DNA from: Lysobacterales bacterium
Lineage (GTDB): Bacteria > Pseudomonadota > Gammaproteobacteria > Xanthomonadales > SZUA-5
Assembly: GCA_022844165.1 (NCBI GenBank)
Contig: JALHMH010000003.1
Location: forward strand, 132,269 to 196,268
Length of the DNA: 64,000 nt
Reading direction: 5' to 3'
Shown here: positions 1-64,000 of the stretch, one piece after another
Layout: the number at the start of each line of letters is the position of its first letter
Position numbering within the stretch: position 1 is the stretch's first letter
Made by a program: the position numbers and the translations under genes
Notes under the pieces: model-generated
Databases searched by the model: none
Seen by the model: the letters and a program-made list of their open reading frames with translations, nothing else
Told to the model about the DNA's origin: nothing

Positions 1-323
1 ACGGCAAGGACAGATATTGCCAGCACCTGTGTGGATGGGCCGGCGAGCAACTCGCGGCCTATTTGCGAATCGTGCCGCCGGGTGTGTCTTACCCAGAAGC
101 GTCGTTGGGTCGAGTGTTAACCACAGCCGGCTTTCGCCGCGGCGGCTATGGCCGGCTGTTGCTGGCCGAGGGCATCGCCCGCTGCGCACAACGCCATCAC
201 GGTCCGATCCGCATCGGCGCACAGCGGTATCTCGAAGCGTTTTACAGTCGTTTCGGCTTCCGCACGGTATCCGAGCCCTACGACGAAGATGGCATTGAAC
301 ACGTGCTGATGTTGCGCAGCTGA
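1..323 (+). CDS. elaA: GNAT acetyltransferase, ElaA-like, 5' end cut by window edge
   Basis: Frame 3 is open from nt 3 to the stop at 321-323. The tail AQRYLEAFYSRFGFRTVSEPYDEDGIEHVLMLR matches the E. coli ElaA C-terminus pattern (AQ.HLQ.FY.SFGF..V.E.YEEDGI.H..M.R) as I remember it. Confidence 0.8.
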   Translation, partial: GKDRYCQHLCGWAGEQLAAYLRIVPPGVSYPEASLGRVLTTAGFRRGGYGRLLLAEGIARCAQRHHGPIRIGAQRYLEAFYSRFGFRTVSEPYDEDGIEHVLMLRS

Positions 324-438
324 GCTGGAAACAGGCCGCTAGACAAACGCCTGGATCGCACCGCCCGATCGTTCTGGGAGCGCCCATAGTGCGGCTCCGC
401 GGCATATTCTAACCCGGACATTTCATGAGGGAACGCGA

Positions 439-870
439 ATGGTTGCGATGAGCGGAATTTTTCGATCGGCGTCGATCGAGCAACTCAACGCGGCCGGCCG
501 CAACACGCTCGCCGAAGCTCTGGGCATCGAGATCACCGAAATCGGCGCGGATTTCGTCCGTGGCAGGATGCCCGTCGATCGGCGTACCTTGCAGCCCTAC
601 GGCCTGCTGCATGGCGGCGCTTCGGTCGCGCTGGCGGAGACGCTGGGCAGCCTCGGTGGTGCGCTTGCGGCGCCCGATGGCACCCAGGTGGTTGGGCTGG
701 AGATCAACGCCAATCACCTGCGCGGCAAGCGCGAGGGGTGGGTCACAGGCACCGCCCGTCCAATGCACCTTGGCCGCACAACGCAGGTCTGGGAGATCCG
801 CATCGAAGACGACACGCAGGCGTTGGTCTGCACTTCGCGACTCACACTGGCAGTGGTGCGACGCGGATGA
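439..870 (+). CDS. PaaI/YbdB-type hotdog-fold thioesterase
   Basis: 143 aa. The motif LQPYGLLHGGASVALAETLGS plus the late GRTTQVWEIRI strand are typical of PaaI/EntH-family thioesterases. GAGGGA lies 6 nt upstream of the ATG. Confidence 0.8.
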   Translation: MVAMSGIFRSASIEQLNAAGRNTLAEALGIEITEIGADFVRGRMPVDRRTLQPYGLLHGGASVALAETLGSLGGALAAPDGTQVVGLEINANHLRGKREGWVTGTARPMHLGRTTQVWEIRIEDDTQALVCTSRLTLAVVRRG

Positions 871-1352
871 GCACGCCGATCGAGATTATCTGCTGGCAGC
901 CATCGCTGGCGCACGCCTTTCACGATATCAACGAGGCCTGGATATCCGAGATGTTCAGTCTCGAGGATCATGACCGCGAGGTACTCGAAGATCCACAGTG
1001 TTTCATCATCGATCGCGGCGGCGAAGTGCTATTCGCCAGACGTGGTGCGGGTGTTGTCGGCACGTGCGCGCTGATGCCCACGGACGATGGTGCAATCGAG
1101 TTGACCAAGATGGGTGTTGTCCCAGGCGCGCGTGGCCAGGGCGTGGGCGAATCCTTGCTGGTCGCGGCACTCGAGCGCGCACGGTCGTTGCCGCAGCGGC
1201 CGCTGTTTCTGCTCACCAACCGGCGTTGCGCAAGTGCAATTCGCTTATACGAGAAACTGGGTTTCGCCCATGACCGCGACATCATGTCACGTTACGGGGC
1301 CAGTTATGCCCGGTGCGACGTTGCGATGCGCTATCTGGAAAGCAACGCGTGA
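867..1352 (+). CDS. GNAT family N-acetyltransferase
   Basis: The internal ATG at 867 overlaps the previous stop (ATGA). The acetyl-CoA-binding motif is GVVPGARGQGVGESLL. 161 aa; the upstream part of the 204-aa ORF overlaps the thioesterase gene. Confidence 0.8.
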   Translation: MSTPIEIICWQPSLAHAFHDINEAWISEMFSLEDHDREVLEDPQCFIIDRGGEVLFARRGAGVVGTCALMPTDDGAIELTKMGVVPGARGQGVGESLLVAALERARSLPQRPLFLLTNRRCASAIRLYEKLGFAHDRDIMSRYGASYARCDVAMRYLESNA

Positions 1353-2629
1353 GTCGTTGGCCGGGCTGGCTTTTTATGCTCTCGACGGCCGTCTTGAGTG
1401 GCGCGGTTTTGGCGCAGGCATTGAACGGATGGCTGTTGGTCCTGGCAGCCGCGATGACGGCGTCAATCTTCGGCTGGCTTGCATGGCGTCGCGAGAGGGC
1501 GCCTGGAAGTGAGCACTTGCGCGCATTGGCGACCTTGGTCGCCGCTTGGAAAGACGCCGACTTTTCGACTTCGATCAGAGTACCGGAGAATGCTGACCTT
1601 GCGGAATTGACGCGCACACTGAACGCACTGGGCAACGAACTTCGCGATGAGCGCCAGCGGCTGATTCAACGCGAGTTGCTGCTCGATACGGTCGTGCAGA
1701 ACACGCCGACCGCCCTGTATCTGACCGATTCGCGTGAGCGTGTGGTCTATGCCAACGTCGCCGCACGCGAGCTGTTCGGTGCCAACAGCAGACTTGAGGG
1801 GTTAGCCGTATCGGAACTGATCGGCCGGCTGCCCGGCGAGCTGGCCGATTTGATGCATCGCGGGCAAGATGGCCTGATCACCTTGCCGACGGACGGCGAA
1901 GAAGAGGTCTTTCACGTCACCCGACGTGGCTTTGAATTGCACGGGCGGCCGCATACGCTGGTGCTGGTGCGGCGTCTGACGCGCGAATTGGCGCGACAAG
2001 AAGTGGCGACATGGAAAAAAGTGATCCGCGTCATCAGTCACGAAATCAACAATGCCCTGGGGCCGATCGCATCGATGGCGCATTCCGGCAGTGTGTATGT
2101 CGAGCGCGGCGATAAAACGCGCTTAAAACAGGTGTTTGCGGCGATCGCCGAGCGCGCGCGGCATCTGGAGGCATTTATCGGCGGGTATGCGCGATTTGCG
2201 CGATTGCCAGCACCGATCCACGCGACAGCGTATTGGGACAATGTGCTGCGTACGGTGGCGGAATCCGAACAAGTCGCCATCGTTGCGCCTTTGCCCGATG
2301 CGCCTGTACGGCTGGACCAGGCGCAGATCGAACAGGTGCTGATCAATCTGGTCAAGAACGCCATCGAAGCCGGCTCGGCGCGCGAAGCGATCGAAATCGA
2401 AGTTGTCGATCTTGGCCCGCAGTTCAGGCTGCAATTGCGCGATCGAGGTTCCGGGATGAGCGAGGCGGTGCTATCGCAAGCGCTTTTGCCGTTTTATTCG
2501 ACGAAGCGCACCGGTACCGGCTTGGGATTGGCGTTGGCGCGCGAGGTCATCGAAGCACACGGCGGTCGCATTCGCCTGTCGAATCGCGAAGGTGGCGGCT
2601 TGATTGTCAGCATTTGGCTACCCAAGTAG
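1349..2629 (+). CDS. Membrane sensor histidine kinase (2 TM, HAMP, PAS, HisKA, HATPase_c)
   Basis: H-box VISHEINNALGPI, N-box LINLVKNAIEA, G-boxes DRGSGM and GTGLGLALAREVIEAHGG. The GTG at 1349 overlaps the upstream stop (GTGA). Alternative starts are GTG 1313 and ATG 1376. Confidence 0.85.
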   Translation: MSRWPGWLFMLSTAVLSGAVLAQALNGWLLVLAAAMTASIFGWLAWRRERAPGSEHLRALATLVAAWKDADFSTSIRVPENADLAELTRTLNALGNELRDERQRLIQRELLLDTVVQNTPTALYLTDSRERVVYANVAARELFGANSRLEGLAVSELIGRLPGELADLMHRGQDGLITLPTDGEEEVFHVTRRGFELHGRPHTLVLVRRLTRELARQEVATWKKVIRVISHEINNALGPIASMAHSGSVYVERGDKTRLKQVFAAIAERARHLEAFIGGYARFARLPAPIHATAYWDNVLRTVAESEQVAIVAPLPDAPVRLDQAQIEQVLINLVKNAIEAGSAREAIEIEVVDLGPQFRLQLRDRGSGMSEAVLSQALLPFYSTKRTGTGLGLALAREVIEAHGGRIRLSNREGGGLIVSIWLPK

Positions 2630-2711
2630 CGCACATTGTCCAGATGCCCGATTTCGACAGTGCGCACCGATGGTGTATTAAGAGCTGCGGAACGATCGAT
2701 CGAGTATTGCC

Positions 2712-4664
<1,953 letters not shown>

Positions 4665-4683
4665 GGAGCCCGGTCGTCGGCCG

Positions 4684-5556
4684 CTATCGCGCTTCCAATC
4701 GTTGCACAGCGGCACGCAGCGCACGAATCTCGTTGAGCAGTTCGACGCGTTCGGCGTGGGCGACGGCCTCATCTTTGTCTGCCTCAGCCTTCAGATCCTC
4801 GGCCACGTGCTCCTGCATGGCGTTGACCACGACCGCAATGAACAAGTTCAAAACAGTAAAGGTGCTGACGATCAAATAGCCGAGAAAAAACACCCAGGCC
4901 CAGGGTTTGACCACCATCAACTCGCGCGCGATGTCCGCCCAGCCTTCCATGGTCATGATTTGGAACAGGGTGAAGGCGCTGCCCCCGAGAGATCCGAAAA
5001 ATTCTGGCGACACGTCACGAAAGAGCTTTGTGGCCATGACCGAGGCCACATACAGCACCAGCACCAGCAATGCCATGATCGATGCAAGTCCTGGCAGTGC
5101 GCCCAACAGTGCAGCAACGACGCGCCGCATGCTGGGTACGATCGACACCAGACGCAGCACCCGCAGTATGCGCATCGCCCGGAGCACAGAGAACGCGCCG
5201 CTGGCCGGCATCAATGCAACCGATACAATTGCAAGATCGAACACATTCCACGGATCGCGAAAGAACTTCAGGCGATACACCACAAGCTTCAGCGCGATCT
5301 CGACAGTGAAGATGGCGAGCGCCGCGGTGTCGAGTACATGCAGCCAATGGCCGAAGCCGGCCATCATGCCGGGCGATGTTTCCATGCCCAGGGTGATGGC
5401 ATTGATCACGATGACAGCGATGATGAATTGGGAAAAGCGGCGGTGTTCGATGAATTGCTGCAGAGCGTGCATGGGCGTAAGACCAGGTTTTCTTGGTGCC
5501 GATATTAGCGAAGCCAGTTGCGATTCGAGCGATAGCGCCGGATCGGTCGCGCTCAA
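4684..5556 (-). CDS. Voltage-gated ion channel, bacterial NaV (NaChBac/BacNaV) family
   Basis: S4 has Arg at every third position (RAMRILRVLRLV). The pore is FTLFQIMTMEGWAD and there is a C-terminal coiled-coil tail. The ORF-track start at 5556 is a TTG that overlaps the comF stop. ATG 5472 (MHALQQFIEHRRF) is a plausible alternative. Confidence 0.8.
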   Translation of the reverse strand: MSATDPALSLESQLASLISAPRKPGLTPMHALQQFIEHRRFSQFIIAVIVINAITLGMETSPGMMAGFGHWLHVLDTAALAIFTVEIALKLVVYRLKFFRDPWNVFDLAIVSVALMPASGAFSVLRAMRILRVLRLVSIVPSMRRVVAALLGALPGLASIMALLVLVLYVASVMATKLFRDVSPEFFGSLGGSAFTLFQIMTMEGWADIARELMVVKPWAWVFFLGYLIVSTFTVLNLFIAVVVNAMQEHVAEDLKAEADKDEAVAHAERVELLNEIRALRAAVQRLEAR

Positions 5557-6188
5557 GGTCGTCGCGCGACCACCCAGACCTCAACCCAACTCGCCCCGGC
5601 CGCTTTGCAGATTTTGGCGGCCTCATTGAGTGTCGCACCGGTGGTCATGACATCGTCAACCAGTGCGATGCGCGGCGGCAGGTGCTGCACGACAGCGAAA
5701 GCGCCACGAACGTTGCGTCGACGTTCGTCCTTGTCCAAGCCGGACTGCGCTGCAGTGGCGCGCTGCCGCGCCAGCGCGTGTAACACCGGGCGTCCGCCAC
5801 AAACCGCCTGCGCCAACAAGAGCGACTGGTTAAAGCCACGTTGGCGCAGGCGCGAACGATGCAAGGGAATCGGAATCAGCGCATCCACTTTCCGCTCTGC
5901 TGTCATCATCTTGAGTTGCCCGGCCGCAACCACACCCAACGCGAGACGCTGGTTGAACTTAAAATCCTGCAACAGCAGATCAGCGGGCGGCTCGTAACGC
6001 AGTGCCGCCAACGCCGCATCAAACGTGGGTGGTTTGCGCTGACACTCGCCGCAGAGATCGACGGGCGCCCGCATTGGGATCGCGCAACGGGCGCACGCCG
6101 GACCCAGGCCGGGCAGGAGCGACATACAGCGTTCGCACAACCGCGCATCGCTTGCCTCACCACAAAGGCCACATTGTTGCGTCAGCAT
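5553..6188 (-). CDS. comF: ComF family protein (phosphoribosyltransferase domain)
   Basis: N-terminal double Cys-x2-Cys zinc-finger-like motifs (CGLCGE..CERC, CARC..CGEC). RGFNQS motif and PRTase loop IALVDDVMTTGATL. Confidence 0.8.
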   Translation of the reverse strand: MLTQQCGLCGEASDARLCERCMSLLPGLGPACARCAIPMRAPVDLCGECQRKPPTFDAALAALRYEPPADLLLQDFKFNQRLALGVVAAGQLKMMTAERKVDALIPIPLHRSRLRQRGFNQSLLLAQAVCGGRPVLHALARQRATAAQSGLDKDERRRNVRGAFAVVQHLPPRIALVDDVMTTGATLNEAAKICKAAGASWVEVWVVARRP

Positions 6189-6492
6189 CGTTCAGCCCCG
6201 GGCAGTATCATTCAGAAGCTCAAGGTCGGCCCTGTGCCCATTAGACGACAAAGAACGCCCTGACCGGCATCGCGGCTCAAGGTTAGCTCAGTATGTTGGA
6301 ACAGGCCGACTCGACGTCAGCTCACTCAATTTGCCTTTTGCTGCGTTGTTTCGTGTCACCTGGTGCGCCTCATCGGCGTTAGGGGTGACATGGAATACTT
6401 GCTGTGGGCCGATCGTGTGCCATAGGTCGACCGCCGCGAATCGGAATGACTAACGAATGCCGGGGCTTAGGCTGCGTCGGGGGAAAGATGCG

Positions 6493-9282
6493 ATGAAGTT
6501 TTGGATTGGCGTGTTGTGGCTCGCGGTCGGGACGACAGTCGCTGCGGCGCCGGGTCGATGGAGCAGCCAGGGGCCGTATGGTGGCCGCGTCGATAGTGCG
6601 ATCGCCAACCCGCTGCAACCGGGCACGTTGTACGCGACTTCGCATCGCAGCGTTTATCGCTCGAGCAACGGCGGCTCGACCTGGGTGTTTGCAGGTACAG
6701 GCTTGAATACCGTGAGCGACGGCGAAGCGATCGTTGTTGCGCACCCGACGATTCCCGGCCGATTGATGCTCGCCGGCGCCCGCGGCGTATTTCGCTCCGA
6801 TGACAGTGGCCGCAACTGGCGCCGCAGTGATACCGGGCTTCCTGTCGGTAACGCATCGTTTCGCAGCGTCGATATCGCCTATGTGCCCCAAGACGGCGAG
6901 AAGCTGTATCTGGCAACTCGCAGCGACGGTCTGTATCGCAGCAGCGACAGCGGCCAGAGCTGGAGCGTTTCGACGGCCCCTATCCCGGCCAACCTGGATC
7001 GGGTTGCGGCCGATCCCAACAATCTCGGAACGGTTTTGGTCTGGGCCGCCAACCGCGACACCAGTTCTTTTCCGGCCAGTCTTTATCGCTCCATCGATTT
7101 TGGCGTCTCGTTTTCCGCTCTAACCGGCCCGTGGAATAGCGGCGGTCCGATCGAAAGCAAGCTGGAGTTGCTGGCCTTCAACGGCAACACCGCCAACAGC
7201 ATTTTTCTGGCGGGCGAGTTCGGCAACTTTCGCTCGCTCAATGGCGTGTCTTTCTCGAGCCTGCCGGTCAGCTCCGCGACGCAACGGCTGCAGAGTATCG
7301 CTTTTGGCAGCGTTGCGGGCCAGGCGATCTTCGGCACCAGCGAAGGCGTGCTGTCGACAACCAACAATGGCAGCAGCTTTACACCGCGCAATACCGGATT
7401 GAGCATCAACGGCACGGATCCGGTGTCGGTCGGCCCCATGGTGATCGATCCGACAAATCCAGCTCGTTGGCTCGCGTTTTCCGTTTCCGGCGATATTTTT
7501 GTGACCACCAACAGCGGCACCAGTTGGTCGCCCACCAATTTCGGCCTTCGTGGCACCGATATCGAATCGCTGGCGGTTCAACCGGGGCGACCGCAGCGCG
7601 TGCTGGCGGGTGTGCGTAATGAGCGCAGCGAAGCGACCTCGCCAGCGCTTTTTCAATCGGACGATTTTGGCGCAACCTGGGCGCGAACCAACACCAACCT
7701 GGTGCTCGATACCATCAATGGCCTCACCTACGATCCGGTGAATCTGACGATGCCTGCCAACATGCGCGTTTACGCGGTGGGCGCCGATTTTGCGCCGTTA
7801 GGTCAGGCGTCAAATACCTACCGGGGCGGCGTTTTTGTCAGTACCAACTCGGGCCTGAACTGGGCTCCGGCCGACACGCTGGTGCCGACACTTTCAGGAG
7901 GCCCCAGTCAATTGGGCGAAGTGCATCAGTTGATCGTCGATCCGACGGAGATCTCGGCTCAAGTCGCACAAAATCTGTACTTTGTGAACGATGGACGCAT
8001 CACTTGTGGTCCAACGCCGAGTCTCGCCGTGGCGCGCGTCTGGCGCAGCGTCAATGGCGCAACGTCCTGGACGCCGATCGACAATCTGCCACTGGGCGTT
8101 TGCACGCCGCGCCAGCAATTTCCCAGGCCGTTTCACATCGTCTTCGGCCCGGTTTCGACCGCGAATGTTTTTGTCGGCACTCGCGTCGTCGGCTATGACC
8201 CCGGTAATCACCCGCTGCCCACCGTGCCAAACGGCGTGTTTCGTACGAGCAACAATGGATCGACATGGACCGCCGCCAACAACGGCTTGCCGCGTATCGG
8301 TGGCGGCACTGGTAGCGTTTGGAACGTGACCGCGCTGCTGTCCGTGCCGGGTACCAATACGCTGTTTGTTGCGTTGCAAGACCCCAGTAGCGAAGCGATT
8401 CCAGGTCGCGTGTACAAATCGACGGACGGCGGCGACAACTGGATCCGCAGCGATTCGGGCATCGTCGGCAACGTCGTGCGTTCGTTGCGCGCCGATCCGA
8501 TCGCGCCGATGAGAGTCTTTGCGGCCGCCACTGGTGTCGACACCAGCCCGGGCGGGGTATACGTCAGCGAAAATAGTGGCAGCTCATGGCTCTCGGTATC
8601 GATCGGTATGCCTGTCGACTCGGCAGCCGAAGTTGCGATATCGCGTCCGCCGTCTCCGGCGTCCCCGACGATCCATGCCGGCACCGCAGAGGGCGTTTTC
8701 AGCCTGACACGACTTCCAGACGACGACCAGGACGGGCCGAGCGACAGTGACGAAGATTTGGCGCCGAACGCCGGCGATGGCAACAACGACGGAATATTGG
8801 ATCGGCTGCAGCGCGATGTCGCGAGCATCGTTGAACCGACCCTTCTCCGTGGTGGCAAAGCGCGGGAAGGCACGCTGAGCGATATCGAACTGTTGCGAGG
8901 CGGCGGCAATTGCGACCAGTTGGTCGACGCGCACTTCGTCGATGCCGAGGAGTTACCGACCGACTCGCAGTTTGTGTCGTATCCGCTGGCCGTTCGCTTC
9001 GAACAGGTCGATTGCGAGGCGGCTCAAATGCAATTGATCCTGCACAATCAGGATTTGTCGGATGGACAATGGGTGTTGCGCAGGTATGGCCCAGTCAGTG
9101 TCGGCGACCCTCTGACTTTGCAGTGGCAAACCGTGTCTGGCGCGGTATTTGCGAGCAACCGCGTGGTATTCCCCCTGTTCGACAACGGCCCGGGCGATTT
9201 GCGCAGCGAGCCAGGGCGAACCTTGTACATTGTCGCCCCTGCCAGACGGAGTCTTTTTGCCGACGGTTTTGAGAGCCCGTAA
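6493..9282 (+). CDS. Secreted BNR/Asp-box repeat beta-propeller protein with TSP3-like Ca-binding repeat and C-terminal beta-sandwich
   Basis: Signal peptide MKFWIGVLWLAVGTTVAAAP at the internal ATG 6493. At least 10 S-x-D-x-G-x-x-W type boxes (SSNGGSTW, SDDSGRNW, SSDSGQSW, TTNSGTSW, STDGGDNW ...). DDDQDGPSDSDEDLAPNAGDGNNDGILD repeat. The protein ends SLFADGFESP. Confidence 0.8.
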   Translation: MKFWIGVLWLAVGTTVAAAPGRWSSQGPYGGRVDSAIANPLQPGTLYATSHRSVYRSSNGGSTWVFAGTGLNTVSDGEAIVVAHPTIPGRLMLAGARGVFRSDDSGRNWRRSDTGLPVGNASFRSVDIAYVPQDGEKLYLATRSDGLYRSSDSGQSWSVSTAPIPANLDRVAADPNNLGTVLVWAANRDTSSFPASLYRSIDFGVSFSALTGPWNSGGPIESKLELLAFNGNTANSIFLAGEFGNFRSLNGVSFSSLPVSSATQRLQSIAFGSVAGQAIFGTSEGVLSTTNNGSSFTPRNTGLSINGTDPVSVGPMVIDPTNPARWLAFSVSGDIFVTTNSGTSWSPTNFGLRGTDIESLAVQPGRPQRVLAGVRNERSEATSPALFQSDDFGATWARTNTNLVLDTINGLTYDPVNLTMPANMRVYAVGADFAPLGQASNTYRGGVFVSTNSGLNWAPADTLVPTLSGGPSQLGEVHQLIVDPTEISAQVAQNLYFVNDGRITCGPTPSLAVARVWRSVNGATSWTPIDNLPLGVCTPRQQFPRPFHIVFGPVSTANVFVGTRVVGYDPGNHPLPTVPNGVFRTSNNGSTWTAANNGLPRIGGGTGSVWNVTALLSVPGTNTLFVALQDPSSEAIPGRVYKSTDGGDNWIRSDSGIVGNVVRSLRADPIAPMRVFAAATGVDTSPGGVYVSENSGSSWLSVSIGMPVDSAAEVAISRPPSPASPTIHAGTAEGVFSLTRLPDDDQDGPSDSDEDLAPNAGDGNNDGILDRLQRDVASIVEPTLLRGGKAREGTLSDIELLRGGGNCDQLVDAHFVDAEELPTDSQFVSYPLAVRFEQVDCEAAQMQLILHNQDLSDGQWVLRRYGPVSVGDPLTLQWQTVSGAVFASNRVVFPLFDNGPGDLRSEPGRTLYIVAPARRSLFADGFESP

Positions 9283-9350
9283 CCCAGAAGCGACCGCATT
9301 TCGAGCACTGCGGGCTGGTCGAAATCGGCGACGAGGCGTAGCGTTCGCGT

Positions 9351-12062
9351 ATGAGCGAACGCCCAACCTTATCCTCTGTCACCTCAATCCAGCCGATGGA
9401 TCCACCATCGCGGATCGCGCCGGTCAGCGGCTCCAATTCTGGCGGTGGCGGGCCGTCGGCCTGGATCGGCCGTGAGATCGATGGCTACCGAATTGTCCGC
9501 GCTATCGGCGCGGGCGGCATGGGTGTGGTGTTTTTGGCCCAGCAGCAGCATCCAAAGCGTCATGTTGCGATCAAGACCTTGCATGCGGGCTTCCACCAGG
9601 CCGAGCTGCTGGCGCGTTTCCAGCAGGAGGCCGAAATTCTGGCGCGCTTTACGCACGTTGGTATTGCGCAAATCTATGCCAGCGGCTGTACCAATGAAGC
9701 GATGGGGAGCGTGCCCTACATCGTCATGGAATATGTCGAGGGCGTGCCGCTGCTGGAGGCCTGCGCTGCGCTGGATATGCGCGAACGGCTGAATTTGCTG
9801 CGGCGAGTCTGCGAGGCGGTCGAACATGCGCATATTCGCGGCGTTATCCATCGCGATCTGAAACCCGGCAACATCTTGGTGCAATCCGACGGCCAGCCGA
9901 AGGTGCTCGACTTCGGCGTCGCTCGCCTTTCCGGCAATGAAGAGCGTGGCGGTAGCGACCTGACCACCGCCGGCATGGTGATTGGCACGATCGCCTACAT
10001 GAGCCCCGAGCAAGCGATGGGCGAACCGGGCGCTGTGGATATCCGCACCGATGTGTATGCGCTCGGCATGATCGGCTATCGCATGCTGACCGGCGATTTG
10101 CCGTACGAGGTCACGGGACACAATATCGGCCACGCCCTGCAACAAATTTGCGACGTCGCGCCAACGCCGTTGTCCCGTTACGACCGTCGATACGCTGGCG
10201 ACCTGGAGACGATTTTTCAAAAAGCGCTGGCGAAAGAGAAAGACAACCGTTATCGCAACGCCGCTGAGCTCAGCGAAGACTTGCGACGCTACCTCGATGA
10301 TGAGGCGATTTTGGCGCGACGGGCCAGCGTATTCGCCGACGTACGGCGCTTTGCGCGTCGCAATCGAGCCTTGTTTGCGGCCGGGATCTTTGCGTTCGTG
10401 GCGTTGCTGTCGGCGGTCGCCATCAGCACGCGATTTGCGATCCGCGAACAGGCGCAACGCATCGAGGCCGATACCGTCGTGAGCTTCTTGCGCCGAATGC
10501 TGTCCAGTGCCAATCCGGTGTTTGCGCAAGGACGCGACGTCACGATCCGCGAGGCGATGGATGCTGCCGCGCCTGATCTGGAGTCGCAATTGGCGCAGGT
10601 GCCGGCCGCGCGCGGGCGGCTGCGCGCAACGTTGGCGGATACCTATCATGCCCTCGGCGATCTGCCGCGAGCGATCACCTTCTACGATGCAGCAGCAAGC
10701 GACTTCACGGCCGCTGGAATCGATGGCCCTGAGCATCGGCAAACGATCTTGGGCAAGGTCGAAGTCTTGCTCGACCGTGGCCAGGCGCTCAACGCCCAAA
10801 TCTTGCTTGATGCATTAGAACCTTTGCGCACCGTTCCAACCAGTAGCCTGGACGCCAGAACTGCGATTTTCCGGGCAAGAACGCGAGAGGATTTCGGCGA
10901 CATCGATGCCGCATTGGGCGAACTCGCGGCGTTGCGTAACGTTGATCTGTCGAAGCTCTCTTGCGAGGACTGTCGACCCGATTGGCGCGCAGCGCTCGAT
11001 GTCGAAGCGCGCATCATTTCGGCGTCGCTGCTTCGCCAGAATGAGCAGTTCGACGAAGCCTTGGATATCGCGCAGGCCGCATTTAGCCTCGCAAATGAAA
11101 CGCTCGGTCCATCTCATCCGATGGCGCTGAAAGCGGCCATCGAACTGGCGAACTCATTGGACGACAGTGGTCAGCGCGATCAAGCGCTGGCCGTTGCCGA
11201 AACCGCAGTTCAAGAACGTCGACGCCTGCTCGGCGCTACGCACTACCAGACATTGACAGCGCTCAACAACCTGGCGCAAATTCACGAGTCGGTTGGCGAT
11301 GGCGCGACGGCGAAGCGTCTACTGGTCGAAGCGCACGAGTTGGCCGAGGCGCAGCTGCAAGACCACGAACTGTGGGCACAGATCACGCATAACCTGGGCC
11401 GCATCGAATACCTGGCAGGAAACATCGACCGCGCGCAGGCGTTGTTGAACGACGCTTATCGTTGGCGACAAAACAAGCTCGGGTTAAGTCACCCGGACAC
11501 GCTGAACAGCGCCTTGGCTTTGAGCGTGGTGTACTCGACACGCAATGAGTACGACAAAGCACTGCCTCTGCGCGAGTCCGCGATTCGCGGGTACGAAGCG
11601 CGTTTTGGAACGGAACATCGGGACACGTTGGCGGCGCGATCCGAGTACGCAGCGCTGCTGCGCAATATGGGCAACTTCGACGCGGCGGACGCCGAGTTCA
11701 AATCTGTACTGAGCGCGACGGAACGACTTTTCAAGCCCGGCGACAGCGAACGAATGCGCGTCCTCTACCAGTATGCCGGCTCGCTGCAGCGCCAGGAGAA
11801 ATGGCGCGAGGCCGAGAGACTAAGTCGTCAGTTGATGGACGAAGCAGCGCTCACGGCCGATACCGACGCGCAGCACGCGTTGTTGGCGCCTCTACGCCAC
11901 GCTCGCTCGCTCATGGGCCTGCGACGCTACGACGAGGCTGAGTTTTTGCTGGAGAACCTGGAGAAACAGCTTGGCGCCGAGCATCAGGTGCAAATGCGCG
12001 AGATGACCAGCCAGACCCTGGCCGAATTGCGCGCCGCGCGCGCCGCGCGTGCCGCACAGTGA
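9351..12062 (+). CDS. Hanks-type Ser/Thr protein kinase with one TM segment and a long TPR region
   Basis: Kinase motifs: GAGGMGVV glycine loop, VAIK lysine, HRDLKPGNIL, DFGVARL, and the SPE motif within MSPEQA. TM segment ALFAAGIFAFVALLSAVAIS. About 550 aa of TPR_12-like repeats follow (..ALNNLAQIHESVGD.., ..THNLGRIEYLAGN..). Confidence 0.85.
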   Translation: MSERPTLSSVTSIQPMDPPSRIAPVSGSNSGGGGPSAWIGREIDGYRIVRAIGAGGMGVVFLAQQQHPKRHVAIKTLHAGFHQAELLARFQQEAEILARFTHVGIAQIYASGCTNEAMGSVPYIVMEYVEGVPLLEACAALDMRERLNLLRRVCEAVEHAHIRGVIHRDLKPGNILVQSDGQPKVLDFGVARLSGNEERGGSDLTTAGMVIGTIAYMSPEQAMGEPGAVDIRTDVYALGMIGYRMLTGDLPYEVTGHNIGHALQQICDVAPTPLSRYDRRYAGDLETIFQKALAKEKDNRYRNAAELSEDLRRYLDDEAILARRASVFADVRRFARRNRALFAAGIFAFVALLSAVAISTRFAIREQAQRIEADTVVSFLRRMLSSANPVFAQGRDVTIREAMDAAAPDLESQLAQVPAARGRLRATLADTYHALGDLPRAITFYDAAASDFTAAGIDGPEHRQTILGKVEVLLDRGQALNAQILLDALEPLRTVPTSSLDARTAIFRARTREDFGDIDAALGELAALRNVDLSKLSCEDCRPDWRAALDVEARIISASLLRQNEQFDEALDIAQAAFSLANETLGPSHPMALKAAIELANSLDDSGQRDQALAVAETAVQERRRLLGATHYQTLTALNNLAQIHESVGDGATAKRLLVEAHELAEAQLQDHELWAQITHNLGRIEYLAGNIDRAQALLNDAYRWRQNKLGLSHPDTLNSALALSVVYSTRNEYDKALPLRESAIRGYEARFGTEHRDTLAARSEYAALLRNMGNFDAADAEFKSVLSATERLFKPGDSERMRVLYQYAGSLQRQEKWREAERLSRQLMDEAALTADTDAQHALLAPLRHARSLMGLRRYDEAEFLLENLEKQLGAEHQVQMREMTSQTLAELRAARAARAAQ

Positions 12063-13000
12063 GCGATCATCCGTTTGCGGCCCTGACGCCAGACGTTGTG
12101 CTCGATGCCGCAGAGCGGCTTGGCGTTCACTGCGATGGTCGGTTGCTGGAGCTCAACAGCTTCGAAAACCGAGTGTTTCGGGTCGGCGTGGAGAACGGCT
12201 CGCCATTGATCGTCAAATTCTACCGGCCGCAGCGCTTCACAAGCGATGCGATCCACGAAGAACATGCGTTCTTGCGCGAACTGGCCGACGCTGAGCTGCC
12301 TGTTGCCCCGGCGCTCGGTTCGCCGAGCCTGCTACCGGTCGATGCCGCAGGCGTTGCTTTCATGGCTGCGCTGTTCCCATGCCTGCCAGGTCGCAGCGCC
12401 GACCTGGAATCGGCGGACAATCTGGCCTGGCTCGGTCGCTTGATCGCGCGTATGCACATCGTCGGCGCTCGATCGCGCTTTGAGCATCGGGCGACGTTGA
12501 CACCTGCGCTCGCTCGCACGGCGCTCGATGCGGTGATCGGCGGCTTACTGTTGCCGGAGCATTTGGGCTCACGCGCTCGCGAGTACGGTTCGCAGCTCAC
12601 GTCGCGCATCGAAAAACTCTGGGCCGATGCTGGTTCCTGCGCCAGGCTGCGGTTGCACGGCGATTTACATCGCGGCAACTTGTTGTGGAACGAGGGTCCG
12701 TTGCTCGTCGACTTCGACGACGCAGTAAACGGACCTGCGGTGCAAGACCTGTGGATGCTGCTTCCCGTCGACGATGAAAGCGCCCTTGAGGCACTGCTCG
12801 AAGGCTACGAGACGTTCCGACCCTTCGACCGCAGCGAGTTGGCGCTCATCCCGGCGCTGCGCGCGATCCGTCGCCTGCATTTCGCCGGTTGGCTGTCGCA
12901 GCGATACGCCGATCCGGCTTTTCCCCGAGCCTTTCCGTACGCCGCAGGCGCACGCTTCTGGGAGGAGGAAGTGAACGACTGGCGCGAACTGTGCTCTTGA
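12059..13000 (+). CDS. srkA: Stress response kinase A (YihE/RdoA family Ser/Thr kinase)
   Basis: N-terminus FAALTPDVVLDAAERLG..LNSFENRVFRV..IVKFYRP is typical of SrkA. Catalytic HGDLHRGNLLW and DFDD. The GTG start overlaps the upstream kinase stop (GTGA). Confidence 0.85.
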   Translation: MSDHPFAALTPDVVLDAAERLGVHCDGRLLELNSFENRVFRVGVENGSPLIVKFYRPQRFTSDAIHEEHAFLRELADAELPVAPALGSPSLLPVDAAGVAFMAALFPCLPGRSADLESADNLAWLGRLIARMHIVGARSRFEHRATLTPALARTALDAVIGGLLLPEHLGSRAREYGSQLTSRIEKLWADAGSCARLRLHGDLHRGNLLWNEGPLLVDFDDAVNGPAVQDLWMLLPVDDESALEALLEGYETFRPFDRSELALIPALRAIRRLHFAGWLSQRYADPAFPRAFPYAAGARFWEEEVNDWRELCS

Positions 13001-13089
13001 ACCACGCCACGTTCACCATCAGAGGCCGACATTGCCCTTCGCGCGGTTAGCCGCTATCACTGCACGACCCCCTTCTCGAGCATCGCCCC

Positions 13090-14070
13090 ATGAAACTTGC
13101 CTCCTTGAAACGCGGCGGCCGCGACGGCACGCTGATTGTCGTCAGTCGAGATCTGACACGCGCTGTTGTGGCCGACGCCATCGCCCCGAGTTTGCAAGCT
13201 GCGCTGGACGAGTGGCAGTACGCCGCGCCGCGATTGAATGCACTCAGTGAGCAGTTGAATACGGGTCGCGTAGAGAATTCGTTCGCCGTCGATGTCGACG
13301 ATCTTGCCGCGCCTTTGCCCCGCGCCTACGAATTCGTCGACGGTAGCGCTTATCTGCCGCATGTCGAACGGGTGCGGCGCGCGCGGAATGCAGAGGTGCC
13401 GCAGAGTTTTTACGTCGACCCGCTGATGTACCAGGCGACCAGCGCGCAATTCATGGGTCCCAGCGATCCGGTGCGCGTGGTCAGCGAGGACTATGGCATC
13501 GATCTGGAGGCCGAAGTGGTGATCGTCACCGACGATGTGCCGATGGCGATCAGCGCAAAGGCGGCGATGGACCATATTCAACTGATTGGCCTGGTGAACG
13601 ACGTCAGTTTGCGCAATCTGATTCCCGACGAGCTGGCCAAGGGGTTTGGTTTTTTGCAATCCAAGCCACGCTCGGCGCTTTCGCCGGTATTGGCGACGCC
13701 CGATGAGCTGGGCGCCTATTGGCAACAGGGCAAACTGCACAGACGCCTGATCACGCACATCGACGGCGAACTATTTGGGCAACCAGATGCGGGCAGCGAT
13801 ATGCAGTTTGACTTCGCGCAACTGATTGCACACGCCGCGAAAACCCGAAATCTCCTCGCCGGCACCATCGTCGGATCCGGTACGGTGGCCAACCAGGATG
13901 AGTCCGTGGGCGCATCCTGTCTTGCGGAGAAGCGGATGCTTGAAGTGATCGCCAGTGGCAAACCCACCACGCCGTTCTTGCGCTTCGGCCAACGCGTGCG
14001 CATCGAGATGTTCGACGATGCAGGCAGCAGCCTATTTGGCGCCATCGATCAGGAGATCGTGCGCTATTGA
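13090..14070 (+). CDS. Fumarylacetoacetate hydrolase (FAH) family protein
   Basis: 326 aa. N-terminus MKLASLKRGGRDGTLIVVSRDL and the central/C-terminal FAH fold pattern (..GTIVGSGTVAN..) are typical of the long FAH-family proteins. Confidence 0.8.
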   Translation: MKLASLKRGGRDGTLIVVSRDLTRAVVADAIAPSLQAALDEWQYAAPRLNALSEQLNTGRVENSFAVDVDDLAAPLPRAYEFVDGSAYLPHVERVRRARNAEVPQSFYVDPLMYQATSAQFMGPSDPVRVVSEDYGIDLEAEVVIVTDDVPMAISAKAAMDHIQLIGLVNDVSLRNLIPDELAKGFGFLQSKPRSALSPVLATPDELGAYWQQGKLHRRLITHIDGELFGQPDAGSDMQFDFAQLIAHAAKTRNLLAGTIVGSGTVANQDESVGASCLAEKRMLEVIASGKPTTPFLRFGQRVRIEMFDDAGSSLFGAIDQEIVRY

Positions 14071-14116
14071 TGGCTAAAAAGACCACGAACACCGAACGCG
14101 CTTTTTTGCGCGACGG

Positions 14117-15469
14117 TTACCGCAGCACCAGCTCCGGCCAAACTGCAAGGAGTACCAACATCGACAATTGAATGACGATGAACGGCACGACGCCTCGATA
14201 AATGGCGCCGGTCGAAAGCTCTGCTGGTGCGACGCCGCGCAGGTAAAACAGCGCGAAACCAAAGGGCGGCGTCAGAAATGACGTTTGCAAATTCATCGCG
14301 AACAGGACGCCAAGCCAGACAGGGTCGACACCGAGCGCCAGCAACGGCGGCGCGACCAGCGGCACGACGATAAAGACGATTTCGATGAAATCGATCAAGA
14401 AGCCGAGCAGGAAAATCGTCAGGTTGACGATGATCAGCGCACCCACCACGCCACCGGGCAAACCGGTCAGCGCTTCGTGGATGTAGTCGTCTCCGCCGTA
14501 GCCTCTGAACACCAGCGAGAACAATGTCGCCGCGATCAGAATCATGTACACCATCGACGTGATCAGCGCGGTACGTTCGGCGGTCTCGCGCACCCCGCGC
14601 CAGGACAGTTCGCCGCCGATTGCCGCCAGTACGGTGGCGCCAACCGCACCGATGGCGGCGGCCTCGGTCGGCGTCGCGATTCCAGCCAGAATGGAACCCA
14701 ATACCGCCAACACCAATGCCATTGGCGGTACCAGCGCTTGCAGCGCTTCGAGCACACTGGCATTGCCTCGCATTTCGGCCGGCAATGCCGGCGCCCGTTG
14801 CGGCTGGAGCCATGCGACGCCGATCAGATAAGCGAGGTATCCGCCGACGAGCACCAGACCTGGTAGCAATGCGCCGGCGAACAGATCGCCCACCGAAACC
14901 GACTTGGGCGAAAACAGGCCCTGATCGAGTTGCGCTTTTTGATAGGCGTTGCTGAGCACATCGCCCAGCAAAACCAGGATCACCGACGGCGGGATGATCT
15001 GACCCAGCGTGCCAGCCGAGCAGATCGTGCCCGCAGCGAGCTTCGGGTCGTAGCCAGCACGCAGCATCGTCGGTAGCGCGATCAGACCCATCGTGACCAC
15101 CGTGGCGCCGACGATGCCAGTGCTGGCCGCCAGCACCGCACCAACCAACAGTACGGAAATCGCCAGGCCGCCACGCAGCGACCCGAACAAAGTGGCCATC
15201 GATGTCAACAACCGCTCGGCAATTTTCGAGCGCTCCAGCATCACGCCCATGAACACGAATAGCGGCACGGCGAGCAAGGTTTCGTTGCCCATCGTGCCGA
15301 AGAGGCGGTTCGGAAAGGCATCCAAAAAGCTCGCGTCGAAGGTGCCTGTCAGGATGCCGATGCCGGCAAAAGCGAGCGATACGCCCGCCAGCGTAAACGC
15401 TACCGGCAGGCCCAACAGCAACGCTGCAGCCAGCGCGAGAAACAACAGCAAAGGTAGAAAGGCTTGCAT
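14117..15469 (-). CDS. TRAP transporter large permease subunit (DctM family), no DctQ/DctP nearby
   Basis: The internal ATG 15469 gives MQAFLPLLLFLALAAALLLG. 450 aa, polytopic. The C-terminal LQTSFLTPPFGFALFYLRGVAP is the DctM signature. The 61-aa upstream extension is non-membrane, low-complexity sequence. Confidence 0.8.
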   Translation of the reverse strand: MQAFLPLLLFLALAAALLLGLPVAFTLAGVSLAFAGIGILTGTFDASFLDAFPNRLFGTMGNETLLAVPLFVFMGVMLERSKIAERLLTSMATLFGSLRGGLAISVLLVGAVLAASTGIVGATVVTMGLIALPTMLRAGYDPKLAAGTICSAGTLGQIIPPSVILVLLGDVLSNAYQKAQLDQGLFSPKSVSVGDLFAGALLPGLVLVGGYLAYLIGVAWLQPQRAPALPAEMRGNASVLEALQALVPPMALVLAVLGSILAGIATPTEAAAIGAVGATVLAAIGGELSWRGVRETAERTALITSMVYMILIAATLFSLVFRGYGGDDYIHEALTGLPGGVVGALIIVNLTIFLLGFLIDFIEIVFIVVPLVAPPLLALGVDPVWLGVLFAMNLQTSFLTPPFGFALFYLRGVAPAELSTGAIYRGVVPFIVIQLSMLVLLAVWPELVLR

Positions 15470-15908
15470 TGAAATACAGTCCGCCCAGGTTGAACCAAGG
15501 ATCTGCGACGCGCTAACCCTTAAGGCAAGGCCGGTTGCGTCAGAAGCAAAGGATCGGACACGCCCCGCGTAAACCATAGCCCTTTTGGCAAGATCCGGCT
15601 CCGTCGAGGACGCTGGCAAGGCTACGACTGAGATCGCGCCGTTTGAGCACAAATCAGCTCAATGGCAGTTCTTCTCAAAAGATGCCGATGCAAGATGACC
15701 ATGCATCACTCCGAGTAGGGGCTGCTTGCGGGATGACCAGTCAGATCCGCCCAGACATCGCCAGGCTGACTCCGGTCGCGAACACACACCCGATCGTGGT
15801 CAGGATAGGTCATCTGATCGAACGCTTGTCGAACTCTCCAACCGTGCGTGATGGCGGAGCGCAACGTTCAGCGCCTGGGACAACTGACACCGTGCCAGCG
15901 ACAATCCT

Positions 15909-16379
15909 TCAGGTTCGCGATTCGATGTCGAAATGCAGAACTTCTTCGCGCGTCCCGAGATTGTCGTATAGCGCAATGGCCGGTGCGTCGCCGACGGCAG
16001 CTTGAACGTAAATGACATGAGCGCCACGCTCAATGGCGACGGTTCTTAGCGTGGCGATCATTGCTGTAGCGATGCCGCGGCGCCGATAGGGTTCGAGTAC
16101 ACCCAGATCGTAAATGTATAGCTCGCTGCGAACTTGCTCGAACTTAGGCAGCACATAGCCGGCGATGCCACCCACCATCCGACCGCCCATCGATGCAGCG
16201 ACAGCGACGAAGGTATCGCGACCTAGCAGGGCGTTCAAATACGCATCGCAGGGTTGCGCCTGTTCGTAGTTCTCGGGATCCTCGAATGCGGCGCTAAAGA
16301 CGCTCAACATCTCGCGCAAAAGGGGCGCATCACCATCGCCCAAAATTGCGATTTCCAGATCGGCAGCTTCTTTGGCCAT
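15909..16379 (-). CDS. Aminoglycoside 3-N-acetyltransferase, AAC(3)-I-like (GNAT)
   Basis: 156 aa. Blocks [32 protein letters not shown] and [34 protein letters not shown] align almost residue for residue with AacC1/AAC(3)-Ia as I remember it ([66 protein letters not shown]). Confidence 0.8.
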   Translation of the reverse strand: [156 protein letters not shown]

Positions 16380-16439
16380 GGTCGAGAGTCCTGCCAGGTT
16401 TGCGAAATTCGGTTGCAGACGGTGGTCGGTGAAAGCACG

Positions 16440-17087
16440 TCAGCCGTCTTCGCAATCAGGTGCGTCGGGGTAGTACAGCGCTCGTCGCGTCGACATTTCC
16501 TGCGCGACCAGCGCCGAACGGCCGCCCTGCCGGCGCAGTTCGAAAGCCGTCCGATCAAATTCTTCTACGCACCGGTTCTGGCTCAGCTTGAACATGCACT
16601 CGATGTCGGTAGCCAGAATATCGATGCACTCGATGCGCGGTGCCAGTGCCTGCAGGTAGTCGTCTGGCAAGCTCGAAAACCGATGCGCTGGGCTGCTCTC
16701 GAATCTGTTCTTTAGCTCCTCCAGGTGCGCCAGCAAGGTCGTCCGGTCTCTGGGTTGCACGATACCGCGCAGATGCAATGCCTGGTAGTTCCAGGTGCCA
16801 CCGAATCGTGGTGTCAGCTGCCAACTCCCGAGCACCGGCGCATCGGGTCCTAGAAAACAAACGAACACATTCGGTGCATGCTGCAATGCTGCCCAATGAT
16901 CGGTGTGCCGCATGACGTGGCCGCGCAGTACGATCTGATCGCCCCACGATCTCACCAGCAACGGCAAATGTGTGGTTACGTACGCGCCGTTTGCGCCGGT
17001 CGCAATCAGAGTTGCGAACGGATGCTGCTCGACGAATGCGCGAATCTGGGCCATATCACGGACCCGGAATGCTTCAACCGGATACAT
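16440..17087 (-). CDS. paiB: FMN-binding negative transcriptional regulator, PaiB family
   Basis: The internal ATG 17087 gives MYPVEAFRVRD..IRAFVEQHPFATLI, the canonical PaiB N-terminus. 215 aa. Confidence 0.8.
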   Translation of the reverse strand: MYPVEAFRVRDMAQIRAFVEQHPFATLIATGANGAYVTTHLPLLVRSWGDQIVLRGHVMRHTDHWAALQHAPNVFVCFLGPDAPVLGSWQLTPRFGGTWNYQALHLRGIVQPRDRTTLLAHLEELKNRFESSPAHRFSSLPDDYLQALAPRIECIDILATDIECMFKLSQNRCVEEFDRTAFELRRQGGRSALVAQEMSTRRALYYPDAPDCEDG

Positions 17088-17437
17088 AGTGTGTTCTCTC
17101 AATTTGGGCGAGACCGTTGCCAACCAGGGATGTAACCGTTCAGGACAGCCACAACCGGCAAGAGGGTGACGTGAACTACGCAAATCGCAGGAGAAAACGA
17201 CACGGTGTTTTCGCTATTGGGCACGATGCCTTGAGCTGAACCTGGTGTGGTGTCGGTTGCCCTTGATGCGCCCGATCATTTCCCGCCCTTTGCCCCGAGT
17301 GCTGCGCTGCTCGTTGGCGCCCTCCGTCCGGTGCGTCGGCGCGGCCGCCGTGCCATTGGACATCGATGTCCGAAAATGGCGAGTGTGCTTCCTCCGATGG
17401 TGGCAGGCTATGCGCATCCCAACTCTGGAGATCGAAC

Positions 17438-18253
17438 ATGCAACCCAGCCAACAGCAGTATGCCGACAGCTTTCGCGCGCTACATCGCAGCGGGCTGCTC
17501 ATCCTCCCGAACGCCGCCGATGGGGGCAGTGCGCGAATCATCGAAGCTGCCGGAAGCGCCGCAATCGCGACCAGTAGCGCTGCGGTTGCGTGGTCGCTGG
17601 GTTATCCCGATGGAGAGGCAGTCCCGTTCGATCGACTGCTTTCGGTCGTGCGCGATATCGTGCGCGTTATTCGCGTGCCGCTCTCGGTGGATGTCGAGAG
17701 CGGTTACGCTGCAGAGCCGCATCGTGTGGCGGCATCGGTGGTGGCGCTCATTCAAGCGGGTGCGGTTGGCATCAACGTGGAAGACGGCGCTGCCGATCCG
17801 GCGCTGCTCTGCGCCAAAATCAGCTCGATTCGCGAGGCCGCCGAACGTCAGGGCATTGCGCTCTTCATCAACGTGCGCACGGATGTCTATTTGCGCGGAT
17901 TGGTGTCCAGCGATGAACGCGTCGACGAAACGCTGGCGCGCGCTGAGCGCTATCTCGAGGCGGGGGCCGATGGCCTGTTTGTACCTGCTCTGGTCGACCG
18001 CAAAGAAATTTCGCAGGTCGCGAGTGAATGCAGAATGCCGCTCAACGTCATGTGGATGCCATCCCTTCCGGATCCACAGACATTGACCGCCTTGGGCGTT
18101 CGGCGGTTGAGTGCAGGCGCAGCGATAGGCAGTCGTGTGCTCGGCATGACCGCCGCGCTCGCCGAGCGTTTTTTGAGCTGCGGCGACTTGCGTGTTTCCG
18201 AACCGCAGGAATTGCACTACGCCAGAATCGATGGGCTGATGGATCGGACTTAA
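17438..18253 (+). CDS. Isocitrate lyase/PEP mutase family protein
   Basis: ATG 17438 is preceded by GGAG. Motifs LILPNAADGGSARIIEAAG..ATSSAAVA..LSVDVESGY..GINVED are typical of the PEP mutase/ICL superfamily (2-methylisocitrate-lyase-like). Confidence 0.8.
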   Translation: MQPSQQQYADSFRALHRSGLLILPNAADGGSARIIEAAGSAAIATSSAAVAWSLGYPDGEAVPFDRLLSVVRDIVRVIRVPLSVDVESGYAAEPHRVAASVVALIQAGAVGINVEDGAADPALLCAKISSIREAAERQGIALFINVRTDVYLRGLVSSDERVDETLARAERYLEAGADGLFVPALVDRKEISQVASECRMPLNVMWMPSLPDPQTLTALGVRRLSAGAAIGSRVLGMTAALAERFLSCGDLRVSEPQELHYARIDGLMDRT

Positions 18254-18257
18254 CGCC

Positions 18258-19739
18258 ATGCCTGGTCTCTCGATTCCGCCGCCGGAGGTTTGCGATCGCG
18301 CACGCGCTGCGAAGGATCATCGTTTTGACGGCTTATTTTTTACCGCCGTTCGAAGCACCGGTATCTATTGCCGTCCGGTATGCCCGGCGCCGTCGCCGAA
18401 GCGCCAGAACATCACTTATTACGCGACCGCTTCTGCCGCGAGCGCGGCCGGGTACCGGCCTTGTTTGCGCTGCCGGCCGGAGCTGTCGCCAGAGGCGCGG
18501 CACGCGTTGCTCGAGGAACCGGTACAGCGCGCACTGGAACTGATTGCCGAAGGCATGTTGCAAGACGGCTCCGTGGTCACGCTCGCGAGACGCGTGGGCA
18601 TGAGCGCGCGTCAGTTGCAACGCCTGTTCGTCGCAAACGTTGGCGCAACGCCGCACTCCGTCCACGCTACGCGGCGCCTGTTGCTGGCAAAACAACTACT
18701 CACGGAAACGGCGTTGCCCGTGACCGACGTGGCGCTGGCCGCGGGTTACAACAGCCTGCGCCGCTTTAACACGGCGTTTTTCGCGGGCTGCGGAATGCCG
18801 CCCAGCGCCATTCGGCGGCAATGTGTCGACATGCCCACCGGCATGTTGGTGTTGCGCTTGAGTTTCCGACCGCCGCTGGACTTCGCTGCGATGCTGGCCT
18901 TTCTGGCCAAACGCTCGATTCCTGGTATCGAACGCGTGCACAATGGCTGCTACCAACGCGTGATGGGTCCGGCGCAAGCGTCCACCTGGATTCGTGTCAG
19001 CGCCGATCCGGAGCGCCCAGAACTGCGGCTGGCCATGACCGCAATTGAGCCGCGCGCCATCCCGGCTGTGGTTCTGCGCGTGCGTCGGATGTTCGATCTG
19101 GATGCCGATCTGCAATCGGTGCACGCCGCGTTCGAGAACGATGCGCTGCTGTCGGAGGCGATCCGGCGCCGCCCAGGACTGCGCGTGCCGTGCGCCTGGG
19201 ATGGGTTCGAAACCGCCGTGCGCGCGATCCTCGGCCAACAGATCAGTGTTGCTGGCGCGACCACACTCGCGCGCCGTTTAGTGCAACGCTACGGCGAGCA
19301 TCGCGAGCAGCCCGATGGTGCGCCGTTGCCTGAAGATCTGGACCGCATCTTCCCGACGCCCGAACGTCTGCGCACCGCAGATATCGAAGCCATCGGATTG
19401 CCACGCACTCGGGCGGCGTCGCTGCGCGCACTCGCGGCAGCGGTTCACGACGGCCGTCTGTCGTTCGAAGGCGGCCAGCGTGTGGAGGAGTTCATCGCAC
19501 GCTGCGTTGCGCTGCCCGGCATCGGCGATTGGACTGCGCAGTACATCGCCATGCGTGCGTTGGCGCAGCCCGATGCCTTTCCAGCCGGAGATCTTGTCCT
19601 GCAAAAGGCCCTGGGCCAGGGACAACGGCTCAGCGAACGCGGGGCAAGGCTGCGTTCGATGGCATGGCGACCGTGGCGCGCGTATGCCGTCATCCACATT
19701 TGGCAATCGACCAGTGACTTGGCGAAGGTGACCCAATGA
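18258..19739 (+). CDS. alkA: Fused Ada N-terminal (Zn, methylphosphotriester) domain, AraC HTH, AlkA_N and HhH-GPD DNA-3-methyladenine glycosylase II
   Basis: Ada zinc motif [28 protein letters not shown]. AraC-type HTH (..[16 protein letters not shown]..). C-terminal HhH-GPD region ([18 protein letters not shown]). Confidence 0.85.
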
Positions 19740-20290
19740 CCTCTTACGACGTACTTCAGACGCCGATCGGCGCATTGACGATCGCCGCGGACGAACACGG
19801 CCTGCGGCATATCGAGTTTCCGAACAATCGGCATCCTGCGCAGCGGGCGGGCTGGGTTCTCGCGCCGACAAACCCGATACTGCGCCAGGCGCGCGTGCAG
19901 CTGCTCGACTACTTTGCGGGCCGGCGCACCGGTTTTGATTTGGTCCTCCGTCCCGTGGGCACGCCGTTCCAGCTCAAAGTGTGGCAAACGCTCGCCAATA
20001 TCCCGTACGGCGAAACCTGGAGCTACCGCGATCTTGCACGGCGCGTGGGCAACCCAGCAGCGGTGCGCGCGGTCGGCGCTGCCAACGGGCGCAATCCGTT
20101 GCCGATCGTCTTGCCGTGTCATCGCGTGATCGGAGCCGACGGCACCCTCACCGGGTTTGGCGGCGGTCTCGAGACCAAAGCTGCCTTGTTACGGATGGAG
20201 GGCGCTCTGCCGGCGATACGGCCGGCAGAGGCGGACCTGTTCGCCAGCGTCCTGACAGAGTCGGATCCCACGGTCCCCATCGCGCCGTAG
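19736..20290 (+). CDS. ogt: Methylated-DNA-protein-cysteine methyltransferase
   Basis: Active-site [10 protein letters not shown], preceded by NPLPI and followed by [11 protein letters not shown]. The ATG overlaps the upstream stop (ATGA). Confidence 0.9.
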
Positions 20291-20377
20291 CGGACAAGGT
20301 TTCGACTAGTCTCCGCCAAACTCCAGCACCAGGTCTTCCTGGCAGAAGTCGAAACTCGCGGGGTCCGATTCCTCGCC

Positions 20378-20460
20378 ATTGAGCGCAGTGCGCTCAATCG
20401 CCCCCTCAAGTCAAGGGGGCCTGAACAGTCAAAGCCGCTGACTTGACTCAAGGACTCTCG
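20378..20460 (-). repeat. Structured intergenic repeat, reverse-orientation copy of the 28.3-kb element
   Basis: The reverse complement reads AGAGTCCTTGA..AGCGGCTTTGACTGTTCAGGCCCCCTTGACTTGAGGGGGCGATTGAGCGCACTGCGCTCAATG. It is colinear with 28254-28364 (AGAGTCCTTGA..AGCGGTTTTGGCTTTGGCAGCCCCCTTAAATTAAGGGGGCGATTGAGCGCGCAGCGCTCGATG). It contains hairpins GCCCCCT/AGGGGGC and ATTGAGCGC/GCGCTCAAT. Confidence 0.7.
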
Positions 20461-23400
20461 CGGCACAGCCCGGCAAAGGTTGTGCGTTGCAACGGTATCG
20501 TGCCGCTGCGCTGAACGCCATCAATGGTCAGCGAATACTGCGCGGTCAATGATGTGCAGTTGACGACCTCAATGGTCAGCGTGCCGACCTGGGTTCGCGT
20601 CACGGGTGGCGTGGCGGAGACGAAATCGCCGCCTCGCGTCAACGTCACTGGCAGTGTCGCGCTTGAGCCACTGACCGGGCCGATGGCGGTCAGCCACAGC
20701 GGCGGCTGTTCGACACCCGCTTCGCCAAACTCGTAGGCGTACCAGCCAACGACCAACTGCTGTCGATCGGGAAGGTACTCGATCAGCATTCCCTGGCCGT
20801 TCGTGGCGGGATTGAACCACGTGCCATTGAGGCCCACCTGGAAGCGGCCCGATGGTGCTGGTAGCGCAGCGCTTGCGCCTTGGATTCGAAACGCCTGGCA
20901 CAGTGCGTCCGGCGACAAGCGCTGCAGCGCAATTTGCCCGGTACGTGAGCCCGCACCAAGGGTCACCGAGTACTCGACACGCGCGCGCCCGCAATCGTCG
21001 AAGCGTACGCGCAGGCCACCGGCGTGGGCCAGATTCGCATTCGCCGCATCGAATCGGCCGCGGCTTCGCGATACACTGACTTCCGCTACGCCGTTGCTCA
21101 AGGTGCCGGCGCCGGTCAACCAGACGAGATTGCTGCCAGACGACCCCGGCAGATGGGTGTACCAGGCGACGACAAGGACGTCTTGTTCGGGAATCACATC
21201 GAACTGAAATCCCTGGCCATCGACCGCGGGATCGAACCAAAGGCCGCTCCAGCCGGGGTTGGCGCGCAGCCCGGGAGCAGACAACGAGTAACTGCCGCGA
21301 CCGAGGCTCGCCGCAATCAGCCGGTTGCGCCGCTGGTCGTAGTCCAGTTCGTACACCGGTGCGTTCGGTAAACCCTCGCCCAGGCGCGTCCAATTGCGAT
21401 ACGCCTGTGTCGCGGGTGCGAGGTACACGCCGACGTTAGTGCCTGCAATGAGCATATCGCCCTGCCCGGAATGGATATGCAGAAGGCTGCGCACCAGACC
21501 TGCCTCGCTGGGTAGATTTCCGGTGACGTCCTGCCAGGTAGCGCCAAAGTCGATGGTCTCCAGGATCGCCTGTCCGCCGGCGCGGGTCACGCTGCTGTCG
21601 GCGGCGATCGCGAACGCATGCTCCGCGCGCCGCCCATTGATGGTCACGGCGTGCGCGACACGTGGCGCCGTGTTGGCGCGTGCCAACGTCAACGGCGTGC
21701 CCAGGACCTGGCGCACAAAAACCCCGTCGTCGCCATCGGTGCAACTATTACCGCGACATCCAGCGACGTACAGCGCATCGACATTATTTGTCGCTCCATA
21801 GGCGATCGAAGCCGAAGAGACCACGGCACGTGCGCGAATGCCCTCGCCGATGACCTGGACGGTGTCGCCAGAGTCGAAGGACTCGAACACGCCGTTGTCG
21901 CCGCCGATGACGAGGCGATGGCCTACCGCGCGATTGGCGGCAATCGGTGTTACGAACTGCCCGGTCACCGCATCGCCGCCGCCTACCGATTCAAGCTCGG
22001 CCAACACCACCGCGACCGGTGTCTCGCCGTTGTAGGTGCGGCGCCTGAATCCACCCAGGTTCTGCGAGCTGGTATATCCGACCGATTCACTCTGCAGATC
22101 GCGTTGCAGCGCATCGATCGCGGTATCGCCACCATCGCCGCCACTGATTACGCGCCATAGCCGCTGGCCGATGTTGTCCTGGCGCATCGTGCCGTTGTCC
22201 TGGTTGCCCGTCATCGCAACGCCACTGAGGCCATCGACGGCCAGGCTGTGTTGCTCGCTGACTTGCAGATCGCCGTTCAGCGTAATCCAGCGCCCGCTGC
22301 TGCTCGCCGGATTCAGGCGCGCATACACGCCGCCATCGTCGCCTTCGATCAAGCGCCCTGCCGCATCGAAAGCCATGCTGCGCGAGTCGGCGTGCGGCGA
22401 GCTGTTGTCGCCGGTACCGTTGTGCGTGAGCGGCATCCACTCGCCGCCTGAGCGATCGCGACGGAACAAGCGTCCGGTAAAGCCCCGCGCACTGATGCTG
22501 TTCGGGAAATTGCCATTGCCACCCACCGGTTGCCGATCGCCGCCGACAAAGACCCAGTTCGGATTGGCCGGATCGATCGCAACCGACAGGTGCAAGCGGC
22601 CCTGGCCACCGGGATGAATACCGATCGCCTCGCTGCCCTCCATGGTCTGCGGGATACCGAGCGACGCCCAACTGCTGCCGCCGTCGCTGCTGGCGAATAC
22701 ACCCTGCAAGCGGGCGTCCGAAACCGCGGCAACGACGTTGCCGCCAACAACCGCCTGCAATCGCACCAGCTTTCCGGTGATGGCCAGCTGGGTATTCATA
22801 TCTGCATTGCCGACGCGCGCCCAGGTGGCACCGTTATCGACGCTGCGGTAGATGCCGTTTGCGCTTGAGGAACTGCCGCAGCGTTCGGCGCCATCGATGT
22901 GTGCGAACAGCCTCTCCGGTGCGCTGGCATGGCTTGCCAGCGCCGTCGACAATCCACCAGGCAATCCTTGGCCAGCCCCGAGCTGCACAAAGGTGGACCC
23001 TGCGTCGAGACTGCGAAAAAGCCCATAGTCGGAACATGAGCCGCTGTTAGCGGCATTCACGGCAGCGACCACAACCTCGCCATTGGCGTGCAACCCGGAG
23101 ATGTTGCGACCGGCCATATTGCTGCTCACCACCGACCAGGTTTCGCCTGCGTCGAGTGAGCGCAACACGCCGATGCGCGCGCCACCATCGCTTCGGTAGC
23201 TGCTGAAGCGCCCGACGCCGGCAAACATGCGACGGCTTGCTGCGTCGCTGTGGTCGTATACCAAGGCGCCGATACTGAGCGATCCCAAATGATCGGTTCT
23301 AGCGCGCCACTGCGGCGCGTCTGCCAATGCGTTCTGCGTGCGCCAGATGCCGCCATTCACCGCACCGATGGTCAACACGTTGGCATCGCCTGGGTGCGGC

Positions 23401-24710
23401 AACACCACGTGCACCGCGCCGGAAACAGCGTTGGGGAGGGGGCCGGCAATATTTTCCGATTGTCCACCAATCGCGGAGGCGGGGCCCTGAGCCTCCCAGC
23501 GCTGCGAGCCCGGCTCGATACCAGCGGGCACCGCGACGGTGTAGTTCAGTGCATACGAGGGACCACTGCTCGGCAAGGCCGTGCAACGGAGCGCCGATGC
23601 GTAGGCCGTGGACCGGACGGGCGCGCTGATTGTCAAGTCGCTGACGTCCCCTGCGAATCTAAAACTCACCTGTGAGGTCGGCAGAAAACTGCCCGGTGCA
23701 AGAATGAGCAGCGGCGCTTCTGCTGTGCAATTCAGGGTCACAAAACCAGCGCCTGATGTCCCTGGAATTGCACGAAAGTGGAGCCAGGTCAATGGCGAAG
23801 TGCCACGGACCGATTGCGGAAAATCGATGCGCGAACCTGGCGGCGGCACGCTGCTGATCTGCGGGGCATCGTTTGCGGCCAGTCCGGCAGGGACGATCAC
23901 GGAAAAACTCAACGTGTAGTCCGGACCTTCGGATGGATCGACAGTGCATGCGAGGCCCAGGGATTGCGCGGCGGGCGTCGTCGCGGCGGCGATACTCAGA
24001 TCCACCGGTTGCTGGCCCACGGCGACGGTCTGCGTAAACCGCAGCGCGGTTGGCACCATCCCCGTCGCCCCGACCAATACGCCCGTACCGATGCAATCGA
24101 TGCCAGCGGATGTACCTGGCGCGCCGCCTGTGGCAATCAGGTTGATCGATGTGCGCGATAGTTCGCCCAACGGCGCACCCGGCAAGTTAACCGTGCCCGG
24201 TGGCGGATTGGCGGTAATGATGGGCGTCGGATTGGCTGCGATCAAACGCAACGCGATCGTGCCCGAAGCCGTGTTTTGCCCCGATAGAAATCCATCGACT
24301 GCGATTTGGTAAGTGGTGCCGGCAATTGCGTTAAACCGCACCTCACTGGCCACGCCGCTGGTATCGTCGTTGCTGGCGATTGCCGTTAACTGGTTCACTG
24401 CTGCGCCCGTGTACACCGCAAGTACAGTGTCGAAATTGCTGCCGACCGTATTGATGACAACGCGCACCGTGCTCGGCGCGGTCCAGCGCCACCAGACAGA
24501 AGCAGATCCGCCGACACCCGCATGCTGCGGCTCGCCAGGCTCCCGCGTTGCGCCTACGTTGTTGCCGCTCGCCTGCGCTGTCGCACCGGATAAGGCACCA
24601 GCGTTGACGAAAGCATCGTTGGCGGGTTGCGCATGGACTGCCCTCGCGATCAGCAACAGGCACATTGTCAGCAGAGCGCGCAGCAAGGAATGGCTCGTCA
24701 CGGTATTCAT
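20448..24710 (-). CDS. Giant secreted multidomain BNR/Asp-box protein (N-terminal PPC-like domain, two Ig-like repeats, beta-propellers, two C-terminal repeats)
   Basis: The internal ATG 24710 gives signal peptide MNTVTSHSLLRALLTMCLLLIARAVHA-QP. FDTVLAVYTG..NDD is a PPC-like block. Two ~115-aa repeats end in ..VIVPAG and ..VAVPAG. Asp boxes: SLDAGETW, SVDNGATW, SSDGGSSW, TIDFGATW. Two C-terminal repeats: GLWFDPAVDGQGF.. and GTWFNPATNGQGM.. Confidence 0.8.
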   Translation of the reverse strand: MNTVTSHSLLRALLTMCLLLIARAVHAQPANDAFVNAGALSGATAQASGNNVGATREPGEPQHAGVGGSASVWWRWTAPSTVRVVINTVGSNFDTVLAVYTGAAVNQLTAIASNDDTSGVASEVRFNAIAGTTYQIAVDGFLSGQNTASGTIALRLIAANPTPIITANPPPGTVNLPGAPLGELSRTSINLIATGGAPGTSAGIDCIGTGVLVGATGMVPTALRFTQTVAVGQQPVDLSIAAATTPAAQSLGLACTVDPSEGPDYTLSFSVIVPAGLAANDAPQISSVPPPGSRIDFPQSVRGTSPLTWLHFRAIPGTSGAGFVTLNCTAEAPLLILAPGSFLPTSQVSFRFAGDVSDLTISAPVRSTAYASALRCTALPSSGPSYALNYTVAVPAGIEPGSQRWEAQGPASAIGGQSENIAGPLPNAVSGAVHVVLPHPGDANVLTIGAVNGGIWRTQNALADAPQWRARTDHLGSLSIGALVYDHSDAASRRMFAGVGRFSSYRSDGGARIGVLRSLDAGETWSVVSSNMAGRNISGLHANGEVVVAAVNAANSGSCSDYGLFRSLDAGSTFVQLGAGQGLPGGLSTALASHASAPERLFAHIDGAERCGSSSSANGIYRSVDNGATWARVGNADMNTQLAITGKLVRLQAVVGGNVVAAVSDARLQGVFASSDGGSSWASLGIPQTMEGSEAIGIHPGGQGRLHLSVAIDPANPNWVFVGGDRQPVGGNGNFPNSISARGFTGRLFRRDRSGGEWMPLTHNGTGDNSSPHADSRSMAFDAAGRLIEGDDGGVYARLNPASSSGRWITLNGDLQVSEQHSLAVDGLSGVAMTGNQDNGTMRQDNIGQRLWRVISGGDGGDTAIDALQRDLQSESVGYTSSQNLGGFRRRTYNGETPVAVVLAELESVGGGDAVTGQFVTPIAANRAVGHRLVIGGDNGVFESFDSGDTVQVIGEGIRARAVVSSASIAYGATNNVDALYVAGCRGNSCTDGDDGVFVRQVLGTPLTLARANTAPRVAHAVTINGRRAEHAFAIAADSSVTRAGGQAILETIDFGATWQDVTGNLPSEAGLVRSLLHIHSGQGDMLIAGTNVGVYLAPATQAYRNWTRLGEGLPNAPVYELDYDQRRNRLIAASLGRGSYSLSAPGLRANPGWSGLWFDPAVDGQGFQFDVIPEQDVLVVAWYTHLPGSSGSNLVWLTGAGTLSNGVAEVSVSRSRGRFDAANANLAHAGGLRVRFDDCGRARVEYSVTLGAGSRTGQIALQRLSPDALCQAFRIQGASAALPAPSGRFQVGLNGTWFNPATNGQGMLIEYLPDRQQLVVGWYAYEFGEAGVEQPPLWLTAIGPVSGSSATLPVTLTRGGDFVSATPPVTRTQVGTLTIEVVNCTSLTAQYSLTIDGVQRSGTIPLQRTTFAGLCRESP

Positions 24711-24770
24711 CTCGCAGACCGACTGTTGGCCAGTATATTGTGAGAACCAATGAGCGATGGCGGGCAGGTT

Positions 24771-25670
24771 ATGCACATTCGGAACGTGTTGGGCTGCTGG
24801 AGTTTGTGCGCGATCGGCCTGATCTCCCCGCCACTCGCAGCGACAGAGTTGCAACCGGGATTGCTGCTCGGTGACAACCGTGTTTGGTTGATGGCGCAGG
24901 ACGGCGGCGTTGCCTGTGTCGCTGTCGACAATGGCGAGGAACTCTGGATTTCGCGCGATATAGCGCAGCCGGTAGGTATCAGCGAAAGCCAGTTATTGGC
25001 GCTGCGCGAGACCACCCGTGAGGGACTGTCTTATGCATGGGTGGAAGCTGACAGTGGCCAGCGCCTGGCGGTTGGTCGCGCCGAACTACCCGAGGGCGTG
25101 CGCGTGCTGATCGACGAGCGGCTTGGCGAATCGTTCGCCATCAATGCGAACGACAGCGGTTTCGATTGGCACTACCGGCGTTCTGAGGTGCGCGGCGCAC
25201 CCGAGAGCGAAGACGACAATATGGCCAAGCGCAGCGCTAGTGTCGACAACCAAGGCGCGTTTCGAATCGACTGGAGCAAACGTGCTGTGATCGAATCTCG
25301 CGTCGACATCCACAAAGCGCCGCCTCGAGCGGCCGAGATCGGCACACCCGACGCCGCCACGCGCAGATTCCGCTCGCAGAGCGATGCATTTCGTCTTGCC
25401 AGCGAGCGTCAGGCCGACGGCCGTTACCGTTGGACGATTTCGACAGCCCAGGGTGAAACCCTGGGCGCCGTGACCAGCGACTATTCCTATCGGCCGTTCG
25501 ACGTCATCGCCGGACGCCTGCTGTTCGTCACGCCCTTGTCGATGCGGCGCGACGGCGCGGAGGTTGCACTTTCGATGCCGACCCTGGTTGCTTACGATCT
25601 GGCGAACGGTGAGCGTGTCTGGCAGCGAGAGCTTCGAGACACGCGCTACCGAGGACCTTATCCGCCCTAA
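24771..25670 (+). CDS. Hypothetical secreted protein
   Basis: 299 aa from ATG 24771. Signal-like MHIRNVLGCWSLCAIGLISPPLAA. Weak PQQ/BamB-like repeat signatures (VAVDNGEELW, AYDLANGERVWQ). Transcribed divergently from the giant BNR gene. No confident family assignment. Confidence 0.5.
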   Translation: MHIRNVLGCWSLCAIGLISPPLAATELQPGLLLGDNRVWLMAQDGGVACVAVDNGEELWISRDIAQPVGISESQLLALRETTREGLSYAWVEADSGQRLAVGRAELPEGVRVLIDERLGESFAINANDSGFDWHYRRSEVRGAPESEDDNMAKRSASVDNQGAFRIDWSKRAVIESRVDIHKAPPRAAEIGTPDAATRRFRSQSDAFRLASERQADGRYRWTISTAQGETLGAVTSDYSYRPFDVIAGRLLFVTPLSMRRDGAEVALSMPTLVAYDLANGERVWQRELRDTRYRGPYPP

Positions 25671-25827
25671 GCGCAGGGTCGGCAACGGATGGAGACCTCA
25701 TCACCGCGATTTCAGAGCCAATCGCACCAATCGCGTGCGTGCCTTGAAATCCGCCTGTCGCCGGCATCGTTGAGTCAATCAAACCGGAAGAGTCGACTAA
25801 ACTCCATCCTTTACGGTGAGACCCGAC

Positions 25828-27969
25828 ATGGCCACAACAATTGCCGATGTACTCGATCTGTTGCACAAGCGCCTGGGCAAACACTGGACGGTTGCTGCAC
25901 CGCTTGGATTGGGTAAACCCAATGCCCTGCTCAATGCCATTTACGCCGCAGCGAAGGCCGATTCGTCGATCCAGTTGCTGATTCTGACGGCATTGTCGCT
26001 GGCCCGGCCACAGCCCAGGGCCGACCTGGAAAAGCGCTTTCTCGGACCGTTCGCGGCACGTTGGTGGGGCGAAGATTATCCTGACCTGAATTATGTGGCA
26101 GATGTTCGCAGTGGCCAGGTGCCGAAGAACGTTTCGGTGCACGAGTTCTATCTGCAATCGGGCTCGATGTTGGGATGTGGGTTGGCGCAGCAGAACTACA
26201 CCAGCGTTAACTACACGCATGTGGCGCGCGACGTCGCAGCGGCCGGCGCGAATGTCGCGGTGCAACTGTTGGCGCGTCGCGAAGCACCCGGAGGCCCTCG
26301 CTACAGTTTGTCGTGCAACACGGATGTCACGCTCGATCTGCGCGATCGGCTCGCGGCCGAAGGACGACGGCTGGTCATGATCGGTGTCGTGCACCCAGAT
26401 CTCCCTTTCATCGGCAACGACGCCGAAGTCGATGCGCGGTTGTTCGATGCCATCATCGATAGCCCGCCACACGAGTTATTCGCACTGCCTCGGCAGCCGG
26501 TGGAAGACGCCGAATATGTGCTCGGACTGCATGCCAGTACGTTGGTCAAGGACGGCGGTACCTTGCAGATCGGAATCGGCGCGTTGTCCGATGCGCTGGT
26601 CTATGCGTTACGTTTGCGCCATCGAGACAATCTTGCATATCGCACCCTGATCGAGACGCTACAGGAACCGAACGAGCGCCTGTTGGCCGCCAAAATTGGC
26701 GGCTTTGAGCCGCTGACGACGGGCCTTTATGGCGCCAGCGAAATGGTCATGGATGGCTTCATGGAATTGCACCGTGCCGGCATCCTGAAGCGCCGCGTGT
26801 ACGAGTCCACCGCCTTGCAGCAATTGCTCAATCGTGGCGCGATTGGCACGACGCTGCGTGGCGAACAGCTCGATCTCCTGATCGAATCGGCGGTCTATCC
26901 AAGGCCGCTTGATGCCGATGCGATTGAACTGCTGACGACCCTGGCGCTGTTGCCGGCAGGCACCACACTGGCCTCCCGCGAGCGGTTTCGCTGGCCCGAT
27001 GGCAGCGAGTGCGACACCCTGCTGGCGGACGGCGCGACGCGTGAGCGATTGCGCGCCTGGATCGATGGCCGCGAACTGACGGGCGGGCGCTATCTGCACG
27101 GAGCGTTTTACCTGGGTTCCAAAGCGCTTTATGCGTGGATGCGAGCGCTTGAGGGTGCAGATTTCGACGGTTTTTCGATGACGCGCGTGTCCCACATCAA
27201 CGAGTTATACGGTGGCCAGGAAGCCTTGCACCGCGCGCAGCGCCATGACGCACGGTTCTTCAATACCTGCATGATGCAAACGCTGCTCGGCGCTGCGGTT
27301 TCGGATGCCCTCGACTCCGGGCAAATCGTCAGCGGCGTTGGCGGCCAATACAACTTCGTCGCGATGGCGCATGCGCTACCGACGGGGCGTTCGGTATTGA
27401 TGTTGCGCTCGACGCGCGAATCGGGCGGAGAAGTGCGCTCTAACATCGTCTGGAATTACGGCCACACGACGATCCCAAGGCACCTTCGCGATCTCGTCGT
27501 CACCGAGTACGGTATCGCTGATTTGCGCGGTCAAAGCGATTTGGAGTGCATCCGGCGACTGCTCGCGATCAGCGATGCTCGTTTTCAGGACGAGTTGTTG
27601 GCTCAGGCTAAAACCGCGGGCAAGGCGCCGGCCGATATGACGATCGCCGAGCGCCATCGAAGCAATCGACCTGAGCACTTGAGCGCGGTTTTGCGTGACG
27701 CAAAATCGCGCGGACTGTTTAGTTTGTTTCCGTTCGGCTCGGACTTCGACGCCGTAGAAGAGCGTACCGTCAGTGCGCTGCGCTGGCTCAAGGCCAATAC
27801 GGTCCGTACGCCCGATCGCGTGCGCACCTTGTTCGCCGCACTCGGCGCTCGCCCCGGCATTGAGGAAACCGCAGTGCTGAAGCGTCTAGATCTCGACCAG
27901 CCGAAAAGCTTCCATGAGCGACTGTACGCTAGGTTGGTGACGTTGGCGCTGCGACGTTCGCATCAATGA
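25828..27969 (+). CDS. Acetyl-CoA hydrolase/transferase family protein (long form)
   Basis: ATG 25828 (MATTIADVLDLL). APLGLGKPNALLNAIY and the later GGQYNFVAMAH and VTEYGIADLRG blocks are typical of the acetyl-CoA hydrolase/CoA-transferase family. 713 aa. Confidence 0.75.
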   Translation: MATTIADVLDLLHKRLGKHWTVAAPLGLGKPNALLNAIYAAAKADSSIQLLILTALSLARPQPRADLEKRFLGPFAARWWGEDYPDLNYVADVRSGQVPKNVSVHEFYLQSGSMLGCGLAQQNYTSVNYTHVARDVAAAGANVAVQLLARREAPGGPRYSLSCNTDVTLDLRDRLAAEGRRLVMIGVVHPDLPFIGNDAEVDARLFDAIIDSPPHELFALPRQPVEDAEYVLGLHASTLVKDGGTLQIGIGALSDALVYALRLRHRDNLAYRTLIETLQEPNERLLAAKIGGFEPLTTGLYGASEMVMDGFMELHRAGILKRRVYESTALQQLLNRGAIGTTLRGEQLDLLIESAVYPRPLDADAIELLTTLALLPAGTTLASRERFRWPDGSECDTLLADGATRERLRAWIDGRELTGGRYLHGAFYLGSKALYAWMRALEGADFDGFSMTRVSHINELYGGQEALHRAQRHDARFFNTCMMQTLLGAAVSDALDSGQIVSGVGGQYNFVAMAHALPTGRSVLMLRSTRESGGEVRSNIVWNYGHTTIPRHLRDLVVTEYGIADLRGQSDLECIRRLLAISDARFQDELLAQAKTAGKAPADMTIAERHRSNRPEHLSAVLRDAKSRGLFSLFPFGSDFDAVEERTVSALRWLKANTVRTPDRVRTLFAALGARPGIEETAVLKRLDLDQPKSFHERLYARLVTLALRRSHQ

Positions 27970-28052
27970 GCCGACACTGCGCTCATCGGGCTTCTCGCCG
28001 GGCCGGTTGAAGATTGCGAGTTGCAGACCAGTATTGCTCGCCTCTGGAATCC

Positions 28053-28256
28053 GTTTCTTCAAAGCGGCTGTGGCTTTTGCGGCCCCATGAATCAGGGGAT
28101 AAGACTCGGCGCGGACACGCCGCAGGCGTGTGCCGATCCAAAAGACCGGCGGCTTTGCCGCCAGGCCGGAAATGCGCGAAGCGCGCGGGCTTGTGGCGAG
28201 TACGCTGTCGAACGAAGCCAGCAATGCTCGTTGATCTGAGGCGAAGCCTCGCTAGA
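28053..28256 (+). repeat. Structured intergenic repeat, tandem unit A (long variant)
   Basis: The 5' module GTTTCTTCAAAGCGGCTGTGGCTTTTGCGGCCCC and the 3' module CGAAGCCAGCAATGCTCGTTGATCTGAGGCGAAGCCTCGCTAGA match unit B with few mismatches. It carries about 60-70 extra nt containing hairpins (ACACGCC-GCA-GGCGTGT, GGCGG-CTTT-GCCGCC, GCGCG-AA-GCGCGC). Confidence 0.75.
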
Positions 28257-28291
28257 GTCCTTGACGGAGCCGGATCTTGTCAATTGAGTCT

Positions 28292-28434
28292 GTTTCTTCA
28301 GAGCGGTTTTGGCTTTGGCAGCCCCCTTAAATTAAGGGGGCGATTGAGCGCGCAGCGCTCGATGGGGGTTGTGGAAAGTACGGTGTCTGGCGAAGCCAAC
28401 AATGCTCGGCGGTCTGAGGCGAAGCCTCGCTAGA
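28292..28434 (+). repeat. Structured intergenic repeat, tandem unit B (short variant)
   Basis: GTTTCTTCAGAGCGGTTTTGGCTTTGGCAGCCCCC. Hairpin GCCCCCTT-AAATT-AAGGGGGC (28321-28341). ATTGAGCGC-GCA-GCGCTCGAT. The 3' module CGAAGCCAACAATGCTCGGCGGTCTGAGGCGAAGCCTCGCTAGA has a terminal CTA that is the stop codon of the DUF481 gene on the other strand. Confidence 0.75.
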
Positions 28435-29143
28435 AGTTGTACACCAGATTGGTCGTGAACAATGAGTCGGTCTTTTCCAGGCCGGGCGCAACATCCGTGT
28501 TGTGGCGGAACTGCAGCCCAGCCTTGAGCGCGAGCCGGTCACTCATCTTCACCACCAACCCGGCGTCGTTCTGGGCAAAGGTGTTATCCGAGCCAGCTTC
28601 AAGCAACAAGGTGTTTTCGAAGCTGGTGGTCTCGGTCAACACATGCTTGAATCCCATCAAACCGCGCACGATGAACTCGCCGTCGGTCTCGCCGCTGACC
28701 ACTTCCTTAAAGCGCCGGTAACCGGGTCCGCCTTCGAACAACCACTCGGTGGCATCGTTCTTGATCGCGTAATAACCGTAGCTCAACGCGGCGATCGCCT
28801 GATAGTCGAACGGCGCGAAGTCGTCGTTTTCGTATCGCAGCGAGCCATTGAGGTAGCTGCGTTCATCGAACTTGTAGGCTGACGAACCGGTCAGTTCATA
28901 GCGGTTGGCGGTCAACACCAACTCGTCGGTGCCGGCCACTTCACCTTTCTGACGCAGTACGGCGAAACCGAGGGCGTGTTTCCACTGCGCATCTTCGAGC
29001 GTAAGTCCCAGCCTGGCGTTCAACGATTCGGTTTCCGAGTTGCCTCGCGACAGCGCAAGGCCCAGTTCACCCGCACCCTTCCAACCTTCGGCAAGCGAAG
29101 CGCTCGACAACGCTAAAAGTGCCACAACAGAAATGCAACGCAT
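28430..29143 (-). CDS. DUF481 (YdiY-like) outer-membrane beta-barrel protein
   Basis: Signal peptide MRCISVVALLALSSASLA. EGWKGAGELGLALSRGNSETESLNARL start, alternating beta-strand pattern, and terminal ..TTNLVYNF with an aromatic last residue. Confidence 0.8.
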   Translation of the reverse strand: MRCISVVALLALSSASLAEGWKGAGELGLALSRGNSETESLNARLGLTLEDAQWKHALGFAVLRQKGEVAGTDELVLTANRYELTGSSAYKFDERSYLNGSLRYENDDFAPFDYQAIAALSYGYYAIKNDATEWLFEGGPGYRRFKEVVSGETDGEFIVRGLMGFKHVLTETTSFENTLLLEAGSDNTFAQNDAGLVVKMSDRLALKAGLQFRHNTDVAPGLEKTDSLFTTNLVYNF

Positions 29144-29215
29144 CTAAATTGTCCTGATCAGAAAAACCGCACGAATGCTGGTTCGCCGGCGCTGAATTGC
29201 CGGTGAAGCGGCACG

Positions 29216-30013
29216 CTATCGATTCAGGAAGAAGCTAAAGACCATGTCGGCAATCAAAATGGCGCAGATGCTGTAAACCACGGCGCGCGTAGTGGCACGG
29301 CCTACGCCTTCGGCGCCGCCTGTGACCGAAAAGCCGGTCGCGACGCCAATCAGCACGATCAAAACGCCGAACACCACGCTCTTGATCAGTCCCTGATTGA
29401 TGTCCCAGGGCTCAAGTACGATCAAACACTGGTAGAGGAATCCAGACAGGCTCATATCGACGCTGCCCAGGGCGAACAGTGCGCCGCCGACGATCGCAAA
29501 AAAGTCGGCGATCAACGTCAGGCACGGCAGCATCACGATCGTCGCGATCATCGGAGGTGCTGCGAGATAGCGTACCGGCTCAACGCCGATGACGCGCAGG
29601 GCGTCTATTTCCTGCGAAACCACCATCGAACCCAGGCGAGCAGCCAAAGCCGATGCCGAACGGCCCGCGACGACGATGCCCGTAATCAGTGGCCCGAACT
29701 CGCGCGTCACGCCGATTCCCAGGCCTACAACGATGGCACTCTCGGCACCGAATCGCTCCAATTGCGCGATACCGTTGATCGCCAGGCTCAAGCCGATGGT
29801 CACCGCCAATAGCGAAACGATTGGGACCGCATCGACGCCAATTTGCCGCATCTGCTCAAACACCGCCTTGACGCGCAACGGCTGCCCGACGCGCCAACCG
29901 AAGAAAGTGAAGTAGAAGGTCTCGACCAGCAGCGCCCCGTAGTAGCCGAGTTCCAACAATGCCGCCTGCGTATTGCGGCCCAGATTGACAATGGCGTTGT
30001 ACGCTGAAGTCAT
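29216..30013 (-). CDS. MlaE/Ttg2B-family ABC transporter permease (no cognate ATPase or MCE protein adjacent)
   Basis: 265 aa. Blocks QMRQIGVDAVPIV, VTREFGPLITGIVVAGRSASALAARLGSMVVSQEIDALRVIG are the MlaE signature. Confidence 0.85.
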   Translation of the reverse strand: MTSAYNAIVNLGRNTQAALLELGYYGALLVETFYFTFFGWRVGQPLRVKAVFEQMRQIGVDAVPIVSLLAVTIGLSLAINGIAQLERFGAESAIVVGLGIGVTREFGPLITGIVVAGRSASALAARLGSMVVSQEIDALRVIGVEPVRYLAAPPMIATIVMLPCLTLIADFFAIVGGALFALGSVDMSLSGFLYQCLIVLEPWDINQGLIKSVVFGVLIVLIGVATGFSVTGGAEGVGRATTRAVVYSICAILIADMVFSFFLNR

Positions 30014-30102
30014 GGTGTCTTATCGACCCGCGAAGTTCGGAGCGAACCCTGACTGTTGCAGGGTCGCCGCGGTTCTCGCCTCTGCTGTTGAGCAAACCAG
30101 GA

Positions 30103-30435
30103 TCACTTGTTCGCTTCGTCCAGGTTGGCAAAAATCGGAAAGACGCGGTCGAGACGGGCCAGTTCGAGCACAGCGTGCACGGGTTTGCTCACCGCAACCA
30201 GATTGAACCGTTGCCCTTTGCCGCGGGCATTCTGAAAACCCTCGACAAGCGCCGCGATCCCGGAGGAATCAATGTACGTGACTTGCGACAGGTCCACGGC
30301 TACAGGCCGGCCGGTCGCCAGTGCATCGAGGATCGTCTTGCGCAGACGCTGCGACCACGACAAGTCGACCTCGCCGCTGACGCGAACGAGCTTAAAGCCT
30401 TGCTGATCTTCGGTGGCGCAATGATTCTGAGTCAT
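30103..30435 (-). CDS. STAS-domain anti-sigma-factor antagonist (SpoIIAA/RsbV-like)
   Basis: 110 aa. DLSQVTYIDSSGIAALV contains the conserved phosphorylatable serine context (DSSG). The C-terminal VLELARLDRVFPIF is typical of the family. Confidence 0.85.
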   Translation of the reverse strand: MTQNHCATEDQQGFKLVRVSGEVDLSWSQRLRKTILDALATGRPVAVDLSQVTYIDSSGIAALVEGFQNARGKGQRFNLVAVSKPVHAVLELARLDRVFPIFANLDEANK

Positions 30436-30618
30436 GGTTCGCGGCTGGCAAAAAGTAAATGTCGATAGCGATGGAGTTCACCTGGCGAGCGCGTGCCAAA
30501 AGGCGCCAGAATGACTTCGCTGACCTCCGGCGCCTACACTAGGCTATGAAGCGTCAAAGGTAAAAGGTCAAAATGCCAATCCTGCGCTCGGCTTCCTATC
30601 GCTTTGCCGCCGCGCACG

Positions 30619-32304
30619 CTACGGCAGACGTTTGACCATTCTCAACAAGTTGCCACCGCCGTCGGGTCGCAGGAATGTCCACTCGTCCATCACCGAATCG
30701 ATCAGGTTGATGCCCAGGCCGCCCGGGCGACACTCGCTCAGGTCCCTGGGGCGAATGCGAGTGGCGTCGACGGGCGATGCGAAGTCGCGCAGTTCGAAAC
30801 GTACCGCGCCTGGATCAAGCCAAAACGAGAGCTCGACGCGCCCATCGATGCTGCCGCCATAGGCGTGGCGAATGACATTGGCGACGGCTTCGTCGACACT
30901 CAGGACCAGGCGTTGCCGTTCGGTCTCGTTGAAACCCAAACCCACGACAATATCGCTGACCGCACGGCGCACCAGACATAGGTTTTGAGGGTCGCTCAGA
31001 CCGCCCATGCCGCCGAGATAGCGCGTTGGCGCGTCGTCATCTGCAAGCAACATCAATGTGGTGTCATCCGCCAGAGCGAGCTTTCGCAAGTGCCCGACCA
31101 TCGCCCGCACTCGCGCCCGCGGCGACACGCCTGCCACGCGTTTGATCAAATCGCGAACGCCGTCCATGCCGATCGGCCGGCGATCCGGGCCACGTACATC
31201 GGTGACGCCATCGGAAAAAGCGTACAACGAACCGCCCGCGAGCGCGAGACGTTGTGCGTCGTACCCGGTGTCCTTGAGGATTCCCAACGGCGGGCCGTCG
31301 GCCGGTATCTCCCGGAACCGGCCGTCGCGATACAGTAACAGTGGTGGGAAGCCCGCAGAGGCCAGCTCAATCTGGCTGGTGTTTCGGTCCAGGTAGCCAA
31401 CCAGCGCGCAAACGAACATCCCGCGCGTGACGGTTTCGCATAACTCCTGATTGACCCGCGACAGCCACACGCCGGGCGTGGCGCCGTCCTTGCCAGCCCA
31501 GCGTAAACAGCTCGACGCGCGCACCATCAGAAGCGCGGCGTCCATACCCTTGCCGGCCACATCGCCGACACAGAATGCTATCCGACCATCGTCGACCTCG
31601 AAGTAGTCGTAGAAGTCGCCGGAAATCTCGCGCGCAGGCAGATTCATTGCAACGATCGGAAGATCGCGGCGGCGCGGCGGCAACAGCGTCTTTTGCATTT
31701 GCCGCGCAAGCTGGAATTCGCGTTTGATTCGGTTCTGCTCGACCAGCTCACGCGACAAACGGGCATTGTTCAAGGCCAGGGCGGTCGGGACCGCGAGCAG
31801 GCGCAACACGTCGGCATCATGCGTATCGAACAAGGCGCCGTCGCGTTTGTTCAGTACCTGCAAAGCGCCAATCGGTCCGTTGGCGCTGTCCAGCGGCGCG
31901 CTCAAGATCGAGCGCGACAGGAATCCGCGCTGATTGCCCAGAAAGTCAGGATCACGGGTGGTATCGCGAACCAATTGAACGCGATTCTCGGCAATCGCTC
32001 GACCGACGATGCCCTTGCCGCGTTCGACGCGAAGGCCCACCACATCAACCGGCCCGGCGCTCGCGCGGCAAACGCTGCTGCCGTCCTCATCGACCAAAAA
32101 AACCGCCGCCGCTTCGGCATTCATGTATTCGGCGATCTGCGCCACGGCGCGTCGCAGGGTCTCGTCAATATCCAACGTCGCCGCGAAGGCGTGCGAAAAA
32201 TCGGCAAGGATGCCGACCTCCTCGGCACCGATACTGCGATCCCGCGCCGACACGGCCGTTGGCAGTGTCACGCCGCAGCTCCACGTTTGCGCAATCGACG
32301 CCAT
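30619..32304 (-). CDS. Fused GAF, PP2C (SpoIIE-type) phosphatase and RsbW-like HATPase serine kinase
   Basis: GAF region (LRRAVAQIAEYMNAEAAAVFLVDEDG). PP2C motifs ISGDFYDYF and CVGDVAGKGMDAALLM. C-terminal SVDEAVANVIRHAY and GGLGINLIDSVMDEW. The 644-aa ORF overlaps pssA. Likely starts are ATG 32304 or GTG 32271 (GTGA overlap with the pssA stop). Confidence 0.8.
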   Translation of the reverse strand: MASIAQTWSCGVTLPTAVSARDRSIGAEEVGILADFSHAFAATLDIDETLRRAVAQIAEYMNAEAAAVFLVDEDGSSVCRASAGPVDVVGLRVERGKGIVGRAIAENRVQLVRDTTRDPDFLGNQRGFLSRSILSAPLDSANGPIGALQVLNKRDGALFDTHDADVLRLLAVPTALALNNARLSRELVEQNRIKREFQLARQMQKTLLPPRRRDLPIVAMNLPAREISGDFYDYFEVDDGRIAFCVGDVAGKGMDAALLMVRASSCLRWAGKDGATPGVWLSRVNQELCETVTRGMFVCALVGYLDRNTSQIELASAGFPPLLLYRDGRFREIPADGPPLGILKDTGYDAQRLALAGGSLYAFSDGVTDVRGPDRRPIGMDGVRDLIKRVAGVSPRARVRAMVGHLRKLALADDTTLMLLADDDAPTRYLGGMGGLSDPQNLCLVRRAVSDIVVGLGFNETERQRLVLSVDEAVANVIRHAYGGSIDGRVELSFWLDPGAVRFELRDFASPVDATRIRPRDLSECRPGGLGINLIDSVMDEWTFLRPDGGGNLLRMVKRLP

Positions 32305-33026
32305 GCCCACATGGCCGGGCCGCTGGCGATGTAAACAAGACCAATGACCAGCAGCATCGAGGGCGGATGCGCAGCCACCGGGATGATGGCGAGAATGGTC
32401 AGCAACACCCAGAAGAAGGGCACACGCTCGGGCCAGACCTTGAAGCTGTAATACGGAATGCGACTCACCATCAGCAATGCCAGGGTCATCGTCAGAGCCA
32501 GCGCGAACCAGCGGGTACCCGTTCCGAATACCGAGAAGTCCTCCATCGCCCAAACGAAAGCCATCAGCGTGCCGGCGGCCGCAGGACTGGCCAGGCCGGT
32601 GAAAAAACGCTTGTCGCCGCTACCAGCCTGAGTATTGAAGCGCGCCAGACGCAACGCCGCGCAGGCCGCGTACAAAAAAGCGATCAGCCAACCCAGTTTG
32701 CCAGCGAAATTGCCATAGCTGCGAAGGTCAGCGAGCGCCCACATATAAACAATGAGCGCCGGCGCCAGTCCGAAACTGATCAGGTCCGACAGCGAATCGT
32801 ATTGCACACCGAATTCGCTTTGAGTATTGGTCATACGCGCGACGCGGCCATCCAGACCGTCGAACAACCCAGCCACGAAGACCGCAACGACGGCAGCAAC
32901 GAATTGCTCGTTGATGCCGGCAACGATGGCATAGAAGCCGCTGAACATCGCGCCCGTGGTCAGCAGGTTCGGTAGCAAGTAAATGCCGGGCGGCCGCCGC
33001 TTTTGGTCGGTATCGGATTCAGTCAT
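32268..33026 (-). CDS. pssA: CDP-diacylglycerol-serine O-phosphatidyltransferase
   Basis: CDP-alcohol phosphatidyltransferase motif DGLDGRVAR..SEFGVQYDSLSDLISFG. N-terminus LLPNLLTTGAMFSGFYAI. Polytopic, 252 aa. Confidence 0.9.
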   Translation of the reverse strand: MTESDTDQKRRPPGIYLLPNLLTTGAMFSGFYAIVAGINEQFVAAVVAVFVAGLFDGLDGRVARMTNTQSEFGVQYDSLSDLISFGLAPALIVYMWALADLRSYGNFAGKLGWLIAFLYAACAALRLARFNTQAGSGDKRFFTGLASPAAAGTLMAFVWAMEDFSVFGTGTRWFALALTMTLALLMVSRIPYYSFKVWPERVPFFWVLLTILAIIPVAAHPPSMLLVIGLVYIASGPAMWAWRRLRKRGAAA

Positions 33027-33135
33027 GCGCGGTCGAACGCCAGTTAAAGAATGTGGTCATTGTATCGCCACGACCAGTCGATGTTGTCGTAAGCTGTAGC
33101 AATCGCTTTGTTAGCACAAACAAAAGGAGCTTGCC

Positions 33136-33546
33136 GTGCGCATCGTTGCCGCCATCGCATTGACGCTGTTCGCTGCCGGTGCTCTCGCGCAAGACGCGAG
33201 TCCGACGCAGGATGCCAACAAGGTGTACAAGTGGACCGACGAAAACGGGACTGTGCATTTTTCGCCGAAACCCCCGGAGAACAACAAGGCCGAAGAAGTG
33301 GCGCTGCGCAAGGGTCCAGCTGTGGTCGTGCCGACGGGTCCGACCGAAGAAGAGATGATTGCCAAACGCTGCAAACAACATGAAGAAAATCTGGCTCTGC
33401 TGGCCGACAAAGAAAAAACCTTGACCATCGGCGATGGCGCCAACAAGCGCGAACTGACGGCCAAAGAGCGTGACGACCAGTTGGCGATCGCCAAGGCCTC
33501 TCTTGAACTATGCCGGTTGACGAAGGCTGCCCCGACCACACCGTGA
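33136..33546 (+). CDS. DUF4124 domain-containing secreted protein
   Basis: GTG start with AAGGAG 7 nt upstream. Signal peptide MRIVAAIALTLFAAGALA. The VYKWTDENGTVHFSPKPP motif defines DUF4124. Confidence 0.75.
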   Translation: MRIVAAIALTLFAAGALAQDASPTQDANKVYKWTDENGTVHFSPKPPENNKAEEVALRKGPAVVVPTGPTEEEMIAKRCKQHEENLALLADKEKTLTIGDGANKRELTAKERDDQLAIAKASLELCRLTKAAPTTP

Positions 33547-33554
33547 CGCTCGTC

Positions 33555-33836
33555 ATGCGTCAACGCGGCGGCGCTGGGCTGTGGGTTCTTTTGGCGCTCG
33601 CGCTTGCCGCAGTGGGGTTCGCATGGTGGCGATTTTTCCCAGATTCGCTGCCCACGACCGTACGCCAGGTGACGCCACCGTCCCCAACTTCAAGCCCCGT
33701 GCTGTACAAATGGCGGGATGCCAAGGGCAACCTGAATTACACCGACACACCGCCGGCAGATCGGCCGTTCGAAAAGGTGCAGATTGACCCAAATACGAAT
33801 GTGTTGCCTTCCGGTGTCGCACCTGAGCCGGGCTGA
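33555..33836 (+). CDS. DUF4124 domain-containing membrane-anchored protein
   Basis: The internal ATG 33555 lies just after the upstream stop. TM segment LWVLLALALAAVGFAWW. LYKWRDAKGNLNYTDTPP motif. Confidence 0.65.
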   Translation: MRQRGGAGLWVLLALALAAVGFAWWRFFPDSLPTTVRQVTPPSPTSSPVLYKWRDAKGNLNYTDTPPADRPFEKVQIDPNTNVLPSGVAPEPG

Positions 33837-33966
33837 TCGGGCGCACGCTGGTCGCGGTAAGGCAAGGGCCGTACACGAAGTTCGTGCGTCAGGCGCCGCC
33901 CGTTGAGGAGCGGCGCCGTCCCATGAAAACGGAAACTCCGCTTTAGGCGCCGGCTCCGCCGTCACC

Positions 33967-36552
33967 TCATTCAAAACCGTTCTGGAACAACGCATCGTTG
34001 TTCGCGGTCGGCAAAGGCCAAACCCACGCACCGCGCGAACGTGTCCACACAGCGAGCGTTGTGAAACCGCGATCGATGGTCACATCCCAGATCATGACGT
34101 TCGGCAGCCCAAGGTGCTTTTGCCAGACCACGGGATTCGCTTCGACGTCGTCGGTGTAATAAAGCCCCCAGTCGGAACCGGCGAACACTTGGGTGGGACG
34201 GTTTGGATTGACGATGACGCTATTGACCGGGATGTTCGGCAAGTTACCGGAGACATCGCGCCAGACGAAGCTCGCGCAGTTGACGGTGCATTTGACCTGA
34301 AACACATGACCCGGCGTCGTGGGTGTGTTCTGGTCGAAACCGGCCATCACCGCGTAACCGATCAACGGATCGACGGGGTCGGTGGCGACATCAAGCACGA
34401 AGCGGTTCGGCAGCACGGTGTTGTTACCGGTGACGTTCACCCAGGTCGCTGAATTGGCGATGTTCTGGCCCATGTTGAAGCCGAACCAGACGTTGCCATC
34501 ATTGGTGCCGGCGATGGCGACATCAGGCGTGTTGACTGCATAGGCGACCTGATTAATGAACGAACGGTCGCCCAGGGTTCCCTTGGTCAGATCAGGACTG
34601 TTCGGTACCCAGCTTGACGTTGGAATGCCACCCGACACCGATTCCCAGACGCGGAAACTACCGGCAATGATCCTCCCGCAGCCGGTGGCAGCCGGGCAGC
34701 CGGTGGTTTCGCCACCAAACCGATACAGATCGAAGTTGGTCAGAAAGCTCTTGCGATCGCCGCCCCAGCCGCTCGGTGCCGCGGCAACGGTGGACGTGCC
34801 ACCCAGGCCACCGCTCGCGCTGGTCGTCGCCACGATGTTGCCGCTCTGGCTGGAGTAGTACCAGCGCTGCTGCAAGATGGGTTCAATCGTGCTCCAAATG
34901 CCGTCGCCACCGTTTCTTGAGAACCATCGTGCCGCTCCAATGCTGCTGCCCGGCCATGTCGCGACCATGCACGAATTGTCCTGCGCGCCACCGACCGCAC
35001 TGACGTTGGCCGACGTGTTGAAGTTCGGTGTGATGCCGCCGGAGTAGAACTCGATTGTGTTGAGCGTTTCGTTCAGCGAGGTCCACGTGGGACTGCTGGC
35101 CAATGCATTGGGTGCGTAATAAACGCCACCATCGGTGCCAATCAGCAGCCGGTTTGGATCGCCCAGCACAAAAGCGAGCGCATGGTGATCGACGTGCGGC
35201 AGTGTGCCAGTGCCGACGAAACTGCTGCCGCCGTTGGTCGACCGAAAAGTGCGGAATGCGCTCAGGAAAACATTGTTGGAATTGGTGGGGTCGACCAGCA
35301 TGCCAGCGTTGTACCAACTCTGCGTACCGGCGCCGGTGATGTTGCCGACTTGCGGCTGGGTCCAGTTAGCGCCGCCGTCGATGCTCTTCCACACCCCCAG
35401 AATCGTAGCAGAGTTGTTCGGCACGGCCACCTGCGCATAGATGATGTTCGGGTCGGTCGGCGAACCGGCGATATCGATGCGACCCAGCGGATTGGGTGTG
35501 CTGACGTTGCCCGCGGCCGTGCCGGCCGGCCAGCCGTTGTCGGCGCGTGAGATGGTGGTAAACGTCGGGCAACCGCTGGCTGGGACGGTGGCGCTGTAAA
35601 GACCATTCGCGCCATTGCGTTCCAGCCCCGTTTGCACCGTTGTCGCGAACGCACGCACGCCGACAGAGGCGACGATGCGCGTCGTTGCACCAAGATCGGT
35701 CAAGATCAATCCGGTGATGTCCTGGCGCTGACCGGGAAACGCATTCGTGGGGCAGGCACCGGTCCAGGTGTCGCCGCCATTGTAAGAAATGTACAGTCCG
35801 GTCTTGGCACCAACGATAACGATATTGGAATTGTTCGGATCGACCTCGACCTTGCCGATGGCCTGATATTGCGGTGGCGCGTTGACGTTTGGCGCATAAA
35901 ACGGATTGAACACATCTGCGCCCTTCACCGTCCAGGTCTCGCCACCATCCACCGATTTCAACACGCCATTCGAGCCAAAGGAGAACGAGCCATAGCGCAG
36001 ATCGCCAGTACCGGCGTACAGCACGTCGGGGTTGTTTGGATCGATCGCCATGGCGCCGATGGCGCTGTTTTGGATCGGTTCGGTGGTCGCTGAGATATCG
36101 GTTGTGTTACGCCAGGTCGTCGCCGCGCTGCAGCAGTTGGTCGTTTTCCAAACGCCGCCGCCGTCCGAGCCCATCCAGGCGATGGCCGAATCGGTTGGAT
36201 GGGTGATGATCACGTTCGTGCGCCCGGCAAAACCGCCGCCAGTACCCAATGGCCGTGGCCCGAGCGGCGTGAACACGTTCGGCGGCAAATTGCCGCTCCC
36301 GCGGAAGGCCTCAATACCCTGTGGCAAGGCCTGATTGACCTGTGCAGCCTCTTGCGCGGCGTCTATCAGCCAGCTGGGACTAAAGTGCCCGGTCGGATAG
36401 GTGGCGCGGTCGCCCCAGAACGGACCCAGATAAGCTTCCTTGGCGAGCTTGCCGGTGAGCGGCACCGGATCTGCCACCGTCGCGACCTTGGGTGAAGACG
36501 CACACGACGCCAAAACAGCGGCGGCAAGAACAAAAAATGATGTTCGGAACAT
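33967..36552 (-). CDS. BNR/Asp-box repeat beta-propeller lipoprotein
   Basis: Lipoprotein signal MFRTSFFVLAAAVLASC (ATG 36552; alternative ATG 36594). Asp boxes SVDGGETW, SYNGGDTW, SIDGGANW, STNGGSSF, SDGGGVW. The protein ends NDALFQNGFE. Confidence 0.8.
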   Translation of the reverse strand: MFRTSFFVLAAAVLASCASSPKVATVADPVPLTGKLAKEAYLGPFWGDRATYPTGHFSPSWLIDAAQEAAQVNQALPQGIEAFRGSGNLPPNVFTPLGPRPLGTGGGFAGRTNVIITHPTDSAIAWMGSDGGGVWKTTNCCSAATTWRNTTDISATTEPIQNSAIGAMAIDPNNPDVLYAGTGDLRYGSFSFGSNGVLKSVDGGETWTVKGADVFNPFYAPNVNAPPQYQAIGKVEVDPNNSNIVIVGAKTGLYISYNGGDTWTGACPTNAFPGQRQDITGLILTDLGATTRIVASVGVRAFATTVQTGLERNGANGLYSATVPASGCPTFTTISRADNGWPAGTAAGNVSTPNPLGRIDIAGSPTDPNIIYAQVAVPNNSATILGVWKSIDGGANWTQPQVGNITGAGTQSWYNAGMLVDPTNSNNVFLSAFRTFRSTNGGSSFVGTGTLPHVDHHALAFVLGDPNRLLIGTDGGVYYAPNALASSPTWTSLNETLNTIEFYSGGITPNFNTSANVSAVGGAQDNSCMVATWPGSSIGAARWFSRNGGDGIWSTIEPILQQRWYYSSQSGNIVATTSASGGLGGTSTVAAAPSGWGGDRKSFLTNFDLYRFGGETTGCPAATGCGRIIAGSFRVWESVSGGIPTSSWVPNSPDLTKGTLGDRSFINQVAYAVNTPDVAIAGTNDGNVWFGFNMGQNIANSATWVNVTGNNTVLPNRFVLDVATDPVDPLIGYAVMAGFDQNTPTTPGHVFQVKCTVNCASFVWRDVSGNLPNIPVNSVIVNPNRPTQVFAGSDWGLYYTDDVEANPVVWQKHLGLPNVMIWDVTIDRGFTTLAVWTRSRGAWVWPLPTANNDALFQNGFE

Positions 36553-36818
36553 AGACGGCGACCTGGGGGGCGAACGAGTCGCTGAAGTTTGCATGTCGAC
36601 TCGACATCCAGCAAGTGCTAAGCCCTCGTTGGCGCCCGCGACCGACCTGACGCCCGGAATGTGCCAGCTCCGAGGTTGAAAACAACTGGGTTCAAGGCGC
36701 GTCGCACCCTGTCCCCACGCGGGATCCACTCCCGTTATCCAACGTGTCATCGCCAGCCATCGCAATGTGGGTTCTACTCGCGGGGTGTTGTGTTGGTCAG
36801 GTCAGCCGGGAACGTTTA

Positions 36819-38111
36819 ATGAACACTCTTTTGCTCTTCGCCGCCGCGACCTTTGCAGGTGGCGACTATCAGGTCACGACGCGAAACATCCAGTCCAGTG
36901 GCCAGGCGCGCAGCTTCGTTTTGGCCACGCCAACTTCGGGCGCCACCGGCAAACCGCTGGTGTTTGCTCTGCATGGCGACAATGGAACCGGTGCGGGCAT
37001 GCGCGCGTCTTTGCCCTTGGAGGCGGCAGCCGCTGGCGCCGCGGTGTTTGTTTATCCGAACGCAGCAAGCAACAATACTTTTGAGTATTTCTCGGCGATC
37101 GGGCGCTCTCGCGAAGTGCAGTTTGTGCGCGATGTGGTGAACCTGTTGCAGGCCGAGATCAACATCGACCGCAATCGCGTGTTCCTGAGTGGATTTTCGG
37201 GCGGTGGCACAATGGCGAACATCCTGGGCTGCCGCATGGGTTTCCCGGAAATCCGCGGGCTCGCGGTCAACGCCGGTTCCCTCTATCCCATCGATGGCGA
37301 CTTCACCTACACGGGCAATGGCGGTGTGAGCTGCGCGATGCCGGCAACCATGTTGCTCTGGGGCGAATCGGACAACACGCCCAACGTCAGTTACGCAACT
37401 GGCGTCAGCATACGCAATAACCTCACGGCGACGCACACCTGCAGCGCGGCGACCGCCGCTTTCTCGCCAACCCCGTGCGTCACCTATAACGGCTGCCAAC
37501 GCGATGTCGGCTGGTGTTCTGTCCCAGGTTTGGGGCACTCGATCTGGAACCAGGCTGCCAGCGCCTCGTGGGCGTTCTTCAATCGGCAAAGCGGCGGACT
37601 TGCGCCGGTCAATCAAGAGATCTACGTGGATTCCCTGACTAACGGCTGGGAGAACTTCTCCTGGGGCGTTGTCGACTTCGCCAACACGAGCGCACCGCAT
37701 GCGGGCAACACGGCGATTCGATTTTCGGCGCATAGTTTCCAGGGATTGTCCTTTGCCAAACCAGGCGCCGCAATCAGCGCCGCGCAGTTCCCGGAGATTC
37801 GTTTTTATATTCGTGGCAGCGCGGGCGGCGAGAACTTCAATGTGTCGCTGCAAACGGGGTCAACATTGCACACCAATGTGCCGTTGGCGCAGTTCGTCGC
37901 AGGCGGCAGTGTCGCCGCGGGTAGTTATCGTGAGGTGCGAATTCGTATCGCGCAAGCGCCCATGAACTACACAGGCAGCTTTGAGCGCATCAACATCCAA
38001 GACGCCACAGGCGCCTCGGCGGGCGCTCCGCAAGTCGTGTTCGTCGACACTGTCGCGCTGATCGCAGCCGCCGATCTCCCCGACGCCTTGTTTGCTTCAG
38101 GGTTCGAATAA
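36819..38111 (+). CDS. PHB-depolymerase/LpqC-type esterase with C-terminal CBM-like domain
   Basis: LVFALHGDNGTG and the nucleophile elbow LSGFSGGGTM. The C-terminal ~170 aa is a beta-rich domain (WENFSWG..IRFS..FYIRG..). The protein ends DALFASGFE. The start is uncertain (ATG 36819, ATG 36765 or GTG 36744). Confidence 0.7.
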   Translation: MNTLLLFAAATFAGGDYQVTTRNIQSSGQARSFVLATPTSGATGKPLVFALHGDNGTGAGMRASLPLEAAAAGAAVFVYPNAASNNTFEYFSAIGRSREVQFVRDVVNLLQAEINIDRNRVFLSGFSGGGTMANILGCRMGFPEIRGLAVNAGSLYPIDGDFTYTGNGGVSCAMPATMLLWGESDNTPNVSYATGVSIRNNLTATHTCSAATAAFSPTPCVTYNGCQRDVGWCSVPGLGHSIWNQAASASWAFFNRQSGGLAPVNQEIYVDSLTNGWENFSWGVVDFANTSAPHAGNTAIRFSAHSFQGLSFAKPGAAISAAQFPEIRFYIRGSAGGENFNVSLQTGSTLHTNVPLAQFVAGGSVAAGSYREVRIRIAQAPMNYTGSFERINIQDATGASAGAPQVVFVDTVALIAAADLPDALFASGFE

Positions 38112-38141
38112 ACCCAAGCGCATTCGTCCCGATCACATCCT

Positions 38142-38951
38142 TCAACGAACATCGCCGCACAACTTACGCTGGAGGTCTTCTTCGAAACGCGCGTGTTGCC
38201 GCATGCAGGCGTCCAGATCGCTGGCGTGGTGCGCCCGTTCCCAGCCCTCGCTGAGTAAGTCCAGTGGCGCGTCGTAGTCGTGAGCGGCTGTTGGCAAACC
38301 GCGTTGCAGCATGCTCAGAAAACGGCCTGCTGCCTCAAGCCTGTCGTTCTGCGTTTGCGGTTGAAACCCAGGCAATTTGCTGGGGCCGCCATCGGGCAAC
38401 ATGCCATCAATCGAGCGCCCGGCGAAGGCTGGTTTTTCCGTTTGCTTCGCAAGCGCTTCGTCGTTTGCAGCCACGCGTGCCTGATCCGCCAGCCGCAGCG
38501 GCGATAGCGGCGCTACTTCCGAGAGCGATGCTTGTGGCCGATCGGGCTCGCGGCGAACGATCGGCGCCAATCGGTCCCGGTTGTCGCCGGCTTGCCCGGC
38601 GGAACTGACTTGCGCAACGGGCGGCGGCGCAGGGGGTGAGGGGTCGGAGAGTTCGACGTCCAACTCCATCCGTGGCTGCGAAGTCAGCTCTGGCTCGACG
38701 CGCGTATAGCGGGTCAATACGTAGAGCAGCAGCGCATGCGCAACCAATACGGCAGACATCACAACGATTCGAACACCGCTTTGTGCGAAGTGTCTTTGAC
38801 TCACGGCGGTACCGGAAAAAACGATGGGGCGAGCATGCAGATCCGGCGCAGCGTTGTGATTCGCCACAACTGAACTGACGAGATTCGCAGCGCGGCATTC
38901 AGCACGGGCTAGCAAAGAACGCCAAGACCGCCTGCTGGCCTGCTGCTGCAC
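38142..38951 (-). CDS. Hypothetical single-pass membrane protein with proline-rich linker
   Basis: GTG start. TM segment IVVMSAVLVAHALLLYVL followed by DPSPPAPPPVAQ. No recognisable catalytic or TonB C-terminal motif. Confidence 0.45.
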   Translation of the reverse strand: MQQQASRRSWRSLLARAECRAANLVSSVVANHNAAPDLHARPIVFSGTAVSQRHFAQSGVRIVVMSAVLVAHALLLYVLTRYTRVEPELTSQPRMELDVELSDPSPPAPPPVAQVSSAGQAGDNRDRLAPIVRREPDRPQASLSEVAPLSPLRLADQARVAANDEALAKQTEKPAFAGRSIDGMLPDGGPSKLPGFQPQTQNDRLEAAGRFLSMLQRGLPTAAHDYDAPLDLLSEGWERAHHASDLDACMRQHARFEEDLQRKLCGDVR

Positions 38952-39013
38952 GGAGCCACACGAGCGGCGGGCGTCGGCGTATCCTGCGGGTCATCGCCGA
39001 TCGCATCTCGAAC

Positions 39014-40375
39014 ATGGCCGCTGCGCATATCCTGGTTGTTGATGACGAGCCCGATATTCGCTCGTTAGTGAAGGAGATCCTGATCGACGAGGGCTATCTT
39101 GTCGATACCGCCGAACATGCGGCGGCGGCGCGGGCGGCGCTGCGCGCACAGCGGCCCGATCTGGTCCTGCTCGACGTCTGGATGCCCGACACCGACGGCA
39201 TCAGCCTGCTGCGTGAGTGGGCGCAAAGCGGTCGCGATCCGTTGGCGGTGGTCATGATGAGCGGCCATGGCACGATCGAAACGGCGGTGGAGGCGACGCG
39301 CCTTGGCGCTTACGATTTCATCGAGAAGCCGATTTCGCTGGCCAAGCTGTTGCTCACGGTCGAACGGGCGCTGGAAACGACGCGTCTCAAACAAGAGAAC
39401 GAAGGGCTTCGGCGGCGCATTCCCGATGCGATCGAACCGATCGGTTCCTCGCGCGCGTTGATCGATTTGAAAGCGCAGTTGGAGCGTGCGGCCAACGTGG
39501 ATGCCAGCGTGTTGCTCGAGGGTGAGCCTGGCACCGGCAAACAACTGCTGGCGCGTTATCTGCACGAACGATCGTCGCGCCGCAGTGGTCCGTTCGTTGT
39601 CGTTTCCGGAGCGGCTTTAATGAAGCCTGACGCGGCCCGCGATCTGTTCGGCAGCGAGGAAAACGGCGAGGCGCGGTACGGGTTGCTGGAGCAGGCGCAG
39701 GGCGGCACTTTGTATCTCGATGAAATCGGTGGCCTGAGTGCAACCTTACAGTCGCGACTGGCGGCGGCACTGCATGCACGACAATTCGCGCGTGTGGATG
39801 GTCACACGGCGGTGAAGCTCGAAGCGCGCATTGTCGCGGGGACTGCAAAGAGCCTGAGCCAGGAGGTTGCGGAAGGACGATTCGACGAAGCATTGATGTA
39901 CGAGTTGCGTGTTTTGCCCCTGCGCGTCCCATCGCTACGCGAACGTCCGGAGGACATACCCGATTTGCTGCGGTGGTTTGCCGAAACCTACGCGGATCGC
40001 GATCAGTTGCCGTACCGCCGTTTCACAGTGGCCGCGCAGAATCGGTTGCGCCAATATGCCTGGCCCGGCAACGTGCGTGAGCTATCGAACCTCGTCCAGC
40101 GCCTTTTGATTTTAGGGCAGGGCGACGAGGCCGATCTGTCCGAAATCGAAGCTGCGCTCGGGCCGCCGCGCAGCATTAAGAACGATGCGCCAGCGCTCGA
40201 TCTGGGTTTGCCGCTGCGCGAAGCGCGCGAACAATTCGAGCGCGAGTATCTGATGCATCAGTTGAAAATGGCCGGCGGCAGCGTTGGCAAACTGGCCAAA
40301 GCCGTGGGCCTCGAACGTACGCACTTGTATCGCAAGCTGCGGTCACTGGGTGTGGAATTGAAAGATGGCGATTGA
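39014..40375 (+). CDS. NtrC-family response regulator (REC, AAA+, Fis HTH) lacking the GAFTGA loop
   Basis: REC domain ILVVDDEPDIR..LLDVWMPDTDG. Walker A GEPGTGKQLLA, Walker B GGTLYLDEIG, WPGNVRELSN. C-terminal HTH GSVGKLAKAVGLERTHLYRKL. Where GAFTGA is expected the sequence reads DLFGSEENGEARYG. Confidence 0.85.
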   Translation: MAAAHILVVDDEPDIRSLVKEILIDEGYLVDTAEHAAAARAALRAQRPDLVLLDVWMPDTDGISLLREWAQSGRDPLAVVMMSGHGTIETAVEATRLGAYDFIEKPISLAKLLLTVERALETTRLKQENEGLRRRIPDAIEPIGSSRALIDLKAQLERAANVDASVLLEGEPGTGKQLLARYLHERSSRRSGPFVVVSGAALMKPDAARDLFGSEENGEARYGLLEQAQGGTLYLDEIGGLSATLQSRLAAALHARQFARVDGHTAVKLEARIVAGTAKSLSQEVAEGRFDEALMYELRVLPLRVPSLRERPEDIPDLLRWFAETYADRDQLPYRRFTVAAQNRLRQYAWPGNVRELSNLVQRLLILGQGDEADLSEIEAALGPPRSIKNDAPALDLGLPLREAREQFEREYLMHQLKMAGGSVGKLAKAVGLERTHLYRKLRSLGVELKDGD

Positions 40376-40495
40376 GAAGCGCTTCGCGGGGAACGGCGGC
40401 CCGCCGTCCTGGGCACGGGTACGCAGTGCGCTGTGCACCGCCCGTTTCTTCCACGGTGACGTAATCGATTCAGCACCCTCCGCCAGGTCCGCCAG

Positions 40496-41869
40496 ATGAA
40501 CATCTTGATCCTTGGCGCCGGCCAGGTCGGCACATCAGTCGCCGCCGCGTTGGCGCGCGAGTCCAACGACATCACGGTGGTCGATACCGACGCGGAGCGG
40601 CTGCGGGATCTGGCCGAAAAACTCGACTTGCGCGTCGTCCAGGGTTTCGCTGCGCACCCCAGCGTGCTGGCACGCGCTGGTGCGGATGATGCCGATGCGA
40701 TCATTGCTGTGACCTCGTCGGATGAGGTCAACATGATTGCCTGCGAAGTTGCGGCCACGTTGTACAAGACGCCGATGAAAATCGCCCGGGTGCGTGCGCT
40801 CGAATATCTCAAGCATCCTGAGTTGTTCGCGCGTGGGCATGTGTCGATCGACCATTTGATCAGCCCTAGTCAGCGTGTCTGCGATTACATCGAACGCCTG
40901 ATTCAATACCCTGGCGCGTTGCAAGTGCTCGATTTCGCCGACGGCCGCGCGCAACTGATCGCGCTGCGCGCCGATCAGGCCGGAGCGCTCGTCGGCCATC
41001 AAATCCGCGATCTGGCGATGCATTTGCCGGCCGGCAGCGCGGTGCGCATTGCGGCGATCTTTCGCGACAAACGTTCGGTACCGGTCGACGGCGACACGGT
41101 GATCGAACGCGGCGATGAGGTGTTCTTTCTCGCCGATCGCAAGAACATCCGCGCGATGATGGCGGAACTCACGCGTATCGAACGGCCGGCAAAACGCGTG
41201 ATGATCGCCGGCGGCGGCAATATTGGCCTGGATCTCGCACGGCAACTCGAATCGCGTTACAACGTCAAAATCGTCGAGCGCGGCCGCGACCGGGCGCGGA
41301 TCATCGCCGAGCAGTTGGAGAGCGCGATTGTGCTCACCGGCGATTGCGCCGATGAGGACTTGTTGCGCGAAGAGAACATCGATCAAACCGATGTGTTCTG
41401 TTCGCTGACCAACGACGATGAAGCGAATATCTTGTCCGCGATGCTGGCCAAGCGCCTTGGTGCGCGCCGCGTGATTTCCTTGATCAATCGGCCCGCATAC
41501 GCGGAGCTGGTCGAAAGCGGCATGGTCGACACCGCAGTCTCGCCGCAGCAAATCACGCTCGGCGCCTTGCTCTCGTATGTGCGCAAGGGCAATCTGGTGC
41601 GCGTGCACAGTCTGCGCGGCGGCGCTGCAGAAGCCTTCGAGGCAGTGGCTACCGGTTCGAGCGGGACCTCACGTCTGGTGGGAAAGAGCATCGAACAAAT
41701 TCCGTTGCCGTCAGGTGCGACGATTGCCGGCATCGTGCGCGGCGAACGCGTGCTCGCGGCGCATCACGACACCGTCATCGAAACCGATGACCACGTGATT
41801 TTGTTCCTCTCGGATAAGCGCGAGCTGCGGCGCGTCGAATTGCTGTTCCGGGCGGGAGCACTGACGTGA
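40496..41869 (+). CDS. trkA: Trk potassium uptake system NAD-binding protein TrkA
   Basis: MNILILGAGQVGTSVA Rossmann motif, duplicated RCK-N/RCK-C architecture (second IAGGGNIGLDLA). 457 aa. Confidence 0.92.
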   Translation: MNILILGAGQVGTSVAAALARESNDITVVDTDAERLRDLAEKLDLRVVQGFAAHPSVLARAGADDADAIIAVTSSDEVNMIACEVAATLYKTPMKIARVRALEYLKHPELFARGHVSIDHLISPSQRVCDYIERLIQYPGALQVLDFADGRAQLIALRADQAGALVGHQIRDLAMHLPAGSAVRIAAIFRDKRSVPVDGDTVIERGDEVFFLADRKNIRAMMAELTRIERPAKRVMIAGGGNIGLDLARQLESRYNVKIVERGRDRARIIAEQLESAIVLTGDCADEDLLREENIDQTDVFCSLTNDDEANILSAMLAKRLGARRVISLINRPAYAELVESGMVDTAVSPQQITLGALLSYVRKGNLVRVHSLRGGAAEAFEAVATGSSGTSRLVGKSIEQIPLPSGATIAGIVRGERVLAAHHDTVIETDDHVILFLSDKRELRRVELLFRAGALT

Positions 41870-42052
41870 GCGGGGGGATGTGGAGCGGGGCACGGGGCGC
41901 GGGGCACGGGGCACGGGGAGCGGGAAAGTTGTTGTCCGTTGCGAGTAGCCCTGGAGTTCAGCCCAAGAATTGCAGCGCCTGGCCCGCACCCCGTGCCCCG
42001 TGCCCCGTGCCCCGTGCCCCGTGCCGCGCACCCCCCCGTGCCCAGTGCCGCG
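41870..42052. repeat. Inverted arrays of GGGGCAC heptamers (intercistronic trkA-trkH)
   Basis: Five GGGG tracts with 3-nt spacers at 41887-41918. Five CCCC tracts at 41989-42020, plus degenerate GTGCCGC/GTGCCCA units to about 42050. The arms are reverse complements with one mismatch, separated by a 70-nt spacer. Confidence 0.9.
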
Positions 42053-42067
42053 CTCTCGAGGACTCCT

Positions 42068-43543
42068 ATGCCCGCTGAGCACGGCAGCAGCGTCGCGCGC
42101 TGGGCCACGGCGCTGCGCGCGATCGGAAATGTGCAACTGATCGTTGGCCTGACGCTGATTCCCTCGATACTGATTGCATGGTGGGATGGCGATAACTCGG
42201 CACTGCCGTTCATCGAGGCGGCGCTGGCGATGTTTGCTTTGGGCACGGCGCTGATCGTGTTTACCCGCGGCCGACGCGCAGAGCTGCGATTGCGCGATGG
42301 GTTCCTGGTGGTGTCGTCCGTTTGGATTATCTCGGCCTTATTGACACCCTTGCCGTTGATGCTCGGGCCGCCGCATCTGTCCTACACGGACGCGGTATTC
42401 GAAGTTGTGTCCGGGTTGACGACCACCGGCGCTACGGTCATCGTTGGTCTCGATCAATTGCCGCGCAGCGTATTGTTTTATCGCCAGTCGCTGCAGTTCC
42501 TGGGCGGCATGGGCATTGTGCTGCTGGCTGTGGCGATTTTGCCCACGCTGCGCATCGGCGGTTCGCAGTTGACCAAGGGCGAGACCAGTGGTCCCAATAA
42601 AGACGCCAAGCTGACGCCGCGCATCCAGAGCACAGCCGCGGCGCTGTGGTTGATCTACCTCGGATTGAACGCAACCTGCGCGCTCGCGTATTGGATGGGC
42701 GGAATGCAGCCTTTCGATGCGGTGACCTATGCGTTCTCGACCGTCGCGACAGGAGGATTCGGCAACTACGATGCCAACTTCGGCCAGTTCGACTCGCCTC
42801 TCCTGGAGAGCATCGCAATGGTCTTCATCGTGCTCGGCGGCGCGAATTTCGCGTTGCATTTTATCGCCTGGCAACGGGGTTCGGTCGCCGCCTATTTTCA
42901 GGACGTTGAGTTTCGCACGTACGTTCGCTGCCTGCTGTTTTTTTCGGCCATCGTCGGCACATCGCTATACACCACCGGTACCCACGAGGATTGGGCGACG
43001 AGTATCCGGCACGGCGCTTTCCATGTGGTTTCGGTGATGACAACCACCGGCTTCACGACCACCGGATTCGCCGGTTGGCCGGGCTACCTGGCGGCCTTGA
43101 TGATATTGATCGCGTTTTTCGGCGCCTGCGCCGGATCGACCGCTGGCGGGTTGAAAATTGTCCGGATCATGATGACAGCAAAACTGGCTTGGCGAGAAAT
43201 CCTGCGTGTCATTCACCCGCGTGGCCAGTTTGTTGTCAAAATCGGACGGCAAGTCGTGGGCGAACCGATTCTGGCGGCGGTGGCCGGTTTCATCACGGTG
43301 TACATTGGTAGTTACGTCGTGATCGCGTTGTGTATAGCGGCCACCGGGGCCGATCTGATCACTGCGTTTTCTGTCGCCGCGGCATCAATCACGAATTTGG
43401 GGCCGGCGCTTGGCGCTGCTGCCGCGACGGTGCGGGACCTGAACGATGTTGCTGTGTGGTTGTGTTCGGCAGCAATGCTGCTCGGGCGCCTTGAGGTGTT
43501 TACCCTGTTGGTGCTGCTGACGCCGGCATTTTGGCGCGAGTGA
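42068..43543 (+). CDS. trkH: Trk potassium uptake system membrane protein TrkH
   Basis: The internal ATG 42068 lies after the heptamer repeat. Polytopic, with TrkH signatures (SGLTTTGATV, VATGGFGNY, MTTTGFTTTGF). The upstream 43 codons of the ORF are repeat-encoded (PVPRAPCPVPRA). Confidence 0.9.
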   Translation: MPAEHGSSVARWATALRAIGNVQLIVGLTLIPSILIAWWDGDNSALPFIEAALAMFALGTALIVFTRGRRAELRLRDGFLVVSSVWIISALLTPLPLMLGPPHLSYTDAVFEVVSGLTTTGATVIVGLDQLPRSVLFYRQSLQFLGGMGIVLLAVAILPTLRIGGSQLTKGETSGPNKDAKLTPRIQSTAAALWLIYLGLNATCALAYWMGGMQPFDAVTYAFSTVATGGFGNYDANFGQFDSPLLESIAMVFIVLGGANFALHFIAWQRGSVAAYFQDVEFRTYVRCLLFFSAIVGTSLYTTGTHEDWATSIRHGAFHVVSVMTTTGFTTTGFAGWPGYLAALMILIAFFGACAGSTAGGLKIVRIMMTAKLAWREILRVIHPRGQFVVKIGRQVVGEPILAAVAGFITVYIGSYVVIALCIAATGADLITAFSVAAASITNLGPALGAAAATVRDLNDVAVWLCSAAMLLGRLEVFTLLVLLTPAFWRE

Positions 43544-43549
43544 GGCGGA

Positions 43550-44677
43550 CTAGCGCAGATCCGCCAGTTCCATCTCAATCAAGCCGCGATCCGGTGCATT
43601 GGGTGCCAGTTCCAGGTAACGCCGGAGCGCTTTCGCGGCGCTCGCAGAATCGCCCAGTTTGACCAGCACCAATCCCAGACCCCGCCACGAACGCGCAGGC
43701 GCGTTCGGATCACCCAGCGATGTTTCGTAGTGTCTTCTTGCCAGCGCCAAATCGCCTTCCCGTGCACGGCGGCGATACATCTCGCCAGTTGCATATTCGA
43801 TCTCCGCGGGCGCAAACGGCAGTCCTCGCAAGCGCGCTAATAACACCTGCGTTTGTCCGTAATGGCGACGCCCCACTTCGTCTTCCAGCCAATCCAGGCG
43901 ATGCGGCGCGATGACCGAATGGAATGCTTCCGCGCGCGTTTCGCCGCCGCGGGTGGCGGCCTTCTTCAGCCGTTCGGCGCGTTGTGCGCTCGGCGGATGT
44001 GTGGCAAAAATACCGGACGAAAGTTTCCGCTCGCGCGCCTGCTCTTCGCGCCAGATGTCGGCCCATGATTGCCCGGCGCGATGCGTGTCGTAACCTAACT
44101 CGGCGAGGCGCTTGAGGCCGTAGTCGTCTGCCGCGCGCTCCTGATCGCGCGAAAAGGCGAAGGCCGGCGCCAAGGCACCTAACCCGGCGACGGTCGCGAG
44201 CGCGGAGCCGCCGACAGCGCCGCCGACAACCTGCAGGGCAATCGACGCATTTGCCGAAGACTTCATCTGTCGCCATCGCGTCAGTGAATCGCGCGACAAC
44301 AAATGGCTCATTTCGTGGCCGAGCACGAACAGCAGTTGCGCTTCGTCCTCCATGCGCAACAGCAAACCCGTGAACACCACCATGGCGCCGTTAGGCGACA
44401 TCAGCGCGTTGAAGTACGGCTCGCGGATCAGATAGATGCGCACGTCTGCGCAGCGCTGTGCGTCGATCTTGCAAAGGAGGTCGCGAAGATAGGCATCCAA
44501 CACCGGGTCGCGCAGCCGCGCGGCACGTGCAGCGATGCGTTCTTCGAACGCGTCTGCCTGATGCAGCAGTCCTGCTTCATCGGCGTCAGGCGTGGCGTAT
44601 AGAGCGGTGGAACTCAGGTACAGCCACAACACCAGCAGGCGCGCAGCGCGAGCCGCGCTATTCGCGCTGTTGCTCAC
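43550..44677 (-). CDS. M48-family zinc metallopeptidase with C-terminal TPR-like region
   Basis: HEMSH zinc motif (VLGHEMSHLLSRD). Signal-like N-terminus. TPR-like tail (..ALARRHYETSL..AAKALRRYLELAP). The GTG start overlaps the upstream stop (GTGA). Confidence 0.8.
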   Translation of the reverse strand: MSNSANSAARAARLLVLWLYLSSTALYATPDADEAGLLHQADAFEERIAARAARLRDPVLDAYLRDLLCKIDAQRCADVRIYLIREPYFNALMSPNGAMVVFTGLLLRMEDEAQLLFVLGHEMSHLLSRDSLTRWRQMKSSANASIALQVVGGAVGGSALATVAGLGALAPAFAFSRDQERAADDYGLKRLAELGYDTHRAGQSWADIWREEQARERKLSSGIFATHPPSAQRAERLKKAATRGGETRAEAFHSVIAPHRLDWLEDEVGRRHYGQTQVLLARLRGLPFAPAEIEYATGEMYRRRAREGDLALARRHYETSLGDPNAPARSWRGLGLVLVKLGDSASAAKALRRYLELAPNAPDRGLIEMELADLR

Positions 44678-45363
44678 AGCGGCGCGCCAGCGAGCAGCAA
44701 CTCAATCGACTCCCGCGCTTTGTCCAACGCGCGCAGATCGCCGCGCTCGGAGGCGAGAACATTGAACCAGACGATCGCGCCGCTATCGAGATCGACCAGC
44801 GACGCAAAACCGACTTGCTGACCGAGCGATACGCCAACGCCCACCAGTGCGAGCGCCATCATCGCCTTGCGACCATCGGTTGCATACGAATCGCGCAAGT
44901 AAACGAAGAGGCCGTAGCGGGCGCTGGCATCGAGTGCTCGGGCGCCGCTCCCGAGCGTCCAATCGAAACCGGTCTTGTGCGCTAACTTGCCGGTGCCAAG
45001 GCCATGCAGCATCACGCTGTAGCCAACCATTTCATGCAGTAGCGTGAGCTGCCGCGCACGTTCTGGATCGCCAAGTGCCTGAAAGTTGTCGATCGTCCGC
45101 GCTTTGGCGCCGCGCTGCTTCAAGGCTTGCTCAAGCGCGGTCCGGACGTGAGCTTCCGCTGCCAGCGTCCAATCGGCGCGAACCTCCTGCAGCCCGGAAG
45201 CGAGCAAAGACGACAGTTCGACATCCGGCGGCAGAATCACAATCTCTGCACCGCGGCCCAGCTGGGCGTCTTCCGCCACGCCGCTGGCGCGCTCGTTGCG
45301 CGTCACCGCACAGGCGTTCAACAGCAGAGCGATCAACAAAAGGCGACAACGGATCCTGGTCAT
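44674..45363 (-). CDS. Hypothetical lipoprotein
   Basis: Lipobox [18 protein letters not shown]. 229 aa with no recognisable domain. The ATG overlaps the hisIE stop (ATGA). Confidence 0.55.
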   Translation of the reverse strand: MTRIRCRLLLIALLLNACAVTRNERASGVAEDAQLGRGAEIVILPPDVELSSLLASGLQEVRADWTLAAEAHVRTALEQALKQRGAKARTIDNFQALGDPERARQLTLLHEMVGYSVMLHGLGTGKLAHKTGFDWTLGSGARALDASARYGLFVYLRDSYATDGRKAMMALALVGVGVSLGQQVGFASLVDLDSGAIVWFNVLASERGDLRALDKARESIELLLAGAPL

Positions 45364-45962
45364 GCTCGGTGACGCTCACGAAGTACACCGATCACATCAT
45401 CCAGCGACAGGCCGCGTGCCTGCAACAGCACCAGTAGATGAAACAGAAGATCGGCGGATTCACCGAGCAGTTCCCGGTCCGACTGGGCGACGCCAGCGAG
45501 TGCGGTTTCGACCCCTTCTTCGCCGACCTTTTGCGCGATTTTATGCAGGCCACGTTCGAACAGTTTGGTGGTGTACGAGCCTTCTGGGCGCTGCTTGTCG
45601 CGTTCGGCCACCAGGCGCATCAGCGCGCCGAGAAACGCCAGTGGCGGACCGGGAAAGTCGCCGAAACACGTCGTCGTCCCGGTATGGCAGGTGGGCCCGT
45701 GTGGACGCGCATGGATTAGAATGGTGTCACCGTCGCAGTCCAGGTAAGCGTCGATCAACTCCAATACATTGCCGCTGGTTTCGCCCTTCGTCCAAAGCCG
45801 TTTCTTGCTGCGCGAGTAGAAGGTCACCTGCCTGGATTCGAGCGTCGCCGCGAGCGCCGCAGCGTTCATGTAGCCGAGCATCAACACTTGCGCGGTGCTG
45901 ATGTCCTGCACCACCGCTGGCACCAGACCTTTACTGAAATCGACTTGCTGAAGCTCAAGCAT
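45360..45962 (-). CDS. hisIE: Bifunctional phosphoribosyl-AMP cyclohydrolase/phosphoribosyl-ATP pyrophosphatase
   Basis: [31 protein letters not shown] (HisI part), then LF..L..RDK..PEGSYT..L..KI.QKVGEE (HisE part). Confidence 0.92.
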
Positions 45963-46752
45963 GCGCGGGCTCCGGTGGCCGAATGGCGTGGCCTCGATCG
46001 AGCAAGTACAACTTCAACGCCGGAATCTCCACCTCGCCCGAGTGGAACACGCTGGCGGCCAGTGCGCCATCGACATCGGCCAGGGCGAAGGCGTTGGCAA
46101 AATGTTCCGGTGCGCCAGCGCCACCGGAGGCGATTAACGGCACCTCGCAAATTGCTCGGACCGCCTTGAGTTGCTCCAGATCGTAGCCCCGCCGTTCACC
46201 ATCGACATTCATGCAGTTGAGGACAATTTCGCCGGCACCCAGTTCCTGCGCCTGACGCACCCAATCGAGGGTGCGAATTGACAGTTGTTGCGTCTTGTTG
46301 GGATCGCCAGTGTACCGGTTGACGCGCCACTCGCTGTCAATGCGTTTGCTGTCGATGCCGACCACCACGCACTGCGCGCCGAATTCGTCCGACAGTTCCC
46401 GGATCAATGCTGGTCGCTCCAGCGCCGGTGTGTTGACGCTGATTTTGTCGGCGCCGGCGAACAGGACTTCGCGCGCATCCGTGATGCTGCGGATCCCGCC
46501 GGCTACGCAAAATGGGATATCGATGGCGCGCGCCACGCGCTCGACCCAGGTCCGATCGACACTGCGACCTTCCGGGCTGGCAGTGATGTCGTAGAACACC
46601 AGCTCATCCGCGCCCGCATCGCGGTAGCGCATTGCCAGATCGAGGATGTCGCCCATCACCACGTGGTCGCGAAAACGCACGCCTTTGACAACTTTGCCGT
46701 CGCGCACGTCCAGGCACGGGATGAGGCGACGGGTGAGCTGGGTTGTAGTCAT
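45955..46752 (-). CDS. hisF: Imidazole glycerol phosphate synthase cyclase subunit
   Basis: [38 protein letters not shown] 46752 gives a homologue-like N-terminus. The longer ORF start at 46797 (ATGA overlap with hisA) is the alternative. Confidence 0.9.
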
Positions 46753-46793
46753 GGTGGATGGTCGTTGGTTGTTGGAGGGCGATATGGACGACG

Positions 46794-47525
46794 TCATTCG
46801 GCTTGATGCAGCGCATCGGGCACACCGAATCTCCCGTCCAACAGCGCCTTGCCGATCACCACCGCCGCTGCGCCCGCCGCACGTAGCGCGCGCAGATCAG
46901 CAAGCGCGTGCACACCGCCGGAGGCAACCAAGTGGGCGTTCGCAAAACGCGCCGCAAGACTGCGATACAGCGCTACATTCGGCCCGCCGAGCATGCCGTC
47001 GCGATCGATGTCGGTGACCAGGAAGTGCCTCGCGCCTTTGGCAAGCCATGCGGCCGTCGTCGATTCGAGATCGGCGGTTTCAAGCTCGGTCCAACCCGCG
47101 GTGGCGATCCGGAACACGCCGCCAGCATCGGCGCGCGCATCGAGCGCCAGCGTAAGGCGCTCGGCGCCGAACTCGTCAAACCATTGCGCGACCAGCTGCG
47201 GCTGTTTGACCGCCAGCGAACCGACGACAACGCGCTCGACACCCGCTTTAAGAAACGCATCGAGTTGCGCGCGTGAGCGCACGCCGCCGCCGGCCTGCAC
47301 GCGCAGACCGGTGGCCACCATGCGTTCGATCACCGCGAGGTTCTCGGTGCTGCCGGTCTTGGCGCCGTCGAGATCGACCACGTGCAACCACTGCGCGCCT
47401 TGATCGCGATACGTTCTCGCCAGTTCTACAGGATCGTTGGCATAGGTTTGCTGCTGCGCGAAGTCGCCCTGCAGCAAACGCACGACGCGCTGGGCGCGCA
47501 AGTCGATGGCCGGGATAATGATCAT
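46794..47525 (-). CDS. hisA: 1-(5-phosphoribosyl)-5-[(5-phosphoribosylamino)methylideneamino]imidazole-4-carboxamide isomerase
   Basis: [43 protein letters not shown] are canonical HisA blocks. Confidence 0.92.
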
Positions 47526-48121
47526 GACATCGCCAGAAAGTTGCGGATCAAACGGGCGCCGACGGCTGAAGAGCGCTCGGGGTGAAATTGCGCAGCCATG
47601 AAGTTGCCGCGGGCCACAATGGCGCAGAACGGCTGGCCGTGCTGGCAGGACGCCAGCGTCAACTCGCTGACCGGCGCGGCAAAGCTATGCACGAAATACG
47701 CGTACGAACGCTCGTCGAGACCGGCGATCAGCGGATGCTCGCGCAATATTTGCAGCGCATTCCAACCCATATGCGGCACGCGCGCCGCAGCGCTGGCTTC
47801 GAGGCGTCGGATCGTGCCATCGAACAATCCCAGGCAGCGCGTCTGGCCACCCTCGTCCGACGTTGAGAATAGCAACTGCATGCCCAGACAAACGCCGAGC
47901 ACCGGCTGCTTGAGCGTTGGCAGACGCGTCGACAAACCCAACGCATCCAACTCACGCATCGCCGCGGCAGCGGCGCCGACGCCCGGCAAAATTACCCGCG
48001 GCGCACGCGCAATCTCGTTCCAGTCGCGCGTCACCGTCACGTGCGCACCCTCGCGCTCGAGCGCGGCGCGCATTGAGCCGATGTTGGCAACGCCGGAGTC
48101 GATCAGGGCGACGGGCGTCAT
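47522..48121 (-). CDS. hisH: Imidazole glycerol phosphate synthase glutamine amidotransferase subunit
   Basis: The internal ATG 48121 gives MTPVALIDSGVANIGS. The catalytic block is GVCLGMQLLF, with FHPERS near the C-terminus. The upstream 34 codons of the ORF lie in the heptamer repeat. Confidence 0.9.
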   Translation of the reverse strand: MTPVALIDSGVANIGSMRAALEREGAHVTVTRDWNEIARAPRVILPGVGAAAAAMRELDALGLSTRLPTLKQPVLGVCLGMQLLFSTSDEGGQTRCLGLFDGTIRRLEASAAARVPHMGWNALQILREHPLIAGLDERSYAYFVHSFAAPVSELTLASCQHGQPFCAIVARGNFMAAQFHPERSSAVGARLIRNFLAMS

Positions 48122-48149
48122 GGCTGTTGCGCCGCGTTGTCGAGCAAGA

Positions 48150-48283
48150 GCGGGACACGGTACACGGGGCACGCAACCGCCCCCCCTGGCATTCGAATCA
48201 CATCCGTCGCAACCTCGGGCCATGCTCTGTGTGCCCGGTGCCGCGTGCCGCGTGCCGCGTGCCCCGTGCCCCGTGCCCCGCCT
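48150..48283. repeat. Inverted arrays of GGGGCAC-type heptamers (intercistronic hisB-hisH)
   Basis: Left arm GGGACAC GGTACAC GGGGCAC (48152-48172). Right arm is seven units, GTGCCCG GTGCCGC x3 GTGCCCC x3 (48231-48279). The spacer is about 55 nt. It uses the same repeat unit as the trkA-trkH element. Confidence 0.85.
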
Positions 48284-48305
48284 TTCTCGTCCGCCCCGCG
48301 CCGCA

Positions 48306-49367
48306 TCACAACACCCCCTTGGTACTCGGCACCGCGTCCCCGCTGCGCCGCGTCGCCACGCGCAGCGTACGCGCGAGCACCTTGAAGCAGGCCTCGACCA
48401 TGTGATGCGCGTTGTCGCCGCGAACGGTCAGATGCAGATTGGCGCCGAGCGTTTCGCACAGCGAGCGGAAAAAGTGCGGCACCAATTCGGTTGGCAGCTC
48501 ACCAACGCGCTCGCGCGGGAACGTGCCGTCGAACACAAAGTATGGACGTCCCGATAAATCGAGCGCTGCGCTGGCCAGGGTTTCGTCCATCGGCAGCGTG
48601 AACGCATAACGCTCGATACCACGTTTGTCGCCGAGCGCAGATTTGAGCGCCTGTCCCAACGCGAGCGCGCTGTCTTCGACCGTGTGGTGCTCGTCGATGT
48701 GTAAATCGCCCTTGCAGCTGAGCGCCAGTTTAAAGCCACCATGGCGCCCGATTTGCTCGAGCATATGGTCGAAAAACCCCAGGCCGGTCTGGACTTCCGG
48801 CAGTGCTTCGCGATCCAGATCGATCTCGACGCGAACGCGCGTTTCCTTGGTGTTGCGCTCAATCACTGCAACCCGCGGCGCATTCAGCAGGCGGTGCGCA
48901 ATTTCGGGCCAAGGCAATCCCTCCGTGCCGCAGCGTATGCCGGTCACGCCCATGTTCTTTGCGAATTCCAGATCCGTCAGGCGATCGCCCACCATCGCGC
49001 TGCATTTCCGATCCCAGCCAGGATCGGCCAGATAGTCGAGCATCATCCCGACCTTGGGTTTGCGCGTATCAGAGGGTTGATGCGCAAAATGCCGATCGAT
49101 GCGTTCGCTGGCGAAGGTGATCCCTTGCGAGCGCAGTACATCAAGCATCAGGTTGTGCGCGGGCCAAAAAGTGTCTTCGGGAAAGCTCTCGGTACCAAGA
49201 CCGTCCTGATTGCTCACGAGCACCAGCTCATACCCGGCATCGACGATGCGCTTGAGCGCCGGGATGACCTGTGGCAGAAACTTCAGCTTCTCGATGGCGT
49301 CGATCTGCTGATCCGGTGGTTCTTCGATCAGACAACCGTCGCGGTCGATGAAAAGGATTTTGCGCAT
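48306..49367 (-). CDS. hisB: Bifunctional histidinol-phosphatase/imidazoleglycerol-phosphate dehydratase
   Basis: N-terminal HAD motif [15 protein letters not shown]-terminal IGPD blocks GFFDHML..HGGF and [19 protein letters not shown]. Confidence 0.92.
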
Positions 49368-49451
49368 GGATTTCTCTTGCCTCTTTCTCCGTCGCTATCG
49401 CGCGACGCCTTTGTCTGTTCCCGCAAGCCTCCAGCGCCGGCGGCAACGGCC

Positions 49452-50516
49452 TCACGCCAGCACGCGACCCACTGCTTCCAGAAACTGATCGTTTTCGACA
49501 GGCGATCCGATCGTCACCCGCAAGCCGCCAGCGAGCTTCAAATAGTGCGATACGTCGCGGATCAGTACGCCCTGATCGGCCAGTTGATTCCAGATCGACC
49601 TCGCGTCATCCACCTGGAATGCCAGGAAGTTGGCGCGACTGGGCCATACGCGGCGTATGTCGCGTATGCCCGTCAGTGCTCCGTAGACGCGCTCGCGTTC
49701 CTGCACGGTTGCAGCAATGCGCGCCTGATGCTCGTCGCGAACCGCGAGCGCCTTCAGTGCCGCATCGACGCAGGGCGTCGGCAGTGGATAAGGCGCCATG
49801 ATCCGGCGCACGAGGCCAATGATCTCCTCGTGTGCGATCAGCGTACCCAGGCGCGCGCCCGCTAAAGCGTATGCCTTCGACATCGTGCGCAGCACGCAGA
49901 CGTGCGGATAGCGATCGATCAGGCCCACGGCGCTCTCGCTTCCGGCGTATTCCAGATAGGCTTCGTCGACCACCACGAGCGCGCGACCGGCCAGCGCGGC
50001 TGCCAATCGTTCGATATCCGCAAGCGGCACCCGCGAACCCGTCGGATTGTTCGGGGTGCACACGTAAACCAGCTTCACCGGCGCTGCGAGCGCTGCGGTG
50101 ATCAGTCGGTCGACATTGAGGCGAAAGTCGGTATCCGCTGTCAGCGGCTCGCTGATGACGCTGGCGCCTTGCACGCCGGCTGCCACTGCGTACATCCCGA
50201 AGGTGGGCGGCGAGATCAGCACCGCGTCTTGCCCGGCGCGACAGAAGGCGCGCGTCAACAAATCGATGGCCTCATCGCTGCCGCGGCCGACGAACACGCA
50301 TTCGGGGCGGGTGCCGTATAGCGCTGCCAGTGTATCCATCAAGGAGCGCGGTTGCGGATCGGGATAGCGATTCAAGCCGAGCAGATCGCCGACAAAAGGC
50401 AACGTTGGCGACTCGTTGGCGTTCAACATCACACTCGCCCGGCCCGCCTCCAGGCGCGCCGAGCTGTAGGCTTTCAGCGTCAGCAGCTCGGGCCGTGCGA
50501 GCGCCAATACGCTCAC
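49452..50516 (-). CDS. hisC: Histidinol-phosphate aminotransferase
   Basis: The GTG at 50516 overlaps the hisD stop (GTGA) and gives [21 protein letters not shown]. Also LNANESP, the PLP lysine context [12 protein letters not shown], and VCTPNNPTG. The 617-aa ORF upstream part is out-of-frame read-through across hisD. Confidence 0.9.
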
Positions 50517-51826
50517 GGGCGACCTTCCTGTGCGATCGCCGTCAGGCGTACCTGAACGGCAAGCGCGTGTGCCTCCAGACCTTCCGCTTCGGCCAGCGTG
50601 ATGGCGGCGGGGCCTACGGCTCTGAGTCCCTCTGCGCTGGCCTCCTGTACGGTGACGAGCTTTTGAAAACTCTGCACCGATACGCCGCTCAGCGTGCGCG
50701 CATGCCCGTTGGTTGGCAGCACGTGATTGGTGCCGCTGGTGTAGTCGCCAAGCGACTCGGGTGTGTAGCGGCCCAAGAACACTGACCCGGCGTTTTCGAC
50801 ATTCAACAGCAGGCGCCGTGGATCGGCGACATTCAAGATCAGATGTTCCGGCGCGTAGTCGTTGGCGATGGCTACCGCCTCTTCCAGCGAATCGACGCAG
50901 ATCGAGCGGCTGTGGCGCAGCGCCTGACGGGCAATATCGGCGCGCGGCAGGGTTTCGAGCAAATCGTCGATCGCTTCGACCACGCTGTCGGCCAGTTCGC
51001 CACACGGGCTGAGCAACAGCACCTGCGAATCCGCGCCATGTTCGGCCTGGCTGAGCAGATCGGCAGCGACAAAGCGTGCGTTTGCGGTGTTGTCGGCGAT
51101 GACCAACACCTCCGAGGGTCCGGCCGGCATATCGATCGCGGCACCAAAACTCTGCTGCGAGACCTGCAGTTTGGCCTCCGTGACGTAGCTGTTGCCGGGC
51201 CCAAATATCTTCGCCACCCTGGGTACGCTCGCCGTGCCATAGGCCATCGCCGCAATCGCCTGCACGCCGCCGAGTTTGTAGATCTCGCGGATGCCGCACG
51301 ACCATGCCGCATACAACACCGCCGGATCGATGCTGCCGTCCTTACGCGGCGGCGAACACAAGGCGACACGTCTGCACCCAGCCAGGCGCGCGGGTACGCA
51401 CAACATCAAAGCGGTCGACGGCAATGGCGCTGTGCCTGCGGGCACATACAGGCCGACGGCGGATATGGGCAGCGGCAGGCGCTCGCACATCAATCCTGGC
51501 GCCGTCGACAAGGCAATGGGGTGGGGGCGCGTTTCGCGGTGGAAGCGCTCGATGCGGATGCGTGATTCGTCGATTGCCTGCTTGAGTGCGCCGGGCAGCG
51601 CCGCTTCCGCAGCTGCGAACTCCGCGTCGTCGACGCGGAACGCACCGATCTCGACACCATCGAAGCGTCGCGTCAACGCACGCAGCGTGGAATCGCCATC
51701 GCTGCGGACCTGCGCCAGCAATCGTGCCACTTGTTCCTTGAGATCGGCGCTGGACAGGCCTTCTGGGCGGGCAAGGGCTTGCGCACGCTCTGCGGCGTTC
51801 AAGGTAGACCAGGTCAGGCGTTTCAT
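50513..51826 (-). CDS. hisD: Histidinol dehydrogenase
   Basis: 437 aa. [43 protein letters not shown] are canonical HisD blocks. Confidence 0.93.
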
Positions 51827-52710
51827 GACAGCAGGCTCTCCACAGGCAATACCATTAACTGGCTGGCGCCGCCCTTTTTCAGTGCTTCCAGGTGTGTCCA
51901 GGTCACTGCCTCATGGCACAGCGCCTGCACCGTAATGCCACCCTGTCGCGCCAGCACATTCGGCGTCGCGCCGCGTGGCAACAGCGGGAGTAGCGCAGCA
52001 AGATCGCTCTGCGCTGCGTTCAGTATCAGGAGCTTCGATTCGCGTACACGAATCACGCCATCGATACGCCGCAGCAGCAGCTCGGCGTATTCGGCGCGTT
52101 CATCGAGCGGTGTGGCGCTACCGATCAACACCGCCTGACTGTCGAGAATCGAAGCGACCTCGCGCAGCTGGTTGGCGATCAGTGTGGCGCCCGACGACAC
52201 CAGGTCGCAGATCGCATCGGCCGTTCCCAGGCGTGGCGCGATTTCCACCGAGCCGTTCAGCACAACCACGTCCGCTGCCACCTCATGGCGTTTCAAGTAG
52301 TCCCCGAGCAAGTGCGGGTAACTGGTTGCGATGCGCAATCCGGCGAGCGACTGCGGGCCGTCGAAAGTATCTTCGTTGGGGACAGCGATCGACAGACGAC
52401 AGCGCCCAAAGCCCAGCTCGCGAAGTTCCACGAATCCTGCGGTGCCGGTCGTTTGTGCTTCGATACGGCGCTCCTGTGCGACGTTGCGGCCAACGATGCC
52501 CATCTCACAAACGCCCTGCGCGATCAACCCCGGAATATCGTCGTCGCGCACCAGTAACAGATCAATCGGCAAGGTCTCGCCGAAGCAAAAGAGCTTGTCG
52601 CGACTCTGGCGGAACTTGAGTCCGCAGCGTTGCAGCAAGTCTTGCGACGACTCCGACAGTCGCCCGGATTTTTGCACTGCGATGCGCAGGCGATCGCGTG
52701 GTTTGCTCAT
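51823..52710 (-). CDS. hisG: ATP phosphoribosyltransferase (long form)
   Basis: The internal ATG 52710 gives [20 protein letters not shown]. Also [21 protein letters not shown], and a C-terminal regulatory domain. The ORF upstream extension overlaps the yerC-like gene region. Confidence 0.9.
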
Positions 52711-52790
52711 GATGTTGTCCTTCGTGGCTACGCCGCCGTAACGCGCCGCAACCTGGGGTGTGGTGATGGTGGCCGCTACCGCCGCGGAAC

Positions 52791-53111
52791 TCAGGCCGGC
52801 TTCCGTTTTCGGCGCAGCCGCTCGCTCGCCAGTTGGTAACCGCTGTGATCCGCTGTGAGGCAACGCGCCACGCGCCCGATGGTGGTTACGCTCACTGCCG
52901 TCAGATCGTGAATGTCGCGGTACGGCACGCCCTCGACCAGATACGGCACCACCGACCACCGATCGGCCAGCGCTTCGAGTTCGGCGGGGGTCGTCAGATC
53001 CTTCAAAAAAGCATGCATCTCATCCACCGAACGCAACGTCAACAGCGCTTCGCACAGCGCCGCTTCTGCATGCGACCTGGATGCCACCGGAGCCACGAAT
53101 CGACGCTTCAT
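52791..53111 (-). CDS. TrpR-related YerC/YecD family protein
   Basis: From ATG 53111, 106 aa. The blocks FLKDLTTPAELEALADRW and GVPYRDIHDLTAVSVTTIGRVARCL match the YerC/YecD (Trp-repressor-like) pattern. It sits directly upstream of hisG. Confidence 0.75.
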   Translation of the reverse strand: MKRRFVAPVASRSHAEAALCEALLTLRSVDEMHAFLKDLTTPAELEALADRWSVVPYLVEGVPYRDIHDLTAVSVTTIGRVARCLTADHSGYQLASERLRRKRKPA

Positions 53112-53409
53112 AGTGTAATAGCGCGTTAATACATTGGCGCGGACCATAGACGAGCGCCAGAGAGCCGTCAAGCGAACCGCGCAATCTGACCCGCATACTT
53201 CACGAGGTCGCGAGGAAATGGTTGATTTCGTAGCAACGGCGAGGAATTCTCGACGTTGATCGATACGACGGGCTGTACGCTGCCATTTCTTCGCTCAGGC
53301 GGCTGCGCTCCCAGCTTCGCTCCTCCGGCCAACGTATCCATGCGTCGCGATTGCGGATGCGCGAGGGCAATTCGCAGCCGTACGCGGCGTGAAGGTCCCG
53401 CATTGAATC

Positions 53410-54156
53410 TCAGAGAGTCACGAGCGCCTGGCGCAGGATGGCGACCGCTCGCGCCATACCGATCTTCAGCGTGCGCTCGATGTCTTCCATCGTGATCTCC
53501 GCTTCTGGCCCACGCCCGGCGGCCCAATTGGCGCTGACCGCAAGACTGGCGTAGTCGATATCCAGCTCGCGAGCGAGCGCCGCCTCCGGCATCGCGGTCA
53601 TGCCGACAACATCGCAACCGTCGCGATGCAGGCGCGCGATTTCGGCGCGGGTTTCCAGGCGCGGCCCCTGGGTGACCGCCATGACGCCGCCATCGTGCGC
53701 GCTCTCATGGCAGCGGCGCGCAGCGTCGAGCCAGATCTGGCGCAAACCTGGCGTGTAGGGCTCGGATAGATCAATGTGGCGGACCGCTTCGCCGTATTGA
53801 TCGCTAAAGCTGCTGACCCGGCTATGTGTGTAGTCGATGATCTGATCGCAGACCACGAGTGCGCCCGGAGGTGCGATGTTGGAAATGCCGCCGACGGCGT
53901 TAATCGACAGCAGCGAATGCACGCCGACCTGCTTTAGCGCCCACAAGTTGGCGCGATAATTGACACGATGCGGCGCAAGTCGATGCGGATCGCCGTGGCG
54001 CGCGACGAACACGACTTCCACACCATCGAGCTTGCCGCGTTTGAGTGGGCTGGTAGGTTCGCCGAAAGGGGTCGACCAGGGTTCATGGCGAACGTCGGTC
54101 AGATCGGGCAGGTGGTAAAGGCCGGTGCCGGCGATGACGCCAATCGGATTGCTCAT
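53410..54156 (-). CDS. MTAP-family nucleoside phosphorylase (methylthioadenosine/methylthioinosine phosphorylase)
   Basis: IGVIAGTGLY..FVARHG..H...P..VNYRANLWALKQVGV..LLSINAVGG and GMT..PEA.LAREL are typical of the MtnP/MTAP family. Confidence 0.85.
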   Translation of the reverse strand: MSNPIGVIAGTGLYHLPDLTDVRHEPWSTPFGEPTSPLKRGKLDGVEVVFVARHGDPHRLAPHRVNYRANLWALKQVGVHSLLSINAVGGISNIAPPGALVVCDQIIDYTHSRVSSFSDQYGEAVRHIDLSEPYTPGLRQIWLDAARRCHESAHDGGVMAVTQGPRLETRAEIARLHRDGCDVVGMTAMPEAALARELDIDYASLAVSANWAAGRGPEAEITMEDIERTLKIGMARAVAILRQALVTL

Positions 54157-54692
54157 ACGGCGTAGATTCCTCCCAGGTTGCGACCACGTTCGTGCATGTC
54201 CATTCCGCAGCCGAACACGTAGCGGTCGGGCACCTCAAGGCCGACAAAATCGGCGCGCAGCCCTGGCACGCAGCGGTCGTGAAGTTTGCGCGCCAATACG
54301 GCGATTCGAACACTCCTGGCGCCGCCGCGCGTAGCCATTTCAACCAAAGCCGCCAGCGTTTTACCTTCGTCGAGAATATCGTCGACGAACAGCACATCGC
54401 GCCCGGTGAATGGCTGGCGTGGTTTCGCTTTCAGTTCCATCCATGCGCCAGTGGTGGCGCCGCGATAACGCGTTGCGTGCAGATAATCGAAATCCAGATC
54501 CAGGTCGATGCGCGGCGCCAATTTCCCAGCAAGAATCAGCCCGCCGGTGAGCACACAGATGTAATGCGGCCGCATGCCACGCATCGCGACCGTGATCTCA
54601 TCGCCCATGCGCACAATGGCGCGATCGATCGATGCTTCGTCGTGGATCAGGTCGGCTCGTTTGAGAGCGGCTTCGAATTCGGCATCGGTCAT
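54153..54692 (-). CDS. hpt: Hypoxanthine/guanine phosphoribosyltransferase family protein
   Basis: PRPP-binding loop VLFVDDILDEGKTL and C-terminal VPDRYVFGCGMD. 179 aa. ATGA overlaps at both ends. Confidence 0.8.
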   Translation of the reverse strand: MTDAEFEAALKRADLIHDEASIDRAIVRMGDEITVAMRGMRPHYICVLTGGLILAGKLAPRIDLDLDFDYLHATRYRGATTGAWMELKAKPRQPFTGRDVLFVDDILDEGKTLAALVEMATRGGARSVRIAVLARKLHDRCVPGLRADFVGLEVPDRYVFGCGMDMHERGRNLGGIYAV

Positions 54693-55702
54693 AGGGGCGA
54701 CGACTCATCAAACAGATTGTGCAGCCTAGCGTTCCAATGTGACCACGTCGAGCGTGCGAGTTCCTTCCGCAGCCCCGCGCGTAAGTCACCGCGCAAGGCG
54801 CCGGCCAGTTTGCGGCTGACAGCAAAGCCACTCGACACAGACAGCGCGTCTTCGACAATCTCCGGGCTGCAAACCAGAACCAGGTCGCAGCCTGCGGTGC
54901 GGTGTGCGTCGAGCCGTAGTTTGATCGCACCGAGCGCCGCGCCGGCCAACATGCCGATGTCGTCGGAAATCACAATGCCGTTGAACCCGAGTGCGCTCCG
55001 GAGCGCCGTCTTGATCCAGAACGGCGAGTACCCTGCGGCCTCGGGCGCGACCTGCGGGTACTCGACGTGACCCATCATCACCGCGCGCGCTAAAGCCCCG
55101 GCCATCGCGAACGGCAGCACGTCCTCTTCGAAGATCGCCAGCGACGGGCGCTGATCGATGGCGCGATCGAAATGGGTATCGGCCAGCACGCTGCCATGCC
55201 CAGGAAAATGCTTGAGCGTGGCTGCCATGCCGGCGCGCTGCATCGCATCGACGTATACCGTCACCAGTTCAGCACAAATCGCCGGATTGGCATGAAACGC
55301 GCGATCGCCGATCGCCAGGTTGCCACGTAACAGGTCCGCGACCGGTGCGAAGCTCAAGTCGAGGCCGGCATCCAGTACCTCGGCGACCATGATCGTTGCG
55401 TGCAAGCGTGCCGCACGCCGTGCGGCCACAGGATTGCTGTCATACAGCGCGCCGATTCGCGCCAGCGATGGCAGTAGCGTGAACCCGGTCTTGAAACGCT
55501 GCACACGTCCGCCTTCCTGGTCGACCGCGATCAAGGTGTCGGGGCGCAGCGCACGGATGTCAGCACATAGTGCTCTGAGCTGTTGGCGGTCGGCGAAGTT
55601 GCGCGTGAACAGAATCACGCCCGCGACTGCCGGATGCGCGAGCCAGTGTCGTTCTTGCGGCGCAAGTTCAAGCCCGGCGAGGCCGATCATCAACGCGCTC
55701 AT
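54689..55702 (-). CDS. nagZ: Beta-N-acetylhexosaminidase (murein recycling)
   Basis: ATG 55702 overlaps the CYTH gene stop (ATGA). Blocks GVILFTRNF, IAVDQEGGRVQRF, KHFPGHG, and VISDDIGM are canonical GH3 NagZ. Confidence 0.88.
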   Translation of the reverse strand: MSALMIGLAGLELAPQERHWLAHPAVAGVILFTRNFADRQQLRALCADIRALRPDTLIAVDQEGGRVQRFKTGFTLLPSLARIGALYDSNPVAARRAARLHATIMVAEVLDAGLDLSFAPVADLLRGNLAIGDRAFHANPAICAELVTVYVDAMQRAGMAATLKHFPGHGSVLADTHFDRAIDQRPSLAIFEEDVLPFAMAGALARAVMMGHVEYPQVAPEAAGYSPFWIKTALRSALGFNGIVISDDIGMLAGAALGAIKLRLDAHRTAGCDLVLVCSPEIVEDALSVSSGFAVSRKLAGALRGDLRAGLRKELARSTWSHWNARLHNLFDESSPL

Positions 55703-56169
55703 CTGTGCCATCGCGTAAAAGGCAATTTCGCCAGGCGCACATTGTAGTAGCGCTCGTCGTTCGTCACCTCGATGCCGAGCCAATCCGGGCGAGGAAACTC
55801 CGCGTCCTCGTTGGGCAACTCCAACTCAGCGACGATCAAACCGGAGTTTTCGCCGTGAAATTCGTCAATCTCGAACACGAAGTTCGCCATGTTGATGTAA
55901 TGTCGAGTTTTACTCAACACCGGCCCATCGGCAAATTGCCTGATCATCTCGTGCGCCTCATCAACGGGGATGGCGTATTCGAACTCCAGCCGGGCCGCGC
56001 CGCGATCCAGGCTCTTCAGATTGAGCCATGCCGCCTCGCCCGCGATCCGCACTCGCGTCGAGCACCGTGTTCCGCCGAGATACGCCTGACTCATGTGTGC
56101 GCTACGTCCAACCAACGCACGCCAGCTGTCGTTGGCCAGCAAAAACTTACGTTCAATTTCGATGGGCAT
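55699..56169 (-). CDS. CYTH domain-containing protein (triphosphate tunnel metalloenzyme)
   Basis: The MPIEIERKFLL start carries the EXEXK signature of CYTH/CyaB-ThTPase. 156 aa. Confidence 0.8.
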   Translation of the reverse strand: MPIEIERKFLLANDSWRALVGRSAHMSQAYLGGTRCSTRVRIAGEAAWLNLKSLDRGAARLEFEYAIPVDEAHEMIRQFADGPVLSKTRHYINMANFVFEIDEFHGENSGLIVAELELPNEDAEFPRPDWLGIEVTNDERYYNVRLAKLPFTRWHR

Positions 56170-56256
56170 AACGCTCCCTGGAAGAGCACATTTTCGCAGC
56201 GCCGATTCAAGTATCGGCAGGTCCGGGCGCGGCGGCAGCCGTGCCCACTCCGGGCA

Positions 56257-57018
56257 TCAGCTGCGCAAGCCCACGCCCTGACGCAGCAGATGCAGGCAGA
56301 AGACGAATAACACCGCCGTCATGCCGATCATGATGGCAAACGCTACCCACAGATTGACATCAGACTCGCCCAATACGCCATAACGAAAGGCATTGACTGT
56401 GTACAAGATCGGATTGGCGAGCGAGACGTTCCGCCAAAATTCTGGAAGCAGATTGACGGAGTAAAAAACGCCTCCGAGATAGGTCAAAGGGGTGAGGATG
56501 AACGTCGGGATGATCGAAATATCGTCGAACTTCTTCGCGTAGACCGCGTTGACGAATCCGGCCAGTGAAAACAAAACAGCTGCGACGAAAACACTGAGCA
56601 GCATGATCCACGGATGTGCAATCGACAAGTCGGTGAATAGCAGCGATACGATCAGCACGATGCCGCCGACGAGCATGCCGCGCATCACGCCGCCGGCGAC
56701 ATAACCGGCCAGGATGATCCAGTTCGGTGTCGGCGACACCAACAGCTCTTCGACATAGCGGCCAAATTTGCTGCCAAAGAACGAGCTGACCACGTTGGCA
56801 TAGGCGTTCTGGATGACACTCATCATGACCAGGCCCGGCACGATGAAGTCCATATAGCGATGACCGCCCATCTCGCCGATGCGGCTACCCACGAGCTGGC
56901 CAAAAATCAAGAAGTACAGCGTCATGGTGATCGCCGGCGGTACCAGGGTTTGACCCCAGATGCGCAGAATGCGGTTAACTTCTTTGATGACGATGGTCTG
57001 GAATGCAATCAGCGACAT
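56257..57018 (-). CDS. yadH: ABC-2 type transporter permease (YadH-like)
   Basis: The internal ATG 57018 gives MSLIAFQTIVIKEVNRILRIWGQTL. 253 aa, six predicted TM segments, immediately downstream of the ATPase. Confidence 0.82.
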   Translation of the reverse strand: MSLIAFQTIVIKEVNRILRIWGQTLVPPAITMTLYFLIFGQLVGSRIGEMGGHRYMDFIVPGLVMMSVIQNAYANVVSSFFGSKFGRYVEELLVSPTPNWIILAGYVAGGVMRGMLVGGIVLIVSLLFTDLSIAHPWIMLLSVFVAAVLFSLAGFVNAVYAKKFDDISIIPTFILTPLTYLGGVFYSVNLLPEFWRNVSLANPILYTVNAFRYGVLGESDVNLWVAFAIMIGMTAVLFVFCLHLLRQGVGLRS

Positions 57019-57088
57019 GGGACAGATGCTCGGAGCGGAACAACAATCGTCAGCGAAACAACAATCTTGGGGTGCGACGGCGAGTACA

Positions 57089-58015
57089 TCAGGCTGCTCT
57101 ACCCTTGGCATCATCCAACAGATTCATGAACAGCTCTTCCAATCGGTTCGTCTTGTTGCGCATCGAGCGCACGCCGATGCCTGCTCCGCTGAGCGCGCCG
57201 AACAAAGCGTTGAGCTCAGTGCCGCGCGGCACTTCGATTTCAATCGTCAACTCGTCGATACGCGTGACCCGATAGCCGCCAAGTTCAGGCAACGTTTCAA
57301 TGGGTCGCGCCAGGTCGAAGATGAAGTGTTCCCGGTCTAGTTTGCCGAGCAGCTGTTTCATCCCGGTGTGCTCGATGATCGTACCGCGGTCGATAATGGC
57401 AATGTTCCGGCAGAGGTTTTCGGCCTCTTCAAGATAATGCGTCGTTAGTATCACGGTAGTGCCGGCACGGTTGATGTCTGTCAGGTAGGTCCACATCGAG
57501 CGGCGGATTTCAATATCCACGCCGGCCGTTGGCTCATCGAGAATCAGCAGGCGCGGCTCGTGCATCATCGCTCGCGCAATCATGAGCCGGCGCTTCATGC
57601 CACCCGAGAGCGTGCGCGACGCAACATCCTTCTTGTCCCAGAGGGTCAGCTGATTCAGGTACTGCTCGGCGCGGCGTTTGGCGAGTTCACGCGGTACGCC
57701 GTAATAACCGGCTTGGTTGACCAGGATTTCGAACGGCTTCTCGAACTGATTGAAGTTGAATTCCTGCGGGACCAGGCCGATGTGCGCCACGGCTGCCATA
57801 CGGTCGGTGACGACGCTTTTGCCGAAAATGCGCACGTCGCCAGAACTCGGGCGCACCAGCGAAGAGGCGATACCGATCAAGGTTGACTTGCCCGCGCCGT
57901 TCGGCCCGAGCAGCGCGAAGAAATCGCCTTGCGCCACGTCCAGCGAAATGCCTTTGAGCGCCTCGACACGATTGCCATAGGTCTTCTTCAGATGAGTTGC
58001 CGAAAGCGCGTGCAC
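57089..58015 (-). CDS. yadG: ABC transporter ATP-binding protein (YadG-like)
   Basis: Walker A GPNGAGKST, signature LSGGMKRRL, Walker B LLILDEPTAGVD. 308 aa with a C-terminal extension as in YadG. GTG start. Confidence 0.88.
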   Translation of the reverse strand: MHALSATHLKKTYGNRVEALKGISLDVAQGDFFALLGPNGAGKSTLIGIASSLVRPSSGDVRIFGKSVVTDRMAAVAHIGLVPQEFNFNQFEKPFEILVNQAGYYGVPRELAKRRAEQYLNQLTLWDKKDVASRTLSGGMKRRLMIARAMMHEPRLLILDEPTAGVDIEIRRSMWTYLTDINRAGTTVILTTHYLEEAENLCRNIAIIDRGTIIEHTGMKQLLGKLDREHFIFDLARPIETLPELGGYRVTRIDELTIEIEVPRGTELNALFGALSGAGIGVRSMRNKTNRLEELFMNLLDDAKGRAA

Positions 58016-58191
58016 TTGGGCTCAGGGTCGACTGCGAGGCGGCGCAGTATAGAGGCAGGTCGGCGCCCCGAAACCTTCGGTCCGCCGTTCCTGATTCGCA
58101 CTTCGGCGCTTTGCGACCGATGGCACCTGACAGCGAATGCCCTTTGCGCTAATGTCCGCGGTCATTTTTTGCACGTCGAAGGATTGCACCG

Positions 58192-60351
58192 ATGAGATCG
58201 CTTGCAGTGGCCGTCGCTCTGAGTTTCGCTGCATCGCATGCAGTGGCTGTCGAAGGCATGTGGCAACCGCATCAGTTGCCGGCGATCGAGGCGCAGTTGA
58301 AGGCTGCGGGCATCGCCGTCGATCCGAAGGCGCTCAAAGAACTCACGCAGTATCCGATGAACGCTATCGTGGGCCTGGGTTTTTGCACCGCCTCCTTCGT
58401 TTCGCCGATGGGCCTTGTGGTGACCAATCACCATTGCGCGTATGGCTCGATTCAATTCAACTCAACGGCGGAAAAGAACTTGCTTCGCGACGGCTTTCTG
58501 GCGGCGAATCTGGGCGATGAGTTGCCTGGCGAACCGACGCTGCGGGTTTATGTGACCGAGTCAATCACCGAAGTGACCGACAAGGTGCGCGCTGATCTGA
58601 GCGATACGATGAGCGGTCGTCAGCGTTTCGATGCGATCGACAAAAACCAAAAAGCGCTGGTTGCCGAGTGCGAAGCCACCAAGGGCTTCCGTTGCGATGT
58701 TTACGTGTTCCATGGTGGCGCATCGTATTTTTTGATTCGGCAGATGGAAATCCGCGACGTGCGTCTGGTGTACGCGCCCGCCGAAGCGATCGGCAAGTTT
58801 GGTGGCGATATCGATAATTGGATGTGGCCTCGCCACACCGGCGACTTTGCGTACTATCGCGCCTACGTGGGACCTGACGGTCAGCCGGCAGATTTTAACG
58901 AAGCCAACGTGCCATACCGGCCCAGGTCGCATCTAAAAGTGCAGCCAGCAGGCGTGAAAGAGGGCGATTTTGCGATGATCGCCGGCTATCCGGGGCGCAC
59001 CAACCGATATCGGCTCAGCGAAGAGGTTGGCGATGTTATTTCCTGGGGTTATCCGACCCAGATTCAGCGCTTCAAGGACTTACTCGCAATCATCGATCGC
59101 GAAACCAAAGACCGGCCAGACGCAGCGATCAAGTACGCAGGCGCGGTCGCCGGTCTCAACAATGGGCTGAAGAACTTCGAGGGCAACCTCGAAGGGTTCG
59201 CCAAAATCGATGGCGTCGGCATCAAGCAGGCAGAAGAGCAGGCGATCATCGAGTGGGCAAAAACCAACGATCCGGCCGGTGTCGCTGGGTTCGATGCATT
59301 AAAATCGATGCTCGCCCAAACACGTGCTCGCCGCGACCGCGATCAACTGCTGGGATTGATGGCACAAAGCGGCGCACTCACCACAGCGCAAACGCTGTAT
59401 CGGCTTGCCGTCGAGCGGCGTAAGCCGAACGCCGAGCGTGAAGTGGGTTTTCAGGAGCGCGACGAGATCCGCATCGAAGGGCGGCTCAAGCAGCTCGATC
59501 GTCGTTACGACCCACAGACCGATCGTGCGCTACTCACCTATGTGCTGGGCGAGTACTTAAAGCTCCCCGCCGAGCAGCGTGTCGCCGAGCTCGATCGCTG
59601 GATGGGTGGTGATGAGTCGCCGACGTCAGCGCTGCTCAACGAGCGTCTGGATGATCTTTATGCAAAGACCAAGGTTGGCGATCTCGAGCAACGCCTGAAG
59701 TGGTTCAAGGCAGACCTCGCTGCGCTTGATGCCGAGTCCGATCCGCTCATCGCTTACGCGAAAGCGCTGTTCCCCGCTTCACTGCGGTTGGAGAATGAGC
59801 GTAAGTCCATCGCCGGCGATGAAACCCGTCACCGTCCAGCGTGGATGGCAACGCGTATCGCGTATGCCAAGGCGCAAGGTCGCGTGATCTATCCGGACGC
59901 CAACAACTCGCTGCGCGTCACGTTCGGCAATGTGATGGGCTATCGCCCGCGCGACGGCGTGAGCTACGCGCCCTTTACCTATCTGGACGGCATTGTCGAA
60001 AAGCACACCGGCAAAGATCCCTTCGATGCCACGCAGCGCCAGCTCAAAGCGATCGCCGACAAGCGCTTTGGGCCGTACGCGGTCGACGGCCGCGTGCCGG
60101 TGAACTTCCTGGCTGATCTTGATATCACCGGTGGAAACTCCGGCTCGCCGATGTTGAATGCGCGCGCAGAACTGATCGGCCTGGCCTTTGACGGCAACTA
60201 CGAAGCGATCAGTTCTGGTTGGATTTTCAACGAAGAGCTGACACGCACCATCGGTGTCGATGTGCGCTACATGCTCTGGGTGATGGACGCCATCGATGGC
60301 GCGCACCGTTTGCTTGAAGAGATGGGCATCAAGCCGGCGTTTGCTGAATAG
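58192..60351 (+). CDS. S46-family dipeptidyl-peptidase (DPP7/DPP11-like)
   Basis: Signal peptide, then EGMWQPHQLP. Catalytic His context VVTNHHCAYG, and GGNSGSPMLN serine near the C-terminus. 719 aa. AAGGA lies 8 nt upstream of the ATG. Confidence 0.88.
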   Translation: MRSLAVAVALSFAASHAVAVEGMWQPHQLPAIEAQLKAAGIAVDPKALKELTQYPMNAIVGLGFCTASFVSPMGLVVTNHHCAYGSIQFNSTAEKNLLRDGFLAANLGDELPGEPTLRVYVTESITEVTDKVRADLSDTMSGRQRFDAIDKNQKALVAECEATKGFRCDVYVFHGGASYFLIRQMEIRDVRLVYAPAEAIGKFGGDIDNWMWPRHTGDFAYYRAYVGPDGQPADFNEANVPYRPRSHLKVQPAGVKEGDFAMIAGYPGRTNRYRLSEEVGDVISWGYPTQIQRFKDLLAIIDRETKDRPDAAIKYAGAVAGLNNGLKNFEGNLEGFAKIDGVGIKQAEEQAIIEWAKTNDPAGVAGFDALKSMLAQTRARRDRDQLLGLMAQSGALTTAQTLYRLAVERRKPNAEREVGFQERDEIRIEGRLKQLDRRYDPQTDRALLTYVLGEYLKLPAEQRVAELDRWMGGDESPTSALLNERLDDLYAKTKVGDLEQRLKWFKADLAALDAESDPLIAYAKALFPASLRLENERKSIAGDETRHRPAWMATRIAYAKAQGRVIYPDANNSLRVTFGNVMGYRPRDGVSYAPFTYLDGIVEKHTGKDPFDATQRQLKAIADKRFGPYAVDGRVPVNFLADLDITGGNSGSPMLNARAELIGLAFDGNYEAISSGWIFNEELTRTIGVDVRYMLWVMDAIDGAHRLLEEMGIKPAFAE

Positions 60352-60360
60352 GAGTGTTCG

Positions 60361-60385
60361 CAGCGAGCACGGGGCGTGCTCGCTG
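60361..60385. terminator. Perfect 10-bp stem-loop between convergent genes (putative bidirectional terminator)
   Basis: CAGCGAGCAC-GGGGC-GTGCTCGCTG lies 10 nt after the S46 peptidase stop and 5 nt before the PIN gene stop. There is no U tract on either side, so its terminator function is inferred only. Confidence 0.35.
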
Positions 60386-60389
60386 TGAC

Positions 60390-60971
60390 TCAAATCAGCG
60401 CAGCTGCTTCGCGCAAATACATGGCGGTCTGCGGCAGCCGGTTACGTTCAAGCGCATCGATGAACGATTCTGGCGTAAACGGCGGATTGCGTAGTCGATC
60501 GCGCATTTTCTTGAACGCCGTCAGCACCCGCAGAGGATCCAATTCAATTTGGGCGATCAAGAACTCGTCGGGATGCAGCACTTCGATTCCAAATGAAGAT
60601 ACTGTGGAGTCAGGAAAGTCGCGTAGGTTGAAGGTGACAATGCAGTCCGCATGTCCGCTGATAGCGGCCGCCAGGACATGTTGATCATCCGGATCTGGCA
60701 GGCTCAGGCTTTTCTCTAAGGGCAGCCAGGCGGATTCTGAGACTTCCCAATCCGGGCAAGCCAAGTGCATTTGCTCGCAGCGATCGCCAAAAAAGCCCTT
60801 TGGCTTGCCCTTTTCGGACTCCAGATTTCGCGTCCACTCTTCGTCAATCTTGCGTGTCCATTTGGCGGCATAGATGCCTGTAGCGGCGACGCTCAACAGA
60901 GCGTCGCAAACGCAAATGGGTAACAACACGCAGGCGTCGAGCAGTACCGTGTAGCGAGCATGTCCGGCCAT
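60390..60971 (-). CDS. PIN-domain protein (putative type II toxin)
   Basis: 193 aa. Acidic PIN positions are in VLLDACVLL, PDPDDQHVLAAAI and IVTFNLRDF. It lies 8 nt downstream of an HTH gene. Local GC is lower than the flanks. Confidence 0.7.
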   Translation of the reverse strand: MAGHARYTVLLDACVLLPICVCDALLSVAATGIYAAKWTRKIDEEWTRNLESEKGKPKGFFGDRCEQMHLACPDWEVSESAWLPLEKSLSLPDPDDQHVLAAAISGHADCIVTFNLRDFPDSTVSSFGIEVLHPDEFLIAQIELDPLRVLTAFKKMRDRLRNPPFTPESFIDALERNRLPQTAMYLREAAALI

Positions 60972-60979
60972 GAGCCCGA

Positions 60980-61447
60980 TCAGTACGTCAGGCCCAGGTC
61001 CTGAGCGTTTCTTGCCATTCGCTCTAAAGCGGCCTCCTGCCTAGCACGCATACCTGCGGCGTATTCCAACACGTCGTCGTACAGGACCCGGCGATGGGAG
61101 CCGACTTTGCGATGTTTCATTCGACCCTCATCGATTTCCTTGATCACAAAAGGGCGCGAGACATTCAGAAAATTGGCGACTTCGACCGTCGACAACTCTT
61201 GTTTTTGCGGTACAAGCACGATTGGCCTGCGCTGGGACATGAGCCCCAGCACTTTGCCGATGAACTTCAGAACGTTGGGTGGCACGGATACCGCTGGAAT
61301 CGACTCGCTGTCGCTGACCAAACTGATCCGCGCAGCGCGGCCATGATCGAGCGACTCGATAATCAGGCGTTGCGCAGCATCCACCATCGCAGCATCGTCG
61401 GCGCTCAACTCGGGAGGCACCAAACGATCCTTGTCGAGCGTAGCCAT
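60980..61447 (-). CDS. Excisionase/MerR-type HTH protein (putative antitoxin)
   Basis: 155 aa. LSTVEVANFLNVSRPFVIKEIDEGRMKHRKVGSHRRV is an HTH_17/excisionase-type motif. AAGGAG lies upstream of the ATG. Confidence 0.7.
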   Translation of the reverse strand: MATLDKDRLVPPELSADDAAMVDAAQRLIIESLDHGRAARISLVSDSESIPAVSVPPNVLKFIGKVLGLMSQRRPIVLVPQKQELSTVEVANFLNVSRPFVIKEIDEGRMKHRKVGSHRRVLYDDVLEYAAGMRARQEAALERMARNAQDLGLTY

Positions 61448-61521
61448 GCACTTCTCCTTGAGAGAGGATAGTCAACTATAGTGCGCAAGTGCAATAAATG
61501 CAGCAAGTGAAACATGTTCGT

Positions 61522-62106
61522 TCACGCCCGAAATCGTGGCAGCGCATCCACGATATGCTGCAAGCGCTCGCGTGCATTCGTCATTTCCAGCATCCGCTGA
61601 CGCTCGGGCAGGGAGAAGGGCAACATCTCGGCGAGGCGATGGCTGACCCAACTGGCGTCGTCCAGTTGCGCTTTGCTGGGCGCCGCTCCCGGCAGCAGAT
61701 TTTCGATGAGGTTGCTGGCCAGAGTGCCGAGCAATGCGTACTCAGGTGGAAGCGGTTCGCCGGGTTCGGCCAACAGCGTCGAGATTTGGCCGAGCAGCAA
61801 GCCGTCGTCACGCGAATGCGCGCGATCGACATGAAAGCGCACACCGCCCTGAACGCGAATGCCGAGCAGTCCATCGGGCAAGGCATCGAAGTCGACGATA
61901 TGCGCCAACGTGCCTGTAGCGACGACACTGGAGGCCTCGCCAGCTTCCTGTCCACGCATCAGCAGCAACACACCAAAAGGCTTACCATCTCGCGTGCAGT
62001 CGCGAACCATCGATAAGTAGCGCGGCTCAAAAATGCGCAGATTCATTTGGCCGCCAGGAAACAGCACGGTCGATAACGGAAACAGCGGCGTGTCGGGCTG
62101 GCTCAT
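61522..62106 (-). CDS. LON substrate-binding (Lon N-terminal) domain protein
   Basis: The PLFPLSTVLFPGGQMNLRIFEPRYLSMV start is the Lon N-domain signature. 194 aa. The ATG overlaps the mpl stop. Confidence 0.8.
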   Translation of the reverse strand: MSQPDTPLFPLSTVLFPGGQMNLRIFEPRYLSMVRDCTRDGKPFGVLLLMRGQEAGEASSVVATGTLAHIVDFDALPDGLLGIRVQGGVRFHVDRAHSRDDGLLLGQISTLLAEPGEPLPPEYALLGTLASNLIENLLPGAAPSKAQLDDASWVSHRLAEMLPFSLPERQRMLEMTNARERLQHIVDALPRFRA

Positions 62107-63464
62107 GGGTCAATCATCGCTGCAAAGCGCTGCGCAGCACCCTCGAAACCGCCATTGCTCATGAACACCACGCGATCGCCAGCGCGTGCTTCCGTGCGGA
62201 CAGCGGTCAGCAGTTGCTCGACGCTCGACGCAACCCGCAGACGATCGGCGATCGGTGCCAACGTCGCTTGTGCGTCCCAGTTGAGGGCCGGCTGCGCCAG
62301 CACAAAAACTCGATCGGCCGTAGCGAATGCGGCAGGCAGTGTGGCAGCGTGCGCACCCTGGCGCATGGAGTTACTGCGCGGTTCCATGACTGCCAGCAGC
62401 CGTCGGTCCGGATCGCGTTGTCGGATGCCCGCGAGTGTTGTGGCGATGGCGGTTGGATGATGCGCAAAGTCATCGTACACCTCGATCTGTGAGTCTAGAT
62501 CAACGCGTTCAAGGCGACGCTTGACGCCGGCAAAGTGCGGCAGAAGCGCGCACGCTGTGCTTGGATCGACACCGGCCGCGTGAGCCGCGGCGACAGCGGC
62601 CAGGGCGTTACGCACATTGTGCGTGCCCAGCAGTTGCCAGTGCACGTCCGCTACGTGGGCGCCCCGGTGGCTGAGCGAAAAAGCGCTGCCATCCGGGCGC
62701 AATAGTTCGCCGCGCCATTCCACGTCGGCGCACAATCCGAAGCGCTCGATGGGCGTCCAGGCGCCCATCGCCAGCACTTCGGCCAGCGCCTTGTCTTCGG
62801 CATTGACGATCAGCCGCCCACCGCGCGGCACGATCCGCACGAGGTGGTGAAATTGACGCTGGATGGCCTGGATGTCGGGAAAGATATCGGCGTGGTCGTA
62901 CTCGAGGTTGTTGAGAATCGCGATGCTGGGCCGGTAGTGCACGAATTTGCTGCGTTTGTCGAAGAACGCCGTGTCGTATTCGTCGGCTTCGATGACGAAC
63001 CACCGGGAGCCTCCGAGCCTGGCCGACACCGCAAAATCCTGAGCCACGCCGCCGATCAAGAATCCCGGCGCCAACCCGGCGCGATCGAGCAAAAAAGCGA
63101 GCAGCGTTGTCGTGGTGGTTTTGCCGTGCGTGCCAGCCACGGCCAGTACCGTGCGGCCATCCAGCACTCGCTCTGCCAACCACTGCGGGCCGCTGACGTA
63201 GCGTCGGCCGGCATCGAGAATCGCTTCGACTTCCGGGTTGCCGCGACTGAGCGCGTTGCCCACGATCAGTTCCGTGGGCGCTGCTGGCAAATGGTCGCTG
63301 CGATAACCCTCGAGCACATCGATGCCGAGCGCGCGCAGTTGAGTACTCATCGGCGGATACACGGCTTGATCGCTGCCGGACACGCCCAAGCCCAACTCGC
63401 GTGCCAAAGCGGCGATGCCGCCCATGAAGGTGCCGCAGATTCCGAGGATGTGGACTGCGTTCAT
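62103..63464 (-). CDS. mpl: UDP-N-acetylmuramate:L-alanyl-gamma-D-glutamyl-meso-diaminopimelate ligase
   Basis: VHILGICGTFMGGIAALARELG, GTHGKTTTT, EADEYDTAFFDKRSKF. Length 453 aa, typical of Mpl. Confidence 0.9.
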   Translation of the reverse strand: MNAVHILGICGTFMGGIAALARELGLGVSGSDQAVYPPMSTQLRALGIDVLEGYRSDHLPAAPTELIVGNALSRGNPEVEAILDAGRRYVSGPQWLAERVLDGRTVLAVAGTHGKTTTTTLLAFLLDRAGLAPGFLIGGVAQDFAVSARLGGSRWFVIEADEYDTAFFDKRSKFVHYRPSIAILNNLEYDHADIFPDIQAIQRQFHHLVRIVPRGGRLIVNAEDKALAEVLAMGAWTPIERFGLCADVEWRGELLRPDGSAFSLSHRGAHVADVHWQLLGTHNVRNALAAVAAAHAAGVDPSTACALLPHFAGVKRRLERVDLDSQIEVYDDFAHHPTAIATTLAGIRQRDPDRRLLAVMEPRSNSMRQGAHAATLPAAFATADRVFVLAQPALNWDAQATLAPIADRLRVASSVEQLLTAVRTEARAGDRVVFMSNGGFEGAAQRFAAMIDP

Positions 63465-63973
63465 CCGAGCAACCAGCCAGCAATCGATTCATGGATCACA
63501 ACCAGCGAAAAAGCCAGCGCAAAGGCCAGCCAGAAGCCAATCTGCAACGCATGACGCAAAATGTGCGCGTCGATCACGAAGGTCCAGATAAAGAGCCCCA
63601 ACAATCCCAGTTGCAGGAATTGCACACCCAGGTCCATGCTGCCCTCGTTGCCCAGCAGTGCCTGGCGAATTGGCAGGGCAATCAGGGTGATGGCAATACT
63701 GACCGCGCAGGAGGCGATCACTGTCTGCTGAAAGCGTTCGGCAAAGCCGAACAGCCAGAGCACCGCGTACAGCAGTCCTAGATTCAGGGCCAGGCGCGCG
63801 ATCACCACCAGTGGATCGTAGTCTTCGCCAATGATCTCCAGATGCAGGAGACTCGCCAGCAGTGTCAAAAAAATGAGTTGTCCGAAGAGAGCGTGCGAGG
63901 CCGGGGCATCGGCTGGCGATGCGCGCAGTGTCATCACGTCATAAGTCCAAGACAGAAAAGCCGTCAAACTCAT
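63461..63973 (-). CDS. Hypothetical polytopic membrane protein (Yip1-like topology)
   Basis: 170 aa with 4-5 hydrophobic segments. The stop overlaps the mpl start (ATGA). No catalytic motif recognised. Confidence 0.55.
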   Translation of the reverse strand: MSLTAFLSWTYDVMTLRASPADAPASHALFGQLIFLTLLASLLHLEIIGEDYDPLVVIARLALNLGLLYAVLWLFGFAERFQQTVIASCAVSIAITLIALPIRQALLGNEGSMDLGVQFLQLGLLGLFIWTFVIDAHILRHALQIGFWLAFALAFSLVVIHESIAGWLLG

Positions 63974-64000
63974 ATGGAAGACATCGAATTGGACGCGCGT

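Follow-up and report, generated by a model that had tools for sequence, protein, structure and literature searches.

Anatomy of the trkA-trkH gap

In the window, that is, the whole 64,000-nucleotide stretch of Lysobacterales DNA that was analysed, taken from a contig of at least 249 kb, the genes trkA and trkH are separated by a gap of 198 nt. Direct reading of the sequence revealed that this gap is filled by a GC-rich palindrome of GGGGCAC repeats. The following features were located:

40496-41869, + strand: trkA, 457 aa, TGA stop codon at 41867-41869 (NCBIfam TrkA equivalog, E = 1.5e-198)
41872-41924, + strand: G-arm (5' arm), 35 G in 53 nt (sequence, TRF, inverted repeat I1)
41925-41982, + strand: central spacer or loop, 58 nt, unique sequence with small internal stems in the fold
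41983-42035, + strand: C-arm (3' arm), 33 C in 53 nt (TRF, inverted repeat I1)
42036-42051, + strand: degenerate trailing units CC GTGCCCA GTGCCGC (sequence; weaker inverted matches I9 and I14)
42058-42062, + strand: GAGGA, Shine-Dalgarno-like, 5 nt before the trkH ATG (sequence)
42068-43543, + strand: trkH, 491 aa (NCBIfam TrkH, E = 1.1e-130, profile match from residue 17)

The core of the G-arm (41887-41918) began 17 nt past the trkA stop codon and was read as GGGGCAC GGGGCGC GGGGCAC GGGGCAC GGGG, followed by AGCGGG(AAAG). The array was reported by TRF with a period of 7 and 4.7 copies (about 4.6 units of GGGGCRC). The core of the C-arm (41989-42020) was composed of four CCCCGTG units and a final CCCC, after which GTGCCGC (42021-42027) and GCACCCCC were found; its array, at 41989-42025, had a period of 7, 5.3 copies and 100% matches. 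The distance between the two array cores was 70 nt (41919-41988). Of the trailing units, GTGCCCA occupied 42038-42044 and GTGCCGC 42045-42051, and the last C-type unit stopped 16 nt short of the trkH ATG. An earlier note, made from the letters of the DNA, had given the array coordinates, the 70-nt spacer, the degenerate units, the trkA stop and the trkH ATG, and all of these were reproduced by the sequence, TRF and NCBIfam matches. The inverted-repeat search returned two arms of 53 nt each with 85% complementarity. Further, an 18-nt pattern of two and a half units was matched 15 times in the window, when 0.09 matches were expected from shuffles. Additionally, one GTAG was noticed in the central spacer (41946-41949), with no palindrome after it, and the arms of the trk element could pass as TIRs.

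The trkH start was consistent with a 492-aa call in the sister genome L124. A naive ORF at 41939-43543 (534 aa) ran through the C-arm, which was the false TrkH extension that the earlier note had warned of, and the 532-aa 'TrkH' of one sister genome was the same gene-caller error.

No match to Rfam 15 at the gathering score was obtained anywhere in the window. A scan of 41500-42400 returned no terminator-like sites, and a promoter scan of the trkA-trkH gap returned no promoter-like sites. The stem was not followed by a U tract, the sequence there being GCGCTCTCGAGGACTCCT, and no direct repeats were found flanking the element. The two dismissals already made in the note were upheld. A classical intrinsic terminator was rejected on the missing U tract and the empty terminator scan. 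A CRISPR array consists of 24-48-nt repeats with unique spacers of similar size, and this candidate was rejected on the 7-nt period without spacers that was reported by TRF.

Predicted hairpin and quadruplex structures

The RNA of the trkA-trkH element (216 nt) was predicted to fold with an energy of -146.9 kcal/mol and a z-score of -8.1 against dinucleotide shuffles. A stem of about 32 bp with one mismatch had been proposed previously; the hairpin was confirmed as a real one by this z-score. Its arms turned out to be longer, and the sole mismatch of the core, GGGGCGC opposite GTGCCCC, to be a G-U wobble in RNA. The GAGGA motif lay outside the long hairpin and took no part in the main stem of the predicted fold. 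It also held that RNA from either strand would carry the G-arm first.

Each arm fitted the G-quadruplex (G4) motif by sequence, as had been claimed. The earlier note proposed a hairpin/G4 switch that controls trkH expression relative to trkA. In a fuller form of this proposal, a K+-stabilised G4 of the nascent G-arm would compete with pairing to the C-arm, which would make the switch a K+-sensing device. That the element lies in an operon for K+ transport is suggestive. The G-arm, which fits the pattern of four G4 tracts separated by N3, is transcribed about 70 nt ahead of its partner, and related heptamer oligonucleotides give K+-dependent G4s in vitro (PMC4692102). The two structures were compared in ViennaRNA with G-quadruplex energies switched on. 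The G-arm by itself was predicted to form a G4 (-38.2 vs -10.4 kcal/mol), and so was the G-arm with the spacer (-65.0 vs -52.6 kcal/mol). However, the optimum for the full element was a hairpin without any G4 on both strands (-144.8 kcal/mol), preferred by more than 100 kcal/mol. The prediction thus retained the stable hairpin and the G4 of the isolated G-arm, but not a G4 in the full-length molecule. Since the hairpin remains the predicted fold of the full-length molecule, a G4 could be formed only as a transient co-transcriptional state, before the C-arm is made.

A second copy in the his operon

The earlier note suggested that further copies be sought, and these were found, one of them in the window itself and many in related genomes. 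The copy in the window was a second heptamer-array element at 48150-48281, located between hisB and hisH, where the junction was 184 nt long:

47522-48121, - strand: hisH (NCBIfam)
48150-48174, + strand: degenerate G-arm of the second copy, GCGGGACAC GGTACAC GGGGCAC GC (TRF; inverted repeat I9, 25 nt, 88% complementary)
48175-48230, + strand: unique spacer of the second copy, 56 nt (sequence)
48231-48281, + strand: C-arm of the second copy, GTGCCSS x7 (TRF array at 48231-48280, GTGCCSC x7, period 7, 7.1 copies)
48306-49367, - strand: hisB, bifunctional (NCBIfam)

The arm at 48150-48174 was 29 nt away from the hisH start codon, and 24 nt separated the end of the C-arm from the stop codon of hisB. 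On the (-) strand, which is the transcribed one, this C-arm reads as a G-arm directly behind hisB. The - strand of the second copy was predicted to fold with -119.5 kcal/mol and a z-score of -6.6. No long inverted repeats other than the trk and his copies were present in the 64-kb window, where two family copies could be counted. The spacers of the two copies gave only chance words by BLAST against each other and against all fetched loci, and therefore no mobile core is shared. A MITE was rejected on the same observation, neither window copy having a core related to that of the other or to any fetched locus, and on the lack of flanking direct repeats.

The presence of a like element in the his operon spoke against a switch designed for trk. 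It also bore on transcription termination. The second copy is followed by hisH, hisA and hisF, genes whose expression is needed. Because of these downstream genes, and because of the lack of a promoter-like site in the trk gap, a role of the element as a strong terminator would be impossible. A weaker version was considered, in which a stable hairpin without a U tract halts some of the polymerases, either factor-independently or assisted by Rho, leaving less trkH and hisH-hisF transcript. The stems of both window copies were predicted to be very stable, which would suit such an attenuator, but no U tract and no terminator-like site accompanied the trk stem, both copies were situated inside operons with downstream genes that must be expressed, and a promoter-like site at which transcription could restart was not found in the gap. 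Outside this window, attenuation of transcription has been reported for BIME elements (cited in PMC3733652), and in Xanthomonas assembled transcript ends and starts are commoner at G4-capable than at control repeats (PMC4692102). We considered the attenuator unlikely, if somewhat less so than the switch. The data are compatible with partial termination, which overlaps in part with the explanation preferred below and may coexist with it.

The repeat family in related Lysobacterales

One genome per species was scanned with three GGGGCAC units as the query, and at least 120 stretches were retrieved. Many of them came from a small number of Lysobacterales or Rhodanobacteraceae MAGs, where they were spread over several contigs, and the remainder, among the matches listed, were single arrays in Streptomyces and scattered other taxa. 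Cultivable relatives with such elements include Coralloluteibacterium. The Lysobacterales arrays had a common architecture, (GGGGCAC)n - GGGAAAGGCT - core - AGCCTTTCCC - (GTGCCCC)n. G-first arrays having at least two complementary units within 260 nt made up 22 of the 47 Lysobacterales arrays and 2 of the 97 arrays from other taxa among the matches listed. The reverse polarity, a C-array and then a G-array, was recorded in none of 51 cases in the related MAGs, again among the matches listed.

A REP is an imperfect palindrome of 20-40 nt with a GTAG or CGTC tag, and its cognate RAYT is a REP-associated tyrosine transposase. Among the matches listed, a sequence like GGGAAAGGC followed the G-first array in 23 of 47 Lysobacterales cases (1 of 97 in other taxa), and a REP of the form GTAG-GTCCAGAC-TT-GTCTGGAC was enclosed by G-first arrays in 18 of 47 (0 of 97 in other taxa). 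The half-element (GGGGCAC)n-GGGAAAGGCT-ACGGGCTT-GGGCTYTTGTAGGTCCAGACTTGTCTGGACGCT was conserved in 17 copies from at least 4 MAGs. In it, an array was joined through a linker to a GTAG-tagged REP whose tag pointed outward, and two such halves faced each other in the manner of a REPIN (a head-out doublet). When up to 3 mismatches were allowed, the REP seen in the related MAGs had 0 matches in the window itself, and both window copies were without the GGGAAAGGCT-REP module.

The position of the arrays followed a rule: in all scorable cases from the related MAGs, the array was nearest to the gene 5' of its G-rich strand. The orientation of the genes around the copies was assessed by a flank-by-flank codon-position test, a GC3-based gene caller having been dropped as it missed about a quarter of the genes. 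Approximately 18 copies were between co-directional, 6 between convergent and 2 between divergent genes, a rough census that was not clearly off background. The share of convergent junctions (about 6 of 26) would be in favour of an attenuator, which could act both ways between such genes, as the element reads alike on both strands.

The two arms of one pair could differ in their units. GGGGCAC was paired with an arm of GGGGCAG in L001, of GGGACAC in L016 and of GGGGCTC in L010. As the arms of a pair carry different unit variants, each array is homogenised separately, which is expected of slippage, and the two arms are not constrained to perfect pairing. In the source metagenomes, a 37-nt unitig of perfect array had 4-14x the depth of its flanks and was connected to many different flanks.

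A DNA-level element was also weighed. The arrays might be bound by a protein of the nucleoid, gyrase or IHF type, or might form a cruciform or G4 DNA acting on supercoiling or replication, the RNA being irrelevant. The regular 7-bp period and the strict polarity do resemble arrays of binding sites, and REPs and BIMEs are bound by several proteins (PMC2817692). Against this, there was no candidate protein, the number and sequence of the units varied freely between copies and between arms, and nothing in the window tied the arrays to a DNA transaction. We gave this explanation very little weight.

Orthologous junctions and the age of the element

The locus was present in drinking-water metagenome runs, whereas a search of RNA runs for it found none, and an exact look-up of the window TrkA among public contigs gave no record. 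The closest named relatives by TrkA were Chiayiivirga and Pseudomarimonas, at about 68% identity, and nearer sequences were obtained as follows:

L121, identical to L122 and L123: TrkA 96% (protein) and about 85% (DNA) to the window, trkA-trkH spacer of 231 nt
L124: TrkA 96% (protein) and about 85% (DNA) to the window, trkA-trkH spacer of 129 nt
P0006 contigs: TrkA 83% to the window, 4-nt overlap of trkA and trkH (CTATGAAG)
P0010 contigs: TrkA 79% to the window, 4-nt overlap of trkA and trkH
P0009 contigs: TrkA 83% to the window, 15-nt gap between trkA and trkH

The heptamer element was absent from the trkA-trkH junction of the relatives at 79-84% TrkA identity. The spacers of the sister species diverged strongly from that of the window, and the central spacer could be aligned, in part, only with a sister spacer. 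The L121 spacer contained the degenerate G-units GGGGCGG, GGGGCCG and GGGGCAG and the C-units CACCCCT, CGCCCCT and TGCCCC, and its predicted fold was good (z = -5.1). The L124 spacer had few G-units and no C-arm, and folded at chance level (z = -1.8). Hence, conservation of the trkA-trkH spacer, which the earlier note had named as a check, failed in the outgroups, where only an overlap or 15 nt was found, and in the diverged spacers of the sisters.

The his junction gave a comparable picture. In most of 74 metagenome relatives hisB and hisH had a 4-nt overlap or less than 10 nt between them, and the two genes were also overlapping in HisB relatives at 78% identity. A search for HisB homologues closer than 79% returned none. 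A few other lineages had unrelated REP-like hairpins at the hisB-hisH junction.

From the fixed polarity and from the junctions that overlap in relatives, it follows that the inverted pairs insert into, and split, coupled genes. The simplest history read from these junctions would be that the trk element is a recent arrival, which entered in the ancestor of the species group and whose arms then changed fast. The spacer of the sister L121 retains G- and C-arms and folds well, therefore some selective maintenance is conceivable, and the persisting arms could signal that the element is not purely neutral.

The switch specific to trk fared poorly in this comparison. The relatives at 79-84% TrkA identity did without the element, the sister-species arms were diverged or half lost, and the copies of the related genomes, like the one in the his operon, occurred in many unrelated contexts. 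The claim of the earlier note that a hairpin/G4 device controls trkH against trkA was for these reasons judged highly improbable.

It was also asked whether faulty metagenome assembly at a repeat had produced the palindrome or its unit count. In the source runs, short-read unitigs ended at 41862 and restarted at 42023; these unitigs, which break at the arrays, showed no unit-number polymorphism, and a search with the central spacer alone found it in no indexed run. Yet a loss of Illumina coverage at GC-rich palindromes is expected, the flanks were syntenic with relatives (trkA and then trkH), the sister-species spacer was identical in three independent assemblies (L121, L122 and L123), and a like architecture was present in many independent MAGs. 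An artefact was accordingly the least likely of all the explanations and hardly credible. Because short-read contigs break at the arrays and the spacer is in no indexed run, the exact unit count is that of the window assembly alone.

Proposed origin and effect of the element

Directly observed were the anatomy of the element, its occurrence in several copies, the common build and polarity of the family, the lack of the element at outgroup junctions and its fast divergence. These observations are best explained together if the trk element is one copy of a dispersed, lineage-specific family of intergenic palindromes and not a regulator designed for trk. We regard this explanation as probable. 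A member of the family would be built of a G-array, then a unique or REP-containing core, and then a complementary C-array. We proposed that a copy invaded the trkA/trkH junction, once overlapping and translationally coupled, in the ancestor of the species group, and that each arm has since grown, shrunk and become homogenised separately via replication slippage. The conserved array-linker-REP module of the related MAGs suggests an origin of the REPIN/RAYT type, so that the family may have spread by a REPIN/RAYT-like route; the window copies are without that module.

The element would be co-transcribed in the trkA-trkH mRNA, where it would probably adopt in vivo the fold of a G-C hairpin longer than 50 bp; a G4 of the G-arm would exist only briefly. 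It is certain that trkH is uncoupled from trkA translation and starts from a Shine-Dalgarno sequence of its own, immediately 3' of the stem. By analogy with REP/BIME elements and intercistronic hairpins, the likely effect of the trk element would be a generic one on mRNA, such as 3' protection or attenuation, with the stem blocking 3'-to-5' exonucleases or serving as a target of RNase III. In this manner the upstream cistron would be favoured (trkA over trkH, hisB over hisH), and read-through would not be stopped.

A bolder proposal was that the G-first build is itself functional, as a K+-set G4/hairpin that controls trkH, or, more broadly, that a REPIN-like mobile class with heptamer-array arms is at hand; we found this very unlikely. 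In its functional form, the G-arm of the nascent mRNA would fold into a K+-stabilised G4 ahead of the C-arm, and K+ may decide whether the C-arm is single-stranded, and open to Rho or ribosomes, or locked in the hairpin. If this were true, trkH expression would respond directly to K+. In its broader form, the G-first polarity may have been selected as it permits operon junctions to be colonised without causing polarity.

The dispersed palindrome family has two practical consequences: TrkH is over-extended through the C-arm by gene callers, and short-read assemblies are fragmented at the heptamer elements.

Comparison with known systems

The trk element resembles an intrinsic (Rho-independent) terminator in being a GC-rich hairpin right behind a stop codon. 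Such a terminator has a stem of 5-20 bp, a loop of 3-8 nt and a U tract, whereas the trk stem is about 50 bp with a loop of 58 nt, is without a U tract and lies inside an operon.

Tandem heptamers that recur many times between the genes of a genome are also known from heterocystous cyanobacteria (STRR) and from Beggiatoaceae (TAACTGA repeats; PMC4679880). A post-transcriptional role is suspected for them, and no function is proven. Those repeats differ from the window element in phylum and unit, and direct arrays predominate among them: Nostoc has few inverted pairs (PMC4692102), and a Beggiatoaceae genome had one indirect repeat vs 169 direct sets (PMC4679880).

A closer likeness was found to the REP, BIME and REPIN elements, which are reportedly the subject of work by Higgins, by Newbury and, in 2011, by Bertels and Rainey. 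GTAG-tagged extragenic palindromes are treated by Di Nocera et al. 2013 (PMC3733652) and by Nunvar et al. 2010 (PMC2817692); heptamer arrays are unmentioned in the survey of GTAG-tagged REPs (PMC3733652). The intercistronic analogy with REP/BIME that was drawn in the earlier note held: the present family is extragenic, dispersed and palindromic, invades intercistronic junctions and has a fast turnover. REP, BIME and REPIN elements are transcribed in operons and are credited with mRNA stabilisation and attenuation, and by analogy the same may apply to the window element. The heptamer arrays of the related MAGs bracket a head-out REP doublet, as in a REPIN. In contrast to all of these, the window copies are without a REP palindrome or a GTAG-tagged stem, and the arms are simple-sequence arrays with no fixed 20-40-nt palindrome.

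The earlier note knew of no described family for the array. A literature search for the exact GGGGCAC array found no paper and one with GGGAATC found primer noise only, but the element can be placed beside the inverted heptamer pairs of Xanthomonas (PMC4692102), even though its unit differs. Rehm et al. 2015 (PLoS One, PMC4692102) described the G-rich heptamer repeats GGGAATC / GGGANTN in X. campestris and X. axonopodis pv. citri, and a search for follow-up of that work in the literature found none. These repeats number 183-186 per genome, with 2-26 units, and about 90% of them are intergenic (PMC4692102). There are 70-75 inverted pairs per genome in convergent orientation with the G-rich strand first (PMC4692102). 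The repeats are almost always nearer to the ORF on the 5' side (mean 28 nt, vs 160 nt to the downstream ORF) and lie mostly between co-directional genes, divergent pairs being rare (PMC4692102). In position, 83% are shared by the two species, with variable length and sequence (PMC4692102). They form G4s in vitro, are mostly transcribed and have no known function; the authors saw no link to mobile elements and, within the gamma-proteobacteria, reported them for Xanthomonas only (PMC4692102).

The window element shares with them the tandem heptamer with a G-tract in at least 2 units (14 bp or more, by TRF), the intergenic location near the ORF 5' of the G-rich strand, the G-first inverted pairs (both window copies and, among the matches listed, 22 of 47 arrays of the related MAGs) and a host in the same bacterial order. 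It differs in its unit, which is GGGGCAC/GGGGCGC and not GGGAATC/GGGANTN, and therefore it belongs to a separate unit family and is no strict member under the search rule of Rehm et al. It also differs in its host, an uncultured drinking-water Lysobacterales, and in the related MAGs a conserved linker connects the arrays with a GTAG-tagged REP doublet.

G-rich heptamer repeats rank with the most abundant non-coding features found in Xanthomonas genomes. The phenomenon is broader than that genus, as it extends to uncultured Lysobacterales with the different unit GGGGCAC. The present case also connects the class with REP doublets and with gene pairs whose overlap has been split. The linkage to REP doublets hints at an origin of the REPIN/RAYT type that was missed in the original Xanthomonas description. 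The trk element is thus of a kind already described in the neighbouring genus Xanthomonas, and is not a dedicated trk regulator.

Heptamer elements at operon junctions

The 184-nt gap between hisB and hisH in the minus-strand his operon was occupied by a second inverted heptamer element (window 48150-48281), in which the C-arm consisted of seven GTGCCSC units and the G-arm was degenerate and short. In relatives, by contrast, the two genes overlapped at this junction. Unrelated hairpin elements of 90-205 nt were found between hisB and hisH in other lineages, and GTAG-tagged REP-like stems were present in two of them:

L133, 2559-2666
L166, 2562-2768
L129, 2562-2654
L151, 2530-2646

It was concluded that palindromes colonise operon junctions repeatedly.

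The trkA-trkH element is a breakpoint in short-read assembly (window 41862-42023). The short-read unitigs from the source metagenome runs stopped at 41862 and started again at 42023, and the perfect (GTGCCCC)5 37-mer was covered 4-14 times as deeply as its flanks, which were many and varied.

Effects on gene calls

The earlier note had proposed that a naive ORF falsely extends TrkH, which was confirmed: the ORF at window 41939-43543 ran through the C-arm and encoded 534 aa instead of 491. The gene call in a sister species (L121, 5486-7084; 532 aa) was also prolonged through the C-arm. The over-extension by ORF and gene callers amounted to ~40 residues, and the false N-terminus was rich in proline, valine and arginine. 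A single TrkH gene was present in the window, whereas relatives with 83% TrkA identity (L125-L127, 5374-8312) had a tandem pair 3' of trkA, of 494 and 482 aa. On the minus strand, the HisC profile match of a listed 617-aa ORF (window 49452-51305) was confined to residues 271-614; rather than a fusion, it probably represents a reading frame extended naively upstream across the hisD end.

Heptamer arrays in other genomes

Further arrays of 6-7-nt units were located beside the GGGGCAC arrays or nested outside them:

L071, 6085-6128 and 6494-6520
L051, 7081-7130
L103, 4269-4310
L035, 1240-1262
L010, 4932-5030
L118, 70-130

The units included (GGTTGTC)n, which was matched by (GACAACC)n on the other side; further examples were (GATCACC)n, (CTGACCC)n, (GAGCCCC)(AAGCCCC)(AGCCCC)n and, in Coralloluteibacterium, (CCCTAAG)n. 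A general tendency to form heptamer arrays between genes, arranged in mirrored order, seems to be shared by these genomes.

In Lysobacterales MAGs related to the window, a conserved linker, GGGAAAGGCT-ACGGGCTT-GGGCTYTT, connected the GGGGCAC arrays to a GTAG-tagged REP, GTAGGTCCAGACTTGTCTGGACGC (L016, L032, L037, L039, L040, L051, L055, L060, L071, L075, L084, L088, L102, L103 and L113; for example, L055 1491-1680). Among the L003-L120 matches listed, Streptomyces (for example, L017, L018, L046, L098) and other phyla, such as Bacteroidales (for example, L008, L045, L114), likewise had perfect GGGGCAC arrays, with as many as 16 units. Among these matches, the non-Lysobacterales arrays were single, an inverted partner being found in 2 of 97, and the linker motif was absent from them.

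No description of a composite of heptamer array, linker and GTAG-tagged REP was found in the literature searched. Its likeness to a REPIN lies in the pairing of two halves that face each other, and in the composite of the related MAGs the outer arms are heptamer arrays.

Follow-up and report, generated by a model that had tools for sequence, protein, structure and literature searches.

A palindromic pair of heptamer arrays inserted between hisB and hisH in an uncultured Lysobacterales bacterium, and its replacement among close relatives

The window, that is, the whole 64 kb stretch of DNA that was analysed, carries his genes on its minus strand. The hisB gene (48306-49367, minus strand) encodes the bifunctional histidinol-phosphatase/imidazoleglycerol-phosphate dehydratase, as recognised from its open reading frame and from the NCBIfam model NF003937 (527 bits against a cut-off of 443), and the Pfam domains PF00475 and PF13242 are found on an identical cluster representative of the protein. 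Its stop codon, TGA, is at 48306-48308. The following gene, hisH (47522-48121, minus strand), matches TIGR01855 with 222 bits (cut-off 105) and starts with the ATG at 48119-48121. This start was chosen because the alignment to the HisH family model begins at residue 4, and the N-terminus MTPVALIDSG agrees with that of the relatives; hence the gap between hisB and hisH is 184 nt. A start at the upstream ATG 48223, which would turn one of the arrays described below (the short arm) into coding sequence, was rejected, as neither the HisH model nor the relatives show any alignment ahead of 48121. No Shine-Dalgarno sequence was found upstream of the hisH start, which reads GCGCAACAGCC AUG.

The entire hisB-hisH spacer (48122-48305, 184 nt, minus strand), here called element 2, is delimited as an inserted palindromic element by the gap lengths of relatives and by the RNA fold. 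The long arm (48231-48279, minus strand) is made of seven G-rich units, lies 5' on the mRNA and was delimited from the sequence, from TRF and from a 14-mer search. In the sense of the his mRNA it reads (GGGGCAC)3 (GCGGCAC)3 CGGGCAC, which on the plus strand corresponds to GTGCCCG (48231-48237), three copies of GTGCCGC (48238-48258) and three copies of GTGCCCC (48259-48279). The short arm (48152-48172, minus strand), recognised from the sequence, TRF and complementarity, is C-rich, lies 3' on the mRNA and holds three degenerate units: GGGACAC (48152-48158), GGTACAC (48159-48165) and GGGGCAC (48166-48172) on the plus strand, or GUGCCCC GUGUACC GUGUCCC in the mRNA, ending 30 nt before the hisH AUG. 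TRF reports both arms with a period of 7, as 7.1 copies at 48231-48280 and 3.3 copies at 48151-48173, and the arms show 88% complementarity across 25 nt. Between them lies a spacer or loop region of 58 nt (48173-48230, minus strand) that has no homologue in the window or in any fetched locus. Outside the arms, the stem is extended on the hisH side by 48122-48151 (minus strand), where GAGCAAGAGC abuts the arm, and on the hisB side by 48280-48314 (minus strand), where GAGAAAGGC adjoins the G-rich arm on the mRNA. These two extensions pair with each other in the predicted fold, and as the latter contains the stop and the last codons of hisB, the end of hisB is predicted to pair with the region of the hisH AUG. 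The original prediction had given the unit sequences and coordinates of both arms, all of which agree with the sequence. It had also placed a spacer between them, correctly, with a length of about 55 nt that falls short of the 58 nt found, and had put the G-rich arm about 25 nt past the hisB stop, where the exact distance is 26 nt. Its description of the his operon as otherwise overlapping did not fully hold, since hisC and hisB are also 84 nt apart.

A second element of the same type, element 1, fills the 198-nt spacer between trkA and trkH (41870-42067, plus strand) and was delimited by repeat search, inverted-repeat search and RNA fold. It consists of a G-rich arm (about 41887-41921), a spacer (about 41922-41985) and a C-rich arm (about 41986-42051), all on the plus strand, and its unit count is that of the assembly only, as 31-mer unitigs break at 41863-42022. 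The upstream gene trkA (40496-41869, plus strand) matches NF007032 with 660 bits, and the downstream gene trkH (42068-43543, plus strand) matches TIGR00933 and NF008020 and is preceded by a GAGGA Shine-Dalgarno sequence of its own, which the hairpin of element 1 leaves free. Apart from elements 1 and 2, the 64 kb window has no large inverted repeats and no further copies of the array. When the 14-mer GTGCCCCGTGCCCC was searched with up to two mismatches, 17 matches were found in the window (mean 1.05 and maximum 3 in shuffled sequences), and all 17 fall within the two elements. The occurrence of the unusual unit at two unrelated intercistronic sites is thus confirmed. The spacers of the two elements, for which homology was earlier said not to be demonstrable, indeed align no better than shuffles in either orientation: by Smith-Waterman, 261 of 500 shuffles score equally in the forward and 34 of 500 in the reverse orientation. 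BLAST of the window spacers with their flanks against all fetched loci returned the query itself only. The heptamer GTTGCGA common to both spacers is near chance level, with about 0.4 occurrences expected by our own estimate.

Both elements interrupt junctions that are normally short. Among 80 relatives fetched with HisB, hisH adjoins hisB in 77, and in 71 of these 77 Xanthomonadales-type relatives the gap ranges from -10 to +20 nt, the largest being 131 nt. A GTGA stop/start overlap of hisB and hisH is kept in three relatives with 75-78% HisB identity (L201, L207 and L212). The MAG JALHRS is among the relatives of this identity with the GTGA overlap, yet GGGGCAC arrays are abundant elsewhere in it. 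Hence the hisB-hisH gap is a derived, lineage-specific, non-coding insertion. The trkA-trkH junction tells the same story of insertion into a normally short junction: in 74 relatives its gap is about -43 to +128 nt (at most 52 nt in 70 and at most 64 nt in 71), these values being approximate as they were extrapolated from the ends of tblastn alignments, and the 198 nt of the window are unusually long in comparison.

The closest relatives carry other versions of the insert at the same place. The 90% HisB cluster contains the window and two other lineages, and all three have an array pair at hisB-hisH with a different unit. The window has a gap of 184 nt with (GGGGCAC)-type arrays of seven and three units; L414-L418 have a gap of 283 nt with (GGGGCAG/GGGGCGG)3.4 mirrored by a C-rich arm; and L420 (MAG JALHMG) has a gap of 241 nt with (GAGGGCAC)4 and (GTGCCCTC)4. 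The window hisB is 84% identical to that of both other lineages. Between L414 and L420, hisB is 96% identical (89% at third codon positions) and hisH 94%, whereas no alignable sequence was found between the hisB TGA and the hisH ATG. Slippage and decay in place could hardly by themselves explain such wholesale replacement of the spacer at 96% identity, which suggests that sequence was inserted, excised or converted in some way. In each lineage both arms carry the same unit variant, i.e., the arms co-vary, and this points to a copying process between the arms or to selection for pairing. A more distant relative, L205 (79%), has a GTAG-type REP pair in the hisB-hisH gap. Overall, this ancestrally overlapping junction has received at least four different palindromic inserts in one clade. 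Array-type sequence was also seen in frame inside hisH of L205 and L201. In L414 the pentamer TGAGC stands on both sides of the insert.

Similar pairs are dispersed in related genomes. A scan for three perfect GGGGCAC units, with one genome per species, recovered them from many taxa, but it was in uncultured Lysobacterales and Rhodanobacteraceae MAGs alone that a single genome had the unit on many of its contigs. The 37 Lysobacterales loci hold 51 arrays of at least three units, which make up 18 distinct inverted pairs, all with the G-rich arm 5' and the C-rich arm 3'. The 83 loci of other taxa hold 106 arrays, of which 84 are solitary, with four pairs, two of them G-first and two C-first. The 18 Lysobacterales pairs are located in short intergenic gaps, 3-30 nt from the gene ends, mostly between co-directional genes and sometimes between convergent or divergent ones. 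Other units occur in the same arrangement in relatives, for example, GGGGCAG, the octamer GAGGGCAC and the 9-mer GCAAAGGAC, and in L147 a GGGGACC array pair lies between hisD and hisC. Likewise, a core of 49 nt with 91-100% identity is found between (GGGGCAG)n and (CTGCCCC)n, with three copies in 21 kb of L210/L211 and one in L213. Related MAGs thus hold a multi-copy element, so that the clade does include repeats that behave like MITEs. The original prediction had argued for a dispersed type of element rather than a local accident, and this was borne out by the inverted arrangement of GGGGCAC on many contigs of related Lysobacterales MAGs, by the position of both window copies at junctions that are short or overlapping in relatives, and by the other versions at the hisB-hisH junction of close relatives.

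In most copies a purine motif stands just inside the arms, as GGGAAAGGC on one side and GCCTTTCCC on the other. For comparison, 33 Xanthomonadales loci with the unit GGGAATC were sampled; the G-rich arm is 5' in 17 of their 17 pairs, as in 18 of 18 for GGGGCAC in Lysobacterales, and the spacers of these pairs measure 32-317 nt. The motif A-R-R-(R)-G-C is present at 19 of 38 inner junctions in the GGGGCAC family and at 16 of 34 in the GGGAATC family, against none of the 72 outer flanks (0/38 and 0/34, respectively) and about 3% of random 12-mers. Element 2 differs in having this motif outside its arms and not inside.

Folded as part of the his mRNA, element 2 is predicted to form one long hairpin that fills the whole gap (-123.6 kcal/mol, z = -6.4). 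Element 1 folds with -146.9 kcal/mol (z = -8.1), the L420 version with -145.7 kcal/mol (z = -12.4) and the L414 version with -143.2 kcal/mol (z = -3.0). The hisH AUG is predicted to be paired, with unpaired probabilities of 0.05, 0.05 and 0.02 for A, U and G; when the region of the hisB stop is held single-stranded, as it would be under a terminating ribosome, these become 0.89, 0.65 and 0.09. An Rfam search of 41000-49500 gave nothing above the E-value threshold. Sub-threshold Rfam matches of element 1 to miRNA precursors were set aside as generic hairpin matches.

The architecture has a precedent in Xanthomonas. Rehm et al. 2015 described (GGGAATC)n repeats at 186 and 183 loci of two Xanthomonas genomes, the majority of them arranged in 70 and 75 convergent inverted pairs that could form stem-loops (PMC4692102). 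These repeats are 89-93% intergenic, mostly between co-directional (aligned) ORFs, and lie within 50 nt after stop codons on the coding strand or before start codons on the non-coding strand (PMC4692102). They are mostly transcribed, are unlinked to mobile elements and had no regulatory role or function that could be found, and the Xanthomonas and Nostoc units form quadruplexes in vitro (PMC4692102). The Nostoc repeat, (GGGGAYT)n, corresponds to the classical STRR repeats of cyanobacteria, and in these heptamer repeats the number of units varies between species (PMC4692102). Element 2 resembles these heptamers as a set of tandem G-rich 7-nt arrays (period 7 by TRF) located between co-directional ORFs, with its arms 26 and 30 nt from the ORF ends. 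As in Xanthomonas, the arm nearer to hisH is G-rich on the non-coding strand before the ATG, the pairs are convergent, inverted and capable of a stem-loop with the G-rich arm 5' on either strand, and the purine junction motif is common to the GGGAATC and GGGGCAC families.

There are also differences. The published unit is GGGNATC, whereas here it is GGGGCAC/GCGGCAC, with GAGGGCAC and GGGGCAG in relatives; the host comes from water systems and is part of a Lysobacterales lineage that has not been cultured; canonical G4 motifs are missing from element 2; and its purine motif is outside the arms. For copy number, about 180 per genome in Xanthomonas can be set beside two in the 64 kb of the window; in the source run, the collapsed array unitig has a depth of 41 against 5 for its flanks, one more array pair is found on a contig of similar depth, and many contigs of related MAGs carry the unit. 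The literature search found the doubled GGGGCAC unit, as the 14-mers GGGGCACGGGGCAC and GTGCCCCGTGCCCC, in no paper. Element 2 has the architecture of the convergent (GGGAATC)n pairs with a different unit, and is of a kind known since 2015. It is not a member of the GGGNATC family by unit sequence, the architecture alone being in common, and it was not filed as one because the published family is defined by GGGNATC.

Comparison with mobile repeats gives a similarly mixed picture. REP doublets (REPINs) form hairpins and are associated with RAYT transposases (Bertels and Rainey 2011, PMC3116915). Element 2 is likewise an extragenic inverted doublet with a spacer and a hairpin predicted in single-stranded DNA or mRNA, and it shares with REP/BIME sequences the position between cistrons of operons. 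Work by Higgins in 1982 and Newbury in 1987 is said to have dealt with such intercistronic REP sequences in the Salmonella hisJ-hisQ and E. coli malE-malF operons. The effect to be expected of a stable intercistronic hairpin, protection of the upstream mRNA, would be the same, and the hisB-hisH junction of L205 carries a REP pair of the GTAG type. However, the arms here are arrays of a 7-nt unit and not one conserved palindrome of 20-40 nt (often with 5' GTAG), and the copies are not near-identical, since the two window copies share no other sequence. Small size, lack of coding capacity, inverted ends and intergenic insertion are shared with MITEs, and the copies with a conserved core in L210, L211 and L213 are multi-copy as MITEs are; in contrast, the window copies have neither common internal sequence nor a clear target-site duplication, and their 'ends' vary in length and unit.

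Based on these observations, element 2 is considered, with moderate confidence, to be a structural repeat that evolves fast, is selfish or near-neutral and affects the mRNA in a REP-like manner. The analysis itself established how the element is built, that it is an insertion, which architecture it shares with its family, how it is turned over between relatives and what fold is predicted for it; transcription across it, any influence on mRNA or on translation and the process by which its arms stay matched are inferred. Element 2 is probably transcribed within the his mRNA, because no promoter-like or terminator-like signal is present. The mRNA would then form one long, imperfect hairpin whose base brings the hisB stop beside the hisH AUG. 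In this way the element may have replaced the ancestral coupling by overlapping stop and start (GTGA) with a structure-bridged coupling, in which the hisH start would stay masked as long as the basal helix has not been opened by a ribosome that terminates on hisB. The hairpin may also act as a REP-like barrier to 3'-to-5' mRNA decay, which would favour hisGDCB over hisHAFI. Both effects are predictions. The arrays themselves would grow and shrink by slippage, and the two arms may be kept complementary by hairpin-templated copying or by selection for pairing. That Rehm et al. found no regulatory role for the Xanthomonas repeats (PMC4692102) counts against this explanation, as do the unit, which is outside GGGNATC, the location of the purine motif outside the arms, the uniform array length in the contigs and assemblies compared, and the wholesale spacer replacement between L414 and L420.

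The alternative that fits best after this one would make element 2 a MITE- or REPIN-like transposable element of the non-autonomous type, inserted by some transposase, with the heptamer arrays as its terminal inverted repeats and an incidental effect on the his operon. It would account for the insertion of both window copies at normally abutting junctions, and the strict polarity of the arms (35:0 over both unit families) is what a defined terminal inverted repeat should show. True multi-copy elements with the 49-nt core exist in L210, L211 and L213, the copies of JALHRS have a longer conserved inner sequence in common, the whole spacer is swapped between relatives that are 96% identical, and the in-frame array-type sequence in hisH of L205 and L201, as well as the TGAGC flanking the L414 insert, also speaks for it. 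The window copies themselves speak against it. Their spacers are unrelated to each other and to all fetched loci, inspection of the window junctions by eye for a target-site duplication gave nothing convincing beyond repetition at the level of ATG/TGA, arm length and unit differ from copy to copy, and no link to mobile elements was found by Rehm et al. (PMC4692102). A transposable element is, in our judgement, rather unlikely.

The quadruplex-forming capacity of the related units raises another explanation, a switch in which the 5' G-rich arm is either folded into a quadruplex or paired with the C-rich arm, so that a C-rich Rho-loading site or the hisH start is exposed or hidden and the downstream his expression is tuned. 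The in vitro quadruplexes of the Xanthomonas and Nostoc units (PMC4692102), the canonical G4 motifs that a regular-expression search detected on both strands of element 1, and the E. coli motifs reported to form both hairpins and quadruplexes (PMC5100583) would be in line with it, and the G-first polarity (35:0) would presumably let the C-rich arm pair once it is made. However, element 2 has no canonical G4 motif (loops of at most 7 nt) on either strand, and when loops of up to 15 nt were allowed, a single candidate with a 14-nt loop appeared, on the mRNA strand. The predicted hairpin is far more stable, and Rehm et al. found no regulatory role (PMC4692102). For lack of a canonical motif, a quadruplex was rejected as the main feature of element 2, and although element 1 has such a motif, a quadruplex role is unlikely to be essential in element 2. 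The switch as a whole is regarded as very unlikely.

It is more doubtful still that the element splits the his operon into hisGDCB and hisHAFI as an intrinsic terminator or attenuator, or as an internal promoter. A very stable GC-rich hairpin does follow hisB directly, and the inner junction GCCTTTCCC provides many family members with a short T-run after the inner stem. In the window copies, the sense strand has no T/U tract behind either stem, and consensus scans of 48122-48305 and 41870-42067 gave neither a sigma-70 promoter nor a terminator (hairpin plus T-run), the lone terminator-like match of the region being at 48012-47996, inside hisH. As hisH has no Shine-Dalgarno sequence or promoter of its own, a full stop would cut off hisHAFI. 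Element 2 was therefore rejected as an intrinsic terminator for want of a U-tract, and this explanation is highly improbable.

That the arrays arose by chance as low-complexity GC-rich sequence, by slippage at this one place or in the assembly is scarcely credible and, for element 2, refuted: although the genome has 61% G+C and short-read unitigs break at element 1, the 17 matches stand against 1.05 expected, many genomes repeat the architecture with the same polarity and junction motif, and element 2 is not an artefact of assembly because identical contigs come from two studies. One of these contigs, 450 nt long, belongs to the source drinking-water metagenome and spans 47970-48419 with zero differences; the other, of 151 nt, is from a wetland metagenome of another study and spans 48191-48341, also with zero differences.

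The same contigs bear on the stability of the array. The seven-unit arm is identical in the two studies, a single SNP is all that distinguishes the five assemblies of the L414 population, which show no length polymorphism, and a gapped-pattern search of JGI metagenome contigs for alleles with 4-8 units found none; these are consensus contigs, in which minority length variants would not show. The asymmetry of seven versus three units plausibly reflects growth or decay of the array by slippage. Microsatellites with heptamer units occur in large numbers in Xanthomonadales and in cyanobacteria, and strains are typed with them. Heptamer loci of Xanthomonas, including GGGAATC, are strain-variable VNTRs that change in single-unit steps, and in Xanthomonas vasicola 12 of 19 VNTR loci have 7-nt units, one of them GGGAATC (PMC6459536). 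With these VNTRs and with the simple sequence repeats of contingency loci, element 2 shares the short tandem units and the single-unit slippage to be expected of them. It differs from contingency loci in being placed between housekeeping genes and not in the promoter or reading frame of a surface gene, in having a 7-nt unit outside an ORF, which cannot switch a frame, and in showing no length polymorphism in the two studies or in the five assemblies of the relative, with their one SNP.

What is new here is the unit family GGGGCAC, from a lineage that has not been cultured, the strict precedence of the G-rich arm and the junction motif, both common to the two unit families, the co-variation of the arms at the level of the unit, and the exchange of a complete intercistronic spacer between relatives that are close to identical. 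It is tempting, though distinctly unlikely, to see the paired inverted arrays as a separate, self-renewing class of palindromes with a dedicated mechanism to write, mirror and replace them. Such a class may extend through the Xanthomonadales and apparently also the Gemmatimonadaceae, with units of 7-9 nt, the G-rich arm first and a purine junction motif. Candidates for the mechanism would be an unknown transposase, or hairpin-templated copying coupled to slippage; if a dedicated mechanism were true, the whole spacer and the unit (GGGGCAG versus GAGGGCAC) could therefore differ at a flank identity of 94-96%. The constant polarity might be kept since transcription of the C-rich arm ahead of the other would allow Rho to load and so bring about polarity within operons.

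The hisB-hisH locus represents a clean natural experiment, in which two genomes with flanking genes of about 95% identity hold unrelated inserts. Turnover by transposition, conversion or templated slippage is testable here, as is the question of what keeps the arms complementary. Likewise testable is the effect of a hairpin of about -124 kcal/mol on translational coupling and mRNA decay in an essential biosynthetic operon. In practical terms, assemblies of short reads break at such arrays, and ORFs are extended across them by gene callers.

The 198-nt trkA-trkH spacer (element 1, window 41870-42067) far exceeds the matching gap of relatives in length and carries canonical G4 motifs on both strands. 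The 31-mer unitigs break at this element, and the depth of the collapsed (GTGCCCC)n unitig is 41 against 5 for its flanks.

In the hisB-hisH spacer (element 2), the purine-rich junction motif A-R-R-(R)-G-C (GAGAAAGGC, GAGCAAGAGC, GAGAAACAAGAGC) lies on the outer side of the arrays, 5' of each G-rich arm (window 48122-48151 and 48280-48292), and the same placement is seen in the close relative L420 (9100-9115 and 9259-9272), whereas most members of the family have the motif on the inner side of the arms. Different palindromes occupy his-operon junctions in some other genomes. The hisB-hisH junction of the 79% HisB relative L205 (1066-1210), and likewise that of L206, is filled with a GTAG-type REP pair, GTAGCCCGGATCAGCGCGCAGCGCGGATCCGGG ... 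CCCGGATGCGCGGCC...ATCCGGGCTAC. Loci L210 and L211 have, within a hisC-hisB gap of 379 nt, two 9-mer arrays, (GCAAAGGAC)2.8 and (GTCCTTTGC)2.8, in inverted orientation to each other (9740-9870), adjoined by a REP pair (GTGGGAGCGGCTTCAGCCGCGA...) which is found in L207, L212, and L213 too. The hisD-hisC junction of L147, a different, Xanthomonadales-like MAG, contains (GGGGACC)5 GGGAAAGC ... (GGTCCCC)4 (1700-1850), where the unit is another one and the junction motif is the same.

The layout of the operon itself also appears to vary. An endonuclease III gene comes after hisA in L414 (9942-11384) and L420 (9900-12414), which are 84% identical to the window in hisB, while hisF and hisIE take this place in the window (45360-47525); hence, the his operon appears to be split differently among close lineages. 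Solitary heptamer arrays, (CCGACAA)4 in L201 (13356-13385) and (CAACCAA)7 in L207 (6459-6509), stand immediately upstream of hisIE and hisG, respectively, and show no differences across 3-4 assemblies. Array-type sequence is also found in frame within hisH of L205 (1645-1677) and L201 (11434-11457), whose products measure 270 and 250 aa, respectively, while HisH of the window has 199 aa. The additional stretches, each about 50-60 aa long, are located at two different positions. Either the elements are able to insert into coding sequence or these genes are damaged.

A multi-copy element, with 3 copies within 21 kb of L210/L211 (L210:14140-14410 and 17178-17262, the same in L211) and also present in L213 (14121-14210), consists of a conserved 49-nt core, GGGGACCCACGTCGCGGCACGGTCGGACCATGCGTCGTGGTTGGAAACC, between (GGGGCAG)n and (CTGCCCC)n; after these come a T-run and then the conserved tail sequence TCAATGGGTTAGCGCATGCGTGG. 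A nested palindrome in L071 (6100-6520) has (TTGGTTG)n and (CAACCAA)n as its outermost arrays, and inside them (GGGGCAC)6 and (GTGCCCC)9 enclose the REP pair GTAGGTCCAGACTTGTCTGGACGC, a REP that the L016, L060, and L113 spacers contain as well.

G-first inverted pairs are found beyond the phylum as well, in Gemmatimonadaceae MAGs (L105, L220, L228, L240, and L287), with GGGGCAT or GGGAATC as the unit. Cyanobacterial arrays are for the most part solitary.
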